In this document: positions 1 through 64,000 of the stretch, one piece after another
Position numbering within the stretch: position 1 is the stretch's first letter
Layout: each line of letters begins with the position of its first letter
Assembly (NCBI GenBank): GCA_977017575.1
Contig: CDRNVI010000019.1
Span: 1 to 64,000, forward strand
Direction: 5' to 3'
DNA: 64,000 nt
Source of the DNA: Paramoeba atlantica
Taxonomy: Eukaryota; Protista; Discosea
Notes under the pieces: generated by a model
Database searches by the model: none
What the model was told of the DNA's origin: nothing
Seen by the model: the letters and a program-made list of their open reading frames with translations, nothing else
Translations under genes and position numbers: made by a program

Positions 1-3000
1 GGTTACTTGGCATTACTGTTCTGCTCACTATAACACCACCGGTATCCGAAACCTCATAGTGGAAACTACCTGACCCGGACAATGCCTCAATGGTAATTTC
101 AGCGTCGGGGGAAACGGAACAATCCAATAATTTTGTAAGTGAAACATCAGCTTCAAGAAACGGATGTACGGTAACCGCACTTGCATCGGTACAGCCATTA
201 CTGTCTCTAATGGAAACAGAGTAAATTCCGGGCGACACATTCGTGAATACCCCCCCGTTGTCATAGTAATTGGCCCCTCCATCTAGGGAGTAAAATATTT
301 GAGCCGCTCCACTAGTGGCAGTTATAGTAACTGTAGCAGGGTTACTACAATTGTCTATGCTCAAACCTGTAATGTTTGGATTGGGTGTCAAGGTCAAGGC
401 TACAGTGCCCAAAGGCGTTGAACACCCATACTGATCTTCAATGGTAACGTCGTAGTTCCCTGCAGGAGAATTTGCTGGAATCTCAACAGGATTGTCCGAA
501 GTAGAGGTAATGGTTACAAACGGCGCTGGTCCGGTTACGGTATAGGTGTAAGTTCCACCTCCACCTAGAGGGCTCTGGACCTGTATCAACCCGGGGTTGT
601 CACAGCTAATATTCTGTAGGACAACTGGGGTTCCTGTTAAGGGGTCCAATTCGTCCAGAAATTCGTTTTCAGTAGCACCAACACAGCTGTCAACACCACC
701 ATCAACTTCAACGACTTCAATGAAGTAGTTTCCAGATGCAAGGCTATTTACGGTTACATCCTGAGGAGAGGTGTAAGGCACATTTCCTCCGCTATTGGCA
801 ACAGCAACTGGGACACCGGTGCTCATATCATAAACCGTCCATCTGAACTCCGTTCCGAAGGGAGCCTGGTTGTCGGTAACTGTATAGGTAATACTTCCAT
901 TGCTTGCGCCATCACATGATGGTGTAATTGCAGAGGTAATTTCTAAAGGAATCGCTATTAAGTCGTTTACATTGACGCTACTTTCCCTAACACATCCCGC
1001 AAAATCCCTAACGTAGAAGGTGTATGTTCTACCTGGTACCAAGCCAACAAACGTGTGGGTGATGCCCAGAGCTAGTGGGGCAGTCCACGCTGCCGTGGCT
1101 GGGTTAAAGTTGGCCGGGTCATCCGAGTAGGCATATTCATAGGGTGCAGTACCGTTTTGTCCTCTTACAGTTACCTGAAGTTCGTTACAATTGACCACAA
1201 TGGGCAAAATGGTAATATCCAAGTCATCCAAAGGATAGGGAATGATAAATGGAGGGAAATCTGTTTGACACACCGTATTTCCAAAACCGTCCACAGTTCT
1301 CATGGATGGGTTTACAACATTACCAGAGGCATATCCTGTAAAGCGATCTGTAGTTCCGGGAATACTATTGTCTCCGGTCCATGTGGCACCACCATCTGCA
1401 CTAAATTCAATGGTTCCCAAAGTACCGGGATAAGCGGTAAATTCAAATCCGAAATCATTGGGATCTCCAGTACAAGTAGCAGGTGTAACTCCAAGAATGG
1501 TTGCTGTTAGTTCATCAGGGTTGGCAATGTTTATAGGGGTATCCGTTACGGCACAACCAGTCGCATCTATAACGTTGACTGTGTAGTTACCCGGCATTAA
1601 GTTGAAATAGGACCTGCTAGATACTAACACGTTAGTATCTGTTTGGTTGCCAGCCCCCCCATTATCTAAATCAACAATCTGAATGATATATGGACTGATA
1701 CCTGAAGTAATATCCACCTGAATTGAACCCAATCCATCATGACACAACGGGTCAGTTGGGGTATTGGTAATGGTCAACGGTGTGGCTGGATTAACAGTTA
1801 CAGTTTCCATAAACTCGCAGAAAGGCACAGTTGCTGAGTTGTCTCGAACGTAAACGTCGTAGTCTCCATCATTTCCAGCAGTAACCGTGAAGGTGCTTGT
1901 GGTTGAGAACAGGCCAGTTGGACTTGTTGTTGTTGGCACAAAAGCATATTCCAAGTTGGGTACTCCGCCAGATGCCGTTACCGCAATACTTCCGTCTGCG
2001 CAAGTACTGATGTCAACAACATCAACAGTAGCTACCAAAGCAGTGTTAATAGTTACGTTTTGCAAGGTTCCAGTACAGCCAAAACCGTCCCTAACATTAA
2101 TAGTGTAGTTTCCTGCGGCCAAGCCCGAAAAGGTATGTGTTGTGGAAGTGGCTGGTGAAGGAGTAATCCAAGGACCACCATCCAAACTAAACTGATAATC
2201 ACTATTTCCAGTAGTTACGTCCACTTGAATGGTTCCGTCGTTATTTCCACTGTAACAAGCTGTTGGAGTAGAAGTAAACACTATTGGAGTTGGGGGTGAC
2301 CACAGTAAGGGCCACATCAATAGGGTCTTCACATAAGTTAGTATCTCTTGCTCTAACAATATAATCTCCGGCAGTAAGTCCCGTAAAGGCATTTGAGTTT
2401 TGGTAGGCCGTTAATATTGTTCCAATGTTATCTTCCAACTGATATTCATAAGCTGGTGTTCCTCCTGTTGCTGTAGCCGTTATGGTGGCTCCGCCATTAG
2501 TACAGGTCAAAACATTGGTAATCGATGCTGATGTTACCACAACGGCGGGTTCCGATAAATTTTGATTGAGAGTAGTGGTACATGTATTGTCTAAAACATC
2601 TCGAATTTCAATGGAATGAGCACCAGCCGAAAGGGTATTTATGGTTACTGGGCTGGTCATAGAAACAGTAAATGGACCTATAGCACCAAGACGGTATTCA
2701 AAACCGTTTACAACATCAAAGTTGTCCACTTCAAAGGTAATGGACCCATCGGCACCAGCATTACAGCTGATATCTGAGAATGCTATGATATTAGCGCCAA
2801 GTGCATTGCCCGGCTCTACGGTAACTGTAGTTTGTGTAACACAATCACTGCCGTAATCCACGTCTATGGTATGTGTGCCAACAGTTACGTTACTAAAGAG
2901 GTTGCTTGCCTGAGCTGCCCCCCCATTTAGGCTGTATGTGTAGCTTGGGTCGTTTGGAAGCACCGTAATTTCTCCTGTTCCGTCACAATTATAAATGACG

Positions 3001-3650
3001 GTAGTGGTTAAAGTTGGTTCAACGGGCAGCGGAGCTATAATTACATCAAGAAGCGTAATAAAGCATCCAATTTCATTGGCATCCCTAACTTGAATGGTAT
3101 ACGTTCCGTCCGTTAACCCTGTGAATACAGTTCCTCCTGTTGTGGCTACAGTCCAAGGCCCACCATTAATATTGTATTGGTAATCTCCCGACCCACCTGT
3201 GGTTGGTGTTACACTTCCAACAGTAATTTCACCCAATTGTAAACAGGTATAACTTTGAGTCTGTTGGGCTTCAGCCACTAATTGATTTGGCTCAGTAACG
3301 GTTACTGTTCCTGTTGTTTCACAATTATTGGCATCCCTGATTCTTAGGTTATATGTTCCTTGGCTGAGGTTGATAAAGTTTCCGGATACCTGATAATTTG
3401 TGCCGTTGTCAATACTGAATTGATATGGAGCCTCTCCGCCTGAAGCCACCAAAGTGATGGTTCCATCGGACCCCCCAAAACAGCTTACAGGGGTAAAACT
3501 TGGGGTAATAACCAATGGAGCATCTTGTACAATAGTAATATCAAATGAAGCTTCACAGAAACCAGCCCCTCCATTATTATCCCGGATATACACATCATAA
3601 TCTCCGGCTCCGGTTGCGGTCACAGGGTTTGTGGCAGCAAAGTCTACGTG
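1..3650 (-). CDS. Bacterial (Flavobacteriaceae-like) SprB-repeat / T9SS large adhesin fragment, open at both ends, with a frameshift near 2290
   Basis: ORF 2241-3803 has repeated SprB/Ig-like units (VSCFGGSDGTITLVASGGEAPYQFSIDNG...Y.LRIRDANNC). Manual translation shows the reading continues in a shifted frame (TPTPIVFTSTPTACYSGNNDGTIQV...) toward position 1. One extra C in a C-run near 2290 explains the shift. The poly-K N-terminus in the ORF track is low-complexity junction sequence. Confidence 0.85.
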
Positions 3651-3985
3651 TGTTTTCTTCTTTTTCATTTTCTTCTGGTTTTTCTTCTTCTTCTTCTTTT
3701 TCTTCTTGTTTTTCTTCTTCTTCTTCTTCTTCTTTTTCTTCTTCTTGTTTTTCTTCTTTTTCTTTTTTTCCTTCTTCTTCTTGTTTTTCTTCTTCTTTTT
3801 CATTGTCTCTTCTTCTTCGTTTCTTACGCGTTGCTTTTGTATTCTTATGGGGAGAGGGTGAAGAGGAAGAAAAAAGCGAAAAAGGGAAAAAGAGAAAAAA
3901 AAGAAGACGAAGCCGAAGCGTTTCTTCCTTTTTCGGTCTTCGTAGGAGAAGAGGAAGCAGGAGATGAGGGGGAGGAGGAGGAGGC
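3650..3985. repeat. Low-complexity TTC/GAA tract at the junction between bacterial and eukaryotic sequence
   Basis: Degenerate (TTC)n/(TTTTTC)n directly visible; gives poly-K/poly-F/poly-E pseudo-ORFs. Confidence 0.9.
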
Positions 3986-3989
3986 ACGA

Positions 3990-4369
3990 GGAGAGAACGG
4001 TCGCCCTTGGAGGGCACGAAACAGAGACTCCGGGGTGACGTCGTACCCTTTGTGGGAGAGAAGAGACATTGGGGGTTGTGTTCCACAGGGGTGGGGGGGA
4101 GCGAAGAGGTTGTCGGTGAGAGACGGGTGGGCGTAGATGGTGCCAGGGTAGGGGTTGCGTGAGTTACAGGCGAGGGGGTCCGCGAGGAGGAGCAGGATGT
4201 GGGAGGACGGGACGCCTTGCTGGGTGAGGAGACGGTGGAAGGTGAGCGCGTTAGCGGTGTGTCTGTAGTTGAACCAAAACCGACTGCTGGAGAGGATAAT
4301 GGCCCAGGGCTCGTGCGCTGAGGTACAATGTAGGGTGAGACAACATAACAAGAGGACAGGAAGCATCAT
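3990..4369 (-). CDS. GPI8: GPI transamidase catalytic subunit GPI8/PIG-K (peptidase C13), N-terminal part only
   Basis: Signal peptide MMLPVLLLCC, then WAIILSSSRFWFNYRHTANAL, HILLLLADPLACNSRNPYPGTIY and YDVTPESLFRALQGR, all typical of GPI8. The sequence decays into low complexity before the catalytic His/Cys. ATG at 4369. Confidence 0.8.
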
Positions 4370-4624
4370 AAGGGTCTGCGTGGGAACTCGAAAAACGCAA
4401 CATGTACGAAATTGAACGACACAAATGAAAGGGGGTGGCACAAAAACGTAGAAAGAATGGAAAGGTACAAACTTTATATTGTACTTATTGTGCACTGAAT
4501 AGCTCGAAGATTCTTTGGGACACACCCTGAGACTAACTCAAAAAAACACATTTTCTACAGTTGGGACAAAACACGAATTTTCAACTATGATAGCAATCTA
4601 GAAGGGGAAGGACAAACTGCATGT

Positions 4625-6665
4625 TTAAGTACCTACTCGTTCGAAGTAATACACGTAGGCCGATTCGAAGGGAGGAGCCACGCATTTTCTTACCTTGCTA
4701 TCGTCATATGAAAACCATCCTTGCCCGGGAAGCAGTAAATAGGCCACATAATGTCCACACTCAGCATTTGGCCCCAAATGGGTAATCATTCCACGTAGAA
4801 TGTATCCGAATAAGGGAGTGGTACCTTCGCTTTTGTCGTTAGAGCGCGGTCCATCACTGGGCAAACCCGTAGGTGTGTAGGGAGCTCCAAGAAAGCGCAG
4901 GTATAAGCGCCAGCGACGCTTCCAGGTTGCCTCCCACTCGCTTGAGCGCCTCCTCTGCCAAGTCCTGTGGCACATCCAAGGAAATAAGTTGAGCCAAAGT
5001 CACTTCGGGAAGCGAATTCTCTTGCATAGTATCGCGCGACTCATGGCTAGTACACATTTTTGAAGGATCAGCGTTTTTGAAATCTGAGTATTGCACCGAA
5101 GAAAAATTCAGCACCTCTGAGTTCAACCCTTTAACAGCGACGCCCACCTTCTTTACTTCTTGTTTATCTTGATCCCAGTAGAATCTTTGTAGGCTTACAA
5201 ACAGAATAGGAGGAAAACGCAACACGGAATTCGATAGAGTATGAGAAGTACCCTTGCACTCAGCGCATGTGCGGTATTGTGTGTAAGGCCTTGCAAACTC
5301 TTTAAGACAATCCTGAAATGAGATTTGAGGAAAGAAATTTGAATGATTCCAGTTTTTATGTTTCGGCACGCTGGGTAGTGGAACCGACATTGTGAAGTGT
5401 CGCTCGATGTTATATTCTAATTTATGGCATCCGTCGCACTTACGACGTTCCAGCACATAAATTGCATGGCTTGAATTTAAGTCCAATCCACTTTGATAAG
5501 ATTCGTAGGATAATTTCTCCAAAAAGAATTGTATGAACTCATCCACATCGTTTTGAACAGGGGCCTCAAACCTTGTTCCCTTCAACCATGGGATCTTGAA
5601 ATGATGAACGTGTAAAGGAGAATCTGCTGACGCGCAACTGCTCAGTAAACTATTGGCTACTTTTATTAACTGGCATGTGGGACAGTGAAGCTCACCATTC
5701 GGATGAGAAAGCATAATATGTCTCAGGCATGATTCCGTAGAGTAGGCGTTGCCAACGAACTTTGAAGCAAAGAACATGTGCAAGGCGCATGCTATGTAAC
5801 ACGTATTGCCAGTGTTTTTGAAACCTACTAGATGTCTGCCTACCACAGGATGTTCTTCGTCTCTCGCCTCTTCAATACTAGTTTCTTTAAAGGTCTTCGT
5901 TGCGTGACTAGCCTCAATTTCCCGTGTTGTGTTCTCAGTTTTCTTTTGACTTTCCATATTGATGCCATAGTTTCCAACGTGACTTTGTAAAGAATAATCT
6001 ACGATCGCATCATCGCAAGCATAGCACCATACATCCGCAGTTCCATCGGCCCGGATAGTGCCCAACTTTACTGCGATCGGATGATTGGTGAGCTGATAAT
6101 GTGCGCGCGCATGACCGCGCCCGCCAGTATCTCTTCTTCCGCATGCAACGTTTCCGCAAGTGAGGCATAACCAGAGGTTTTTGAATGCTGAACACAAACT
6201 ACACCTTTCCAAGGGTTTTGCTGATTTATTGGTTTGTGTGAGATCCATTTGGTGAAAACAATCAAATTTTATGGGTGCTTCTGGTATGTAGCATTCTGAG
6301 TCAGGAGGGTGAATTTGCTCCAACTTGCCTAAAATGTGGTTCATGGTTTCGTTTTTCAGGATATTTTTCCATCGGATGTCACAAAAATTACAAACCAAGG
6401 TTCCTTGGATAACATCAAATTTATTTTGCAGTGGATCTGATGTAACGCTAGCGCTAAGAAAGCAGAAGTGATCTGGAGAACGCTTCCCGTGTGCTGCAAT
6501 ATGTGAAGAACAGTATGCACTAAAGCAAGTTAAGCAAATGTGAATTGTTACTTTTGAAAGACCCAAAAAACAATACGAACATTCATTGGTCAATTTTTCG
6601 AAGGAGGAGCAAGTTTTGGCGCACAAGGAAATGCACAGATGAGAGCATATATTTTCTTCCAACAT
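4625..6665 (-). CDS. UBP14: Ubiquitin C-terminal hydrolase, USP5/13/UBP14 family, frameshifted near 4900
   Basis: Two ZnF-UBP domains (CLTCGNVACGRRDTGGRGHARAHY...DVWCYACDD), Cys box GFKNTGNTCY, a UBA-like segment, and the His box HLGPNAECGHYV...WFSYDDSKV in the overlapping ORF 4625-4975. Confidence 0.85.
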
Positions 6666-6689
6666 TGCCAGAAAACTACAATTCTACAT

Positions 6690-6957
6690 TTAAAGACATG
6701 AAATAAATTTCATATAAATGGATTGACACTCTGACATACAGTGTCGGACAACGATATGTACCCTCTCTGCAGGTCTTGTATTTTGGCCGATTTTGGAAAT
6801 ATTTTTTAATATTACAGTGAAATATTCAAATACGGCTGCCATTCGACTCGAAAGGCAGATCTTACTTTCATAAGTAAAAAGCACACGTCTCCAGTCGGCG
6901 TGCGTCCAATGCTCGTACTTCTTTGCAAAAGCAAGACGTAGAGCTTTGTATCGCCTC
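6690..6957 (-). pseudogene. Tc1/mariner transposase fragment
   Basis: LRLAFAKKYEHWTHADWRRVLFTYESKICL matches the Tc1 RLxFAxxxxxWTxxDWxxVLFTDESK segment; truncated. Confidence 0.75.
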
Positions 6958-9337
6958 ATGTATCAGCACCGTCAGTTTACTCGCGTTACTGCGATTGTGG
7001 ACGGCACGCCAATATACATGTATACAGGGGGGGCCACGAAAACTGACTAGCTTCGCATTTTAGCCTCGTGAGGCCGTTTGAGCTAATTTTTGTTGCAAAC
7101 GAGAGATCTCGTTCTGAATATCGTGTCTACGCTATTTAGAATACAAAAACTGATGAAAGCAAGCCTTTCCCATGGGTCGAAAAACTGAAATTTTTGAGAT
7201 TTTGCAAATTGAAAAAAGAGGGCAAAATAGTAATTTTTGGCCTTTCGCGGTAGAAACTAAGTCTTAATATCCAGTATTCCCACCTCCACGCTCACGTAGA
7301 GTAGCCAGGCGTGTGGGAAGACTCTGTAACGTGTTCACATACGCCTCGTGACACTCTGCCAACAAGTAGCCCTTCGCCTTAGGAATAGCAGCTTGCGATT
7401 TCCGTTCGATTTTCGGACGAAGATGGGTGTGGATGTACTTATCCATCATACTCCACAAATTCTCAATCAAATTGAGATCAGGAGATTTCGAAGGCCAGTC
7501 AATAATTTTTAATTCCTTCCAGCTTACCTATTCTCCGGGCTGCCCCGTGCCCTGGCGCATTGTCAAGGACAACAGCAGCCCCGGCCGCCGATGCATCCAG
7601 TTAAAAAACCCATTTCGCTTCTTCATTGTTCTCAGAAAAACTTCGTTTGTTACGGTTTCATTCTGGGAAAACTCGTGGAAACACGCATCGGGTACTTCCC
7701 AACGCAGACTGGTTGCCATGAATACATGCACTCCCTTCCCCCCGTACCACCTATCCATTTCTACTGGTGTTTCCTTGGGGGGGGGTCAGTGATTTTTGCA
7801 AGATATGTGATTTTTTTCCATGTGAACCACATCGGAAAATCTTCTCGTCACACCATACCACACGGGACAGCTGATCTGGACTCCATCCATCGAAGTAATC
7901 AGCAAATTGTAATCGGGCAGCCTTGTGCTCAGCAGTTAAGAAAGGTTTGTGTGACATAGTCTTAATGACGTATCCCATCCTTTTCAAACTCCGTTTTACG
8001 ATGTTCAGACTACAAGGATAAAGTGTCTTGTCCACTCTCTTGTGTACCCATTTAAACCCCGGACACCCGAATGGCGTGTCTTTCTCATCATCAACAAGGG
8101 TACAGAGCATAGCACGGAATTCCTCCGTATCAACGGCATTATCGCGCGAGTAGCTCGCACGTGCCACGTCACCTGACTCATCAAAACGTGCCTTGTACCG
8201 ATAGACAGAGCTCTCAGAACAGTTCATCATTCGTGCCGTGTCTTCAATACTTGTACCACGATGTCTTTCGTGTGCGCAAACAATGCGTATGGAATACGAA
8301 GACTTCTCTGGGGACAATTGGCGACGGTTTAATCTATGCCGCTTGCCCATAGTGAAGAAAAAAGAAGAGAAAACCAACTTTTTTACTATTTTTTATGCTT
8401 TTTGCAAAATAAATCGTCTTAAATTTCAGTATTTTCGAAATGCAAAATATCAGGTTTATACAAACGAGTTCTAAATAGCGTAGACACGATATTCAGAACG
8501 AGATCTCTCGTTTGCAATAAAAATTAGCTCAAACGGCCTCACGAGGCTAAAATGCGAAGCTAGTCAGTTTTCGTGGCCCCCCCTGTATACATGTATGTAA
8601 TATACATGTATGTACGAGGAGATAAGGACACTTACAGTGGGAAACATCATGCAAAAATCCTTCAAATGCAGTTGTATCTCAATGTGGCAGGACAACCAAA
8701 ATGGTGCCAAGGTCCGTCTATTGGCGCACAGCATGATTCTAAGAGTTTTGTTCCATCATTACTCCCAAGCCATGCGTGGGTCACTAAAGAACCAATGCCA
8801 CACAGCGATCACGATTTGATTGCCGCAGATATAGCGTATATCGCTAATTCACACACGTTATTCCTGTACAAACGTGCGCACAAACAACCAGCGCTCCCCA
8901 CCCAGGAAGCAAAGTTTAATCAATATTTCGCGTGCCTGCGCGGAACTGTGGAGCGCTTCAACGCGTACATTGATAGGCATCGGTTTATGCACTTTTGTGC
9001 GCGAACTCATGCCGTAGTCGCGAAACTATTTAGACTTATGTGGAATGCTGAGTGTCTTCTCTTCGCCATTGAGGAAAAAATATTGGTGGACCCTGGGACC
9101 GTACAATTCTGGTCCAACGATGACAGAAATCGAGCCTTTGTTCGGCCCATGGGTCGCACATGTAATTGCCGCTTTGAGGTCCCTTCCCGAACTGACAAAG
9201 AAAATCGTGAAAATATTCGAATGCAATACATGGAAGCCCTGGCAGAGTTCCCTTTTCTTAAAACGAAGAGATCAAAGAAAGGATCAATAAACGTTATTGC
9301 GGTGGTTGTAAACTACCGCTCTACACTCGATTATTGA
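6958..9337 (+). pseudogene. PIF/Harbinger (IS5-like, DDE_Tnp_4) transposase split by a Tc1 insertion at 7025-8585
   Basis: 6958-7020 encodes MYQHRQFTRVTAIVDGTPIYM. After the insertion the frame resumes YVRGDKDTYSGKHH...GAQHDSK...IAADIAY...FNQYFACLRGTVERFN, giving the DGT / HD / ADxAY / R..VE motif series. Confidence 0.7.
7025..8585 (-). mobile_element. Full-length Tc1/mariner DNA transposon, ~117-bp TIRs, TA target duplication, frameshifted transposase
   Basis: Left end TA|CAGGGGGGGCCACGAAAACTGACTAG...GCTATTTAGAA and its reverse complement at ~8469-8585 followed by TA, with one mismatch seen. The transposase is in pieces (ORFs 7751-8377, 7528-7758, 7264-7470): HTH, VVWCDEKIF, VLDNAPGH (alternative frame), WPSKSPDLNLIENLW. 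Confidence 0.9.
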
Positions 9338-9485
9338 AAAAAAAGTGAACAAAAACAGTGAAAATATAAAGGGGAACACAGTAATATAATAGAAGAAAAA
9401 AATATAAAAGGGGGCTCCGGTGGACCAAAACTGAAAAAAAAAATTGAAAAAAATGGGGGGTCCATGGGGGGGTCCAGGGGGGCCC
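9296..9485 (+). repeat. Dispersed module B (short GCGGTGGTTGT hairpin, A-rich body, G-tract end)
   Basis: Near-identical copies at 15712-15915 (+), 47330-47497 (-), and a partial copy at 45335-45422. Confidence 0.85.
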
Positions 9486-9489
9486 ACTC

Positions 9490-9765
9490 GCACATTGATA
9501 ATGCATAGTTACTGCACATTGATAATGCATAACGTGCCGCACATTGATAATGCATATAGCACATTGATAATGCATATAGCACATTGATAATGCATATAGC
9601 ACATTGATAGTGCATACTAAGCGGCACATTGATATTGCATAGTTACTGCACATTGATAATGCATATAGCACATTGATAATGCATATAGCACATTGATATT
9701 GCATACAGCACATTGATAATGCATACAGCACATTGATAATGCATACAGCACATTGATGATGCATT
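9490..9765. repeat. 20-bp minisatellite S1 (GCACATTGATAATGCATATA)n
   Basis: About 14 visible units. Confidence 0.95.
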
Positions 9766-9811
9766 ATTTGGAAATTAAAGGTGTTTTCAAGAAATAGTGA
9801 ACACTCGTCTC

Positions 9812-10275
9812 TGCTCCCGGTGAGGCCCCGGAGTTGCGAGAGGCCTCCATACCCCACAACTACCACCTTCCCCCCCTATTTAGCGGGGGTCGCGCGAGCG
9901 ACCCCTGATAAATGGGGGGAAGGTGGTAGTTGTTTTGGGGGAAATGAGAGGCCGAACGCACGGAGGGGCCGGCCGGGCCACTGATTCACGTGAAAGTGTG
10001 ACACCCAAAAACTAAACCTAGATCTTGTTTACCCGTCTGCACAACAGAACCGTAAATGGCACGTAAAGATGGTTGGCCGAGGTACCCAATAAATTCACCT
10101 TTGCTCCCGGTGAGGCCCCGGAGTTGCGAGAGGCCTCCATACCCCACAACTACCACCTTCCCCCCCTATTTAGCGGGGGTCGCGCGAGCGACCCCTGATA
10201 AATGGGGGGAAGGTGGTAGTTGTTTTGGGGAATATGAGAGGCCGAACGCACGGAGGGGCCGGCCGGGCCAATGAA
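9812..10275. repeat. Two direct copies (290-bp period) of hairpin module C
   Basis: CAACTACCACCTTCCCCCC..ATTTA-GGGGTCGC-GCGA-GCGACCCC-TAAAT-GGGGGGAAGGTGGTAGTTG at 9842-9953 and ~10132-10243. Reverse copy at ~50135-50325; half copies at 12460-12530, 16640-16735 and 49975-50065. Confidence 0.85.
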
Positions 10276-10360
10276 CCCAGACACCACACCCAACCCCTAG
10301 CAAAGCCTAGACCTTGTTTACCCGTTTGCAAGACAAGAATGTGTGTCGTTAGTGGGAAGC

Positions 10361-10775
10361 AATATGCATTATCAATGTGCTATATGCAATATCAATGTGC
10401 TATATGCATTATCAATGTGCTATATGCATTATCAATGTGCTATATGCATTATCAATGTGCTATATGCATTATCAATGTGCTATATGCATTATCAATGTGC
10501 TATATGCAATATCAATGTGCTATATGCATTATCAATGTGCTATATGCATTATCAATGTGCCGCTTAATATGCATTATCAATGTGCCGCTTAGTATGCATT
10601 ATCAATGTGCTATATGCATTATCAATGTGCTATATGCATTATCAATGTGCTATATGCATTATCAATGTGCTATATGCATTATCAATGTGCTATATGCAAT
10701 ATCAATGTGCTATATGCATTATCAATGTGCTATATGCATTATCAATGTGCCGCTTAGTATGCATTATCAATGTGC
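10361..10775. repeat. 20-bp minisatellite S1, opposite orientation to 9490-9765
   Basis: (TATATGCATTATCAATGTGC)n, about 20 units. Confidence 0.95.
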
Positions 10776-10784
10776 GGGCGCCGG

Positions 10785-11513
10785 GGGGTCCAGGGGGGGG
10801 GGTCCAGGGGGGGGGCATGGTCGAGCAAATTTTTTCGAAAAAATTAGTTTTCGAAAAAAAACCGCAGAAAGGGTAGCCGGGGTCTTGGCGCGCATTTTCC
10901 ACCCCCCTACCCGGGGGTGACCTCCCCACGTATCCGCAGGACGGGTCCGCCAAGTTCGGATTTTTTCGGAAAAAAATTTTTAAAAAAAATTTCAACTTGG
11001 CGAAAAAAATGACAAAAAAAATATTTTTCCAAAATCGTTTCCCCTATTGTATTTTGATAGTTTGGGATCTACACTAGCTTTCTCCGCAGTTGCTTTCGCA
11101 AGGTATCACTTCTTCGAACCGTGGTGCGCCCCTCAAAATGACCCATGTTTGACTAAAAAAGGTGAAAAAGTATTTTTCGGACCTAAAGGGGCATTTTTGT
11201 GTCGAAAGAATGGTATGGTTGGAGTCGTATTCTCTACCCAATACGTTCGGTAGGCTTTCAATCATGCCTACGAGTGATTTCCCATGCGCAAATGTCGGAT
11301 TTAGTGCTCTGAGAGCAAAAATATGCGAAAATGACCCTATTTGTACCCGAAATTCGGCTATTTTTGGCTATAATCTTTCCGTTTTCCAGGCCAAATTTTC
11401 TTTTTTAGGCTCTTCGTTAAACGCGGCGGTAGTTTTCAACGCGAAGAGCGCAGCATGAGTGACTTCTAAGTTGAAAACAACCACCGCGTTTAACGAAGAG
11501 CCTAAAAAAGAAA
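10785..11513 (+). repeat. Dispersed module A (~730 bp) ending in a ~115-bp palindrome
   Basis: Copies at 15885-16614, 17022-17633 (diverged), 46623-47340 (reverse) and 47870-48335 (rearranged). Confidence 0.85.
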
Positions 11514-12286
11514 TAAAGAAAGAAGCAGAAAGTACACTAGAAGAAGTTAAGTAGGAGAAAGTACTGTAAAGTGGTTAAGAAGGAAAGTTAAGAAAGTAAT
11601 GGAAGTTAATACAATAATATGGCTACCTGAAGTATTGTTTCCATTTATTCTAGTGACTCATACTGAATCATTTTTTATCATTCTTACATTAAGTCTTCGG
11701 GTTTACTATTTTTACACCCCGCTTACACCCTTCCTATGCCTGACGTCGCCGTTCAAACTTCAGGCTTTCAGGATCAAGGTTCTGAAAAAGTGAGCGTCCT
11801 GGAGGGACGTAGCGAAGTGGAAAGCTGCAATAGACAAACCTCTAAAGCAGTATCGAAAGCCGACTCGTGCTTGCACAAGGCGATCCCAGTGCTATTGACC
11901 GCGTGGTAAATCGTTGTTTGAGTGCCGTAGCATTCTACGACGACTACGTTGTATGCGGGGTGACGCTTCGCGAGAAAAGGGTTGCAAAGTTAATCAAAGA
12001 ACATTTTTTTTAGCACAAATTACATGCTGGATGTCATGGACAAGGAACAGAGGTTTTGCGCCGCGAAGCTGCGCGGATTTATTTTCCTACATGGGACTTT
12101 TTTTCTCCGCCAGTGCTCATTAACAGCAGATTATTGCCCATTTTTGCCATATTCTGCCGATCACCACAGACGCGTGGCCCCCCCTCTATATATACGGACA
12201 AGTTGGGTTCTAAATCTGTCACTATGCACTAATTTTACATACAATTAGGACTTTTCATATAGAGGGTAGGTCCGCCAAAATAGCGA

Positions 12287-12366
12287 ATTATTCCTTTACT
12301 TATGCATTATCCCTTTACTTATGCATTATTCCTTTACTTATGCAATATTCCTCTACTTATGCATTG
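12287..12366. repeat. 19-bp minisatellite S2, reverse orientation
   Basis: (ATTATTCCTTTACTTATGC)n, about 4 units. Confidence 0.85.
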
Positions 12367-14613
12367 TTCCTGTGCTTGTGGATTATGTCCTAGGGCCGAA
12401 CGGACGGAGGGGCCGGCCGGGCCAATGAGAACCTAGATCTTGTTTACATTTCACCTTTGCTCCCGGTGAGGCCCCGGAGTTGCGAGAGGCCTCCATACCC
12501 CACAACTACCACCTTCCCCCCCTATTTAGCGGTGGAAGTCAAGGACTTTTGTGGAACACCAAAGAATTTTTTTTGATTTTCATTTTCCGTGCGTTCAGTG
12601 TCCTACACTTCACTACATACGTTGACAACGCGTGCGTAGCGAAAACTACGAAATTCGGTGAGCTTCGCAAATTGCTTCCCACTAACGACGCACAGGGGAA
12701 TCATACGCGGGGTACGGCTCAGGCCCGCTCACGCGGGTCCTCGCCGTTTCGCGGCCGCGCGCACCCCCGCTCACGCGGGGGCCCCCGCGCGGCCAAAATG
12801 CGTACTAAAATTTGTTATCAAGGTAGTTGGGCTTCGCAAATTGCTTCCCACGAATGGGTACTAAAATTTGTTATCAAGGTAGTTGGGCTTCGCAAATTTT
12901 GCATAAGTCAAGGACTTTTGTGGAACACCCAAGATTTTTTTTTAATTTTCATTTTCCATGCGCCAAGCAAGCCCGGTCCGTGAGCTAGCTTATGAGTATA
13001 TATAATAGTAGCGTAGCTCGCGAAGTAGTTTTTGGCAATATACTTTTTGAAGAATCTGCATGCCTGCATAAGGGGTGACCCTCGTAAAATGGGCGAAAAC
13101 GGCGAAAAACGACCATTTTTCACGAAATTGTCCAAAAATGGTCATTTTTTGCGATTTTCAAGGGGTTACCCCTTATATGAAAACCGCTCATTCAAAGTTT
13201 TGTAAGTACACACGAACAGCTTAAGACCTGAAGAAGGCCTTATGTGATTCCTTTTCAACATTACGCACAGTACAGAGATATCGTAAGGTCAACATCGCCG
13301 AAAAAGGTATTTTTTTGGCAAAATGTCATGCACATTGTTGCCTCCAAATATTCTCCCCAGGACCCAAACCAGGGGGTAATTCGGTAGTATAATGACAGAT
13401 CTGTATGATGGTGCTATACATGAGTCGCAATGGACCAACTCATATAAAGGGGGTCCCTGCTAAAAATTGACTTCTGCAAAAGTCCTTGACTTTTATGAGT
13501 ATACAGTATGCAAAAAAACTGTTCACATGTTTGACACTTTTTTGTTGTTGGTGTTTCCCTGTGGCCAGTTGTCGTGTGCATTGAAGTAGTATATCAGAGT
13601 AGTGTACGCGTGGGTACTAGGTATATGTTGCCATAGAGCTTCCGACTCAATCGGCTTTGTAACAAAAGTGTGATCGTATGCAAGTAAAGAAAGGCATGTG
13701 AACAGTTTTTTTGCAATTTCGAGGTAAGATTTTTTGGGCGAAAAACACAATTTACTGATGCATAAAAACGAACTATGTACCTTCAAATGAATACTAGCGG
13801 AACTCTTTCTTGTGCCTTGATTGATGTCTATATGCGCCTACGCATGCTGTCGATCAAGGAATGGCTTAACCTTGTGGTATGCTTGCTCATTCCTATTTGA
13901 CCTGACTTTAGAGCTCCAGAACACCTGTGAATCGAGTTGCGCGACTCGCAATTGTTCTTTTTGGATGTTCTCTGTATGTGTTCTGGGGCTCCGAGGTGCG
14001 CCTAATGGGCTGTACATTCTAAAATCGTGTAAATCTCATTAACAGAGAAGATCTTCGTCAACTTGCGACGCGAGCTCTCCTCCCCCGTTCATCTCTGGCG
14101 AATTCAGACCCCCATGTAATCCGCTCATTTTGAGCGGCTAAGGGCATTGTGTGACATTATTCTTCATTATTAGCATATGAAAAATCAACGAACAGTTCAG
14201 TATTCGTGGTCCCTTGAAGCAGAACAATCTTACTCGTACCATTGAGTGATATGCAGCACTATTAGGCCACCACACTCAATGGTACCTTGGGCAGTACACT
14301 CATCTAGACCTTCGCCCAAAATTTTATTCACACATTTTTTTGTTCTACCACTGGAATATGTACATCGCCTGTGACGGATCTATTGAAATATCAAATACAG
14401 AACTACTCGAAAACAACTTTCTGAGATCTGGAATCGTTTTGAGATCTAAAATACGCAAAAATGTCCACATTTTTATCCGAGAATCGGCTGTTTTTCAGTC
14501 TTTAGATCAATTTTCCACAAATTGAATTTTTTTTAGGGGAAGTTCAAGTTGGTAAAAAAGCTGCTGAAAAATGCTTCTACAAAATGCTTATGTCCTCTAT
14601 CGAAACTTAAAAA

Positions 14614-14693
14614 TGACAAGAGAGGGGTTCGAACCCTCGCCCCGAAGGAGTAGTACCTGAAACTACCGTCTTAGACCACTCGACCATCTTGCC
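14614..14693 (-). tRNA. tRNA-Leu(CAG)
   Basis: GGCAAGATGGTCGAGTGGTCTAAG...GTAGT-TTCAGGT-ACTAC, variable arm CC-TTCG-GG, T-loop TTCGAAC. Confidence 0.93.
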
Positions 14694-14752
14694 TGCTACA
14701 GAAAAGCTAAGAGCTCTCCACAAGGTGTCAGAGTCAGCCATGAGCTGCAAAA

Positions 14753-14824
14753 TGCGCACGCCGGGAGTCGAACCCGGTCCGCGTGCTTGGAAGGCACGCA
14801 TCCTAACCGTTAGACTACGTGCGC
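14753..14824 (-). tRNA. tRNA-Gly(TCC)
   Basis: GCGCACG acceptor, anticodon arm CGTGC-CTTCCAA-GCACG, GGTTCGACTCC. Confidence 0.95.
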
Positions 14825-14897
14825 AACTGCACGAACGGAAACATGGTAAGCCTCTCTGAACCGTATAGGAAGGAGCTGCCTCAACTACAGGAGAAAA

Positions 14898-14969
14898 CTC
14901 CGCTGCCGGGGATCGAACCCGGATTTTCAGGGTGAAAGCCTGATGTTCTAACCATTATACTACAGCGGA
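14898..14969 (-). tRNA. tRNA-Glu(TTC)
   Basis: TCCGCTG acceptor, TCAGG-CTTTCAC-CCTGA, GGTTCGATCCC. Confidence 0.95.
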
Positions 14970-15023
14970 ACATAGCCGAACAAAAATTCGCCCAACACCA
15001 AGAAGCGAACGCAAGCTTAAATT

Positions 15024-15095
15024 TGATCGCGACAGGGATCGAACCTGCAACCGCCTGATCCGTAGTCAGACGCTCTACCATTGAGCCACGCGACC
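15024..15095 (-). tRNA. tRNA-Arg(ACG)
   Basis: GGTCGCG acceptor, TCTGA-CTACGGA-TCAGG, GGTTCGATCCC. Confidence 0.95.
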
Positions 15096-15168
15096 GCCCT
15101 GTGGAGCACAAACCCGTTTTGCGGGAATCATGCACAGATGTGCCACAGTGGCCTTGCCGGGTTTTGTT

Positions 15169-15242
15169 GCTCCTGTGGCCTAGTTGGTTATGGCATTGGT
15201 CTTATGAGCCGAGGATCGCGGGTTCGATCCCCGCCAGGAGCA
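15169..15242 (+). tRNA. tRNA-Ile(TAT), intronless
   Basis: GCTCCTG acceptor, TTGGT-CTTATGA-GCCGA, GGTTCGATCCC. The UAU anticodon is eukaryote-type. Confidence 0.92.
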
Positions 15243-15245
15243 TTT

Positions 15246-15331
15246 GCCGCGACGATCCTCGCTGGTGCGGGGGACAGGCTTCAAACCTGTAGGTGGGAAA
15301 TCCACAGCTGTTCGATTCGGCCCTCGCGGTG
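15246..15331 (+). tRNA. tRNA-Sec(TCA), eukaryotic 9/4 fold
   Basis: Anticodon arm ACAGG-CTTCAAA-CCTGT; 6-bp D stem CCTCGC-TGGT-GCGGGG; long variable arm GTGGG-AAA-TCCAC; 4-bp T stem GCTG-TTCGATT-CGGC; 9-bp acceptor with one mismatch; discriminator G; TTTTT immediately after. Confidence 0.93.
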
Positions 15332-15336
15332 TTTTT
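15332..15336 (+). terminator. Pol III oligo-T terminator after tRNA-Sec
   Basis: TTTTT directly 3' of the discriminator base. Confidence 0.7.
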
Positions 15337-15524
15337 ACCGAATACCGTTGCACCGCCTGACTTTTCTCACCGAAAAATGCGTTTTGCCAGGCCCCGCGGA
15401 AGCTTTCTAATACCGTATACCCCGGTGTAGAAGTAAAGGACTTTTGCATAAGTAAATGATAAAGTGCCGCCCCCTGTGCCGCCCTCTCTTCCACTCCCTG
15501 TGCCGCCCCTCATGCCGTCTCCGG

Positions 15525-15711
15525 TGGAAGTATAGGAGTATTGCATAAGTATAGGAATCTTGCATAAGTATAGGAATATTGCATAAGTATAGGAATATTG
15601 CATAAGTATAGGAATAATGCATAAGTAAAGGAATAATGCATAAGTAAAGGAATAAAGCATAAGTAAAGGAATAATGCATAAGTAAAGGAATAATGCATAA
15701 GTAAAGGAATA
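15525..15711. repeat. 19-bp minisatellite S2 (GCATAAGTATAGGAATATT / GCATAAGTAAAGGAATAAT)
   Basis: About 10 units; the unit variant switches midway. Confidence 0.93.
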
Positions 15712-16614
15712 ATTGCGGTGGTTGTAAAACTACCGCTCTACACTCGATTATTGAAAAAAAAGTGAACAAAAACAGTGAAAATATAAAGAGGAACAAAGTA
15801 ATATAATAGAAGAAAAAAATATAAAAGGGGGCTCCGGTGGTCCAAAACTGAAAAAAAAATTGAAAAAAATTGGGGGTCCATGGGGGGGGTCCAGGGGGGG
15901 GGGTCCAGGGGGGGGGGCATGGTCGAGCAAATTTTTTCGAAAAAATTAGTTTTCGAAAAAAAACCGCAGAAAGGGTAGCCGGGGTCTTGGCGCGCATTTT
16001 CCACCCCCCCACCCGGGGGTGACCCCCCCGCGTATCCGCAGGACGGGTCCGCCAAGTTCGGATTTTTTCGGAAAAAAATCTTTGAAAAAAATTTCAACTT
16101 GGCGAAAAAAATGACAAAAAAAATATTTTTCCAAAATCGTTTCCTCTATTGTATTTTGATAGTTTGGGACCTACACTAGCTTTCTACGCAGTTATTTTCG
16201 CAAGGTATCACTTCTTCGAACTGTGGTGCGCCCCCTAAAATGACCCATTTTTGACTAAAAAAGGTGAAAAAGTATTTTTCGGACCTAAAGGGGCATTTTT
16301 GTGTCGAAAGAATGGTATGGTTGGAGTCGCATTCTCTACCCAATACGTTCGGTAGGCTTTCATTCATGCCTGCGAGTGATTTCCCACGCGCAAATGTCGG
16401 ATTTAGTGCTCTGAGAGCAAAAATATGCGAAAATGACCCCATTTGTACCCGAAATTCGGCCATTTTTGGCTATAATCTTTCCGTTTTCCAGGCTAAATTT
16501 TCTTTTTTAGGCTCTTCGTTAAACGCGGCGGTAGTTTTCAACGCGAAGCGCGCAGCATGAGTGACTTCTAAGTTGAAAGCAACCACCGCGTTTAACGAAG
16601 AGCCTAAAAAAGAA
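15712..16614 (+). mobile_element. Complete B+A non-coding element (~900 bp) with a short 5' hairpin and a long 3' palindrome; putative non-autonomous element
   Basis: The same contiguous unit is in reverse at 46623-47497, and is split by satellites and module C at 9296-11513. No TIR/TSD pair was recognised; mobility is inferred from dispersal. Confidence 0.6.
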
Positions 16615-16780
16615 TGAATAAGTAAAGGAATAATGCATAGGGGTCGCTCCAGCGACCCCCGCTAAATAGGGGGGGAAGGTGGTAGTTGTGGGGTATGAAG
16701 GCCTCTCGCAACTCCGGGCCTCACCGGGAGCAGAGACGAGTGTTCACTATTTCTTGAAAACACCTTTAATTTCCAAATAA

Positions 16781-17018
16781 TGCATCATCAATGTGCTGTA
16801 TGCATTATCAATGTGCTATATGCATTATCAGTGTGCTATATGCATTATCAATGTGCTATATGCATTATCAATGTGCAGTAACTATGCAATATCAATGTGC
16901 TATATGCATTATCAATGTGCGGCACGTTATGCATTATCAATGTGCAGTAACTATGCATTACCAATGTGCGGCACGTCATGCATTATCAATGTGCAGTAAC
17001 TATGCATTACCAATGTGC
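16781..17018. repeat. 20-bp minisatellite S1; 16640-17030 is an inverted copy of 9475-9905
   Basis: The flank GCAGAGACGAGTGTTCACTATTTCTTGAAAACACC is the reverse complement of ~9780-9814. Confidence 0.9.
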
Positions 17019-18048
17019 GAGTGGGGGGGGTCCAGGGGGGGGGGGGAAATTATTTTTCGAAGAAAAACCGCAAAAGGGGTAGCCGGGGTCTTGGCGCGCA
17101 TTTTCCACCCGCCTACCCGGGGGTGACCCCCCCGCGTATCCGCAGGACAGGTCCGCCAAGTTCAGATTTTTTCGGAAAAAACATTTTGAAAAAAAATTCA
17201 ACTTGGCGGAAAAAATGGTAAAAAAATATTTTTTCAATTTTTTTTCGCTATTGTATTTTGAGAGTTTGGGACCTATACTAGCCATCTACACCGTTGTTTT
17301 CGCCAGATACCCCATCTTCTAGCTGTGGCACGCCTCCCAAAATGGCCCATTTTTGACCAAAAAGTGCGGAAAAGTAATTTTCGGACCCAAAGGGGTCTTT
17401 TTATGTCAAAAGAATGGTCTGATATTTGCGTGTTTCTCACACGCAAATATCAGATTTAGCGCTCTGAGAGCAAAAATACCCAAAAATCACCCTATTTTTA
17501 CCCTAAAATCGGCTATTTTTGGCTATAATCTTTGTTTTACTTTAGCTGTCCAGGCCGAATTTTCTTTTTTAGGCTTTTCGTTAAACGCGGTGGTAGTTTT
17601 GAACGCAAAGCGCGCAGCATGAGTGACTTCTAAGATCCTCTAAAAAATGATCTTCTAAAATGAGATGAAAATCACATGTTCTTATTTTTATGCTTCGAAT
17701 TTTTTTGTTCATACATTTTTTTCACTATTTAGGGCTTTTTTATTCATACTATTATTCTTCTCATGTCTTCCGATTCATCGTGGTCCGTGTCGTCGGCGTC
17801 GTTGGAGGTGTCGCTTGCTGGGGGCGGGGGTGGGGGCAGCCAACTGAGCTCTAACAAAGCTCTGGGCGAAGCAATGCTGCACTTTCTTTCAAAGAAAGAA
17901 AGGAAAGAAAAGGGTACGCACGACCCTTAAACACAGTGCTAGCAAAGCGCATAAAAGCTCAGCTCAAATATACGAGCCATGGCAACAACATGTTGCTGAA
18001 GAAGGTGAATTTTACACCTGCCGAGAATGTGCTAACGCGAATATTCGG

Positions 18049-19939
18049 GTGGAATTGACAGCTCCCCTGATGAAGCGGCACGTAAACGAACATGTAAAAG
18101 GGTTGCATACCATTTGTGAACCTTGTTCGTTCTTCCAAGAGCTCATGGGAAAACCCCCCGTTTTGAGCGCACAAAAGCACGACGAGCGTGTGAAATACAA
18201 GCGTGAAAAAGAGATTTTTAACGCGTGGAAAGGCCTTCAAATTGAAGGAAGCATTGTCAATGGCTTTACGTGCACGAAATGTGCCACAACACAGAGCGAT
18301 CAAAACCATGAACATCGTACTTTCAAGTATGATGACATGCGCAAACATGTTTTAGAACATGGGCGCGGGGATCATTCCCATTGCAAAGAGTGCTCCTTCT
18401 TCGAGGCGTTGCAAGGGAAACCCCCCATAAGACGTACTCGAGAGCATCTCTCGAGTGCGAATCACAAAACCGAGAAGGAGATGTACGACATGTGGATGGA
18501 CCTTGAGGTGCAAGGTACCATGTCTGCAGGCTTTCGGTGCACGAAATGTGCAGAATCACGGGGTAAAGTAAACCCTTCGTCCTACACGTTTATATATACA
18601 AAAATCACCCCATTTTTACCTAAAAATCGGCAATTTTTGACTCTAATCCTTCCGTTTTCTTCCGCGTCCCTGGCCAATTTTCTTGTTTTAGGCTCTTCGT
18701 TAAACGCGGTGGTTGTTTTCAACTTAGAAGTCACTCATGCTGCGCACTTCGCGTTGAAAACTACCACCGCGTTTAACAAAGAGCCTAAAACAGGAAATAT
18801 ACTGCGACTCCCCCCTTTAATAGAGACCCCCACTCAGACCGGTGGAAGTATAGGAATATTGCATAAGTATAGGAATATTGCATAAGTATAGAAATATTGC
18901 ACAAGCATAGGAATATTGCATAAGTATAGGAATATTGCACAAGCATAGGAATATTGCATAAGTATAGGAATATTGGGTGGAAGTCAAGGACTTTTGCATA
19001 AGTCAAGGACTTTTGTGGAACACCAAAGATTTTTTTTGATTTTCATTTTCCGTGCGTTCAGTATCCTACACTTCACTACATACGTTGACAACGCTCCCGC
19101 AGTTCACAATCCGTTTTCGTCTCTTCGTTTCTCGAAGGGCAGCTCGAATGAGGACAAGAAGGCTCCATCACGTCTGACTTATTCACAAGTGACAGCTGGT
19201 CATTCTCTCAAATGGTCCAAAAAACCCGCAAAGTCGAACTACGGGACTTCCACCACGTCCCGCTTGTCTCCCTTCCCCAAACGCGCAGGTGGGACTTCAC
19301 GCCTAGATGACGACCAAGTGGCCTCTAAGCCGAAAGCGCTGAAACCAGGGAAGTCCTTTGCAGAACGGTTTGGGGTACTGAAGCGGGAGCTCTTCAGACT
19401 CAGGAAGTCGCCAAGTACGGCGCTCTTCATAATACAATTGCAATCCACAAGTTACAGACTCAGAGTCTCAAGCTAGAATACAAGTGGATGTTACAAGCTC
19501 GGCGTCTGCAGGAACAACACATGCACCACATGTTAAACCTGCAGCAGCAGTGCCAAAATGCACTGCGGATTGTCGAGCGCGGTGGCCACATTTGTTCCAC
19601 ATGCCATCGCAAATTTATGGATCAGTCTTCCCTGGAGGAACATCAGCGGTCGCACTCCGCCGCTAGGGAGAAGCAAAATGCGAGATTTATTCAATCTCAG
19701 GCGCTGAAAAGAGAAAGCTTGTTTTTGTCATATATCAAAATGCGAGATCGCATAATAAATCAAGAGGAAGATTCCAGCCTCCACATCGCGTCGCGATTTC
19801 TTCCTCGCGTTACCCACCTCCACCTCGAACGTGCGCCGCCCCCTAAACGTGCTACCCCCAGTTCTAGGCCTTCCATTGACGAACCAGGTGGTTTCGGCGG
19901 CGAGTGGGATGAAGATGATATTTCTTCCCTTGATTCGGA
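18049..19939 (+). pseudogene. Zinc-finger (C2H2-like) coding sequence disrupted by repeat insertions (~18576-19094), a frameshift and the SL-headed retroelement
   Basis: Repeated CEPC/CKEC..H and CTKC..H..H motifs in ORF 18049; CSTCHRKFMDQSSLEEHQRSH in ORF 19488. The intervening DNA is module A, the palindrome and S2. Confidence 0.45.
18842..19015. repeat. 19-bp minisatellite S2, grading into the variant GCATAAGTCAAGGACTTTT
   Basis: About 7 units visible, plus variant units. Confidence 0.88.
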
Positions 19940-19977
19940 GACTCATGCTATAAAGATACAGTTTCTGTACCTTGTTG
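19940..19977 (+). other. Degenerate spliced-leader (mini-exon) copy
   Basis: GACTCATGCTATAAAGATACAGTTTCTGTACCTTGTTG compared with the kinetoplastid SL pattern AACTAACGCTAT....ACAGTTTCTGTACTTTATTG. It is not followed by the GT donor of an SL RNA gene. Confidence 0.78.
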
Positions 19978-20259
19978 ATTTTGCTAGCCCTTCCTTTCTT
20001 TTCCCGGAAACGGGCATACATTTTCCTTTTAAATGCCCGTTTCCGGCTGACGGCTAGCGGAAACTGTCCCTCTTTGTCGTGGAAGTAGGGGACGTACTTC
20101 CGACTTTTCACCCCTCCCCGGCTCACTCCTTGAGTGAGTTTTCTTCCCTCCCCGGCTTTCTTCTTCTCGCGCCTGTCTCTTCCCGGGAGCTATGCGCCAT
20201 GGTGGCCTCCCTTGAGGACCACCGGGCGTGACTCTGCCTTGCATTATCGCGAGGCAGCG

Positions 20260-20402
20260 GTCGGTTGCAGTGCGCCCCTCCGGCTGCGTAAAGAGATGGT
20301 GAGTTGCCTGGACCACCTCTACCGACTGGGACCGAGTCGGTTGCAGTACGCCCCTCCGGCTGCGTAAAGAGAGGGCGAGTTGCCTGGACCCCCTCTACCG
20401 AC
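20260..20402 (+). ncRNA. Tandem pair of 67-nt three-way-junction RNA structures in the retrotransposon 5' UTR (function unknown)
   Basis: Copies 20260-20326 and 20336-20402, each closed by GTCGGT/ACCGAC, with inner stems GCAG/CTGC and AGAG..GG/CC..CTCT. A T-A to G-C compensatory change distinguishes the copies. Confidence 0.5.
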
Positions 20403-20522
20403 AGAGTCCGTGTCGAACCCCCTTTGGCGACATCCGTTGTGGGCGGATTATGTGCCGATGATATCGGCCGTCGCAGTAAGGGGATTATCTCTGCGCCAAA
20501 GAGCGCATGATAAACAAACTAT

Positions 20523-23500
20523 GTGACCAAAGTGGCGTTGTTCCTGGAACCGGAGAAAACGTCCCACGTCCTGGTAACAGGGCTCAGCCCAAGCGCGTCA
20601 CTTGGATTGCTCCGAGATCATGTGGCAGCCACAATTCAACTCCCAAACGGCCTTATTCAAATCGTGGATCCCACCTCATATGAAGAGTTACCTCTCTCTG
20701 GGATTATCGGTCCCCCGACGACGGAATGCGTGTACGGGGCTACTATCAAGGCCCCACCAGGAGAAAAGTCAGGCAACGAAATCCCAATTTATTGTCAAAT
20801 TGAAGATCACCCAATCCGTATACCTGAGGGTGTAGCGCCGGTTGAGTACCCTGTTGCTATCTGCCACTTTCTAGGCATTGAACTTTCTTTGTCAAAATCC
20901 TGGGAACAGATTAAGGATGCGAGCGGGGTTTCATGGTGGTGCTTTAGGCCACCAGTTCTGTCATCAGAAACTGGCCGGTCCAAAGACCAAGTTCATACAT
21001 GGTTAATAAGAGGGGGTATTGAGAGCAACCCCGGCCCACGGGCAGTGTGGTGTTTCCGGTCAACTAAAAACGTCATCGCCAACTCTGGTTGGTCCAAAGC
21101 GCAAGTACGCACCCAGCTGATCCGAGGCTGCATTGAAAGCAACCCCGGACCGGGTAAGAAGAGGGGCCGACCCCCCGGAAGAAAGTTCACACCTTCAAGT
21201 TCGTTGGATCTCGGGTCACTTCAGATCCAAGCAGACTCGACGATAGAGGAAAACCCAGGCCCGGAGCGCCCACGCGGCCGGCCCAAGGGAAGCAAAACAA
21301 GAGTTAAAGATGTGTTGAATCTGGAAGAAATTCACCCTGGAAGCCCTTGCATATCTGGGGCCTCAGAAGCAGTCCCACGTGGGACCATACTGGAGAAGAT
21401 GGCTGGAGGAATATTCGAAGATTGTTCAACCAAAGAGGTTCAATCGGGATCGCATATCTCACAGAAACTGTGTAATACGACAAATCTTCCGCCTCGTCAA
21501 CTCCACGAAATACAAAGCCTGCGGGAAACATACACAAAACTGATTACGCGACCTAGTCTGCGTAAATTATATCACCTGCAATTACCGTGCTGGAAGGAAT
21601 TATGCGGTGGAATATGCAGAGACTTTGAAATACAACACACAGACACAAAAGCAAAGATGTCGTGGAACCTATTATGCGCAGTGAAGCAGTTCTTATTCCT
21701 GCCCGAAAGTCAACTGACTCATCGGCAACTGGCGTATGAACTACGAAAGCGGATGGCCGAGCAAGAACCAAAATTTACCCCTTCGCTTGCAACCAAAAGT
21801 GTGGCAAAGTTTAACCCGGTAGGCCGAGCAGAGGCACTGCTTAAACTTGGTGCGATCGGGAAAGCGGCAAAAGCGCTAGAGGCGAAGGAACGACAACCAC
21901 TATCTACTGAAGAGATCGCTAAGGCCATAGATCGACTTCACCCAAAGGCCTTTCGGGGTTATAAACATTTGCCGGCAAAATCTATGGACATCGAAAAGCA
22001 AACCTTAACTGACAGGGCTAGAAAGCTCGCCAAAGGATCCGCGCCGGGCCCATCAGGCTGGACACGCGAACTTCTTATACCGCTCCTAGAGGACCAGGAT
22101 ATCGTGGCCTGCGTTACTTGGATAGCTACAGCAGTGCTGCGAAACTCCCGAGACGCTCAGCTAAGGGACGTCTTAACCAGCTCCACTCTGATCTTGCTGC
22201 GCAAGGAGGGCCCTTCCGTAGAAGGATCCCCAGCCTGCCGACCTATAGCAATGGGGGAAATCTTTCTTAAATTGGCTAGCCAAATCGCCATGGACAGGGT
22301 AGCAGAAGCAACGGGCAGACTTTTCCAAGATACACAATTTGGTGTTGGAACAAGAAACGGAGGACCTAAAATAATATTAAGGGCAAGAAACGCGTTTCGT
22401 CAAAAAGCGGACTTTGTGCTCTTGACAGTAGACATCCGTAACGCCTTCAATTCAATTGAAAAAAGCGCGGTGTTTCAGTATCTAAGGGGAAATGATGAAT
22501 TTCACGAGCTATACGGGGTGACCTCATATGTATATGGGGCTCCAACTACGATATTTAACTCGTCGTGTTCGCCGACTAAGGTTCTGAGGGGAGTCCGACA
22601 AGGCGACCCATTAGGACCGTTACTGTTTTCTCTCGGCTTGCACCAAATTCTTGGAAAATTGAAGGATGAGTTCAGTGATCTGACGCTTTGGGCTTACCTA
22701 GACGACCTTTCAATCATCGGCCCGGCAGAACGTGCCGCACAGGCGTTTGGCGCTCTCTGTGATCACGCTTCGGGAATAGGACTGGAGGTACATCCGGCCA
22801 AATGTAAGCTTTCGACGCATTTCAATGACCAGTACGCTCCTTTCAGAGGTATGAACATAGAGCATGCGGAGCAAGGACAAAAGCTCCTAGGTGCATTCGT
22901 CTCCAAGGAAGGCGCGGATGAAACCAGATGGGTAGTCAACCAAATGCCTAAATTGCAGACATTCCTGGATCGGCTGCAACATCTCTCGTTACAAAGTGCT
23001 TACATTTTGCTGAAGAGATGTGGAGTCCCCCGGTGGGACTACCTAATGCGGTGTCATGAGCCGGAGGTAACGGCAAAAGCCAACGTGTTAGCGGACAAGG
23101 CCATACAGGAGTGTGCCTCAGAGCTGCTAGGAGGCTTCGAAGACCTGGAAAAGAACCCGTTTCACAGTACTCTCATGACGGGCGACCTTTTGGGGGCGAA
23201 ACCTTTTGCGCAGCAAGCGGCAACTCTGTATTCTCGCACAAAAGCTGAGGTATTAGGGTGTATGGAAAGACGACGTTCTGCCTTGACAAGATATGAAGAG
23301 TCGAAGTCAGCAGTGCGTAAAGAAACCAGCGAACTACATGACGCCCATTCACTTCAGTTGATGGACAAGAGAACGCGCAATTGGACAGAGGCGCATAGGA
23401 ATCGGGGTGAGTACTTCATGCGCAACGCAGAATGGCAAACAGCCATGCGCATGCGATACTTGATAGCACCTACTTCGGACCCTTTCGCACAACGTGAGTG

Positions 23501-24053
23501 CGGAGACATCCTCTCAAACAAAGATTTTGTTGTGCACGCCCTTGACTGCAATAAAGTCAAAGGCGACACTGCGGCCACTCGCCACAAACTTGTTAAGAAT
23601 GCCTTCGTGCACTTGCTACGACAGTACGGATTCACTCCTGACAATCATGAACCCCGATTCTCTGCTGGTCAGGGCCCCGACGTCTGCTTTATGCTGGGAG
23701 GGAAGATATGTCTGGTGGACTTGACCGTCGTTAACCCCCTCGCCCCTTCTTATGTTAAGGCCGAATGGGTAGCGCCTGGCAACACTCTAGAAAGGGTGGA
23801 AAGCTTGAAAGTAAAAGCGCACAGTGACATGGCCACGAAAAGGGGTATGCATTTCTACCCCCTTCCATTTACCGTTTTTGGTGTGGCAGGGAAGCGCACC
23901 GTACTCCTCCTAAAGGAGATCGCAAGGTATACGTATGACAGGAAAGGTTTCCTGCGTCATGCACTACAAGCCATTAATGTGGCTGTTCAAAAAGGCAACG
24001 CCGCGATACTATCCTCCGCGGTAAAAGAGTGGAGGAAGGCGGGTGTCCGCTAA
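20523..24053 (+). CDS. Retrotransposon polyprotein: N-terminal domain, three 2A-like motifs, AT-hooks, reverse transcriptase, REL endonuclease
   Basis: RT motifs APGPSGW, CRPIAMGE, QFGVG, VDIRNAFNSI, GVRQGDPLGPLLF, AYLDD. C-terminal C..HALDC, RHKLV, PD...LVDLTVVNP and KVKAH (REL). No APE domain. Confidence 0.92.
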   Translation: MTKVALFLEPEKTSHVLVTGLSPSASLGLLRDHVAATIQLPNGLIQIVDPTSYEELPLSGIIGPPTTECVYGATIKAPPGEKSGNEIPIYCQIEDHPIRIPEGVAPVEYPVAICHFLGIELSLSKSWEQIKDASGVSWWCFRPPVLSSETGRSKDQVHTWLIRGGIESNPGPRAVWCFRSTKNVIANSGWSKAQVRTQLIRGCIESNPGPGKKRGRPPGRKFTPSSSLDLGSLQIQADSTIEENPGPERPRGRPKGSKTRVKDVLNLEEIHPGSPCISGASEAVPRGTILEKMAGGIFEDCSTKEVQSGSHISQKLCNTTNLPPRQLHEIQSLRETYTKLITRPSLRKLYHLQLPCWKELCGGICRDFEIQHTDTKAKMSWNLLCAVKQFLFLPESQLTHRQLAYELRKRMAEQEPKFTPSLATKSVAKFNPVGRAEALLKLGAIGKAAKALEAKERQPLSTEEIAKAIDRLHPKAFRGYKHLPAKSMDIEKQTLTDRARKLAKGSAPGPSGWTRELLIPLLEDQDIVACVTWIATAVLRNSRDAQLRDVLTSSTLILLRKEGPSVEGSPACRPIAMGEIFLKLASQIAMDRVAEATGRLFQDTQFGVGTRNGGPKIILRARNAFRQKADFVLLTVDIRNAFNSIEKSAVFQYLRGNDEFHELYGVTSYVYGAPTTIFNSSCSPTKVLRGVRQGDPLGPLLFSLGLHQILGKLKDEFSDLTLWAYLDDLSIIGPAERAAQAFGALCDHASGIGLEVHPAKCKLSTHFNDQYAPFRGMNIEHAEQGQKLLGAFVSKEGADETRWVVNQMPKLQTFLDRLQHLSLQSAYILLKRCGVPRWDYLMRCHEPEVTAKANVLADKAIQECASELLGGFEDLEKNPFHSTLMTGDLLGAKPFAQQAATLYSRTKAEVLGCMERRRSALTRYEESKSAVRKETSELHDAHSLQLMDKRTRNWTEAHRNRGEYFMRNAEWQTAMRMRYLIAPTSDPFAQRECGDILSNKDFVVHALDCNKVKGDTAATRHKLVKNAFVHLLRQYGFTPDNHEPRFSAGQGPDVCFMLGGKICLVDLTVVNPLAPSYVKAEWVAPGNTLERVESLKVKAHSDMATKRGMHFYPLPFTVFGVAGKRTVLLLKEIARYTYDRKGFLRHALQAINVAVQKGNAAILSSAVKEWRKAGVR

Positions 24054-24871
24054 TTGAAAATGCGAAATGACTTTACAAAATCGTTTTGGTTGTTTTTCGT
24101 TAATGATTATTCTTTCCTTCAAAATGAGGAAAAACGGATAAAAAGACTCAAAATTCCACGGGGGGGGGAAGATATCTTGAAACCACCGTACTTTTGTTCC
24201 TCACCACGTTTTCGCATTAACACAACTGTTGACATAACTTTCTTGCCCCCTGTAAGCAAAGGCTTCTGAAACTGAGGCGCCGCGAAGCGACGCCGATTTT
24301 TTTTTCGTGTTTCGAATTTTCATTTCATCCCCCCCTGCTTTAATAGATACAAATTTAATAGATACCAATGATGAAATTGCCACCCTTTAATAGATTGCCC
24401 CCATTTATGAAATTGCCCCCCTTTAATAGATACAAATGACGAAATTGTGTCTACATTAAAGGGGGGGTCACAGTACCATTACGTGTGGTCCATAGGAGGA
24501 GCCCGCGTGGGGCACTGTCAGAGAGGCCCAAATGTAGTCGGCCGCATCAAGGTCCGCATCAAAGCCCCCGTTTGCGAGCAAGGCCTAATTGTGAGCGTAG
24601 CCCTGGGACAGAATTATAATTTTTGGCGACCCGTGCGCTTCCTCGCATGGGACTCGCGTCGACGACTTCGCATGGGAAGCTGTAAGGATCTTCGAAACTA
24701 CGGAATTGTAGGGCTGTGGATGAAAATGAAATTTTCGAAAATCTCTTATAGAATGCTCACACTTTTCCAGACTAATGGAGCCATATTTTCTATAAAAAAT
24801 GCCATTTTTTCGATTTCGAACGTTTTTTGAAAAGTTGAAATTACCGAAAAAACCTACGGCACTATTCTTTC

Positions 24872-26053
24872 TTAAAGGTTTGTGTCAGTATTACGCTGCT
24901 GAGTTCTTTGCAGGAGTGATAGTATTTGTGAAAATTCTATATTACGCCTCGAGCTCAATACATTCTGGTCCAGCAGCTCTTGTATTGTCGCCTCAATACA
25001 AAGTACATCTTTTTCCAATGAAAGCATGCTGGACCATTCTCGGAAATTTTGCATAGCACTTATCATCAAACGGCATATTAGGCAAAGAACAAGACCCAAA
25101 TTTTCATTTTCTCTAATTTCCGTGCTCCATATACGCTGAGACACCAGAGAACCGCTTTGCGCTAAAGCAAAGAGAAGATCACAAATAAGCGGTGTTGTGC
25201 GCTCCTGTATAGGATCCAAAATCCTTTCGAGAGCTAGTTCGCACGACAAAATTTTTCTAATCGCACAATAAATCTCGCGTATACAGTAATGAGCCTCGAT
25301 AGAAGGCAATTCTCTGCACCAATGAGGAAGATTAGTAACGACGGTAACAAGTAGCACAATATCATGAGTCTCCCCACTTTGTAGGCAAAGCTGCGTGGCA
25401 AGATGTAATGAGCTTACGAAATGTACGACTTCCATTCTTCTTGGTGCATACCACAGTGTGAAAAAATGACGGATTTTCCGAAATATCTCTTTCCCAGGAA
25501 AATAATTAAGAATTTCAGCCGAATATGACAATTCGGAATGTATTTTCGTGCATCCTCCAAGCAAATGCTCGGCAATATTATTTAATGGAAGACCCACGTC
25601 AACGGTTCCGTATATAATAGCGACAGCTGGATAACGAATTATAACTCCAGTTTTTCCTTCATCGTAGTGAAATATATGCCTACATCGTTCATTTGTAGGA
25701 ATATGAAGAGTGTTATGCCCTTGTTTTTCAATCTCTTTCCATGACTTAATACGTAACCGCAAAACGTTTTCGTGCTCGGCCCGTAAGATGTAGTTCAAGA
25801 GCATTCTGGATGATAACGAGCGTAGCCCCGACTTGAACAAAGCTCGATAAAGTACATCCAAATCTGTTTTGGCGTTCGAGAACCAAAATTGCATGAGATC
25901 TATTTCTTCTTGGGGTGCATTTGTTGCTTGTAGTTGAGGCAAAGCAACGTTGACGAGGTAACCCAAAATCTGCCATCCGTATTCGTCGAATGGGATCGTA
26001 GAGTCATATTTTTCCCTTTTCACTGAGAGAATATCGCACTCCGACATCTGCAT
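24872..26053 (-). CDS. Hypothetical protein (393 aa, probably alpha-helical)
   Basis: Long ATG-started ORF co-oriented with the gene cluster; no family recognised. Confidence 0.7.
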   Translation of the reverse strand: MQMSECDILSVKREKYDSTIPFDEYGWQILGYLVNVALPQLQATNAPQEEIDLMQFWFSNAKTDLDVLYRALFKSGLRSLSSRMLLNYILRAEHENVLRLRIKSWKEIEKQGHNTLHIPTNERCRHIFHYDEGKTGVIIRYPAVAIIYGTVDVGLPLNNIAEHLLGGCTKIHSELSYSAEILNYFPGKEIFRKIRHFFTLWYAPRRMEVVHFVSSLHLATQLCLQSGETHDIVLLVTVVTNLPHWCRELPSIEAHYCIREIYCAIRKILSCELALERILDPIQERTTPLICDLLFALAQSGSLVSQRIWSTEIRENENLGLVLCLICRLMISAMQNFREWSSMLSLEKDVLCIEATIQELLDQNVLSSRRNIEFSQILSLLQRTQQRNTDTNL

Positions 26054-26362
26054 AGTTTCTCATTCAGGATACTAATGCACCTGATACAAAGATTAGTGTC
26101 CAGTGTATACAGAACAGTCTAAACAGAGTAATTCTTTTTGATTTGATGAACACGTTTTTGAATAACGTTATTGAAATATGTAGACACCCATTAAAACCAT
26201 AATATAAATTTGCAAAATGGGTTGCTTCCCATTGTGCAGCTCTAGTAGTACACAAACGATTGTACATTGCTAAGTGATGTAGTACTCATCATCACTCTCG
26301 GTGAAACCCACTTTTTTGGATGCAAGAATCGGTCCATACGTGCTTTGATGTGTGCTTACTGA

Positions 26363-27925
26363 CTACACTTTACGTTCTCGTTTCCCTAATATTTTTTTTT
26401 GCTCGTCGACGAGGTGCTTGACAATTTTTGCTACATGAAGAGAGCTTGGTGCGCTGCGGCACTCAGATGAGGTATCACCCAGTTCGATTGGTAAGAGCAA
26501 TGGGGATGTTTTTAACACAGAGTACATGGGAGACATTGTTTCACGTAGCGGTGAATGTGCTTGATAACGCATACAGTCTTCTGTTTTGTTATCTAGATGG
26601 CCTTCCCCATTACCATTATTGCTCGCCGTCATATCGCGTGCGAATGCGTCGACTTCCTCCAGAATTTTTGTGTCAAATCTGACTGGGCTGTGCTCCGCCA
26701 ATTCGCTAGCGCTCATATCTTGTTGAGGTACGCTGTCCATTGACGCATAGCTCTTTTGATTCGTGTTGCACAAGGCAAGAACACTAGCAAATGAGTCTCT
26801 TTCGTATGATTCCTTTACCTTAATATTTTTTTCATGAATATTTGGAAAGCGGACAAACTCAAAAGGAACAACACCACCCTTTGACCCTCTTGACAAAGAT
26901 AAACCGCCAGGAAGAAGAGTAGAGCCCTGTTCAAGAGACCGTAATTGTACAATCATTGTGTCTTCACTATCCCCTTCGTATTCGATTCCGCGAGGATATC
27001 TCCGACTTCGGCGACGAATAGATTCTACAACATCATGAAATGACCATTTCTTGGCGTGCATTACACGGATGCAGCTTGTTGGGCCTTCCTTGCTGTGAGA
27101 TTCACATGAGTACGGGGCAGAAGAGCATGTGCATGAACTTGAGTTATGATCTCTTTCCGTGTTATTTCTCTTAGGGGTATGTCGATCTTGCGTACTATCA
27201 TCTTGCGTACTATCATATGAGTTCGGTTGCTGTCCCGGATACGTGACCCCACGATCCAGTTCTTTTCCCATACTGGACGCAACCCTTCGAAATGAACGAT
27301 GCACATTGTCTTGTTCGCATTGATCTAGTATCTGGAGTAAATATCTAGAGTTGTGTTCTGATTCCAGAAGTTCGGATTGTGAATTTACTTTCCTATCGCA
27401 AGATAAATCACGGAGATTTCCCAATTCCTGCGATGACTTACGCCGACCTCCCTCATCGTTGCTGTTGGGCTTGTATCGGTGACATAGAATATCACGCTGT
27501 TGTGAAGGTCTTACAGCATCATAACGCGAGACTTTTGCAAGCTTCCTTACATCTTTACTATGCCTATCCTTTTCATGCCGATCTTTTTCACATCGCTCCT
27601 TTTCGTATCGACCCTTTTCATATCGATTATTAGCGCGTCCATCACAAGCATGTCGATCGTTGGAATGCCGACCGTTCCTACATCGATCGTCTCTATATTG
27701 ATCCGTACTATCCCTGTACCTCGTATAACTTCTTGGTTTTTCAGGCGAGTAATACGCACGCCCCGTCAGAGAATTGTATGTAGGACTTCTGGAACGTAGT
27801 GCCAGGTCACGTTTGTTAATATCTGCATGTAAATCTGTATTTCTGTAATCCTTTTCTTGATTTGATCTCCTGCAAGATGAGGAAATTGCGTTTGCCCTAT
27901 TCGTAAATTGAGTACACCCAGACAT
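26363..27925 (-). CDS. Hypothetical R/D/S-rich low-complexity protein (520 aa)
   Basis: Long ORF on the cluster strand with an RYEK/RHEK pentapeptide repeat; no family recognised. Confidence 0.65.
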   Translation of the reverse strand: MSGCTQFTNRANAISSSCRRSNQEKDYRNTDLHADINKRDLALRSRSPTYNSLTGRAYYSPEKPRSYTRYRDSTDQYRDDRCRNGRHSNDRHACDGRANNRYEKGRYEKERCEKDRHEKDRHSKDVRKLAKVSRYDAVRPSQQRDILCHRYKPNSNDEGGRRKSSQELGNLRDLSCDRKVNSQSELLESEHNSRYLLQILDQCEQDNVHRSFRRVASSMGKELDRGVTYPGQQPNSYDSTQDDSTQDRHTPKRNNTERDHNSSSCTCSSAPYSCESHSKEGPTSCIRVMHAKKWSFHDVVESIRRRSRRYPRGIEYEGDSEDTMIVQLRSLEQGSTLLPGGLSLSRGSKGGVVPFEFVRFPNIHEKNIKVKESYERDSFASVLALCNTNQKSYASMDSVPQQDMSASELAEHSPVRFDTKILEEVDAFARDMTASNNGNGEGHLDNKTEDCMRYQAHSPLRETMSPMYSVLKTSPLLLPIELGDTSSECRSAPSSLHVAKIVKHLVDEQKKILGKRERKV

Positions 27926-29144
27926 TGGCCCGAGATTGACGCAAAATGCCTCTTCGCAGGAAAAAAGCGTATAAACAATGTGCTAAAAACTTAACTATCC
28001 AACCTTTAGTGTTACAAATCTCAATGCTCATAAGTTGAAGTAATCCTTTCAAAAATCTTCAGAAAACCCTAACATTTGATATAGAGAATATGATCGCATG
28101 CGTAAAACTGCTTCAAGCTAAGAAGAGAGAAAAAAGTCGACAAGGAGATTCATTTTCCAGCAGCGGGTTCGAACGTGTGGCTTGATTAAGCTTGTAACAT
28201 TGCAGTAATCTAACAGTAGCCTGTAACATTATAGGAAGCAAGAGGTGTCGTTCCTGACTAAATGGGTGTACTGGCTTATAGAGTATTCAAGTTCAGTGTT
28301 TTAAATGGCGCAGAGCCTTCCTTACCTGTAGTTTATAGCTACCTTTGTTTTATAAAGATGAGACCTCCAGATCGTATGGATATACTGACATTGTTCAGGC
28401 TGATCACTCAAGTAAATCTTTCGAGAAATGATTTTTGAGTAAGAAAACAAGGAACTGCGAGTAAATTGCCATGGTAAGGTCCCACTGTCGAATCAGAATA
28501 CACATACAAGAATAAAAAAATTAAGGATAGAATACTTACATTTCGTACTATATAAAACTAGTGGCAGCACGTACAGATACGTGATATTCGTGACTAAGAA
28601 ATTTGAGTCCCAACGTACTCAAAAGTCCACAGTACTCAATAGTATCAGTAAGAAAGACGAATCTACAAGCTAGATCTACAAATGTACTCAAAAATTAAGC
28701 CACTGTAATAAATTTACTATTGACCTAGGCGCCAAGTGCGAGGTCAAAACGACATCCATGTAAATTACTTACGTGTTTTTACAAAGGTATGGATCATCCG
28801 CGTACATTCTATTACGTATGCACTCACACGTACTAAACAGTCAGTATTGAAACATACCGTATGAATGACGTGACACCGCATTCATCACCTTTGTATCAAG
28901 TAACTAAGTTTATGATTAGTAATTGTTCTAGTCTGTATTTTTTTTACATAGGAATGCTAAATACTTTCAAAAATGCGGAATATTTAACTTGAAAAAAACT
29001 CATGGTACTATTGTACCACTGTATACACTGTAATACTTTACATGTACCACTTACTTCCAATGCACCATATCACAGATTCATATCTGTTTTTCTTCAATAA
29101 ATAATGCATATTCACTATGTACGTATGATATAGAAAACATTTCT

Positions 29145-31226
29145 CTACTTCAGACGTTCTGGTGTGTCGAATAAGGATCTAGCGGAGAATCTATTACCTT
29201 GAGAGCCCTTTTCAAGGAATTTTGTCATAAAACGAAGTGGATTCATTGAGGCAACCATTTCGTGTATTCTCGCATCCAACGACGATAGTTCGGCCTGAAC
29301 CTTCTTTTGGACTAGACCGACGGCTTCCTCTTGATGAGATTTGACTTCACTCAACCCTTGTTGTAGCTCGAGCTCCATTGCGGTCATATGTTCTGCGAGT
29401 ACATTGTTCTGTGCTGCGATACCTGTAATATCAGCGCTTAATTTGTCCACAAGTGATGACATACTTGCCTTTAGTGCCGATTGCTCACGCCGCAATTCAT
29501 TCATTTCTGTTTTAAGCAGCTGTGAGTATTCTGTGTAATGTTTATCACACCGTCCTTGAAGCTGCTGCACCTCAGTGTCGAACCGTCGCATTGCTTCCGA
29601 TAAAATTTCTTGCCCCTCTTTGTGCCTCACGCTCACTTTTTGAGTTACAATTTCCTTTAACTGCGACAACAGTGGATCAATTTCAGTGCTATATATGTTG
29701 CCTACAAAAGGTTTCCCAAGTTTAGGAGATTCTCGACGTGCTTGCGTAGAAATTGAGCTCGGTAAAGGGCGAGGAGCTGAGCTTGTAAAAGCTAGCGCGG
29801 AACTTGCAAACGCTCCCGTAGAACTAGGCATATCAGTATGTATTGCATTTGTAGGCAGATTGGTGTGTTCCACTTTTTGATTAGGATAGGGTGCAGTTGT
29901 ACTTTTGAGAAAATTGGCATGGGATGGGAGGGTGATATTACTTTGATCGTTTTCGTCTCTTTTTCTTTTCAGAGACTGCTCTGCATCTGTGAAATATTGA
30001 GTGGAATCCATGTCCGTAATATCATTACGTGCTTCTTGCGAAATAGCTTTGGATTTTTGTAATGCCTTGGATCTCGCTATTTCCTTCGAAATCCACTGTT
30101 GTACATTACTCTCCCGCATTTTCCGATATTCTGAATCCGATATGGCAAGTGAAACGCTAGGAAAATCTGTGGAATTCGAAGTAAACAGAATTTGTGATGG
30201 TAGCGTTGCGTCGTCACTTTTCAACTCGTAGTACGGTCTCATGGAAAATGGCAATTCTGCAAAACGGATAACAAGTTCTTTGTGGCGATTCAACTTTATC
30301 GCTTGAATGTGATCATACGGAACGGCTAGGTCAGCTTCTTGCCAATCCAACACCATAATGGTTTTCCCGAAAAAAGTAGTAATCTGGCTACCGTCACTGT
30401 GCTTATGAACCTTCGTTGTCGGCCCCGTAGAAGTTTTTCCTAATCCTGGCAGTGGCGAAAATGAGATGCTTTTTGATTCAATGGAGCAAACATGAGAATT
30501 CGGAGACGTCTGAGCTATCTCTAACATACTTCTTAACATACGCGCATCACCAGGTAACCGTTCCATGGAGTCGACAAATGGAGCACCAAGAACATCCGCT
30601 AATGACCGTAAGATTGCAGGATTGGATAGACCCAAGCAGTAAATAATTTCCATACACTGTAACTGAACATATATATCGCTTGTCTGACGAGTGTAAGACG
30701 CAATAATCCTGATGTCCCCAACAAACTTATGCGTTTCTGTTTCCTTGACAATGTTGGTTAGCAATGTACAACAGGCGCGAATAGTATCGTACGGAAGAGC
30801 AAAATGCAAAGTTGAGGAATCGGCTTCATCTATTCGTGCTTTACCAAGATACTCGAAAACTAAACGTCCCCATTTTTGCGCAAAACTAATTTTCAGTGGA
30901 GGATAGTCACATAGTGAGTCCAGTATGCTAAAGAGCTGAATTACTATTGCGTGCAGATGAACAGGGCTCGTATGAGCTGGGATGCTCGGCGTGACGAACA
31001 ATTCTGTAGATACGATGTCTAACAGGTTGCTTAAATCATCAATGTATTGCTCTTTGCTACCATGCTCTTCTGCCTTTTCCAACGCCTTAGAACTGCATAG
31101 AAAGTCCTGCAACTGGATTATAGTTCCGTATAGCTTGCTAATCGGCAATTCGTGAAATATCGAGACACCGGTTTTTATTACGTATTGCAAGGGATCCTGC
31201 AGAGAATTTTCACCCACAGACTTCAT
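29145..31226 (-). CDS. ARM + PH + C-terminal coiled-coil protein, possibly SYCP2-like / kinetochore KKT17-KKT18-like
   Basis: Helical N-terminus ending DIYVQLQCMEIIYCL (like SYCP2 DYDLQVAIxEALCR), a beta-rich PH-like segment (TTFFGKTIMVLDWQEADLAVPYDHIQAIKL), an S/T/P linker, then ~150 aa of heptad coiled coil. The family call is pattern recognition only. Confidence 0.5.
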   Translation of the reverse strand: MKSVGENSLQDPLQYVIKTGVSIFHELPISKLYGTIIQLQDFLCSSKALEKAEEHGSKEQYIDDLSNLLDIVSTELFVTPSIPAHTSPVHLHAIVIQLFSILDSLCDYPPLKISFAQKWGRLVFEYLGKARIDEADSSTLHFALPYDTIRACCTLLTNIVKETETHKFVGDIRIIASYTRQTSDIYVQLQCMEIIYCLGLSNPAILRSLADVLGAPFVDSMERLPGDARMLRSMLEIAQTSPNSHVCSIESKSISFSPLPGLGKTSTGPTTKVHKHSDGSQITTFFGKTIMVLDWQEADLAVPYDHIQAIKLNRHKELVIRFAELPFSMRPYYELKSDDATLPSQILFTSNSTDFPSVSLAISDSEYRKMRESNVQQWISKEIARSKALQKSKAISQEARNDITDMDSTQYFTDAEQSLKRKRDENDQSNITLPSHANFLKSTTAPYPNQKVEHTNLPTNAIHTDMPSSTGAFASSALAFTSSAPRPLPSSISTQARRESPKLGKPFVGNIYSTEIDPLLSQLKEIVTQKVSVRHKEGQEILSEAMRRFDTEVQQLQGRCDKHYTEYSQLLKTEMNELRREQSALKASMSSLVDKLSADITGIAAQNNVLAEHMTAMELELQQGLSEVKSHQEEAVGLVQKKVQAELSSLDARIHEMVASMNPLRFMTKFLEKGSQGNRFSARSLFDTPERLK

Positions 31227-31875
31227 AACGGTTTCGAATAAGGATACTAAGAAAATTGTCAGTTCTAATTTTATAGCTGATACTATAAGACTATCGTTTT
31301 TCTTTTTTGTTCTACAATAAAAAAATGCTTCTGGACTTGCGTTTCACATTGTCTCCCTTACTTGAGTTTGTATACTGCCCCCTACTTAAGAGTCCGAGGG
31401 GTACCCCGCACGGAAATCCTTTTTTCTTATGAGCCCAGTTTTTTGTACCACGGAGATTAATTTTCATGGTCTCCTAAGTCCAAACGTCCGAAGTCGGCGG
31501 ACGCTTAATTAGGGAGGGGCCGTACTTGTTATGACTACACAGCGCTATTTTCCGAAAAAATATTTCCCAAAGAATCTTTTTTCAAAAGCCTTCTCAATAA
31601 TTCAGACGAATGCATTTCCAATGCTACAGTGAGTGCCGTTATAACCACGTACTGGTTGTAGCAACTGCAGAACTGATTTTTTTTGCATTTGTATTTACAT
31701 TTATAATACAATGTATGATTACCGTAGACTACAGTACACGTAAAATTAAATACAATACACCGTGAATTAAATACAGACTACCGTAAAAAATCAATTTTAC
31801 AACGGTTAACAAAATTGGTGCTTAGATATACCTCGTGTGTTCTATTTTCCAAGCGCGGATTCCTAAATGATATCC

Positions 31876-31948
31876 CACTTTGAATACTCGCTTTTTATCA
31901 ACCAAAAAAATTGGTAAATAAAAGTCATGATGAGTTTGAGTCAAAGTG
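31876..31948 (-). promoter_or_regulatory. Candidate eukaryotic SECIS element in the SPS2 3' UTR
   Basis: Minus strand: CACTTTGA...ATGA-CTTTTATTTACC-AA-TTTTTTT-GGTTGATAAAAAGC-GA-GTAT-TCAAAGTG. Spacing is AUGA-N12-AA-N21-GA, with a pairable helix II and an 8-bp helix I. Confidence 0.6.
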
Positions 31949-32141
31949 TTCACAGAAAAACACTCATAGGTGCTTGTATGCATACTAAATATGTATGCTT
32001 GTGTCCGCACTGACTTGTACCTCTATATAAGAGTTATTTCGATGAATTCATTATCCTTCGTGTTACTTGTAAACCGGAATGTGAAGAAGAAAAATGAACC
32101 GGAGCTTAAAATTTAACAGAATGGCATAGCCCTTCTTTCCC

Positions 32142-33500
32142 TCAAAGTGCAGGTTGCACCTTCGTAGCGTGTGGCTCCTCATTTTGGCTTACATCAAGAA
32201 AAAAGTCTTGCGCTGATACATCGACCACAATTACATTGGAGAAACCAGAAGCTGCTTCTTTTTGAACATCTATGACCTCATGCTGGTGTGCTTTCATTCC
32301 ATATACTTTCCTTGCAATGGTATAATCCTCGTCGCTCGAATACAGCTCAGCAAGAGTCTGATTGCAAATCAATGTGCTACCAGTAGTGAGAGATTCATCA
32401 GAATTTAAACTTGAGTCTACAGGTCGAACGCAACCCACAATCCAACCACGAATGCGATCAAGCTCTTCCAATTCCTTTAAGAAAGAGGTGGCTATCGAGA
32501 TATTTGCAAGAGCAATTAAGAGACCACCGGATGTTTCCACACTGCGACCCTCCAAAAGGACGTTACTTTGTTTTGTTGTTCCAGCTATGCACGGGAGAGT
32601 ATGTATTTGTAGACGTAATGAACTTCTTTGCGCTTCGGCAAGATTTGTAGCGTGTCCGAGTATACCATACCCTGTTATATCTGTAGCCCCATGTGCCCTA
32701 TATTTGTGCATAAGACGAGCAGCCGTACGGTTATGATGCAACATAGAACGAACAGCTAGCTGATAATCTTCAATGATTTCATTTGCTTCCGCTAGGCTGG
32801 AAACTTCGTTCCTGTCTCGAGCAACGTTATACCGATGTACGGCAGGTTGCGTTCCTAACGGCTTCGTCAGAACCAGTACATCCCCAACTTCGAGTCCGCT
32901 GGGTGGAATAAAGTCATCCTCGTGCACTACGGCGGTTGCGACTCCCCCAATTATGGGCCAGGGGTTCAGTATTGTTTGACCGCCTGAGACCTGACAATCA
33001 GCTTGACGCATTCCGTCCGCAAAGCCTTGCATCATAAGACGTGTAACAGTATTTCGTATGTCACCACATATTTCTGTACAACTACCTACTAACATTAATG
33101 TGGTATCAGCACGATCTATTCCAAGGCTGTATACATCAGATAAGACGTTAGCAGCTCCAATAAGACCTTGCGTATAAGGATCGTCAACGAGAGGAAAGAA
33201 GAAGTCTGTGGTTGACACAATGTACAGAGTATGACCATGGATCTTGCTCAGTGGTTTAATCGAACAGTCGATATTGTCAGAATTAGTAACACAATGAATT
33301 CCTGAACTTTCTAAAAGATTTTTAAGAACACAGCGGGGTACTTTGCAACCTCAGCCTCGCAAGGATGAGTATTTCGTAAGACGAAAATCAAGGGGCAAAT
33401 CACTTGTCTTCGTAGATGTCGAGTTCGCCTCAGCAATGCAGTTGAAGTTGATAGCTTTTTGCGAAATAGAGGCAGAGCTTCTATTTTCCACCTTATTCAT
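32142..33500 (-). CDS. SEPHS2: Selenophosphate synthetase 2, selenocysteine-containing (UGA at 33351-33353), 452 aa
   Basis: The track ORF (TTDFFFP, ANVLSDVY, GGQT..NPW, DITGYGILGH, ETSGGLL) extends upstream in frame to ATG 33500 through FRLTKYSSLRG-TGA-GCKVP, the SelD active-site G(U/C)GCK motif. Confidence 0.92.
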
Positions 33501-34211
33501 TAACTACAACTGAGCACGGAATAATACGCAACTTGACAATATTCTTGACCTATGGTGTGATCTGCCTTTTCGTATGAGCACGCAGCCCGACGTCTGTCTT
33601 TGATACTCCGAGTCGATGCAACAAAAAACTATATTCTATTGAAAATTACAAACAGACAAGAAATACACAAAATATTCGAACCTGATGACAAACAGAGAAC
33701 TTTATGCATTTATCTGAATATCTAAGTTTGAGCACTGTTCAGAGGCACATTCAACTAGTAGAAGTACACTACTACACCAAGAAATATTTTTGATTTCAAA
33801 TTTGATTTCCCTTAACAAGGCAATTTTATGTATACAGACAACATGAAGCATAATTCACATACATGTATAGAATTAATTACAAGTAGTGGAATGCACAATG
33901 CAGAGAATTTGGGTAAAATAATATGAGAACACGTACTCTTCTGTTTGTGATTTTTCGTTAATAGTGCATTTATTCGCGCTTTAATATCCTCCTGTAACAT
34001 ATTACTTCAAAAATAGATGATATCGCTCTGCCCCTACCACTTTTTTATAAAAAGTTTATTTTGTTCAATAATACTCTTTGCGAGACCACGAAACCTTCAG
34101 ATTTAAAGATCAGGCGCAATACGACATCATCGAGCCCACAAAGTTTCTAACATGCTCATGTACTAGTATTTACCTGTGTGTACTATAGTGAGAATCTAAA
34201 TGCCGCTTTAC

Positions 34212-36059
34212 CTACGTTGCCTGTCGCTTGCTACTAGATTCTTCGCGCCTCTCACGGTCAAACAACTCACGAAGGCGGTCATCATCCGCGTGGTCCGTAC
34301 CCTCTCCCGCTCTCTGCACCCGAGAGCGTTTCCGTCGCATTTCCGCCCGTTCAGGATATAAAATGTCACAATTCGGTCGAATGTGTCCCATACGCTGACA
34401 ATAGGAGCACTGCACCTTTCCTCGCAATTCCGGTTGCTTGTCAAAGCAGCGATCCTCCGTGTGACCGGTTTTGTGACAATAGTCGCAGACCAGACTGGCC
34501 CGAGTTCGCTCTCTCTCGGCAAAGTCAATTCGATCCGAGGGTCGAGGGTGACGCTCGGGATAGCCCTCCGCAGGGGGCCGGCCATACAAACCCATCTCAT
34601 AGGCCGGGGGAGGGGGAGGAGCCCCGGAGAGGCCACCGTGATGCCGCGTGTGCAGCAACTCAGGGTGAAGCACAAAGCAACGCTCCGGGAGGTGATTCAT
34701 CTTGCCGCACCCCGGGCATGGAGGGAGACGGGAGGGGTAGGGCAGAGGGGGGCCAGGCGGGAGGCCCATAGAGAGATAGCCCTCGTGTGGGGGAGGCATT
34801 CCGCTGTGCGAGTAGGCCCCATCCGCGGAGGGGTACGTAGTTTGCGAGTTCGTAGTTCCTGGGACAGGACACTCATCAGCGTGATGCCCCTTCGCTTCAC
34901 ACTTGATGCAGACCCCACCGGGACCACAGCCCAAGCTTTCTAGATTTTGTACTTGGGCTTGTTTCGTACGTAGTCCGGAAGCAATAAACATGGAAAGTCG
35001 AGTGTCTTTGATTTTCCCGCTCATGGTTTCGGCATCTTTTGTCATGGAGCTCAACTTACGGTGCAACAAAGTGTAGTGATTAACAGCGTGCGCTGCGTAG
35101 TCACGCAAAGAATCGGATAGTGGTCGTTCGCCCCATTTCTCGGGGGTGAGCTCTTCTTCCACACTCTCCAGATTGGATGCCATAGGTTTCATTTGGAGCA
35201 CTTTCTTGATAAAATGCGAAAGCGGTCTCACCTGGTTCACGCCAGCTGTCTCCCACTCCCAAAGAAGCCCCAGAGATTGAATGTCAACCAGGTTCCCGAA
35301 ACGCATTTCGGCCTTCTTAATCAGGGACGGGGCAATCTTTTCGATATCAAACACGAGTGTTTTTAGATCACTGTCACTGAAAACAGGACCCAACAGCTTT
35401 GTCACCACTGGAAGTGAAAGTGCCACGACGTCGATAACGTAAATACATGACTCATCATCCGGGGCGACGGCCAGCAACTCAATCGCACTGTCAGAGCCCT
35501 TTACGTGTGGCTCCACGCTTACCATGGTGCACCCCGCAAGTGTGGTGCACGCGCCCAGGAGCTTATCCGGGGTCGAGATCACGTGAATTGGGGGCAGGAA
35601 CTTGGCGGGGGCCAGGATAGTTTCCCCGCTTGCCTTCGGGTGCGTGGGGATATCCCGGTACGAAGCTGGTGGGGGGTAGGAGACATGCGGGCCCTCATAC
35701 GGGCTGCTTCTGGGGTGCGTCACACCGGGGTGGGCAGGGTACCGGTAGCCCTGCGGGGGATACGGGGTTGTTCGCCATTCTCGAGGATTCGGCGGGGGTG
35801 GTGGGTAGTAGGCAGCGGGTGGTGGATAGGCATCATTTGGGCGATACATGTCGTGGCCACTTGGGGGGTAGCTCGCGGGGTAGGGCTCGTGCCTGTGTGG
35901 GTAAGGGGGAGGTCCGCGAGGGGTATCGTACTGAGGGGGAGCGGTAGAATACTCACTTGGGTGCGCGTCACTGGGGTGGATGGGATAAGGGCGCTTGTCG
36001 TATGCCCCGCGAGGAGCGTCATCCAAGTGCCTCTGATAATCCTTGTGATCGTCCGACAT
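34212..36059 (-). CDS. Pro/Tyr-rich N-terminus + DEDDy 3'-5' exonuclease-like domain + four CCHC zinc knuckles; RNA-binding protein
   Basis: EXD1/WRN-like fold (IYVIDV, W..RPLS...DYAA); knuckles CIKCEAKGHHADEC, CPGCGKMNHLPERC, CDYCHKTGHTEDRC, CSYCQRMGHIRPNC. Confidence 0.8.
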   Translation of the reverse strand: MSDDHKDYQRHLDDAPRGAYDKRPYPIHPSDAHPSEYSTAPPQYDTPRGPPPYPHRHEPYPASYPPSGHDMYRPNDAYPPPAAYYPPPPPNPREWRTTPYPPQGYRYPAHPGVTHPRSSPYEGPHVSYPPPASYRDIPTHPKASGETILAPAKFLPPIHVISTPDKLLGACTTLAGCTMVSVEPHVKGSDSAIELLAVAPDDESCIYVIDVVALSLPVVTKLLGPVFSDSDLKTLVFDIEKIAPSLIKKAEMRFGNLVDIQSLGLLWEWETAGVNQVRPLSHFIKKVLQMKPMASNLESVEEELTPEKWGERPLSDSLRDYAAHAVNHYTLLHRKLSSMTKDAETMSGKIKDTRLSMFIASGLRTKQAQVQNLESLGCGPGGVCIKCEAKGHHADECPVPGTTNSQTTYPSADGAYSHSGMPPPHEGYLSMGLPPGPPLPYPSRLPPCPGCGKMNHLPERCFVLHPELLHTRHHGGLSGAPPPPPAYEMGLYGRPPAEGYPERHPRPSDRIDFAERERTRASLVCDYCHKTGHTEDRCFDKQPELRGKVQCSYCQRMGHIRPNCDILYPERAEMRRKRSRVQRAGEGTDHADDDRLRELFDRERREESSSKRQAT

Positions 36060-36352
36060 GTTCTGCTCGTAAAATAAGTTTCGATAATATTTCTACCTTC
36101 TTCGCTTTGAACGTTATTTTTATTACTGATTAGAGAGATATAGGAGTACTTATACACACATACTGTACGTAGGTTTAAATATTAAAAGGCTGAAATGCGG
36201 TAGCCGGGTCAAAAATTCCTTAAATTTCATACCTAGTACTTTAGATTGTCTTGCAAAAGTGATTGCTACTGGTGAACCAATTACTTTTTTAATGGAAAAT
36301 AAGTTCTCTGACTCATTCCTATACAGCAACGAAACCCATCGGAGTTGAACTG

Positions 36353-37324
36353 CTAAATTCTGCCCAGCAACGCACGTCTCGAATTGAGGTACCAATCCCA
36401 CTCTCGCTCTACAAAAATACACAACAAGACATCCTTATTTTCTGAACCACGTGTATTATGAAACATGTATTTATTGCCACATTCGTCATCTTTATCCCTT
36501 TGTCTCTCTAAACCTAATAACGAAAGCAATCCTTTGCGGTGTTCAACTTTTTTTGATGAAGGCACGAAACATTCCTTGTCCACTTTGTGAAGTTGTTGAA
36601 AGGCACAAACGAGTGCCTCCATTGTCATGTTAGGCAGGTCGTTGCTCCACTTACCGGAAGGTATACCAGAACTAAGTGGGGGTAGCCGCAAAATGTGACA
36701 CGGGCTTCTAGAAAATTCATGGAGAATATTGCGATACACTCGGGCAAGCTCTTGTATCGCTTGGTGTCGAGAGTACTGACCCGTAGAAAGGTCAGGGCTG
36801 CGAGTATGTATAACATGTTTGTTTTCACCATACACACGATACACGGCTTGATCACTATCGAGCAAGCTGTCGGCAACCGAGACTTCGTCAGCATCAGAGT
36901 TGTGAGGCCCGAGCCACTTCAGCAGGTGCCCGCTTGATGTGCCTAGACTCTGCCTAGAGTTAAGATTTGTGCATCTCGTGTCCACTATAGCGGTGTCCTC
37001 ATCAGGAGGAGGGGCTATAGTGAGCATAGAGCGGCTTCCACTTGAGAGTTGGGTTCCCATCACTCCGTACGGTACAAATATCATTTGTTTGAGAAACGGA
37101 ACGCTTTCATTCTCTCGCGTGAGGTATCGAATGAGCAGTTTATAAGCGATGTAGCCAGCAAGCAGTGCGCTGCTTCTCTTTAGAAAGCTTACATAGGGAT
37201 TCCTTCTTTTGGTCTCAACTGGACCGTAAAGCTGTTTGGGAGCACGAGGACGATTATCGGAAATAAAATTCCATCGACATTGTGAGGGATTGAAATTTGG
37301 ATTGAAACGTTCTGGAAGAGACAT
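36353..37324 (-). CDS. Macro-domain-like protein with an N-terminal hydrophobic segment
   Basis: VIHTRSPD...ELARVYRNILHEF...LRLPPLSSGIPSG resembles the macro VIHxVGP / iPaISsGifg motifs. First ATG at 37324. Confidence 0.6.
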   Translation of the reverse strand: MSLPERFNPNFNPSQCRWNFISDNRPRAPKQLYGPVETKRRNPYVSFLKRSSALLAGYIAYKLLIRYLTRENESVPFLKQMIFVPYGVMGTQLSSGSRSMLTIAPPPDEDTAIVDTRCTNLNSRQSLGTSSGHLLKWLGPHNSDADEVSVADSLLDSDQAVYRVYGENKHVIHTRSPDLSTGQYSRHQAIQELARVYRNILHEFSRSPCHILRLPPLSSGIPSGKWSNDLPNMTMEALVCAFQQLHKVDKECFVPSSKKVEHRKGLLSLLGLERQRDKDDECGNKYMFHNTRGSENKDVLLCIFVEREWDWYLNSRRALLGRI

Positions 37325-37714
37325 TCTCCGGCGGTTCACATTAGAAAGAAAGCCAGTAATATTAAATAACGTCAGAGAAAGTGAACTGCAATAGACCCAA
37401 GAACGAAAATAAAACCTTCTCTTTTACTCTCTATTAATAGAGAAGAAATTTCAGAAGTCTTATCATCATTGACCCATTTATAACGTACACTGTGTAGTAC
37501 ATGCCCAGCTTTTTAGATGGATGGAATACGTAAAGTACATCGTGAAAGACTGTTTTCAATTGGTTTGAAACCCTTGTTGAAGTCCTTGTTCTGAAGCGTA
37601 ATTTTTGGAAAATATATATTTTTTGATTTGCTTTAGAGCATTAGTCGATGATATACCAATTACGTGAAACATTACATTTACATGTAAAAGAATTCATATT
37701 ACTTTATCGCTATC

Positions 37715-38746
37715 TTATATCACAGATCTCAAAGTTTTAGCCGTCTGGATAGAATGCTTGACTACTCGCTGCAAGGATATGATGCTCAGTAAAAGAAGGA
37801 CCATCAGGTGGAATTTATCAGAAAATCTTAGAAATTCTGCGGGAAAGTATGTTGTCGGGAATTTTGTAATCTTGTTCAAAAAATGATTTCTGTTTTTCCA
37901 CCAATGCGAAATTCGACGTAGATAATTTTGTAATATTGCTAAAAGACGACGAGCCAGGGTTCTGAAGGTGAAAAAAAATTGCTTAGTGAATGTGTCATTG
38001 TTCGCGTCAAAATTAGAGTCCAGAAAAGGAACAGCTCCCAATTCCTCCTTCGCATTCGCCAACCGTGAATCAATTTTTTGTAAAATCTGATTGTAGGTAT
38101 CATTTCCGACCCGAGGGAGAAGAATAGTTGCATTTCGAATTAGATAGTCTCGACATTTCGGAAGGTCTTGCTCGTATGATGCTATAAGAATATCAAGAGC
38201 CGACGTGGCTACCCAGGTTACACCAAGTTCACCTTTGCACTTATTTTCAACATGACCACATGGAAGTGCAAAAATTAAATATTCGCAAATATCTCGAACA
38301 GGTATTGGAGATTGAAGTTCCCGAATTTGGTACTTAATTCTGGTGTATAGGAGTAATGAGCTAGGAGAAGCACGCTTCCATAAATCGGATTTCAAAGAGC
38401 CTTTGCTCAAGTAGATAATTTCAAAGAATTCTATAGCTTGCGGCAGCTTGTCAAGCTCAAAAAGGTTTTGCAAGACCAAAAGCACAGCTCTATTGAAGTC
38501 TGATCTGGTGTAGCTGCCCTGTGACACCTCATAGTGCTTTAAAGCTAACAAGGTCCAATTCAAGGAAATTGAAAAATCAGCACATGAAAGTAGCTCTTCG
38601 CACGTATCAAGGTATTCGCAACAAATTTTGTCCGAGGTACCGTTGTGAAGCTGAGTTTTCAGTTGCAAGGAAGTGACGCTTGTTTCTGCCTGAATAGGAA
38701 CTATACCGTTTTGGTGCCACGAGTCAAATAGATTTTTAAGCTTCAT
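37715..38746 (-). CDS. Tail-anchored protein, possibly Pex26/APEM9-like peroxin
   Basis: AVLLVLQNLFELDKL...SLLLYTRIK resembles Pex26/APEM9 (IQALAE..R..E...LCILLYSK); C-terminal TM FHLMVLLLLSIISL with a short basic tail. Confidence 0.4.
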   Translation of the reverse strand: MKLKNLFDSWHQNGIVPIQAETSVTSLQLKTQLHNGTSDKICCEYLDTCEELLSCADFSISLNWTLLALKHYEVSQGSYTRSDFNRAVLLVLQNLFELDKLPQAIEFFEIIYLSKGSLKSDLWKRASPSSLLLYTRIKYQIRELQSPIPVRDICEYLIFALPCGHVENKCKGELGVTWVATSALDILIASYEQDLPKCRDYLIRNATILLPRVGNDTYNQILQKIDSRLANAKEELGAVPFLDSNFDANNDTFTKQFFFTFRTLARRLLAILQNYLRRISHWWKNRNHFLNKITKFPTTYFPAEFLRFSDKFHLMVLLLLSIISLQRVVKHSIQTAKTLRSVI

Positions 38747-39239
38747 TTGATACGATTCGATAATCTAAATGATGAATGTCATACGATTGGTATGAAAGCG
38801 TTTGAGCAAAACTTTTTCTCAAAAAAACACCGTTTAATTCACTGAAATTAACATTGAGTTAAAGGGTGGTATTAATTCACCATTTAATTTATCGTTCACA
38901 GGTTTGGCAGCCGAACCATTTTGGACAGGTTCGTAGAGCATCCACTTGAACTCACGCTTTGCCCCCTGTAGGTCGGGCTACACGTCAAACTCAAAGGTTT
39001 TGTCTCTGAACGCATACTCCCGTTGTAGGGGATTTGTTTGAGGTGGGCCCCTAAACGCAGTCTCCCTGGTATCGGATCGATCCGATACCAGGGAAAGGCG
39101 TCCCACCCAGTGAGAATGGCTTCAAACTGAAATACCTATTGTCCGTTCTCTATCCATACGATTTACTTACTTTGTACAGAATAATACAATTGATTTTGTC
39201 GCGAATTTACCTTAATTCTTAACAGATACTTTTCGCCGT

Positions 39240-39770
39240 TTAAGAGTATGTTGCATCGCGTTTGAAAATATGCCGTGGAATATGTAGGCAAAAGTTGCAT
39301 CTGTACTTCTCTATCAAAACTTCGGGGGATAGATCTAGCGATTCGAGATCTCGTTGCACCTCTCTAGCCCATGAGCTTTCATTAAAATTTGACAAATACG
39401 GCATGCAAGCCAAGTCGTTGTTATCTATCTCATCCGTTTTAAATAGAATAGATTTGATAGGGTGTAAGGCATTTGCGCGAAAGATGCGACCGGCAAGCGC
39501 AAGTCTGTGCAGAGAGATGAGAATAGCTATGGATGGTAAGCCAGCGTGAGCTTGTAAAGCAAAATGTGAAATATAGTGTTTTCTACCCCATGCGTCAAAG
39601 TAATAGAAGATGTCAAGAACACTGGATAGATGGTTAATGTATGTCCTATTGAGATCGAATAAGTCTTTTGAGGACAGAACCCATGATTCCGCTCCATATA
39701 GAAGAATCGGCAGCACACACGTCTTATATACAGTCCAGGTACTGGTTTCCTCCCCCAGGCTCCAGAGCAC
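39240..39770 (-). pseudogene. Degenerate LINE (RTE/ingi-like) post-RT fragment
   Basis: VYKTCVLPILLYGAESWVL...LHRLALAGRIFR is typical of the region C-terminal to RT in APE-type LINEs. Confidence 0.7.
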
Positions 39771-41172
39771 ACCGTAAGAGCTTTTGACCTAATTCCTTCG
39801 GCATTCAACAGATCTCGAAAAACTAGAGCGTTTCCCACCGTTTGCGTGCCTATCACCCTCCCTGGGTCAAAAATGTTTAGAAAAAGCACGAAAAAATAGC
39901 ATAAGTTTACTAAAAAATCCAAATATTTCGAAAATTTGGGAGTTTTTTATTCAAATATGGTTTCTCATTCTATGAATTTGAGGGATACTCCCGTCAAATC
40001 TACTAAAGACCAGTACTAAAGGCCAGTACAACTCGACGAAAAGCAAGATACCCCCTATTACCCATAAAACGTCACGATGTGCACTCGCAGAGCGCCTTAA
40101 CCGAATTGTTAAGGAAAATTTGATACCAGAGACTGAAAAACAGCTCCGGAAGGCGCTAAAGAAAGCCTTTATGATGCTTAAGCGTCATCCTCATGGGCGC
40201 TAATTTTTAATTTGCATAAATTCAGTTCCTAAACGCTTGCGAATTGTGCGGAGCGTTCAAGGAGACCATTGTAGGTACTAATATATAGGAATCTATACTA
40301 ATATATCTATCTGTACTAATATACAACTTTGGGATGCAACTTTGGGAAACGCACTAGTTTTTCGAGATCTGTCGAATGCCGAAGGAATTAGGTCAAAAGC
40401 TCTTACGGCGCGCTCTGCAGCCTGGGGGGGGGGGAAACCAATACCTGGACTGTATGTCAACTCTTTCAGACTTGGATAGACTCTGTTTGCGCCATATAGG
40501 GCTAATTGATTTGAAAGCCAGGTTAGCGTGCTTTATACGGCAGGCAACTGTCTGCTTAAAATCGCCGGATATGTCAATTTCTGTTCCTAGATATTTGTAA
40601 GATTTAACCTAACGAACAAGACCAGAAGAAATCTTAAAGTTTATGTCCGGAGGAGTTTCCCATAGGGGTTCCGCTGGAACATAATTTAATTTATCGTTGT
40701 ATGCAAAGGAGAAACAAGTCAGAAAATGTTAAATAGTGCCGAGTCGGTTCGGGTAGGACATAAAACAGGCTTTGCTGTTATACAACCTGGACAAGCTTGC
40801 TATTCAAAATAAGGTACAAAAATGGTGTATGAAACCCTAAGGATGATCAAATCTCGCCATTTTCCCCCCAATTTTTAAAAGTTTTGAAGGGCACCCCAAA
40901 TACCAAAATTATTTACTTGTATTTCATCAGCACATCTTCTGGGGCCATTCGTGCTTTCAATTTCCAATTTCGCTCGTTAATGTGTTGTCCATGCAGCATC
41001 GATGCCCTACCGAACTCTACAAGTCTATCACATCTTTTGACAACCTGGTGTGCTACAATTTGAGCCGTAGAACTCTTATTTTCTATAAATGTCCCCGAAT
41101 CGCTTGGTCAATGTCTTCTCTTTCGTCAACACCTCTTTAGAAAGATTGTAAAATCGCTCAACATTTGAAGTA

Positions 41173-41901
41173 CTGTACCCCCCCTACTCAATTGTCTCCG
41201 CTTTTTGGGAAAAAGGACAATTAAATAGGGGAATGGGTGCAAAATTAGAAGAAAGTAGGGGGAAAAAAATTTGCGCCGCTTCGCGCCGCATGTTTCACTC
41301 TATGCTACTATCTGCTATTATTGTTCTTGTGTAAGCGTAGGTCCAATGGACACTAAAAAATTTGCGATGGGTCCCACTAGAGGATTTTCTAGAGGCCCTA
41401 CCCAAGGGACAGGAGGCTGTACTCTCACTCAACGCCCCAGAGGACCAGTAACCCGTTGTTCATTGGAGGTAGTTCCCGTGTCCGATAAATGGGGCTCTGA
41501 GGGAGAGTCGCCATTTCCAGGAAGGGGGTTAGATGAAGGGTAATCACCGGGAGCATTAACGTTTTCCGGAAGAGAGAAAGACGAATGGAAGTCAACTGAA
41601 GGGTTACCATTTTCCGGTAGGGGAAGAGATGAAAGGGATTGGCTGGACGGGTTAGCCATCATACCAATCGGTTCCTACCTCGGAGAACCATCAGTGCAAA
41701 AGAGTAAAAAATGAGTCAAATATTGTGTAACAAGATGTAATACGGTGCCCGTAGGACGTATATCACATTACACTAGAAAATAAAAAAATGAACAGAAAAA
41801 ATCGGCTCCGCTTCGCGGCGCCTCGTGCCCAAGGCTCTGTCAAAAAGGACAATTAAATAGGGGGGGTAGACGGGTGACAATTAAGTAGGGGGGGGGTACA
41901 G
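41173..41901. mobile_element. MITE with TIR CTGTACCCCCC...ATTGTC and TA duplication
   Basis: TA|CTGTACCCCCCCTACTCAATTGTC ... GACAATTAAGTAGGGGGGGGGTACAG|TA, with subterminal AAAAGGACAATTAAATAGGGG repeats. Confidence 0.8.
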
Positions 41902-41916
41902 TATTTGTTTTTTTTG

Positions 41917-42489
41917 CAGGGCCCGCGGAAACTTTTTAAAAGCTAAAAAAAGCTTTTTCAGATCAGAAGGAGAAAGCGCTTTAAAAGCATTAGTCGAGCT
42001 TTTTTTTAGCGTTCGAGCTTTTGAATACATGGGTACACCACTTCATTGTCTACGCAACCGCCGTAGCTCATTTCGGCTAAAAGTTGCCTGCCATAACGTA
42101 TCTGCCTGCCCTCATGTCGTATCTCATAGCTGACTAGGGCCTCTCAATACAATTAAATACACGCTCCACTTCTAAAATATCTATTGGGGTGAAGTAAAAC
42201 ATCTGGGGTGGAGGGGCACATGGACGAAAAAATTAAAAGGCAGCAACAGGGTACAGAAATGCAAATGTAGGTTACTGTATCGGGAAAATCTCTACCATCG
42301 GGACCAGTGGTGCGTTCGAAATACTCTAAGCGGAAAGCTCATCGGGCCAAGTTGCTATCGCTCGTCATAGAATAAGAATAAAGCGGTAAAATAATTCTCT
42401 CATAAAAAAAGTTTTTAAAAGCTCTATTAAAAAGTTGAAAGCGCTTTAAAAGCCTTTTTTTGGAAGTTTAAAAGTTTCCGCGGGCCCTG
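41917..42489. mobile_element. MITE-like element with TIR CAGGGCCCGCGGAAACTTTT
   Basis: Inverted termini visible at 41917 and 42489. No clear TSD. A related end lies near 15388. Confidence 0.6.
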
Positions 42490-42529
42490 AATTTTGGAAC
42501 AAATTTGGGGGAAAAAGAGAGATTCGACC

Positions 42530-42805
42530 CTAAGGATTATGTTTTAAACGTTGAGCAAGTTTTGCTTGCTTTGCCTGGCGCTCAGCGTTCTGTTTGGCCG
42601 TAATTTTCTTAAGAATTCCTTCTTGTTGCAACAAAACTTTCATCTGACGCTTCCATTTCCTTGCCAATTCGTATTTTCGCAAAGCAAATCCATACGGACG
42701 CATGTTCCTCAATCCCCGGGAATCAGTTAAATCCTCAATAAGATTTCGTGAAAGGACGGGTCCTACATGTGTCCGAGGAGACATTAATAAAGAACAACGA
42801 AGCAT
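42530..42805 (-). CDS. Small basic protein, possibly mitochondrion-targeted (MLRCSLL...)
   Basis: K/R-rich ORF on the cluster strand with a short MLR-type presequence; family not recognised. Confidence 0.45.
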   Translation of the reverse strand: MLRCSLLMSPRTHVGPVLSRNLIEDLTDSRGLRNMRPYGFALRKYELARKWKRQMKVLLQQEGILKKITAKQNAERQAKQAKLAQRLKHNP

Positions 42806-43359
42806 TAACGGAAAGAACGAGCCTACCTGGAAGGTATTTTTCATTGAAAGTCTTCTTGTAATCAGAAGGTATGATTGGATGGTCGTTGAAGCAATATTCG
42901 GCGCAATATGCTTAAAATTGGGACGTTCAAAAGATACATGGTCATATGTGTTGGAATACAGGGTATTTTAGAAATATCGTTATTAAATACTATTTTTTTT
43001 GGAACACTGACGACACTGATCAGAGGAAATGCAAGTACCGTAGACCCCCCAGTAAGAAACTTACCCCGCTAAGAGAGATTCGGCCCATTTTGGGCTGACT
43101 CCTAGTACTGTAACGAAGATTGGGCTGACAGGGACTAGCTGGCAGGGACAGAGATTTGACATTTTTGGCCCAAAACCGATTCTATTACTGATGGATTCCA
43201 TTACAGCCAGAATCTGTTATATATTTTCTTCCAGCTATCGTATACCACGGCGGTACCAATCTTTTAATTCTATTACTGGCAGGTCTGCGGTAAATAATTT
43301 AGGTAAAAGGTAATCTATTTAGTGCTTTTTAAAAGTTTAGGAAACAGAGGCAAAAAACT

Positions 43360-45162
43360 TCAGAAAGTTTTTCCCCTTCGTATACATCCTTCATATGCAT
43401 TAGAAGCAATTTTTACAGATCTCCACGCATCGCGCAATGCATGTAGGGCTAATGAGGAAGACATGATGACACCCAGACCCTTGGAATCTGCTTGCACTTC
43501 AACGGATGTGTCAATATGATGCTTGGTAAAAAAATTTCTTGTTAGCACGAGGACTTCACAACGCTCCAATATTTCGTACGGAAGATGATGCCCCTCCTCG
43601 GGAATGCACAAAATAATACGAAGGCTACACAGAACACAATATATCCTTCGTAGGAAAGAACTTGTTCCTCTAATAGAAGAACAGTTTTGTTGCTTTTCCA
43701 ATCGCGATCTACCAACTTTAAGCAAAGCTCGATGAAAATCGTAAGGCTGAAATACAGAACAGGTTATATCTATCTTGCGTGCACCATTTTCGCATTTCCG
43801 ATTATATTGCACTGGATTTAGATACGGATATTCAGTGTCAAGTGCCCACCATGACAGCGCTGAAGTCTTTGAGGGTCCTTCAACGCCTACGCTGCAAATG
43901 CTAAGAAAGTTGTGACGATAATAAAGTTTCGAAGCTAAATCTGATTTTAACGAAGTTAATGAAGGTTTTTCCATAATCTCTATTCTTCTAAGAACGATAT
44001 CCAGCTTTTGCGGTATTTTAAGAAGTATCAAGGGAAGAGCTGATTTCTTTTCTTCGTGCATTAATTTGAGCGGTTCTTGACTCTTTCTCACTGCAGAGTA
44101 GAAAGTATTTACTTCGTTGCCTATCGCTGCATGACGATATACCATTGTGCTCTTATTCGCTCCGAGGCATCCTCTCGTGTTCAGTTTTCTGCGACCAACT
44201 ACGTGCGCTGTTCGTATTCCACATGCATTGGCGCTTCGTAGAATAGGTCCTAAGCTAGGATCCCCATATAACCTCACGCAAAGCACACTGACTTCCAGCA
44301 GCGAAACGCAATACAGTTCTTCCCGCTTTCCTAGAACCACATCAATGAATATTGACCAATCGCTGGATGACATATTTTGCCACAGACTTAAATACCAAAG
44401 CGCAACAGCTAAGGCACATGCCATATTGAGTGATCCTACACCTTTTGCGCTCATTGCGCAGGAGCTTAAACAGCCTGTATCAGGTACTTGAGATTCATCA
44501 AAATTAATGTATTGGGGAATGTACGCCATGTATTCATACTTATCGCTAGGTTCAGTTCGCAAACCATTTTCCTCTCCCAAGATAAACTGAATATGGGGTC
44601 GAAGTGAATCGTTTTTCCGTGCATAGAATCTTGTCCCATTTCTTCCTGTACCATACTCGAGATTAATTCTTTCCAACACACGGAGCAAACTTTCGGCGGG
44701 AGCCCAAGTCCCTGATGGCGGTGATAAAGCAATTCGAATCAGCGGAACACAGCGTTTGGACATTTTCGCAGGTGCAGAAGCTTCTCCATGTCTCAAACAA
44801 CGAAACGAATACGGGTAAAAAAGGAAGGGAAGTTCTTCACGGTATCGCACAGACTCGTTTTCAGAATTTCTACGTGGAAAAGTTTTGATATTGCTGGATT
44901 GTAGTTTTAATTGTCGGTGTGAGGCATCAGGTACTGATGCAGAATTCAAGGCCTTTCGTCGCCCATCGATGTTTAGAGACAATATGTGGATTGAAACACA
45001 AGGCTGTATTTCCAACCATAACCTTGCAAGCGACCATAAATTTCGACGAAATTTCACACCTTGAACAATGACAGAATGTGATGCTGGCAATATGATTCCT
45101 TTCCTTGGCCAAACTATTCCCATTGTCCAGGCTTCCCAAAGCACACACATGTGTGGCTGCAT
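43360..45162 (-). CDS. SpoU/TrmH-family (SPOUT) RNA 2'-O-methyltransferase-like protein with two SPOUT-like parts; start uncertain
   Basis: FILGEENG, SLNMACALAVALW, GDPSLGPILRSANACG, IPEEGHHLP..ILERCE motifs. Confidence 0.7.
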   Translation of the reverse strand: MQPHMCVLWEAWTMGIVWPRKGIILPASHSVIVQGVKFRRNLWSLARLWLEIQPCVSIHILSLNIDGRRKALNSASVPDASHRQLKLQSSNIKTFPRRNSENESVRYREELPFLFYPYSFRCLRHGEASAPAKMSKRCVPLIRIALSPPSGTWAPAESLLRVLERINLEYGTGRNGTRFYARKNDSLRPHIQFILGEENGLRTEPSDKYEYMAYIPQYINFDESQVPDTGCLSSCAMSAKGVGSLNMACALAVALWYLSLWQNMSSSDWSIFIDVVLGKREELYCVSLLEVSVLCVRLYGDPSLGPILRSANACGIRTAHVVGRRKLNTRGCLGANKSTMVYRHAAIGNEVNTFYSAVRKSQEPLKLMHEEKKSALPLILLKIPQKLDIVLRRIEIMEKPSLTSLKSDLASKLYYRHNFLSICSVGVEGPSKTSALSWWALDTEYPYLNPVQYNRKCENGARKIDITCSVFQPYDFHRALLKVGRSRLEKQQNCSSIRGTSSFLRRIYCVLCSLRIILCIPEEGHHLPYEILERCEVLVLTRNFFTKHHIDTSVEVQADSKGLGVIMSSSLALHALRDAWRSVKIASNAYEGCIRRGKTF

Positions 45163-45599
45163 TTAATCCGAAGCAACGACTTAGAATCCTCATGTACAAA
45201 TGCTACGTGGTGTTTATCAAATAATTCAACTTCATGAGTGACACTAATAAAATAACAAAAAGAGTATTATTCATTAATAATAAAGACACATACATGTATA
45301 AACGAAACTAACTCAACTATGATATTAAAAACTATTGCGGTGGTTGTACAACTACCGCTCTATCCTCGATTATTGGAAAAAAGTGAACAAAATCAGTGAA
45401 AATATAAAGAGGAAAACAGTAATGAGCCCCGCGTCACCAATAAGTGACCCCCTTATTTTTTGCATAGGGGGTCGTGGGGGGGTTATCATGCCACGTTGTC
45501 GTTCAAAATTTTGAGATCTGTACGTTCCCGCTGTTTTTAGCTCATTTTAAGACTTTAAATTTCAGTAAAAAATAGTATTTGATTTTTCAACCTTTTTTT

Positions 45600-46275
45600 C
45601 CAAAAATGCCAAAATCACCATATCGACTCCCAAGAGGGGGGCTTACTTCTAGTGGAAAGGTTCTTTTAAAGATGAGGCACGGACAAGGAGTACCAATAAA
45701 AAAGCTAGCCCGTGATTTCAACGTTTCTAGAAGGATAGTTAAAATATAAATAAACTCGTAAAACGAGAATTAAGATAATAACCCCTCTCGACCCTGCTGG
45801 AGTACCGAGATTCAATTCATCAAGGCGCATAACAGCCCAATTGAAGAAAAAGAATATACAAGTTTCAAAAAGAACAGTACAGAGAGACTTATCATCCCTG
45901 GATTACAGATATGCCGCCCGGCCGCTATGCCAAGGGCTTACCGAACACGACAAAAAGGAAAAAGAGTTCAATTTGCGTTGAATTACAATATGGATACTGC
46001 CCGTGTCATCTTTACGGACGAAAAAATATTTGATACGAATGATAGCAGAAGAAAAATGTGGGTAAGGCGCGGTCAAAAAGCAGCCCCGCGTCAAAAAGTA
46101 CGTTGGGCACCAAGATGCCAAGTTTGGGGTGCTGTAGGGGTGGGGTGGAGGTACTTGGTAATTCTACAAAATGACACATCTATTACAAGTGAGACATACA
46201 TAGAAACATTAAAAGAGGTAGATTTCCCCCCTAATCGTATTTTTCAGCAAGATAGGGCAACGGCACACACTTTCG
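45600..46275 (+). pseudogene. Tc1/mariner transposase remnant
   Basis: HTH-like GVPIKKLARDFNVSRRIV near 45690, then VIFTDEKIF...VWGAVG...FQQDRATAHT; truncated by downstream insertions. Confidence 0.8.
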
Positions 46276-46362
46276 ATGAGTACTCACCCAAACTACCATT
46301 ACAATGCGATCTGCGGTAGTTTGGATGAGTACTTTCATTTTCGTCGGAGGGCGGTAATAGTA

Positions 46363-47832
46363 CTGTACCCCCCCCCCCCTAGTTATCTGTCGCTACTTTT
46401 CGAGAAAAGGTGACAGATAACTAGGGGTGGGGTAGGGGTGCGGCAGATAACTAGGGGGGTCCGTCGCCAAAAAAAGCGAGGGAACGAAATGTTACAGAAA
46501 CAGCATCTTTATTGCCTAGGAAGATTCCTTTCTACCCCGATGGGGTACTATAAGCTGAAGACATGCGTCTACGGGTTAAAAGAAGCCCAGAGAGTAATTC
46601 ACACATTTTATTGGGTTAAAATAATTTTCTTTTTTAGGCTCTTCGTTAAACGGGGTGGTTGTTTTCAACTTAGAAGTCACTCATGCTGCGCGCTTCGCGT
46701 TGACCACCGCGTTTAACGAAGAGCCTAAAAAAGAAAATTTGGCCTGGAAAACGGAAAGATTATAGCCAAAAATAGCCGAATTTCGGGTAAAAATGGGGTG
46801 ATTTTCGCGTATTTTTGCTGTCAGAGCACTAAATCCGACATTTGCGCGTGGGAAATCACTCGTAGGCATGAATGAAAGCCTACCGAACGTATTGGGTAGA
46901 GAATGCGACTCCAACCATACCATTCTTTCGACACAAAAATGCTCCTTTAGGTCCGAAAAATACTTTTTCACCTTTTTTAGTCAAAAATGGGTCATTTTGA
47001 GGGGCGCACCACGGTTAGAAGAAGGGATACCTTGCGAAAGCAACTGCGGAGAAAGCTAGTGTAGGTCCCAAACTATCAAAATACAATAGGGGAAACGATT
47101 TTGGAAAAATATTTTTTTTGCTATTTTTTTCGCCAAGTTGAAATTTTTTTCAATTTATTTTTTCCGAAAAAATCCGAACTAGGCAGACCCGTCCTGCGGA
47201 TACGCGGGGGGGTCACCACCGGGTAGGGGGGTGGAAAATGAGCGCCAAGACCCCGGCTACCCTTTCTGGGTTTTTTTTTCGAAAACTAATTTTTTCGAAA
47301 GAATTTGCTCGACCATGACCCCCCTCCTGGACCCCCCATTTTTATCAATTTTTTTTTTCAGTTTTGGACCACCGGAGCCCCCTTTTATATTTTTTTCTTC
47401 TATTATATTACTGTGTTCCTCTTTATATTTTCACTGTTTTTGTTCACTTTTTTTTCAATAATCGAGTGTAGAGCGGTAGTTTTACAACCACCGCAATAAT
47501 TATGTTACATCCATGGGTTAAAGTAAAACATCGGGAGCTATTGGACTCCAATCACATGATGGAGGGGATACCGAAGCGGACGATGATGGGGATGATGAAA
47601 GGGATGATGATCCAATTTTCCAATTTTGACCGTAGAACGCCACGCAAAACCATTAGCCTAAAAGCAGAACAGAAAAAAATTAAACTTTCGCTTCTATTTT
47701 TATAAATTCTTCATTTTGTTTAGAAAGGCGACAGATAACTAGGTCGACGAAAAAAAAATGTTCGAAAGGCTGAAAAGCGACAGATAACTAGGGGGGTGGG
47801 GGGGGGGTGACAGATAACTAGGGGGGGTACAG
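46363..47832. mobile_element. MITE of the CTGTACCCCC family (TA duplication) carrying a nested reversed B+A element (46623-47497)
   Basis: TA|CTGTACCCCCCCCCCCTAGTTATCTGTC ... GACAGATAACTAGGGGGGGGTACAG|TA, with multiple subterminal GACAGATAACTAGG repeats. Confidence 0.8.
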
Positions 47833-48557
47833 TAGTTTGGATGAGTACTCATCGAAACTACCACAATCCCAAAAATTCAACTTGGCGAAAAAACTGGTAA
47901 ACACAATATTTTTTTAAAGTCGTTTCCCCTGTTGTATTTTGATAGTTTGGGACCTACATTAGCTTTCTGCGCCGTTGTTTTCACAAGGTACCCCTTCTTG
48001 GAGCCGTGCTGTGCCTAGAAAAATGACCCATTTTTGACTAAAAGCAAAATAGCATTATCTACCCAATACGTTCGATAGGCTTTCATTCATGCCTACGAGT
48101 GATTTCTCACACGCAAATATCAGATTTAGTGCTCTGAGAGCAAAAATACCCTGAAATGACCCCATTTTTACCCGAAAATCGGCTATTTTTGGCTATAATC
48201 TTTCCGTTTTCTTCAGCTTTCCAGACCAAATTTTCTTTTTTAGGCTCTTCGTTAAACGCGGTGGTCAACGCGAAGCGCGCAGCATGAGTGACTTCTAAGT
48301 TGAAAACAACCACTACGTTTAACGAAGAGTCTAAAATTATCCAATAGTACTGAGCCATAGTATTGAGCCATAGAGCCTAAAAATATATTTATAAGTTTAC
48401 TTCATTCACCACGAAGCGCGCAGCATTACCTTTATCATCGGACATTAACCGCCTCCTGTAATAAAGCTCTAGACAAAAAATAACCTCAAATAAATTCTTC
48501 CGTAAATACATCCTTCTCTGACAAAATTCTCATAATGCGATGAATCGTGAATATGCT

Positions 48558-49004
48558 TCAAGAAAACTGAGCCTGAAAATTGGCATTTCGTTCCAGAAGT
48601 CGCTTCTTCTTCGTTGATACTTTCGAATGGTTATGTGCTGTTGATGTACTCTTCTTTTCTGTAGAAGATTGTGTACAATGTGTATTATCCTTGTTGTCTA
48701 CATATCTTCGCCTTTGGGCGTGAAGGTTGCCTTCCCCAGTTGCACAAGAAACACAAAAATCTCGGACTCGACACTCGGCTCCACACTGAGTACATTGATT
48801 TTTTCCTGCTGATGTGCGTGCTTCTAACTCCGCGTAGATGTCATAGGAGCAACAGTGTCCCATACGAATTTTTTGTTTGTGCCTTACGTTCTTGCGAGTC
48901 GATTTTTCATGAGGTGGAAGAGATACTTGGAGTGGGCGTTGTGACACGATGGTTGTATTTCGTTGAAGACGACGCTTTCTGCGCTTTTGAGTTTTGGAAG
49001 CCAT
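48558..49004 (-). CDS. Small basic hypothetical protein with Cys pairs
   Basis: ORF on the cluster strand with CTQC..C..FCVSC; may be spurious. Confidence 0.3.
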   Translation of the reverse strand: MASKTQKRRKRRLQRNTTIVSQRPLQVSLPPHEKSTRKNVRHKQKIRMGHCCSYDIYAELEARTSAGKNQCTQCGAECRVRDFCVSCATGEGNLHAQRRRYVDNKDNTHCTQSSTEKKSTSTAHNHSKVSTKKKRLLERNANFQAQFS

Positions 49005-49280
49005 GAAGTTTTTAAATCTCTAGGTAAAGGTTCTCTTTCTAGCATAGTACACGAAGTAAAAGACGTCATGAACAAAAGCATTTTTTGAAAGAAAAGAGGA
49101 AAAGCAATTCGCATTTACGACATGCGCAAAGCGCTTGTTGTTGCTTTTTCCCTCTTGACACTGTACTTTAGATCAGTAAACATTAGATTCCCGGGGCTTC
49201 AAGTCACGTACTGGTCCACCAAATATTTCTTGCTAGCTTTTTCAACGTGATACAAATTAAGGGCGGCCGGACAGGACCGA

Positions 49281-49395
49281 TGCCTTTGGACAGATAAAAT
49301 GCCTCTGGACAGATAAAATGCCTCTGGACAGATAAAATGCCTTTGGACAGATAAAATGCCTTTGGACAAATAAAGTGCCCTCGGACAGGAAAATA
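49281..49395. repeat. 19-bp minisatellite S3 (GACAGATAAAATGCCTCTG)
   Basis: About 5 units; inverted copies at ~50660-50720. Confidence 0.9.
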
Positions 49396-49764
49396 GCCTC
49401 CCATCCATTAACCTTCCTCGCCATATTCATCAGTGGTGGAGCTCCTCCGCACGGGTAAATTAGGTCACACAGCTTTCATCTTCTCTGTGAGCTCACCCGC
49501 GCTGTTTGTCCGCGTTCCACAATCCTAGACATAGATTCTCAGTGCGCGACCCGCGCGCTGGAGCTTTGCCTCCAGAAGTGGGCTTCGCTCACGGTTGGGC
49601 CTTGCTCGCAAAAGAGGGCTTTTGCCTCCAGAAGTGGGCTTCGCTCACAGTTGGGCCTTGTCTCTGGCCAATCCTGCGGAAGGGGTAGACATAGGCTCTC
49701 AGTGCGCGACCCCGGAGGGCGCGGGTCGCCAAAAGATATAATTTTGTCCCAGCGCTAGGCACCT

Positions 49765-49940
49765 GCACCCTTATCTGTCATAGAAACTCACACCCTTATC
49801 TGTCATAAATGCACCCTTATCTGTCATAAATGCACCCTTATCTGTCATAAATGCACCCTTATCTGTCATAAATGCACCCTTGTCGGTCATAATGCACCCA
49901 TATCTGTCATAATGCACCCTTATCTGTCATAAATGCATAT
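49765..49940. repeat. 21-bp minisatellite S4 (GCACCCTTATCTGTCATAAAT)
   Basis: About 8 units. Confidence 0.9.
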
Positions 49941-50845
49941 ATATATGCATATCGCTATAATGCATATCGCTCACGCGACCCCCGCTAAATAGGGGGGGAA
50001 GGTGGTAGTTGTGGGGTATGGAGGCCTCTCGCAACTCCGGGTCCTCACCGGGAGCAAAGGTGAATTTATTGGTCTCCCCAACTTGACACTATGCGCAGCA
50101 TTCGCCAGTTTCTGTCGCAGACGTGTAAACAAGGTCTGGTCCATTGGCCCGGCCGGCCCCTCCGTGCGTTCGGCCTCTCATATTCCCCAAAACAACTACC
50201 ACCTTCCCCCCATTTATCAGGGGTCGCTCGCGCGACCCCCGCTAAATAGGGGGGGAAGGTGGTAGTTGTGGGGTATGGAGGCCTCTCGCAACTCCAGGGC
50301 CTCACCGGGAGCACAATTGAGGTTACCTATTTTCGCTCACGGTTGGGCCTTGCTCGCAAATGGGGGCTTTTGCCCCTAGAAGTGGGCTTCGCTCACAGTT
50401 CGGCCTTGACTCTGGACAATCCTGCGGAAGGGGTAGACATAGGTTCTCAGTGCGCGACCCCAGAGCGCGCGGGTCGCCCAAAAATATAATTCTGTCCCAG
50501 GGCTACACTCCCAATTGGGCCTTGCTCGCAAACGGGGGCTTTTGCCTCCAGAAGTGGGCTATGTTGACAGTTGACATTTCCCAATAATATATTTATCTAA
50601 ATGTAGCCCCGGCACTGCCATCTGTGCGGATGGTACTAACACCGACCTTTTTTATTAGTGGCATTCTATCTGTCCATTGGCATTTTATCTGTCCATTAGT
50701 CATTTTATTTGTCCAGGGACATTTGACGTGTAAAGTGGCCCAAATTAAGATGCAGAAGAAAACATGACATACATTTTCCGTTTTTGACAAGACGACTTCG
50801 GCATCATTTTACGCGAATTACGCGCTTGCCATACGACAAGCAATA

Positions 50846-51514
50846 TCAATTATTGAGCGCGATCATCTTTGGTTCATCCTCTGGGTAGGCTTCAGATGTG
50901 TACAGAGGGGACGAAAACGGCTCATAGTCTTTATAACACTGAGGAAAAACTTTCTCTACAGCTCTCTCCGCTACTCCACGACAGTTGGGGTTCTGTGATA
51001 CGGAAAGAGTGGCACGTCGCTGGACACATCGCATTCCGGCGTCTATTGGGCTGTGGTGCCCACGTCCCCACTCCGCGTTCCACAGACATTCCCCGCTGAG
51101 CCGAGAGGCACGGACTTCCGAGCAGGCATGATGGAGACAATTGGACGGGTCGACCTCTGCCCTTGCGTCGTCGTAAGCATGTATCATTTCATGCAGGAGA
51201 AGCCGATGCAGTTCATTTTCTCCCCCTCTTACTGTATTTTGGTGTAGAATAATTTGCCCCTTTGCTCCATTTGGAGTATTTTTCCAAAGATAGCCTCCTT
51301 CTACGGCATGAGAAGCTGTGTTTTCGGCGAAAGGGAGATGAACCATGCTTGTTCTAGGGAACTCTTTATGCGCGTTCTTGCTATCTACACATTTGATCAT
51401 TCTGAAGTCAAAAGGCTCTTCTGTTAGAGTTTCAATCGCGCGTGCTACGTAGCGAATAGTATTTACCGAATGAAGTGCTTTTTGGACACCTTTTTCGCAA
51501 TCTGTGTGAAGCAT
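50846..51514 (-). CDS. ATP23: Mitochondrial inner membrane protease ATP23 (peptidase M76)
   Basis: HEMIHAYD, CLHHACSEVRASRLSGEC, CVQRRATLSVSQNPNC, VFPQCYKDYEPF. Confidence 0.95.
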   Translation of the reverse strand: MLHTDCEKGVQKALHSVNTIRYVARAIETLTEEPFDFRMIKCVDSKNAHKEFPRTSMVHLPFAENTASHAVEGGYLWKNTPNGAKGQIILHQNTVRGGENELHRLLLHEMIHAYDDARAEVDPSNCLHHACSEVRASRLSGECLWNAEWGRGHHSPIDAGMRCVQRRATLSVSQNPNCRGVAERAVEKVFPQCYKDYEPFSSPLYTSEAYPEDEPKMIALNN

Positions 51515-52013
51515 CACGATTTATTGCGATTCAGTGGCCGTTTTTCGACATGCAAGAAAAAATCCATTCAAGGAGTTAACGAAATAATTTGAATATGCCT
51601 AATTGATCTTAAATAGCGAACATGCATAGCCCCTGTAGGTTATACATGTAAATATGTAAGTACCTCGAACGTATAAGCATGTCGTTTTGATCTATTTTTT
51701 AGCTAAAAGAATGATAGTATTAAAAATGCTTACATAATATTATTGTGTAATAATAATGTCTGTTTATTAAATAAACAAGCGTTTAAATCATAGAAGTTCC
51801 GAAAAAAACCAATTTTAGTTAATTCCCACAAAGTTGCTACAAAGCATTACTACAAGATGCGACTTTTTGTTTCAAAAGAACTTCATACGAACGAAACCTA
51901 TATTGCAATAAATCAGGACGGAGAACTTTCGTCAAAATGTTTTAGAGAATATGAAAACGAAGGATGCAAATCTACTGGGATAGATGGAAAACAATTTCTG
52001 TAGAGTTATCATT

Positions 52014-55000
52014 CTACTTTCGGCGAAAGAATAGACTTCTTTTTCGACATTTTTTAGGCACTCTCCTAAGTGTTATTTTTCGTAACGCGCTGTGCTGTTG
52101 AGTGATCTGTTCCCCTAATACAGAAGCTTCTGATCCACAGTGTTCTGTCCTCTCTCGCATTGTTGGTAGTGGGAGTGTGCGAATCGTTTCATGGGCACTG
52201 ATGGCCTTCCGGATAATACCGCTTCCCAAAGATTCTTTCATGCGTGCTATACGTGAGAGAAAGCCTGCCGCGCGACAAAGTTCAGTAGAACAGTGGGCCT
52301 TGTTAAGCGCTGATTGCTTCGAGTGTATGACAATTGGTGCGATCTGATGCAAAATTATGCAGTATGCCAATAATCGTGGAAGATGTTGAGTTGATATTTG
52401 CTCTTGATTCAATGCAGAATTTGACTTCATTTGAGCATATTTTTTCGGAAATAAAGGTGATACAGCTCTTCGGAGATATGTGAGGACCAAACTTTGGGTC
52501 CGTTCTGAAACTTCGATAGCGCGAGTCAATTCCGTTATCATTACAAAAAAATTGATGCAGCGATTGACTGCGTCGTTGCCATGCTCTAGGTCAAAATAAT
52601 GTACGTTAAGTGCGTGTGGCATCTCATTCGACCGAGATGTTAGACGAACCATGTTTTGAGCACCACATTGCAAGATTTGCTCAAGTTTCGAATTGGTTAA
52701 CGAAAACGAGTCTGAGCTAACCCCATCGTTGTCGCCTACGAGGCTCACAATTGGACTCAAGGAGAGACGAGAAAATACTTCAATAATTGCACCAAGTAAA
52801 GAAAATGTCATCATGCGGACATCTCCCTCACTATGAAGAATGCCACAACTCACGTGACAAGCCAATTGGAATCCTTTCCAACTCTTCGCAAAAGCAGGGC
52901 GGCTTTCTTGCAAAAAAGATGTGATTCGTACGTACGATATGAGCGCGTCCATAAGGCAGGTTAGCAAGTTTGTATTAGGCGACTGCTTCTTTTTCATGAG
53001 TGTTTCTTGTTCGTTGTCAGGAAAGATAATGTCCGAGTAGTTGAGGTTGATTTGTACTTCCAAAATTTGTATGATATGCTGACCACATGTTGCACAAAGA
53101 GAATTGAGACCACTACTCTTGAAGTACTCCTCAATATTAGAGATTTGTTCAGAAGCTCGGTGTGAAATATTTTGGAAAAGAAGCTTCGAAACACTTACCC
53201 CCGTGTATTGTACTTCTTGGTCACAATCTTGTAGCCAACTTAAAATAATGCTTTTAACTAGCGTCAGAGATTCGCCGTCTTCTAGAATGCAGGAGAGCGC
53301 CGCTGCGGCTTGTTTGCGACATTTACTTGTGCCATCGCTTGCGAGAGAATGCGCAAGCACGGACATGATGACATGCGCGTGTTCTGAAAGCACTTGCAAT
53401 GGGCATCGCTTCATGAGAACATACATTAATCTGAGAACGCCGAATCGGGCGTCATCGGTTGGACATTTAGCGTGCGAAAGAAGGATATCCATGTAGGATT
53501 GTATATGATCAAGAGGAAGATAATCAGTAAAAAATATTGCGATGATGGCCAAACATCTGTTGCGCACTCCTCCATCCGCAGTTTGGATCATAGTTTCCAG
53601 GATCTTCGGCATGATATCAACGACCTCAATGACGTTCCATCTCCGTACCATAATAACTTTCAGTAGGGATAGTGCACTTGAAACATTACGCTTATGAACC
53701 ACGTCAGCATGTATAGTCGAGACTATGACGCTAACGGTGGTCAATTCAGGTTTGCAGAATACAGGCTTCATGAGCAAAGATAACACCCTGAAGCAATTCG
53801 TCCTAATACTACCCCCACGGTCAAGAATGCCTAAGATACCCTCAAAGAGTCTCTCAACATGTTCTTCCGAAAAAGGAGATCGGTGTTGAAATATTTCTTG
53901 CAATAGAAGGAGAACAGCTTTCACTGTTTCATCGCTGGCATCATGTCGAAGAACATTCATAAGGAGAGGAAGAAAAACCGAAACGAACTTATTGCTCAAT
54001 ACATCGAGCTCTTGTGTTGTCCGAATGTCCTTTGGAGCGGTAGAATCACTTTCGGAATAGAAACTCACATGAGAAGCATTGTCCTTTTCAGAAAATGTTT
54101 GAACGCAACCGTACTGAACGTTCCTTTTTCTCCAAATTTGCTTTGATAGCAAAAGCGCCGCTTCATTTGAGACATCTCGTATTTGATGTGTTAGAATTCC
54201 TTCATTTGTCATAGTAGTTTTTCGTAGCTTCTGCTTTCGTTGCCTCGAGAGATCAAGAATAGGAGTTGACACAAAGTCAACGTCACGTCTCTCCGCAGGC
54301 AGCTGCAAAGAAAATGTATTCTCGAAATGCTTTGAGTAAGTTGCCCGTTGAACCTTACTTTCACTTTGATTCACTTGAAGCGCACTTCCGAAACCTCGGT
54401 CCTTGTCAAACTGACGAGAGATATGCTCGAGTGCAGAATAATTCGTTTCTAAGACCTGAAGAGCCAATTTCAACAAGATGTCGAAATCAGATTCCACATT
54501 TAAAATGAGTCCTTCAATAACTGCAAGCGCCATTTGACGTGCCTTGTTGACAGATACGCGGTCGGCAGTTGTCCTTTTTTCATTTTTCAAGAAGCTTTTG
54601 TGGTTGGCGTCGGGTGATAGCAACCAACGTACAGTGCTTAACATGATTTCAAATTCCATTTCAGGATTCCCGATTTCTGCCAAGAAAGTCATCCCTTCTA
54701 GCGATCGATTTTTCTTGGACTCCTTCAGTGTACGCAACTTTCGTATCGTCTTTTCTTCGCCTACTTTGCCAAAATAGCTGTCCAGAAGTATTGCTGTAAT
54801 TTCTTCACGCTTTTCTCTAATGACATTTCTTGCACATTTTGCACTGTGAATAACATCCTTACAACGTATGAGAATGTCTATAATTGTGTAGCCCAGTACA
54901 TGTACCTGGTACCCATCGGACAAGATAGCACGAGACTGCGATAAAACAAAAGGGAAATATGAAGCAAACCCGAAAGATTGTAGCACATGTGTTAGAATTT

Positions 55001-58000
55001 CACGTACGCGATCCCGAATTGTTTCCTTACTTTTCGTTCGGAGATGCGTAACAAGAAAGCCTAAAAGTTTTCGTATTTCACTATTCACATAGTCCGTAAA
55101 TGGAATCAAAGAATATGCGTGAAGCAGTGCATTTATCTGAACGGCTTGTAAGGTTTCACCTTCGATGGCGCATTGCAGGAATGGGATTATTTTCGTTACC
55201 AAATAAGTTTCAACGAACTTGCTCTTTTCGGCGGGAAATATTTTTATCAAACGCATTACCATATTAGAAGCCAAGTTGTGAGACGGATATTTCTTCAACA
55301 ATTGCAATATCCTATTGAAAATCCGTAAATACAACCTAGGAGGACAATGTTTGGCTATAACGAGAAGATTTTTGAGTACCAAGCTCGTCAACGTACGCCG
55401 CTGTTGTCGTCGATAGGTCTTTTTATCAATCCCTTCAGAAGTTTCCATAGCAAAACACTTTCCACCGAGTCCCAATAATTGCAAAAGTTTGACTAAATGC
55501 GGAACAAAGTACAGAGCAGCATCTTTTATGCCTATCTTTGAGTGCGACAGTCCATATTCTAATTTCTCATGAAGAAGAACCAAACCTTTCGAATTTTCGG
55601 ATACGTTCGGAGATTGAAGCAACACATACACGTTTTTCGAGTCTTGGGATGAATACATTTCGCGAAGCCCCTCATATCGATGGACTCCAAAAGAACTTCG
55701 GGCAACCACACCTAACAGACCCAATGCAGCCTTTCGAGCCCACGGCTGACTGTGTCCTAAAAGTATTTGAATTTTTGGCATAATAACTGGAGTCAGTATT
55801 CCTTCATTAAATTGCAGTCTGGTCAAATGATTTTCCAAAAGCGAATAACTCGTGATCAGTGATTCAAGCACTGCAGAAGCGTACGTGTGAGAGTCGGTAT
55901 TTTCAGCGAAAAATAGAAAAGATAAAATAAAGTGAACAAGGGCTTCATTCTCCTTTCCTTCTGGAAGTATTGATGGAAGGTGTATATCGCTAAACCTTTC
56001 AGTGCCAAATTCAACATCTTCTTCAGTCGTATTGTGCGGTAAACGCTTATCAAATTTATAGCAGTTCTTGTAGAAGAGCAACAAATATTCCCATGCATGA
56101 TTTCTAGCCAATTGGTTTGGACGACTCACTTGCCGATCTTGTGCGTCAATACTATTCGCAAGAAGGGCGCGAACAATGCGATTAATACCAATTGTAATTT
56201 TGGAATCACTGATGACATCAAGCGCATGAGTAATATCCACCCGCATTGAATCGCTGCGAATGGAAAAAAGCAATGAGGATAAATTGGAACGCATAGCAGG
56301 AAATTCCTTCGGGTCTGAAAACCTCACAAGCGATCGAATAAGCTGAATAGTGCTACGCAGCGAACTGCAGTCAGCAGTTTTAAACTTCTTGCCACATATT
56401 TCTTTACAATGCGAAAATAAAAATGTTAGTATCAGAGACGACCCACGACCTAGAAAGGGAAAGTCGTGAAGAGTTGGTTCAGCGCACGTTTTTTCTTCTG
56501 CCATCAAGCTAAAAACCTCATTAATACACATTGTGCACGTGCGCAAAGTGGCGCTGAACAGCTGCTTCGATATTTCCGAATGACGCAGTATTGATTCAAA
56601 CAGAAGTAATAATTTAGGAAGTCGGGGTTGTATTACCAGAGTAGGAAACGTGTTCGAATATGAACAACAGGCTGATGCATCATTTAGATTGCTTTCCTTT
56701 GCACCCATTGCGCTCCTGGAAGTACAAATAATATCTAAATTATCCAACAAATATTTCAAACGTGCTTCGCAAAGCTTACTTTCTTTTAGTAATAAAGACT
56801 TCCGAAAATCAAAAAGTGATGCGTCGGTCGCATATTCTTGGGGAAAGGAATCTAAAAACAACGCTCGATCGAGTATTTCCGGAAATTCCAAGAGAAGGTA
56901 GTTAAGTGCACCGCATTTGACCCAACTTTTCATTAGTTCCTCGAAAACTGGCCGCGAAAGCTTCAAATTAAAAGTTGTCTTCAATATTCGTTGTACGTCG
57001 CTTCTAGGAAATATTGCAGAGTTAACAGAAGGTGAAAAAACATCTAAAATCTCGAACAGCAAGAATACCCCTTCCTGACAAGTTTTCGTGTATTCAGGTG
57101 TAATATTAGACAATACTGTCGTGCGAGGTTTGTGAGCGTCCTGAAGTATACAAGAAGCAAGATAATGAATCATATCCAGTACGCAGTCAGACATAAGGTG
57201 GCGTAAATTACGCACCATGCTTCGTAAGAGAAAAACAGTGCGAGAAGCTCGTCGAGATGCCGCATGCACATTAGTATCCTCAATGATTCCATGAGACAAA
57301 AGCGGTAATACGACTACGGATTTTATCGTTGCAGTATCAAATTTGCCAACAAAACGAAAGAGGTGTAGTGTATTAGGATTCCGATCCAAGTTATACAAAA
57401 GAGTCCTGCTAGCGATAATGAGAACTGCCATCAAAAAGCATATATCCGCCGCGCAATCAATTCCTTCTAGTTGAAGACGCTTTATTTTGTGAGACCGAAA
57501 TTTGGTCCTATGAAAGCCAAGATTCAAACAAAGTTCACTCAACGAGGGACCCATAGTGGAAAACGGCTCAATGAGTAAATTTTTGAGGCCTTCGATACAG
57601 GAAATTTGTATATTGGAGGATGGATGTTTCAAAAAACAAAGAAATATTTTTTGAAGTATGGTTCGCACATCATCGGGTTCTAATTTAGGAACAACACCTT
57701 CTGTTGTATCTACAAGATCAATTAGAGAAGATTTGGACCAGAGCTCGAGCAACACCAGCAGTGTTTCGTCAGAAGCATTTCGAAAAGTGGAAGAAACTGA
57801 CCAATTTATTGAACGTAGATAACGCTCACCACTGTCGTGATCTTCAGATTTCGACGCTTGAAGGTAGGAAGGGGGAAGCAATGATGACCGCCATGCTTCC
57901 TCACAATCAAGTTTCGTTTCTTTCAATAACCAATGCCACAAAGTTACAATGAACTGATGCGTTGCATCGCCAAGCTTTTTTCGAGGCTGCAAATGAAGTT

Positions 58001-61000
58001 TGCTTAGTTCATCGTTTCCCGAAGAAACAGATAAAGCAGTAGTTGAACCTTCTAATACAGTTCTAGACGCTACCTTCTCTATATGTTTCTGTGATGCACT
58101 GTACTTCGAACATAACGAAACTAGAAGCCCGGTAACCATTTTCCAAAGAGCCCGAAATACGGAAACAGGATCCGAGCACACTTTCTGAGAGAAGATACTG
58201 CGAAATGGTGCCGGTAAACCAATTGTATCCTTGTACTCATGTCTTGTCACGGTACATTTCGTGCTGTCCTGGTCATGTAGCATACAACTAATCAAGTGCT
58301 CGTGCAAAACCCCGAGTGCAGCAGGAAACGTGTGACACAATAGCTGAAGAATGAAAACACAGTGCTCGGATAGTGGAGTGTACTTGCAAAACATAAGACC
58401 TAATAAATGGGATGTAACAATTTCAATAACGCAATCTGATTCCAATGAGTCAATGTTAGTACGCACAACTTCTCGTAGATTGTGTAGTGCGCTGATTTTC
58501 AGTCGAGAAGTTTCAACAAGAAGCGGATCCAGTTTTTCGGCATCCGTGCACAATCTAATAGCTGGATGATCGACAAGTTTTTGACTTAACAAAAGAGCAT
58601 TATAGCGCATGTCGGGGTGAGGGTGACGTAATAGTTTTTTAACAACATCGAAGCGGGCTTCCGACTTCCAATAAGTGCTAGACGTTGCTCGCACTATAAC
58701 CTTTAACATTTCTGGAGAAAACAGAAAGCGATCCGAAGTATTCACTTGCTCGGAAGCATCGTTCATGTGAATACGTTCCGTAACAAGTTGCAAAATATCT
58801 TCGAGAGCAGTAAGTGCAAGATCGACCATTGTGTAGCTTTGCGATCCTGTTTCACCAGTAAGCACGGGACGCACCACTCGACACTCATCGCCGTTGAACG
58901 AACTTGTCACTACGTACCACAGATTCGCTATACAATTGTCAGTAAATACAATGTCCGCGTGATCAACATGCCATTTGTTTTCAAGTACATATTGAACCCA
59001 TTCATTCATCAGACGTGTTGAATCTTCCAATTTTTCTACGTCACTGACAGATATCCACCCAATAACTTTAAAATAATTAGAGATAAATGTCCTTTCATCA
59101 GGAACGTCAGACTTCGATAGCGCATTAAGAACTCTACTGAAGGCACCTTGATTCACTTTGAGATTTACCAGCCAATTGTAGAGATCAAAATTTATAGCGA
59201 TTTTAGTGCTATCGCCGTTTCGAACAATACATGAACTCTTCTTTCTTTTCATTGTGGTTACTTTATCACATTTTAAAGACCATTTGCTGGGTTCCGCTTT
59301 ATCTTCCCCTATAATCAGAGTTTCGCGTGAGTCTATAATGCAGGGACACAATGCAGCTAACAAATCTACAATACAGGGAATCATGTCTCTCGAACTAGAA
59401 ACAATGTCGTGTGTTTCCATCTCTAAAGCGTAAAAGTTCCTCTTGATTGCATCAGTCAGCGACTCCAGTAGCACAGGTAATATGCCGTAATCAAAAGATT
59501 CACCTGTCGTATTCATCCAAAATCTTGTGGCTGATGTGACTGATCTAATTCCATTGGCAGTAACAAATACATCGCTAAGAGTCTCTTGCAGCAATTTTTG
59601 AAAAATATCTGATGCATCATAGCAGGGATCTACCTTGGGGTACAATTTCACTATTTCCATGCAATAATAAGCGCAAAGATGCTGAGACTCAATGCATTTG
59701 CGCAAGATTTTGCCATCTGTTTGGCTCCCACTTTGTATGCTATCTCTGATCTCAAGCGCTAAGCGTAAGAGCCGATTAAAAAACATCGATTCCGTCATAT
59801 TCATTGCTCGAGGTGCACTATCCAATACTTGTGTGATAAATACGAAGCAGATGTACGCGCTTGGATGAATACTGGTCTTTTCAAAATTCTGCTCTTTGTT
59901 TCGCTTTTGTGCAAAATCGATTTCCTGGCAAATGCAGTTGAATAGAAGATCCACATCGGATGAGGCCAATTTCTGCGAATAGCAAAGCTTTTTTAACGCG
60001 ACTGCTGCAGCAGTAGGAATATAACTTAGGGAAAAAGAATGATCTACGCCGATGGGAGTTGAACTGCGCATTGAGACTCTTAGTGCTGCGCTAAACATGG
60101 ACGCTGCATTTCGATGTAGATTCCCAACTAAAGTCCCTCTTGATACATTGTACAAAAGTGAAGACAAAAAGGAAGTTGCAAGTTTTGTACAACGCTCACG
60201 CTTCTTATCCAAGCTCCCAATCACTGTCGTGATAATGTGAAATAGCGTGACAAGGTAAGGCTCTATTTCCTCCGAAGCCACAACTTTTAGGGGAAATTCA
60301 CACGCATTTGCGACCAATTGCCTCAGGGGCGCACTATCCGATAATAACATTGGCAACAAAGCAAGAATAAGCTGCTTCCATTTAAGTAGGCGTTGACTGT
60401 TTTCTGTTTCTGTTTCCGTTTCATTGTTATCCCACACAACACTCATTCGTCTCTGCCAAAGGCAGCGAACTACAGTGTTCAGAACTGTACTTGTAACGTT
60501 CATGAAGGCCTCGTTCTGGATGACATTAGGAAGTGGTGACAATGAGACTTCCTGGACTGCAAAGCTCAGATCGTCTGAAGTTCGTCCAAGATTTGTAAAT
60601 ATTACCCCAAACAATAGATAGCCAACACTGCCAAGTAGGACGCGGGGCAAGTGTAGAATCGCGTTGTCGCCTGCATCCAGCACAATTGCAATAAGAAGTT
60701 TGAGGAGCTGGGGATGATTCGGCGTAATTGAGCTACCATTATACAGAAATGAAGTTTCAGATTTCTTCTGGACAGTGAATGACTGAGCCATTTTTGAGAG
60801 CTCCGTGTCATTAATAATAGTTTTTTTAGCAGAGAACGTTGGAGTTTTCCCTCCAAAAATGACTGTGCCACACTCTTCCCGCAGTGCACCATGCACGAGC
60901 TCGATACAAGTTTGCACATTTAACTTTATTGAGGCAACATTACCTATCATGGTCTGTAAACGCGATCGAAGCGTGTGCAGTACGCGTGCATTACTATTCT

Positions 61001-61295
61001 TTACTACTGTTTTCTCATTGGCGGTGTTATATTCTGTCACTAACTTATGAATAGCAGCCGCGGTGTGAGTCTGAAATGGGGGTGAAGGCTCCGGAGGGAA
61101 ATCAAACTCACTGCCGTAAAGTACCAGGGATGCAGGAAACTTTTTTGAACGTTTAATCTTGCTCGAGTTGAAAAAAGAACTTTTCGGAGACTTTTGTTCC
61201 TTAGGCTTCCCATAACGAGTTACGTCATGGTCGGAAGTTGCGACTTCAGACACTGAGCGGGTTCGCTTTCTTGTTTTTACCATTTTATCCGTCAT
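52014..61295 (-). CDS. UTP20: SSU processome HEAT-repeat protein UTP20 (~3090 aa)
   Basis: LRTKSKETIRDRVREIL..LG...GYQVHVLGYT and SYFGKVGEEK...KESKKNRSLE match conserved UTP20/DRIM blocks; the size fits. Confidence 0.85.
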   Translation of the reverse strand: MTDKMVKTRKRTRSVSEVATSDHDVTRYGKPKEQKSPKSSFFNSSKIKRSKKFPASLVLYGSEFDFPPEPSPPFQTHTAAAIHKLVTEYNTANEKTVVKNSNARVLHTLRSRLQTMIGNVASIKLNVQTCIELVHGALREECGTVIFGGKTPTFSAKKTIINDTELSKMAQSFTVQKKSETSFLYNGSSITPNHPQLLKLLIAIVLDAGDNAILHLPRVLLGSVGYLLFGVIFTNLGRTSDDLSFAVQEVSLSPLPNVIQNEAFMNVTSTVLNTVVRCLWQRRMSVVWDNNETETETENSQRLLKWKQLILALLPMLLSDSAPLRQLVANACEFPLKVVASEEIEPYLVTLFHIITTVIGSLDKKRERCTKLATSFLSSLLYNVSRGTLVGNLHRNAASMFSAALRVSMRSSTPIGVDHSFSLSYIPTAAAVALKKLCYSQKLASSDVDLLFNCICQEIDFAQKRNKEQNFEKTSIHPSAYICFVFITQVLDSAPRAMNMTESMFFNRLLRLALEIRDSIQSGSQTDGKILRKCIESQHLCAYYCMEIVKLYPKVDPCYDASDIFQKLLQETLSDVFVTANGIRSVTSATRFWMNTTGESFDYGILPVLLESLTDAIKRNFYALEMETHDIVSSSRDMIPCIVDLLAALCPCIIDSRETLIIGEDKAEPSKWSLKCDKVTTMKRKKSSCIVRNGDSTKIAINFDLYNWLVNLKVNQGAFSRVLNALSKSDVPDERTFISNYFKVIGWISVSDVEKLEDSTRLMNEWVQYVLENKWHVDHADIVFTDNCIANLWYVVTSSFNGDECRVVRPVLTGETGSQSYTMVDLALTALEDILQLVTERIHMNDASEQVNTSDRFLFSPEMLKVIVRATSSTYWKSEARFDVVKKLLRHPHPDMRYNALLLSQKLVDHPAIRLCTDAEKLDPLLVETSRLKISALHNLREVVRTNIDSLESDCVIEIVTSHLLGLMFCKYTPLSEHCVFILQLLCHTFPAALGVLHEHLISCMLHDQDSTKCTVTRHEYKDTIGLPAPFRSIFSQKVCSDPVSVFRALWKMVTGLLVSLCSKYSASQKHIEKVASRTVLEGSTTALSVSSGNDELSKLHLQPRKKLGDATHQFIVTLWHWLLKETKLDCEEAWRSSLLPPSYLQASKSEDHDSGERYLRSINWSVSSTFRNASDETLLVLLELWSKSSLIDLVDTTEGVVPKLEPDDVRTILQKIFLCFLKHPSSNIQISCIEGLKNLLIEPFSTMGPSLSELCLNLGFHRTKFRSHKIKRLQLEGIDCAADICFLMAVLIIASRTLLYNLDRNPNTLHLFRFVGKFDTATIKSVVVLPLLSHGIIEDTNVHAASRRASRTVFLLRSMVRNLRHLMSDCVLDMIHYLASCILQDAHKPRTTVLSNITPEYTKTCQEGVFLLFEILDVFSPSVNSAIFPRSDVQRILKTTFNLKLSRPVFEELMKSWVKCGALNYLLLEFPEILDRALFLDSFPQEYATDASLFDFRKSLLLKESKLCEARLKYLLDNLDIICTSRSAMGAKESNLNDASACCSYSNTFPTLVIQPRLPKLLLLFESILRHSEISKQLFSATLRTCTMCINEVFSLMAEEKTCAEPTLHDFPFLGRGSSLILTFLFSHCKEICGKKFKTADCSSLRSTIQLIRSLVRFSDPKEFPAMRSNLSSLLFSIRSDSMRVDITHALDVISDSKITIGINRIVRALLANSIDAQDRQVSRPNQLARNHAWEYLLLFYKNCYKFDKRLPHNTTEEDVEFGTERFSDIHLPSILPEGKENEALVHFILSFLFFAENTDSHTYASAVLESLITSYSLLENHLTRLQFNEGILTPVIMPKIQILLGHSQPWARKAALGLLGVVARSSFGVHRYEGLREMYSSQDSKNVYVLLQSPNVSENSKGLVLLHEKLEYGLSHSKIGIKDAALYFVPHLVKLLQLLGLGGKCFAMETSEGIDKKTYRRQQRRTLTSLVLKNLLVIAKHCPPRLYLRIFNRILQLLKKYPSHNLASNMVMRLIKIFPAEKSKFVETYLVTKIIPFLQCAIEGETLQAVQINALLHAYSLIPFTDYVNSEIRKLLGFLVTHLRTKSKETIRDRVREILTHVLQSFGFASYFPFVLSQSRAILSDGYQVHVLGYTIIDILIRCKDVIHSAKCARNVIREKREEITAILLDSYFGKVGEEKTIRKLRTLKESKKNRSLEGMTFLAEIGNPEMEFEIMLSTVRWLLSPDANHKSFLKNEKRTTADRVSVNKARQMALAVIEGLILNVESDFDILLKLALQVLETNYSALEHISRQFDKDRGFGSALQVNQSESKVQRATYSKHFENTFSLQLPAERRDVDFVSTPILDLSRQRKQKLRKTTMTNEGILTHQIRDVSNEAALLLSKQIWRKRNVQYGCVQTFSEKDNASHVSFYSESDSTAPKDIRTTQELDVLSNKFVSVFLPLLMNVLRHDASDETVKAVLLLLQEIFQHRSPFSEEHVERLFEGILGILDRGGSIRTNCFRVLSLLMKPVFCKPELTTVSVIVSTIHADVVHKRNVSSALSLLKVIMVRRWNVIEVVDIMPKILETMIQTADGGVRNRCLAIIAIFFTDYLPLDHIQSYMDILLSHAKCPTDDARFGVLRLMYVLMKRCPLQVLSEHAHVIMSVLAHSLASDGTSKCRKQAAAALSCILEDGESLTLVKSIILSWLQDCDQEVQYTGVSVSKLLFQNISHRASEQISNIEEYFKSSGLNSLCATCGQHIIQILEVQINLNYSDIIFPDNEQETLMKKKQSPNTNLLTCLMDALISYVRITSFLQESRPAFAKSWKGFQLACHVSCGILHSEGDVRMMTFSLLGAIIEVFSRLSLSPIVSLVGDNDGVSSDSFSLTNSKLEQILQCGAQNMVRLTSRSNEMPHALNVHYFDLEHGNDAVNRCINFFVMITELTRAIEVSERTQSLVLTYLRRAVSPLFPKKYAQMKSNSALNQEQISTQHLPRLLAYCIILHQIAPIVIHSKQSALNKAHCSTELCRAAGFLSRIARMKESLGSGIIRKAISAHETIRTLPLPTMRERTEHCGSEASVLGEQITQQHSALRKITLRRVPKKCRKRSLFFRRK

Positions 61296-61383
61296 TGAAC
61301 AAAAGAAAAATATAAGCTTGCACAAAATAATTTATTTCTGTTTCTAGACACATGTGAAATGTTTGTAAAATATTTTCGGCTCG

Positions 61384-62597
61384 ATGCCATCGAAAATGTA
61401 CCCTAAAACTGTTTTTTTTGAGTTTTTTATAGTTTTTGTTTCTTCACCCCAGATTCATATTGGGGTGCCTTTGCAACGTTTTTTCATCCATTTTTACATG
61501 CTTTTTACCAAGTTTTTACCAATTTTATCCTCAAAGCATAACGTCCGATGTTAAAAAAGCCTATTGTTTTCGGAATTTCTTTCACTCTTGCTTCATTTAT
61601 AAGAATGTAGCAAGTGGACGTGGAGGTGGCCGAGTGGACGTGGAGGTGGCGGAGTGGACGTGGAGGTGGCGGAGTGGACGTGGAGGTGGCGGAGTGGCAA
61701 GAATTCAAAGTTTGAAGCACATGGTGCTCAGACGGCGAGTTCAAACTCGCTCATCGCAATATTCCCGGCGGCCTCACTCTAAGAGGCTGGGCTGATAACC
61801 GACTAGGCCCAGTACTCGGAGGACCGTCCCGGACCCTCCCCTCAGGGAACCAGCTCCCTTACCCGGCTTACACCTCTTGGGTAAGCCGTGTTGACGTGCA
61901 GTTCGTCGACGCAGCGTGTTGGCAACAGCACGTTGGTGCCGCCTTGGACAAGCGGAAACTGGTAGAGGACGTCGGTCTCGGAACTTCCAAATCTGTCTGT
62001 GAAGGGTCTGGCTTGCCAGTGACCATCCGGAGCAATCCGGAATGATTTGGATTTTTGGATTGGATCATAAGAATGAAGTACTGGTGTTCGCAGCGATTGC
62101 CTCGCCTTCCCTCAGGGCAAGTGCACGTAGTGCTTTCCCTCTATGTAGATTGCGTATTGTCGATCAGTTTCTCATTGCACAATGTACTTCTATTCCCCTT
62201 CAAAAGCACGATAGCGACGTTTCAAACGGATATACGGGAAGGGATATGTCAGTACATGGTGCAAGGAGAAACGTACGGGGAAAGACCTAGTACGTGCACT
62301 TGCCCAGAGGGAGGACAGAAGCAATCGCTGCAAACACCAGTACTTCGTTCTTATGAACGAAGTAAGAGTGAACGAAACCGATGAAATTCCGAAGAAAGAA
62401 ACTTTTTTAACCTCGGAATTTAAGTATTGACGATAGACTAGGTAAACAAAAGTATGTAAAAATGGATGAAAAAAAATGAGGATGTAAAAATGGATGAAAA
62501 AACGTTGCAAAGGCACCCCAATATGAATCTGGGGTGAACAAATGAAAACTATAGAAAAATCAAAAAAATCGATTTTGGGGTACATTTTTGATGGCAT
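61384..62597. mobile_element. ~1.2-kb element bounded by ~115-bp imperfect inverted repeats
   Basis: 61384-61498 is the reverse complement (with mismatches) of 62482-62597; encloses a 20-bp satellite and a long foldback. Confidence 0.6.
61612..61698. repeat. 20-bp G-rich minisatellite S5 (GAGTGGACGTGGAGGTGGCG)
   Basis: About 4 units. Confidence 0.9.
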
Positions 62598-62919
62598 TAA
62601 TCCGTATTTTCTTTAATGACAGAAACTTAGAAGACTCAATCAAAAGTTTTTTAGGAGAGAAGATAGAAATATTCCGAGAACACTTGCGACGACTCTATAG
62701 GCGGTTAATGTTTCGTAGCGGAAAATGGAATGACCAATACCCGTACATTCTTAAGGATTGTCGGTTTCACGATCAGTAAAAACTTTGATGAGTATTGAAG
62801 TTAGTAATGTAGTGTAAGAAGGTTTAGCGTCCCAAGAAGTGCTGCGTCCAGTATTAATAGTAGTAACTAAAAAAGGTACATTGTACCTTTTTGCATTTCA
62901 ACGCAGCGTGATCCATGTT

Positions 62920-63597
62920 CTACTCGCAACGCCCACCAAAGCTACCCCCATCAGGTCTGATTATGACTTTGACTTTTGTACCCGCTTGAACTGCATCAGT
63001 AACTGTTACCTGTCCATCGCATTCCTCAAAAGTCGCAAATTTAAACATACCACGAGAAAAGACTTTCTCCGTTGTGTAAACATAGTTTACCGGTATAGTA
63101 AGCTCAGGATAGAACTCTTTCTCATTTTCCTCATCATTAATTCTCAACAAATCACAAGGCATCCGAACTGCAAGAAAATTCTGATGCGTCTCAGAAAGCT
63201 CTGAAGCTGGAATATTTATCTCTTTACCGTGGTGTATAGAATCTGGAGGAAATACAAAGCAAGCGTTGTCATCATCGTCATAGCCACTGAAATAGACTTT
63301 GAGTCGTTCGGAATTAGCTTCCGGAAGATCTTGAGTAGGATTAAGTGTGAGCTCTTTTCCTCTTCCAACGGATCCTTTACTCAGACACGAAAGTCGAACA
63401 TGCATTGATGCTACATTTTTTCCCTTTTGCGATCTACTCGACTTAAGGATACGCCAATGTTTATTTTCATAACGGACAAGCATACCCGGCTTAACCCTTT
63501 CGGCGGTAACAAAACGTCGTTGTTCATGTAACCACCCATGCGAGGAATGTTTTGCTGTGCAACGCAGACTAAAACTTGTGTTGCAAAAACTTCGCAT
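62920..63597 (-). CDS. Mitochondrion-targeted elongation factor P-like protein
   Basis: Presequence MRSFCNTSFSLR..., then VTAERVKPGMLVRYENKHWRILKSSRSQKGKNVASMHVRL (EF-P KOW domain with the conserved Lys loop), and VTVTDAVQAGTKVKV at the C-terminus. Confidence 0.65.
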   Translation of the reverse strand: MRSFCNTSFSLRCTAKHSSHGWLHEQRRFVTAERVKPGMLVRYENKHWRILKSSRSQKGKNVASMHVRLSCLSKGSVGRGKELTLNPTQDLPEANSERLKVYFSGYDDDDNACFVFPPDSIHHGKEINIPASELSETHQNFLAVRMPCDLLRINDEENEKEFYPELTIPVNYVYTTEKVFSRGMFKFATFEECDGQVTVTDAVQAGTKVKVIIRPDGGSFGGRCE

Positions 63598-64000
63598 GAT
63601 CTCCTTACACTGCATGAGAATATTAACTATCTCGCTAAAATAACATAGTATCTGATGATAAACTAAAAAATATGTTAAGTAAAAGTGTATCTGAACCGTG
63701 TTCCGTATTATTGTGCCCCCCGTCACAATAACTAGCTAGGCAGAATACGTGGCTATAGGCACAATAACTAGCTATCATAAATAAGGTAAAAAAAAAATTG
63801 GCGCCGCTTCGCGACGCCTTTTTTGACCATCATGGATGAAAAGTCTTCTGAAATGTGAAAGCTAAGCGGTTAAACTGAACCATATTCCGTACTTTCTCTG
63901 TTTCTCCAAAAAAAATCATCCTTCAACTTTGAGATTTTCTCTTGCTTATGACTCCTTACGAATGGACGCAAGTACAATGCTCCTCCAAATTTAGCAACAC

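Follow-up and report, generated by a model that had tools for sequence, protein, structure and literature searches.

Vertebrate tRNA-Sec genes are driven by a type-3-like promoter, which comprises a TATA element at about -30, a PSE at about -55 to -70, an activator element and an internal B box. To our knowledge, the route by which tRNA-Sec is transcribed has been tested in two groups only: vertebrates, where Pol III acts at an upstream promoter like that of U6 snRNA genes, and trypanosomatids, where Pol II or both polymerases are used. The tRNA-Sec genes of T. brucei, T. cruzi and L. major are flanked by protein genes within a polycistron and are made by Pol II or, in L. major, by both polymerases; the B box is described as deficient for T. 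brucei and L. major (PMC2943599, PMC12204681). Aeby et al. inferred that Pol III was the ancestral route for tRNA-Sec and that Pol II is a derived trait of trypanosomatids (PMC2943599). Closest in layout to the locus described here are the tandem tRNA genes of yeasts, which occur frequently among hemiascomycetes and also in S. pombe. The spacer of such a pair can be as short as 3 nt, and the terminator stands behind the second gene; only the upstream A and B boxes drive both genes, and the dimeric precursor is cut by the normal tRNA enzymes (PMC2566860). Examples are tRNA-Ser/tRNA-Met(i) of S. pombe, tRNA-Arg/tRNA-Asp of S. cerevisiae and pairs in Debaryomyces. Leader tRNAs also drive other dicistronic Pol III genes, namely tRNA-snoRNA genes in plants and tRNA-5S and tRNA-RUF70 genes in Yarrowia (PMC2566860).

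Here we describe a tRNA-Sec gene that directly abuts another tRNA gene. In the window, by which we mean the whole 64,000-nucleotide stretch of DNA analysed, tRNA-Ile(UAU) and tRNA-Sec(UCA) form the plus-strand arm of a six-gene tRNA cluster whose other four genes lie on the minus strand (Table 1). The first-pass annotation had placed the end of Ile, the TTT spacer, Sec and the TTTTT run at exactly the positions tabulated, on which the sequence, ARAGORN and Rfam agree, and the two tRNA identities it had proposed are also called by both tools; the last nucleotide of Sec is 15330 or 15331 across the calls. The Sec gene scores above the RF01852 gathering score of 47 and combines all the hallmarks of a eukaryotic tRNA-Sec (score, 9/4 fold, D stem, anticodon, variable arm and G73). 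Its predicted cloverleaf is of the eukaryotic 9/4 type, with a 9-bp acceptor stem that contains one C-C mismatch, a 4-bp T stem, a 6-bp D stem closed by a 4-nt loop and a long variable arm. Fold prediction resolved the 176-nt Ile-Sec stretch into two separate cloverleaves.

Table 1. Coordinates of the Ile-Sec pair, its promoter boxes and T-runs, and the neighbouring tRNA genes in the window
Feature	Position	Strand	Evidence	Remarks
tRNA-Ile(UAU)	15169..15242	+	RF00005 65.6 bits, ARAGORN	Intact cloverleaf; proposed leader gene
Anticodon loop of Ile gene	15201-15207	+		CTTATGA; G at position 37
Ile box A	15176..15187	+		TGGCCTAGTTGG; 12-nt variant, 0 mismatches
Ile box B	15221..15231	+		GGTTCGATCCC; 0 mismatches
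TTT spacer between Ile and Sec	15243..15245	+	Sequence, T-run survey	Probably a weak Pol III terminator
tRNA-Sec(UCA)	15246..15331	+	RF01852 64.1 bits, fold, box scan	G73 discriminator at 15331; no A box
Sec box B	15309..15319	+		TGTTCGATTCG; core GTTCGATTC intact, both outer positions mismatched
TTTTT after Sec	15332..15336	+	Sequence, T-run survey	Putative Pol III terminator of the Ile-Sec unit
tRNA-Arg(ACG), divergent	15024..15095	-		73 bp upstream of Ile; spacing usual for divergent pairs in this genome
tRNA-Leu(CAG), Gly(UCC), Glu(UUC), remaining cluster members	14614..14969	-	ARAGORN, Rfam	

Judging from a box scan of the genome's own clusters, box A at position 8 carries 0-1 mismatch in all 34 canonical tRNA genes checked, whereas the corresponding stretch of Sec carries 3-4, and we therefore regard Sec as having no A box. 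Both boxes of Ile were perfect in the same scan, and box B of Sec is no worse than those of Thr-AGU or elongator Met in this genome. No position was conserved, and hence no upstream promoter motif found, in the 60 nt upstream of 34 tRNA genes, which indicates that tRNA promoters in this genome are internal. The poor A box that had been expected of tRNA-Sec thus turns out to be missing altogether, with the B-box core kept, and the proposed geometry and promoter logic stand: perfect Ile boxes are followed by a Sec gene without an A box, there is no run of T4 or longer between the two genes, and T5 comes after Sec.

The assembly (45.7 Mb, 248 contigs) holds a second copy of the cluster on contig C43, of identical layout and with 97.6% identity over about 2 kb, which differs by indels and by one substitution within Sec and is probably the other haplotype. 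Searches with RF01852 and, at the DNA level, with the Ile gene brought up no copies in the assembly beyond those in the window and on contig C43, so that Ile(UAU) and Sec are both effectively single-copy and always linked. The Ile gene, otherwise canonical, has an odd G at position 37; A37, the t6A site, is present in eight of eight other ANN-reading tRNA genes examined (Arg-CCU/UCU, Lys-UUU/CUU, Asn, Met, Thr and Ser-GCU). About 17 kb from tRNA-Sec, at 31876-33500 of the window, lies a selenophosphate synthetase gene, and two parts of the selenocysteine machinery are thus loosely linked.

The host of the window looks kinetoplastid-like by sequence: the window contains long same-strand arrays of uninterrupted ORFs and a kinetoplastid PH-like domain. 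Two sister clusters pair a non-tRNA Pol III gene with a divergent tRNA gene upstream, in one case a 7SL gene (L010, 4602-4875, minus strand) with tRNA-Lys(UUU) (4971-5042, plus strand) at 95 bp, and in the other a U6 snRNA gene (L029, 2674-2777, plus strand) with tRNA-Arg(UCG) (2513-2584, minus strand) at 89 bp, which is the trypanosomatid layout of outside tRNA promoters (PMC2943599). In the window, by comparison with these 95 and 89 bp, the 5' end of the divergent Arg(ACG) gene lies 150 bp from Sec +1.

The assembly also contains a second eukaryote. A set of AT-rich contigs (33-39% GC; C137, C143, C144, C149, C161, C170, C172, C177 and C185, e.g. L013-L020) has its own tRNA set, which shares about 49-60 of 73-86 positions with window-type genes of the same anticodon; in this set of contigs, long T-runs (about T5 to T20) stand behind the tRNA genes, and LSU rRNA is present in many copies tens of kb apart. 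Because of this second tRNA set, our statistics were restricted to clusters of the window's style; a genome survey with RF00005 scored only 63 candidates, mostly from the second organism, and the statistics are therefore drawn from cluster genes. Many contigs among C108-C134 and C221 have in common tRNA clusters that are AT-rich and whose genes are separated by a few to about 25 nt; these contigs look like copies of an organelle genome, which, since it would encode tRNAs, is not a kinetoplastid mitochondrion. Contig C227, which looks bacterial or otherwise foreign, carries a tRNA-Phe gene with an encoded CCA end and no nearby T-run (L004, C227:8900-18899, at 1553-1625) and a tRNA-Gly(CCC) gene likewise without a T-run. 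Within the window itself, a 520-aa minus-strand ORF at 2241-3803 encodes SprB repeats (E 8e-21) and a Y_Y_Y domain, both typical of bacterial surface proteins, and sits inside the kinetoplastid-like gene array.

Spacing sets the Ile-Sec pair apart from its neighbours. In clusters of the window's style, the 18 gaps between tRNA genes on one strand, Ile-Sec included, were 3 nt (Ile-Sec), 30 nt and then 52-73 nt, with a median of 57; divergent gaps were 20, 72-75 and 106 nt. The 3-nt gap is an extreme outlier, unique in degree. Canonical genes with their own boxes do lie 20-30 nt from a neighbour, with the TFIIIB zone falling inside the neighbouring gene, and tight packing alone therefore does not require co-transcription. 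Packing is extreme at two loci: at L005 (4990-5162) the 5' ends of the divergent Ser-CGA and Arg-CCG genes are only 20 nt apart, and at L009 (4976-5143) the convergent Arg-UCU and Leu-UAA genes are separated by 13 nt, where a short palindromic T4...A4 spacer provides the T-run of both strands.

A genome-wide pattern search for further tight same-strand tRNA pairs, using a pattern that misses the 12-nt A-box variant, returned matches that were not tRNA pairs: some belonged to clusters of the AT-rich organelle-like contigs, and in the others a tRNA was followed, after 7-9 nt, by an element that resembles a tRNA and has A and B boxes. At L027 (C20:581418-581465), L028 (C54:755846-755892) and C109:46228-46276 a conserved element some 100 nt long, equipped with A and B boxes, starts 7-9 nt after a T4 run behind a copy of tRNA-Gly(UCC) or a remnant resembling a tRNA. 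No tRNA is called for this element, which could be a SINE of tRNA origin or a novel RNA made by Pol III.

How far transcription could pass from Ile into Sec depends on what a T3 run does in this organism. We surveyed the T-runs of 35 canonical tRNA genes with exact Rfam ends from clusters of the window's style, which is a sample and not a full census, and in most of them T4-T6 follows immediately 3' of the discriminator. The proximal run is only T3 in seven of the 35 (Arg-CCU, Arg-CCG, Gln-UUG, Trp, Ala-AGC, Arg-ACG and Ile-UAU), and in five of these seven it begins right at +1. Such placement is too regular for chance, and T3 is thus probably a weak terminator; it probably ends some transcripts in this genome and may even be an efficient terminator in this organism. 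Given a weak terminator that appears to have been selected, read-through from Ile to Sec would be partial at best. The description of TTT in the first-pass annotation as shorter than a terminator is overstated in view of the genes in which T3, mostly at +1, is the sole proximal run; with no T4 or longer run in the spacer, the premise becomes shakier but is not overturned. Between Arg-CCG, Gln-UUG or Ala-AGC and the tRNA gene that comes next on the same strand, 55-62 nt away, no T-run reaches T4, and transcripts of these three genes may also read through. In the TriTryps the minimum run is T4 across all 269 tRNA genes, which are taken as monocistronic (PMC2695483), and with human Pol III degenerate T-runs give partial termination with read-through (PMC3141230).

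We then asked whether the arrangement recurs elsewhere. When metagenomes were scanned for a D arm and anticodon loop of Sec type preceded, at 0-30 nt, by the B box of a tRNA, a pattern that by itself requires a leader, one contig only was returned (L024). Its order is initiator tRNA-Met, 30 nt starting with T4, tRNA-Arg(CCU) with perfect boxes, 17 nt without a T-run, and tRNA-Sec; the Sec gene scores 76 bits, has no A box and a perfect B box, and is followed by T4 about 25 nt downstream. On sequence grounds this is one independent analogue, a second case with a different leader tRNA. The trio (2922-3200, minus strand) is convergent with a eukaryotic LSU rRNA gene (1-2348, plus strand), whose 3' end lies about 570 bp away, which carries about 600 nt of insertions relative to the Rfam model and of which only the conserved cores were matched in comparisons, at 75-94%. 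A protein word search with the ubiquitin hydrolase near the pair, run for synteny in relatives, gave matches of at most 32% identity, of which the named ones were fungal, and reached no related genome.

The best reading of the locus, to which we give somewhat more credence than doubt, is that Ile and Sec form a leaky dicistronic Pol III unit. From the anatomy, the promoter boxes, the spacing, the strand context and the one analogue we infer co-transcription, leaky termination at T3 and the following order of events. TFIIIC would bind the consensus A and B boxes of tRNA-Ile(UAU), possibly with some added affinity from the Sec B box, TFIIIB would be placed upstream of Ile, and Pol III would start there. 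Part of the polymerases would stop at the weak T3, giving an Ile precursor with a UUU end, for which the spacer supplies the 3' tail, while the remainder would pass through tRNA-Sec and stop at T5. RNase P, which is protein-only in kinetoplastids, would cut the longer transcript at Sec +1, and tRNase Z or an exonuclease would trim the 3' end of Ile, freeing both tRNAs; the RNase P cut would leave a UUU-OH tail on Ile, the same 3' end as termination at T3. The proposal that this amounts to a third expression strategy survives in part. It would be new for tRNA-Sec, and our literature search found no report of a dicistronic tRNA arrangement that involves tRNA-Sec or a kinetoplastid, but in yeasts dicistronic Pol III genes with a leading tRNA are well established (PMC2566860). 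Since tandem tRNA genes with spacers down to 3 nt are known there, the mechanism is of a known kind, and what is new is the tRNA-Sec cargo and the lineage.

The main rival, which we hold to be rather less likely, is that the two genes share a promoter without read-through: T3 would be a full terminator for Ile, and a separate Pol III start at or just before Sec +1 would be recruited by the Sec B box together with TFIIIC/TFIIIB, or a recycling polymerase, at the abutting Ile gene. T3 at +1 does recur among canonical genes here, but the spacer of the metagenome analogue lacks any T-run. Vertebrate tRNA-Sec starts at +1 (PMC2943599), the TTT/G junction would be a plausible start context, and the core of the Sec B box is intact; yet Sec has no A box to set the start site. 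Although the 20- and 30-nt gaps show that the TFIIIB zone of other genes can fall within an adjacent tRNA gene, TFIIIB serving Sec would collide with TFIIIC on the Ile B box. Finally, 7SL and U6 in this genome already have tRNA genes as outside promoters, but in the known cases the promoter tRNA gene diverges from the gene it serves and stands about 90-95 bp off, whereas Ile has the same orientation as Sec and abuts it.

It is very improbable that Pol II makes this tRNA-Sec within a long polycistronic transcript, even though that is the experimentally shown route in Trypanosoma brucei (PMC2943599) and, in the passage of PMC11894013 that cites Padilla-Mejia 2015, contributes in L. major. Here Sec belongs to a tRNA cluster and is encoded on the plus strand, within a stretch of repeats that separates genes of the minus strand: the 9-20 kb region of the window is filled with 19-20-nt minisatellites and dispersed repeats, and the Pfam-supported ORFs on either side of Sec are on the minus strand, except for a retroelement downstream of it. 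Because Sec is opposite in strand to the flanking protein genes, read-through of the array would yield antisense RNA, which makes the trypanosome route unlikely. Several of the large plus-strand ORFs nearby coincide with these repeats, those at 10213-10920 and 15407-16012 with minisatellite arrays, and we therefore read them as artefacts and not genes. Moreover, Sec retains the core of its B box, which its counterparts in T. brucei and L. major do not, and a T5 run lies directly 3' of the gene. That the juxtaposition is accidental, or a decaying copy with no functional link between Ile and Sec, is scarcely credible. It is true that tRNA clusters here are very compact and rearranged by repeats, but both genes are intact, searches of the assembly gave no further copies, the linkage persists in the second copy although the flanks have diverged by 2.4%, and the 3-nt gap is a strong outlier.

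Taking the leaky dicistronic unit as the preferred reading, a broader one can be sketched, which we offer tentatively and ourselves doubt more than we believe. Riding behind a canonical leader might be a recurrent, selected answer to the missing A box of protist tRNA-Sec, counting two unrelated leaders, Ile(UAU) here and Arg(CCU) in contig L024, and might represent the ancestral Pol III state that preceded the Pol II route of trypanosomatids. The T3 spacer would then keep the Sec-to-Ile ratio low by attenuation, and the G37-bearing Ile(UAU) gene would perhaps be kept partly as a promoter or leader module. A kinetoplastid-like genome that has kept the Sec B box, in a Pol III tRNA cluster and next to an abutting canonical tRNA, fits the inference of Aeby et al. 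(PMC2943599). If the dicistronic unit is real, it would be a simple third route for tRNA-Sec and would extend tandem tRNA genes beyond fungi; the layout also raises the question whether T3 runs are leaky terminators in this lineage.

The locus can be set against each of the described systems. As in vertebrate tRNA-Sec, there is no functional A box, the B box is conserved and the gene appears to rely on something upstream, but here positions -1 to -77 are taken up by the TTT spacer and the body of Ile, with no TATA/PSE arrangement. With the tRNA-Sec of trypanosomatids it shares the lack of a working A box and a related lineage; unlike theirs, it lies in a six-tRNA cluster antisense to its neighbours and not embedded in a Pol II unit, and its B-box core is intact. 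The outside promoters of trypanosomatid U6, U3 and 7SL genes offer the parallel that the A and B boxes of a neighbouring tRNA gene would serve another Pol III gene, although those of the U6/7SL type are divergent and about 90-100 bp upstream, whereas Ile shares the strand of Sec and is separated from it by 3 nt. The tandem tRNA genes of yeasts match it in the shared strand and in a spacer of a few nucleotides, and their terminator behind the second gene would correspond to the T5 run here. They differ in that the downstream gene here is a tRNA-Sec without an A box, that a T3 run makes up the spacer, that the host is a kinetoplastid-like protist and that co-transcription is a prediction. Lastly, as in the heterologous genes led by a tRNA, the leader would supply a promoter to an RNA gene without a complete one of its own, but, unlike in the tRNA-led genes of plants and Yarrowia, the cargo is itself a tRNA that keeps its B box.

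Follow-up and report, generated by a model that had tools for sequence, protein, structure and literature searches.

In non-LTR retrotransposons, Odon et al. (2013, PMC3708506) found 2A peptides in six clades only (Rex1, Crack, L2, L2A, CR1, Ingi), each of them of the APE type, and placed the origin of the retrotransposon 2A at a node inside the APE-type group. The same study lists the CRE/SLACS-like lineage among the most ancient non-LTR retrotransposons. The 2A peptide of L1Tc works on trypanosomatid ribosomes with values of up to 95.8%, with the downstream product being lowered (PMC5814959). For Trypanosoma and Perkinsela, a survey published in 2025 reported 2A peptides of class A but not the context in which they occur, and two preprints from 2026 broaden the range of reverse transcriptase (RT)-associated 2A peptides, neither of which separates elements with a restriction-enzyme-like (REL) endonuclease from those of the APE type. 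An earlier note on the DNA analysed here had stated that 2A motifs are not known from the CRE/SLACS-like REL group, and this agrees with our literature search, in which no paper was found that describes 2A in REL-type or CRE-clade elements, SLACS or CZAR.

Layout of the locus

The window, i.e. the whole stretch of 64,000 nucleotides that was analysed, contains an open reading frame (ORF) at 20523-24053 (+), whose translation carries three in-frame NPGP motifs (GIESNPGP, CIESNPGP and TIEENPGP) between 21015 and 21263, as the earlier note had described. Motifs 1 and 2 form a duplicated unit, WCFR...G.SK.QV...LIRG.IESNPGP, and the peptides between the predicted break sites are 38 and 37 amino acids long, close to the roughly 37 amino acids claimed before. 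The element comprises the following features:

19093-19948 (+): 5' part of the element with leader, start of the long ORF and acidic linker; homology to other copies begins at 19093
about 19587-19655 (+): C2H2 zinc finger, zf-met/JAZ-like (Pfam E 1e-3 to 3e-3, below the cut-offs)
19949-20518 (no strand given): foreign 570-bp high-copy repeat within the ORF, not element sequence; missing from the copies L002 and L003
20519-24061 (+): 3' part of the element with the remaining ORF up to its stop codon (24051-24053), followed by about 8 nt of tail, TTGAAAAT; no poly(A)
20523-20951 (+): two tandem ubiquitin-like (beta-grasp) domains (AlphaFold2 and Foldseek on the L002 equivalent)
20937-21038 (+): 2A unit 1, which reads WCFRPPVLSSETGRSKDQVHTWLIRGGIESNPGP; core GIESNPG/P, predicted G/P break between 21035 and 21036
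21039-21152 (+): 2A unit 2, which reads RAVWCFRSTKNVIANSGWSKAQVRTQLIRGCIESNPGP; core CIESNPG/P, predicted G/P break between 21149 and 21150
21153-21185 (+): AT-hook 1, GKKRGRPPGRK, directly 3' of motif 2; kept after the 2A in the subfamilies L046 and L049
21231-21263 (+): motif 3, ADSTIEENPGP; core TIEENPG/P, predicted G/P break between 21260 and 21261
21264-21296 (+): AT-hook 2, ERPRGRPKGSK, directly 3' of motif 3
22233-22826 (+): reverse transcriptase domain (Pfam RVT_1, E 4.7e-17, residues 571-768)
23493-24050 (+): CCHC knuckle and PD-(D/E)xK endonuclease (C993, H1005, C1009, R1020-H1021, D1053, D1066, K1096)

The candidate AT-hooks that had been proposed to follow motifs 2 and 3 have the RGRP core, the diagnostic part of this motif, with basic flanks (KRGRPPGRK and PRGRPKGSK); the Pfam AT_hook model scores 13.8 bits against both hooks, under its cut-off of 17.4. 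Scores below the cut-off are usual for a motif so short.

The cores of units 1 and 2 match the expanded pattern (D/G/C/N)(V/I)ExNPG/P of Li et al. 2026 exactly, and TIEENPGP of motif 3 is the rarer variant with T at position p12. In RNA viruses, G at p12 is as common as D, and activities in native context were over 95% for p12 = C and 88.5% for p12 = T in vitro (Li et al. 2026, PMC12846837). It had been proposed that the replacement of Asp by G, C or T reflects tuned, partial skipping; however, all three are natural p12 variants that were active in vitro (PMC12846837), and their presence therefore does not indicate skipping that is weak by design. StopGo activity also depends on the upstream context, for which six viral motif classes have been described (Li et al. 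2026, PMC12846837). The context GWS...L.RG of the family described here corresponds to none of these six classes, which is an observation against StopGo, as is the lack of even the family context at motif 3. Activity is least assured for motif 3, because the conserved upstream context of the family, GW...L.RG, is missing there.

State of the window copy and of the family

The reading frame at 19093-19948 is continuous with the rest of the ORF up to the 570-bp insertion. Contigs assembled from public runs join position 19948 to 20519 and represent the majority form without the repeat, and the word depth over 19949-20518 exceeds that of the element by a factor of roughly 30-170. As the insertion cuts the ORF and other copies continue upstream, the GTG at 20523 does not represent a true start. 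Compared to the family majority form, as given by the public-run contigs, the window copy has private changes in two of its domains. In unit 1, CGG instead of TGG at position 20976 turns the invariant GW into GR, and one Glu codon of the majority form is missing after 20953; in the CCHC knuckle, CGT instead of TGT at 23493 replaces the first Cys by Arg (amino acid 991). The window copy is thus interrupted and dead, and makes no StopGo products. The longest open copy, L002, encodes 1249 amino acids, with its zinc-finger part being separated from the remainder by a frameshift; its unit 2 reads NPGR, which, like the GR for GW in unit 1 of the window copy, speaks against StopGo. 2A and RT are in frame within the long frames of L002, of L046 and of a 1465-amino acid frame at C12.

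Copies of the family are 94-99% identical to each other, and many of them are 5'-truncated at varied points. They share one 3' end, consisting of the stop codon and about 8 nt without poly(A), and have no LTRs. The word depth at the 3' end of the element is about five times that at its 5' end. In these respects, the copies resemble a non-LTR family of young age. Many loci are paired with identical flanks and are probably haplotigs, so that the number of independent insertions is about half of the locus count. About ten independent copies have different flanks, which have only their AT-richness in common; judged by these flanks, the family has no specificity for the spliced-leader gene. No target-site duplication could be defined at the window copy.

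Class of the element

A Pfam scan of the ORF with E-values up to 0.1 found RVT_1 alone and no APE domain; the zinc finger, the two ubiquitin-like (di-Ubl) domains, the 2A units and the AT-hooks explain the N-terminal region. Among solved structures, the best sequence matches of the RT are R2 proteins (1.5e-10), followed by LINE-1 ORF2p. The C-terminal 246 residues can be aligned with 34 relatives, among them a named SLACS reverse transcriptase. This alignment has invariant columns of C, H, C, H, D and G and nearly invariant ones of C, R, D, K and N, and together they read as a CCHC knuckle followed by RH...PD...D...K. The AlphaFold2 model of the CCHC-endonuclease domain has a pLDDT of 93.7, and its best match in a Foldseek search is R2Tg (9dou_A; E 2e-6, TM 0.67), followed by R2Bm (8gh6) and archaeal Hjc resolvases. 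Judged by this model, the C-terminal domain is a restriction-enzyme-like endonuclease. The element is a non-LTR retrotransposon with a REL endonuclease and without an APE domain; the earlier note had come to the same assignment, which is borne out by the Pfam scan, the CCHC/RH/PD/D/K columns and the R2 fold matches.

Conservation of the 2A unit

A back-translated (V/I/M)ExNPGP pattern has 85 matches in the 45.7-Mb genome and none when the pattern is reversed; several of the 2A-bearing families in this genome are known from such pattern matches only. The matches represent at least 25 distinct nucleotide versions, with IEANPGP being written in 11 synonymous ways, and this variety of synonymous codons marks the peptide as being under selection. 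Seven diverged families in the genome are only 24-34% identical in their N-terminal regions. The positions that are invariant in all seven, W, W..P, L, GW, L.RG and N.GP, lie nearly all inside the 2A unit, and the last 30 columns of the alignment, which correspond to this unit, are 63% identical on average compared to 28% elsewhere.

The comparison of families also gives hints on how the motifs were assembled. In the closest subfamilies of the same genome, L046 and L049, a single unit is followed by AT-hook 1; unit 2 with hook 1 is thus the common arrangement, and unit 1 is a family-specific duplicate. The counterpart of motif 3 in L046 and L049 does not go beyond a weak "DPNPIE". In the fragments L055 and L058, IEENPGP and hook 2 are preceded by a regular context, GWTKHTLQVELIRAG, and the DNA homology of both fragments to the window begins precisely with the Ile codon, at position 21243, which places a module junction inside a 2A unit.

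Relatives in other organisms and the RT tree

In public collections, 242 relatives were found, in which the 2A core of eight residues was observed 19 times, compared to 0.015 expected from shuffled sequences, with 2 of the 19 cores (P0003 and P0110) coming from the genome under study; NPGP alone was observed 21 times, compared to 2.2 expected. P0003 and P0110 are identical to the loci L046 and L049 of this genome; they were therefore rejected as foreign relatives and dropped as independent evidence. The cores of the public relatives are located N-terminal to the RT, mostly in contexts that are rich in L and similar to viral ones, for example LLRGGVEPNPGP, LLIAGIEPNPGP or RSGDIEQNPGP. Seven of the public relatives were scanned and have no APE domain, and many share the C-terminal endonuclease domain. 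The best identity to anything in the genome under study is at most 36% for P0098 and at most 33% for P0183; both come from other organisms.

In a maximum likelihood tree of 83 RT domains, which was calculated with a quick search method and rooted by midpoint only, all 23 of the 23 2A-bearing rows fall into one clade of 47 that includes SLACS (SH-aLRT 96), and none of the 36 rows outside this clade is 2A-bearing, although some "2A-less" rows may be cut at the N-terminus, as was the case for one row of the own genome that had been mislabelled in this way. This places the element with SLACS, in line with the CRE/SLACS-like assignment made previously, with SLACS being the sole named reference in a tree that contains no NeSL, R4, HERO or R2 sequences. 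A search of SLACS and CZAR reverse transcriptases for 2A was negative, with NPG being found in 0 of 17 named Trypanosoma SLACS/CZAR-like RT proteins.

The ORFs located between 24.8 and 63.7 kb of the window lie almost all on one strand, and one of them matches the Pfam model "Kinetoplastid PH-like domain". The host looks kinetoplastid-like.

One might read the motifs as relics without activity or as matches that arose by chance while a repeat decayed, given that a 570-bp insertion, a W-to-R change in unit 1 and a Cys-to-Arg change in the CCHC knuckle have left the window copy dead and that motif 3 has no conserved context. However, a chance origin was rejected on the counts given above, both in the genome (85 versus 0) and in the public relatives (19 versus 0.015), with the core also being enriched in foreign ones, and the core has been kept through many synonymous changes and across families that are only 24-34% identical. 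The relic reading as a whole is very unlikely, and for units 1 and 2 it is already contradicted.

Protein modules on both sides of the 2A

The earlier note had assumed an N-terminal domain upstream of the 2A. Such a domain is present; however, it is larger than thought and consists of a zinc finger and two ubiquitin-like domains. In other copies and families, the ORF opens with a C2H2 zinc finger, whose best Pfam models are zf-met and zf-C2H2_jaz, both below cut-off, followed by an acidic stretch and the folded di-Ubl module. The AlphaFold2 model of the L002 equivalent has a pLDDT of 84-95 over residues 28-170, and the best Foldseek matches of the Ubl module are linear di-ubiquitin and ISG15 (E 4e-5, probability 1.0). 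The last strand of the di-Ubl fold includes the WCF of the 2A unit. The 2A proper, i.e. the approximately 30 residues after WCF, is a low-confidence linker with a pLDDT below 50 and a short helix; the GW...L.RG context, which is invariant across families, is modelled as a helix at residues 182-191. Sequence searches with the N-terminal protein returned paralogues of the same genome only, a feature search of the ESM Atlas gave nothing above noise (0.75), and kinship with the SLACS ORF1 could be demonstrated neither by sequence nor by feature search.

This arrangement raises the question whether the conserved unit has another role and NPGP is incidental, in that the unit might be a protease-processed ubiquitin-like tail (L-I-R-G-G) or a peptide of the di-Ubl module for protein interaction. 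The unit follows two ubiquitin-like domains, its L.RGG is similar to the LRGG tail of ubiquitin and ISG15, and the conserved residues W166 and P170 lie in or just past the last strand of the fold. However, a sister family has RRGC instead of GG, the invariant part contains E-x-N-P-G-P, which is exactly the StopGo core, and foreign relatives that lack this N-terminal context keep the core in L-rich contexts of the viral type. We therefore consider such a role very unlikely and StopGo the better reading of the unit.

In the families compared, the protein downstream of the 2A always begins with a basic or DNA-binding segment. This segment consists of AT-hooks in the window family and its two closest subfamilies, and of the basic stretch RRAKRKNK followed by a tandem repeat array in a sister family that is 41% identical; in another family of the genome, tandem VEWNPGP and VEQNPGP motifs are immediately followed by CZAR-like zinc fingers. 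The architecture is thus an ORF1-like protein, one to three 2A motifs, a DNA-binding N-terminus, the RT and the endonuclease.

Predicted translation of intact copies

With the zinc finger and the di-Ubl module located upstream of the 2A, StopGo would part an ORF1-like protein from an AT-hook-RT-endonuclease, and from the arrangement and conservation of the motifs it is probable that this happens in intact copies. The motifs, their conservation, the folds of the domains and the class of the element are documented above, whereas skipping as such, the ratio of the products and their roles are what we infer in the following scenario. A single ORF would encode the zinc finger, the acidic stretch and the two ubiquitin-like domains, then one to three 2A motifs, and finally the basic N-terminus, the RT and the CCHC-endonuclease. 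The nascent ...L.RG(G/C)IExNPG would induce release of the chain from the ribosome behind Gly, with translation continuing from Pro, so that one message could give rise to separate ORF1-like and RT-endonuclease proteins. Serial sites may lead to near-complete separation; they could also reduce how much enzyme is made in relation to the upstream protein, and the ratio would probably be skewed towards the latter. The element was not found in any public run recorded as RNA. The earlier interpretation stands with regard to the StopGo core, the REL type, the grouping with SLACS and the novelty of the host clade, whereas the tuned partial skipping does not, and the interpretation was incomplete concerning the dead state of the window copy and the nature of the upstream protein.

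Alternatively, the motifs could mainly act as translational attenuators, at which the ribosome stalls and drops off, thereby lowering the output of RT-endonuclease with little resumed product. Reduced protein abundance was found for 59-70% of the retrotransposon 2A-like peptides tested (10.64898/2026.06.17.732966), which also speaks against clean skipping, and the 2A of L1Tc is strongly imbalanced to the disadvantage of the downstream product (PMC5814959); tandem sites would compound such an effect. However, the RT-endonuclease can arise only by read-through or resumption past the sites, and the many copies that are 94-99% identical suggest recent activity, for which enough downstream protein must have been made. 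Moreover, the core matches variants that skip efficiently in vitro (PMC12846837). Attenuation as the main function is therefore unlikely, though less so than the two readings discussed above, and the separation of two proteins by StopGo remains the preferred reading.

It is possible, although less likely than not, that StopGo is old and widespread in the CRE/SLACS-like REL lineage, occurring in several eukaryotic groups, where it would produce an ORF1-like protein and an RT-endonuclease from one ORF. If so, the retrotransposon 2A was not first gained within the APE-type clades, and the serial sites and the junctions inside 2A units would mark the 2A as a point of recombination and assembly for new architectures. 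If the sites work, the question of the 2A origin moves to one early gain followed by losses or to repeated gains, and single-ORF REL elements would have a route to an ORF1-like partner protein. Working sites would also provide a natural set of p12 = G/C/T variants, a new upstream signature and tandem arrangements, and could be candidate tools for co-expression in kinetoplastids.

Comparison with known systems

Serial StopGo sites that release short peptides, as predicted here, are found in viral multi-2A polyproteins, such as those of picornaviruses (PMC11512398) or the tandem H15A/B (10.64898/2026.09.24.754024), and p12 = G/C/T variants occur naturally in viruses (PMC12846837). In contrast to these systems, the carrier described here is a cellular retrotransposon, and its context GWS...L.RG lies outside the described viral classes. 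The R2 protein (9dou, 8gh6) is the best structural match of the CCHC knuckle and endonuclease and the best sequence match of the RT among solved structures; however, the sequence identity is only 14-20%, the N-terminal modules differ and no 2A is mentioned in the R2 papers searched.

SLACS falls into the same clade as the element in our RT tree and has the CCHC, RH, PD, D and K columns of the endonuclease alignment in common with it. Further likenesses to SLACS and CZAR are the kinetoplastid-like host and the CZAR-like zinc fingers that follow the 2A in another family of the genome. SLACS and CZAR presumably have separate ORF1 and ORF2, and the 17 named Trypanosoma RT proteins are without NPG, whereas the window family has one ORF with 2A. 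Furthermore, SLACS and CZAR use a single insertion site in the spliced-leader gene (PMC5814959), whereas the window family is found in varied AT-rich sites.

The APE-type 2A elements (L1Tc/ingi, Rex1, CR1, L2, L2A and Crack; PMC3708506) differ from the element described here, in which a REL endonuclease is located at the C-terminus and an APE domain is missing. Here, the 2A follows a folded zinc-finger/di-Ubl protein of several hundred residues, whereas theirs is located near the N-terminus, and up to three serial sites are present, with G, C or T at p12 instead of D. Like the APE-type elements, however, the element has an in-frame ExNPGP N-terminal to the enzyme part within a single ORF, and, like L1Tc/ingi, it belongs to a host group in which StopGo on the ribosome is established.

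The neighbourhood and the 3' end of the element

The REL-type retrotransposon lies in the following neighbourhood of the window:

14614-15330, cluster of six tRNA genes, tRNA-Sec included
18049-18990, 278-aa ORF with recurring Cys/His motifs
19949-20518, 570-bp insertion in the element, a very high-copy repeat
32142-33218, ORF with the AIR-synthase-related domains AIRS and AIRS_C

Short GCATAGGAATATTGCATAAGTATAGGAATATT-like tandem repeats come after the 278-aa ORF, immediately upstream of the element. The AIRS/AIRS_C ORF, which shares both domains with selenophosphate synthetase, is found around 17 kb from the tRNA-Sec cluster. The 570-bp insertion is GC-rich, contains internal direct repeats and has a word depth approximately 30-170 times that of the retrotransposon; copies of this repeat also adjoin the elements at loci L008, L009 and L026 (5' side).

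The element terminates a few bases past its stop codon (window 24051-24070, TAATTGAAAAT), with ragged variants among the 3' ends of the copies, and a poly(A) tail is absent from the 3' ends of both the window copy and other copies. Its 3'-end recognition signals must therefore be located in the coding region.

A junction inside a 2A unit, and repeat arrays in 2A-bearing elements

Two 417-bp fragments elsewhere in the genome share 94.7% identity with window 21243-21659:

C30:123106-126125, fragment L055
C56:65629-68648, fragment L058

In both, homology begins exactly at the first base of the Ile codon in IEENPGP; the sequence ahead of this point is a regular 2A context, unlike that of the window. 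The boundary is thus a recombination or template-switch junction inside a 2A unit. At G000:C54:730573-752343, five VEQNPGP sites spaced 5437-5438 bp apart belong to an array in which copies of the 2A-bearing element of the zinc-finger type are joined head to tail. The sister family (L020-L024, e.g., C12:830304-835907) carries tandem repeats of around 48 residues (...GGAMPDASEDCAEAGSLRAGPYPKSHCNGGP...) between 2A and RT, whose copy number is variable and which in some copies contain frame shifts within the array.

Similarity to ubiquitin tails

In the window copy, L-I-R-G-G (21009-21023) directly precedes the StopGo core and follows two ubiquitin-like domains. The L.RGG of the 2A unit is reminiscent of the LRGG in which ubiquitin and ISG15 end, a likeness that may be coincidental, because the sister family has RRGC at this position (alignment A2).

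Follow-up and report, generated by a model that had tools for sequence, protein, structure and literature searches.

We found that a minus-strand gene at positions 33500 to 32142 of the window (the whole 64,000-nucleotide stretch of DNA that was analyzed) very probably encodes a selenocysteine (Sec)-type selenophosphate synthetase (SPS2) in which an in-frame UGA occupies the catalytic codon. We put the probability of the whole explanation, a genuine Sec-type SPS2 whose UGA is recoded via a form-2 SECIS element with a GUGA/GGAU core, at roughly 0.75. What we observed for this gene comprises the UGA and its conservation, the family of the product, the Sec machinery of the genome, and the match of the element in structure and sequence. 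In the proposed mechanism, the UGA at 33353-33351 would be recoded by tRNA-Sec and eEFSec to place Sec as the catalytic residue, and recoding would be directed by the form-2 SECIS in the 3' UTR. The core of this SECIS would be a GUGA/GA kink-turn quartet formed by 31953-31950 with 31875-31872, on which an 8-bp helix II and two further positions stack, followed by a CAA bulge and then by a long helix III. Such an arrangement would entail Sec insertion, binding of SBP2, and retention of the element within the mature mRNA. The enzyme might also exert positive feedback on its own synthesis, in line with the autoregulatory loop that is a standing hypothesis for SPS2.

The SPS2/SelD coding sequence (32142 to 33500, minus strand) comprises 452 residues, with Sec as residue 50, and its coordinates include the TGA stop codon. 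The frame begins with an ATG at 33500, two codons 3' of a TAG, ends with the TGA at 32144-32142, and has one interruption, a TGA flanked by SLRG and GCKVP (33353-33351). This TGA, read as selenocysteine, lies three residues ahead of the catalytic Lys in the loop R-G-U(TGA)-G-C-K-V-P. The preliminary description of this DNA had placed an in-frame UGA at the catalytic position (RG-U-GCKVP), and both the frame and the context bore this out. It had also stated correctly that the ORF track missed the gene: the ORF list holds a 49-aa ORF (33351 to 33500) and a 358-aa GTG-started ORF (32142 to 33218). The corrected frame provides an annotation fix for an essential selenium-pathway gene that currently stands as two ORFs.

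The pieces before and after the TGA were used as separate queries. The product matched Pfam AIRS (PF00586, 38.9 bits) and AIRS_C (PF02769, 40.2 bits), both above the cut-offs, and the post-TGA piece matched the NCBIfam selD equivalog TIGR00476 with 195.8 bits (cut-off, 125). The bacterial and archaeal PRK models, two further selD equivalogs, gave scores below their cut-offs. Among solved structures, L. major SEPHS2 (5L16, E = 1.5e-73) was closest and human SEPHS1 next, and the C-terminus extends ~90 residues past the region alignable to solved structures. The 49 N-terminal codons that precede Sec (33354 to 33500, minus strand) aligned with the N-terminus of Trypanosoma SEPHS2, with LPLDFRLTKYSSLRG of the pre-TGA piece opposite LPEEFTLTDYTRLKG. 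Because both flanking pieces align with SelD homologues, the TGA is located at the catalytic Sec/Cys site of SelD. Judged from its domains, the equivalog match, and the loop, the product is a selenophosphate synthetase.

The TGA itself was unchanged across sequencing runs, haplotigs, and relatives. Four runs, belonging to two studies and possibly including the source of the assembly, yielded contigs over 33351-33353, and none showed an alternative letter there; the TGT or TGC for which the preliminary description had proposed checking the reads was thus not seen in these contigs. A second copy of the gene on contig C43, 99% identical and evidently the other haplotype, carries the same TGA. The TGA is also retained in a JGI contig (L001; 2244 nt, 99% identical to the SPS2 locus), which has an in-frame 9-nt deletion directly after the ATG. 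Among the ORFs of at least 200 aa in the window, TGA is the terminator of 6 of 20, and these 20 ORFs contain zero in-frame stops in 11,165 codons. Since TGA ends long ORFs and is absent inside them, this genome does not use it as a general sense codon.

The Sec-decoding machinery was found in the same genome. A tRNA-Sec with the anticodon UCA was predicted by ARAGORN on the plus strand at 15246 to 15331, about 17 kb from SPS2. SepSecS was detected on both haplotigs (362.9 bits). The genome also encodes an eEFSec of 591 aa, with Pfam euk_SelB_III and human eEFSec (5IZK, E = 1e-90) as the best PDB match. Two GCUG thioredoxin reductases (TR1 and TR2) end in G-C-TGA-G followed by a stop, and the GPx genes of the genome have Cys, not Sec. 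No SPS gene was found in the genome besides the allelic C43 copy. Searches of the genome with Pfam Rdx and SelK_SelG were blank, and the SelK control likewise matched nowhere, which leaves this negative uninformative. The downstream neighbor of SPS2 (29145 to 31226) contains a Pfam "Kinetoplastid PH-like domain," which fits a kinetoplastid genome, and the host of the SPS2 gene is an early-branching kinetoplastid.

Sec-SPS2 is common and probably the ancestral eukaryotic state (PMC4561486); Mariotti et al. (2015, PMC4561486) have argued for a selenoprotein as the ancestral SPS and for SPS2 as a marker of Sec use across protists. Among the 120 best database relatives of our gene, an N-terminus with G-C-x-C-K was present in only 8 (Trypanosoma species and one oomycete), and the other 112 were truncated ORFs that start no earlier than the Sec site. 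A Sec-SPS2 is therefore an expected find, as the ancestral state is probable and these 112 relatives look like Sec genes cut by ORF callers. In public protein sets, most protist SPS2 entries start after the Sec codon. The DNA of four such relatives contained an in-frame TGA at the same codon together with conserved upstream sequence, the site reading LTDYTKLQG*GCKVPQ in L050, LTDYAKMKG*GCKVPQ in L051/L052, LTDYAELRG*GCKVPQ in L053, and LTDYTGLKG*GCKIPQ in L054. The TGA-bearing relatives include the nearest ones.

The Sec codon aligned with the Cys of the GCSCK and GCGCK forms. In a search with the Trypanosoma N-terminus, every named trypanosomatid carried GCSCK, as did Trypanoplasma borreli and ~30 further sequences, and the trypanosomatid SEPHS2 is reported as a Cys form (PMC7595633). 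SelK, SelT, and SelTryp are described as making up the trypanosomatid selenoproteome (PMC1557815). The preliminary description had both points right. In a quick maximum-likelihood tree built with IQ-TREE, in which the placement of the query is provisional, SPS2 grouped with the free-living Prokinetoplastina PhF-6 and PhM-4 and with P0003, P0038, and P0093, three environmental sequences that all bear TGA (SH-aLRT 93). The GCSCK forms, the Cys-bearing metakinetoplastid proteins, made up one clade (SH-aLRT 99), and the SPS2 group, the GCSCK clade, and a third TGA-bearing group together formed one clade (SH-aLRT 97). The query branch was long (1.08).

These sequence comparisons indicate that Sec in this SPS2 is a retained ancestral state. 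Because the Cys form is common to trypanosomatids and Trypanoplasma borreli, the Sec-to-Cys change is older than the trypanosomatids and common to at least parabodonids and trypanosomatids. The proposal that this lineage keeps a Sec-SPS2 thus stood, with the TGA conserved, but the Cys change that had been assigned to the trypanosomatids predates them. The kinetoplastid change can be dated in this way, with Prokinetoplastina-like lineages keeping Sec and trypanosomatids and Trypanoplasma sharing GCSCK. No current view is overturned by the Sec-SPS2, because a selenoprotein SPS2 is already taken to be ancestral in eukaryotes; the gene matches most protists, unlike trypanosomes.

Compared with mammalian SEPHS2 and protist SPS2 (PMC4561486), the gene belongs to the same family and has the same domain architecture and G-U-G-C-K loop. 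It resembles eukaryotic SPS2 (PMC4561486) in having a 3' UTR SECIS and in encoding an enzyme needed for its own Sec supply, but differs in its long branch, in a lineage-specific C-terminal extension of ~90 residues, and in a SECIS whose core is GUGA and whose apical helix is very long. The SEPHS2 of trypanosomatids (L. major 5L16 and T. brucei; PMC7595633) falls in the same larger clade, and its N-terminal LTDY..LKG motif is conserved in our gene. Trypanosomatids and Trypanoplasma borreli have G-C-S-C-K, whereas our gene has G-U-G-C-K.

The candidate SECIS is located about 189-280 nt past the SPS2 stop. Including helix I, the internal loop, the quartet, helix II, the AA bulge, and helix III, the proposed element spans 31862 to 31970 on the minus strand, as do all of its parts given below, and was delineated by folds, a generic scan, and a shuffle test. 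Its 5' core GUGA (31950 to 31953) lies within UUCUGUGAA. The 5' strand of helix II, CACUUUGA (31941 to 31948), formed 8 Watson-Crick pairs in every fold with the 3' strand, UCAAAGUG (31876 to 31883), which was also recovered in the generic scan. In the resulting quartet, GUGA-A (31953-31949) faces G-GA-U (31875-31872), with 8 contiguous pairs stacked on it. Helix II continues after these 8 bp with a C-U mismatch and a U-A pair, so that 9 of its first 10 positions are paired. The AAA motif (31935 to 31937) follows the UGA by 12 nt, and its AA (31937-31936), within a CAA bulge, was unpaired in MFE folds. The folds also gave a long apical helix III (31886 to 31935), consisting of an ACUC/GAGU base and an AU-rich hairpin and enclosing an AUGA/AA/GA motif. 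The ACUC/GAGU pairing, which the preliminary description had named as a possible competitor of the SECIS core, turned out to be simply the base of helix III under the GUGA core. At ~50 nt, helix III is far longer than usual. The 3' core GGAU (31872 to 31875) has its GA at 31874-31873. Helix I consisted of two 4-bp blocks, CCUA/UAGG and AGUG/CAUU, with a 2-nt bulge in the MFE fold of a 116-nt stretch, and other stretches folded the flanks differently.

The intergenic region past the stop measures 915 nt, of which the element occupies nt ~190-280. Because polyadenylation in kinetoplastids is usually coupled to the downstream splice acceptor, the element should be inside the 3' UTR. Contigs of a 2015 run guessed to be RNA, as well as the JGI contig, span it. 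Both haplotigs and the JGI contig were identical across the SECIS, with no covariation within the species, and the apical hairpin sequence occurred only at the SPS2 locus and on the other haplotig.

We scanned for sites under generic SECIS criteria, which asked for a UGA preceded by A or G, an AA 10-13 nt after it, and a helix of 8 or more contiguous pairs on the quartet. Three sites of this kind, GUGA 31953 among them, were present in 128 kb (the window on both strands), and when the 915-nt UTR was dinucleotide-shuffled 20,000 times, one arose in 0.6% of the shuffles. Since we already knew the element when we chose these criteria, the two figures are indicative only. Another AUGA, at 31967, can use the same GGAU but was rejected with only 6 pairs, 3 of them G-U. 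A SECIS-like match in the coding sequence (the ATGA at the start codon, 33500, with GA at 33375 and 11 pairs) was also rejected, given its position upstream of the UGA, the pairing of its AA, and the loss of one of its strands through the 9-nt deletion in L001.

Rfam SECIS_1 (RF00031) gave no match at E<=10 to the SPS2 UTR, the whole locus, or a 131-nt stretch. This negative is weak, because the model also missed two of the three comparison elements scanned (TR2 and L053). Covariance models built from TR1 only (R1) or from TR1 and TR2 (R2) did not recover the SPS2 element at E<=10, their top matches in the window being short and chance-like. These ad hoc models scored TR2 and L053 at only 12-15 bits, which is noise level, so this negative has little power either.

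We then compared the element with other SECIS elements of this genome and of related SPS2 genes. The TR1 SECIS (L008, 1501-1560) scored 34.8 bits with Rfam SECIS_1 (threshold, 35) and consists of UGUGAA, a 10-bp helix, a UAA bulge, an ACC/GGU mini-stem, and then GGAU. The TR2 SECIS (L017, about 3038-3092), 177 nt past the TR2 UGA, has the layout UGUGAA ... AAA ... GGAU with a 10-12-bp helix. Helix II of both TR elements is thus followed by GGAU, as in the SPS2 element. The 3' UTR of the SPS2 relative L053 contains UUGUGAU-N11-AAA and folds as a clean form-2 SECIS with a GUGA core, a GAA bulge, and a TR1-like ACC/GGU mini-stem. In the SPS2 relative L051, CUGUGAAC-N10-AAA was found ~50 nt past the stop, after which the contig enters sequencing adapter. 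In an ungapped alignment of five 5' halves (our SPS2 UTR, two orthologous SPS2 3' UTRs, and the TR1 and TR2 SECIS), UGUGA and AAA were invariant at fixed spacing (UGUGA-N12-AAA). With MAFFT, the 3' halves were not structurally alignable. The motif UGUGA-N12-AAA occurred 6 times per 128 kb in the window, compared with 4.8 expected, and given this background its presence by chance in three short SPS2 UTRs is very unlikely. SECIS cores tend to be organism-specific and uniform within an organism, and GUGA_AA elements have been documented in green algae and sponges (PMC3473315). We consider it probable that the SPS2 core is GUGA/GGAU (31953/31875) rather than AUGA/GA (31928/31889).

The latter core is the one that the preliminary description had chosen, and the reading in which Sec is inserted but the inner AUGA (31928-31925) with GA (31889-31888) works as a form-1 core appears unlikely. 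The motif is literally present (AUGA, N12, AA at 31912-31911, N21, GA), and the region 31952-31872 folds as a stem-loop, so the reported stem-loop holds, with the SECIS ~190-280 nt after the stop. The AUGA is canonical, the AA lies exactly 12 nt downstream and would fall in a 9-nt apical loop, and the strong 8-bp CACUUUGA/UCAAAGUG helix would make a good helix I. However, in this core a 2-nt offset interrupts the helix on the quartet after only 4 contiguous pairs, 6 of the first 10 positions are paired, and a 5' internal loop of 12 nt would result. Sites of this quality numbered 39 in 128 kb (the window on both strands), so that ~0.28 are expected per 915-nt UTR by chance, and the GUGA/GGAU core in the same stem-loop is much better. 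Moreover, in every MFE fold the GA is Watson-Crick paired within ACUC/GAGU and the AA is paired with UU, and AUGA is used neither by the orthologous SPS2 UTRs nor by the TR SECIS. Since the inner GA is paired in ACUC/GAGU in the outer fold, the outer and inner cores are mutually exclusive, and a nested two-state element that alternates between them can be imagined, although we regard it as highly improbable. If it existed, the 50-nt hairpin could switch the mRNA between Sec-competent and Sec-incompetent folds and provide a tunable, perhaps selenium-responsive, control of the synthesis of the selenium-donor enzyme.

It is similarly improbable that the TGA is a true stop, so that the gene would be a pseudogene or would yield no more than a 49-residue peptide or an enzyme lacking its N-terminus. 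ORF callers do split the gene, its branch in the tree is long (1.08), and Rfam detects no canonical SECIS; yet both flanks of the TGA are open and conserved, and the TGA occupies the exact catalytic codon, as it does in four related genes. The first Met downstream of it lies deep within the AIRS domain, and an N-terminally deleted trypanosomatid SEPHS2 does not complement selD (PMC7595633). The gene is also the only SPS gene besides its allele in a genome that nevertheless keeps tRNA-Sec, SepSecS, eEFSec, and Sec-type thioredoxin reductases. This last point, the presence of the Sec machinery, also counts against the idea that near-cognate decoding or code reassignment makes the UGA read as Cys or Trp. 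Blastocrithidia offers a precedent among the trypanosomatids by reading UGA as Trp (PMC12153298). TGA ends 6 of the 20 long ORFs of the window and occurs in-frame in none of them, SPS2 itself stops at TGA, and the site is the one at which Sec and Cys alternate across the family; readthrough as Cys or Trp therefore seems extremely unlikely.

The preferred GUGA/GGAU element shares with the form-2 GUGA_AA SECIS of green algae and sponges (PMC3473315, RF00031) the NUGA/GA quartet, a helix II of ~10 positions, the unpaired AA 12 nt after the UGA, and a further helix on top of that AA. It differs from form-2 SECIS in that helix III is ~50 nt instead of a few bp, helix I is weak, and RF00031 is blind to it. 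A genome-wide RF00031 search returned TR1 on both haplotigs, a 28-bit pair (L010/L011), and one 20-bit match. The 28-bit pair was taken as false; no gene precedes it, and its surroundings are rich in repeats. The genome-wide pattern TGTGAA-N11-AAA-N8..38-GGAT gave 113 matches, compared with 102 for a reversed control, and no further selenoprotein genes were seen among the matches listed (all but 13). A helix adjoining the core was present, as judged by eye, only in TR1 and TR2 among the listed matches. UGUGA-N12-AAA ... GA can serve as a working SECIS signature for this genome, where such elements are mostly missed by Rfam, and allows a search for the remaining selenoproteome. The SPS2 element and the TR1 and TR2 SECIS have identical UGUGAA and GGAU, the same AAA spacing, and a pyrimidine-rich 5' internal loop, whereas the TR elements carry 3-bp apical mini-stems on a 10-bp helix II and the SPS2 element carries its long helix III on 8 bp.

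The gene for the selenocysteine-specific elongation factor eEFSec was located on contig C12 of the studied genome (L056, 787-2562), where it encodes a protein of 591 aa with a euk_SelB_III domain. The top match to the selB model (L055, 384-1745), which lies on C19 just outside the window, is an ordinary EF-Tu. Within the window, the tRNA-Sec gene (15246-15331, plus strand) belongs to a cluster of six tRNA genes at 14614-15331. It starts 3 nt on from the end of tRNA-Ile(UAU) (15168-15243, plus strand), and the other four tRNAs of the cluster are on the strand opposite to these two.

Two thioredoxin reductase genes, at 51-1466 of L008 (contig C7) and 1501-2874 of L017 (contig C41), both end in G-C-TGA-G followed by a stop codon. 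Each is accompanied by a UGUGAA...GGAU SECIS, only one of which is detected by Rfam. The SECIS of the related SPS2 gene on Logan contig L051 is halved because the contig runs out into Illumina adapter sequence (AGATCGGAAGAGC...), which closes it at 1403-1421.

Two further SECIS-like matches were set aside. At window positions 33375-33500 (minus strand), the ATGA at the SPS2 start codon and a GA at 33375 enclose a helix of 11 pairs, three of them G-U, that passes a crude SECIS scan; this candidate is attributed to chance, since it precedes the UGA and its helix is disrupted in the 9-nt deletion allele. The Rfam SECIS_1 match at 1501-1561 of the L010/L011 pair (28 bits) is probably a false positive; its surroundings are repeat-rich and of low complexity, and no gene was found upstream of it.

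The in-frame 9-nt indel directly follows the SPS2 start codon (window 33491-33499 versus 112-113 of JGI contig L001), so that the protein of both haplotigs begins with MNKVENRSS and that of L001 with MENRSS. At the other end, a C-terminal extension of ~90 residues (32142-32420, minus strand) continues past the part alignable to solved SelD structures.

A glutathione-peroxidase-like gene at 123109-123565 of contig C163 (L006, minus strand) is of the Cys form (NVASWCGYT). It falls into two halves that are out of frame with each other, with ~118 nt of CT-rich sequence in between; an intron or a frameshift may account for this, or the gene may be a pseudogene. In the window, a 520-aa ORF (2241-3803, minus strand) carries SprB repeats and a Y_Y_Y domain, which are typically bacterial features and odd for a kinetoplastid-like contig.
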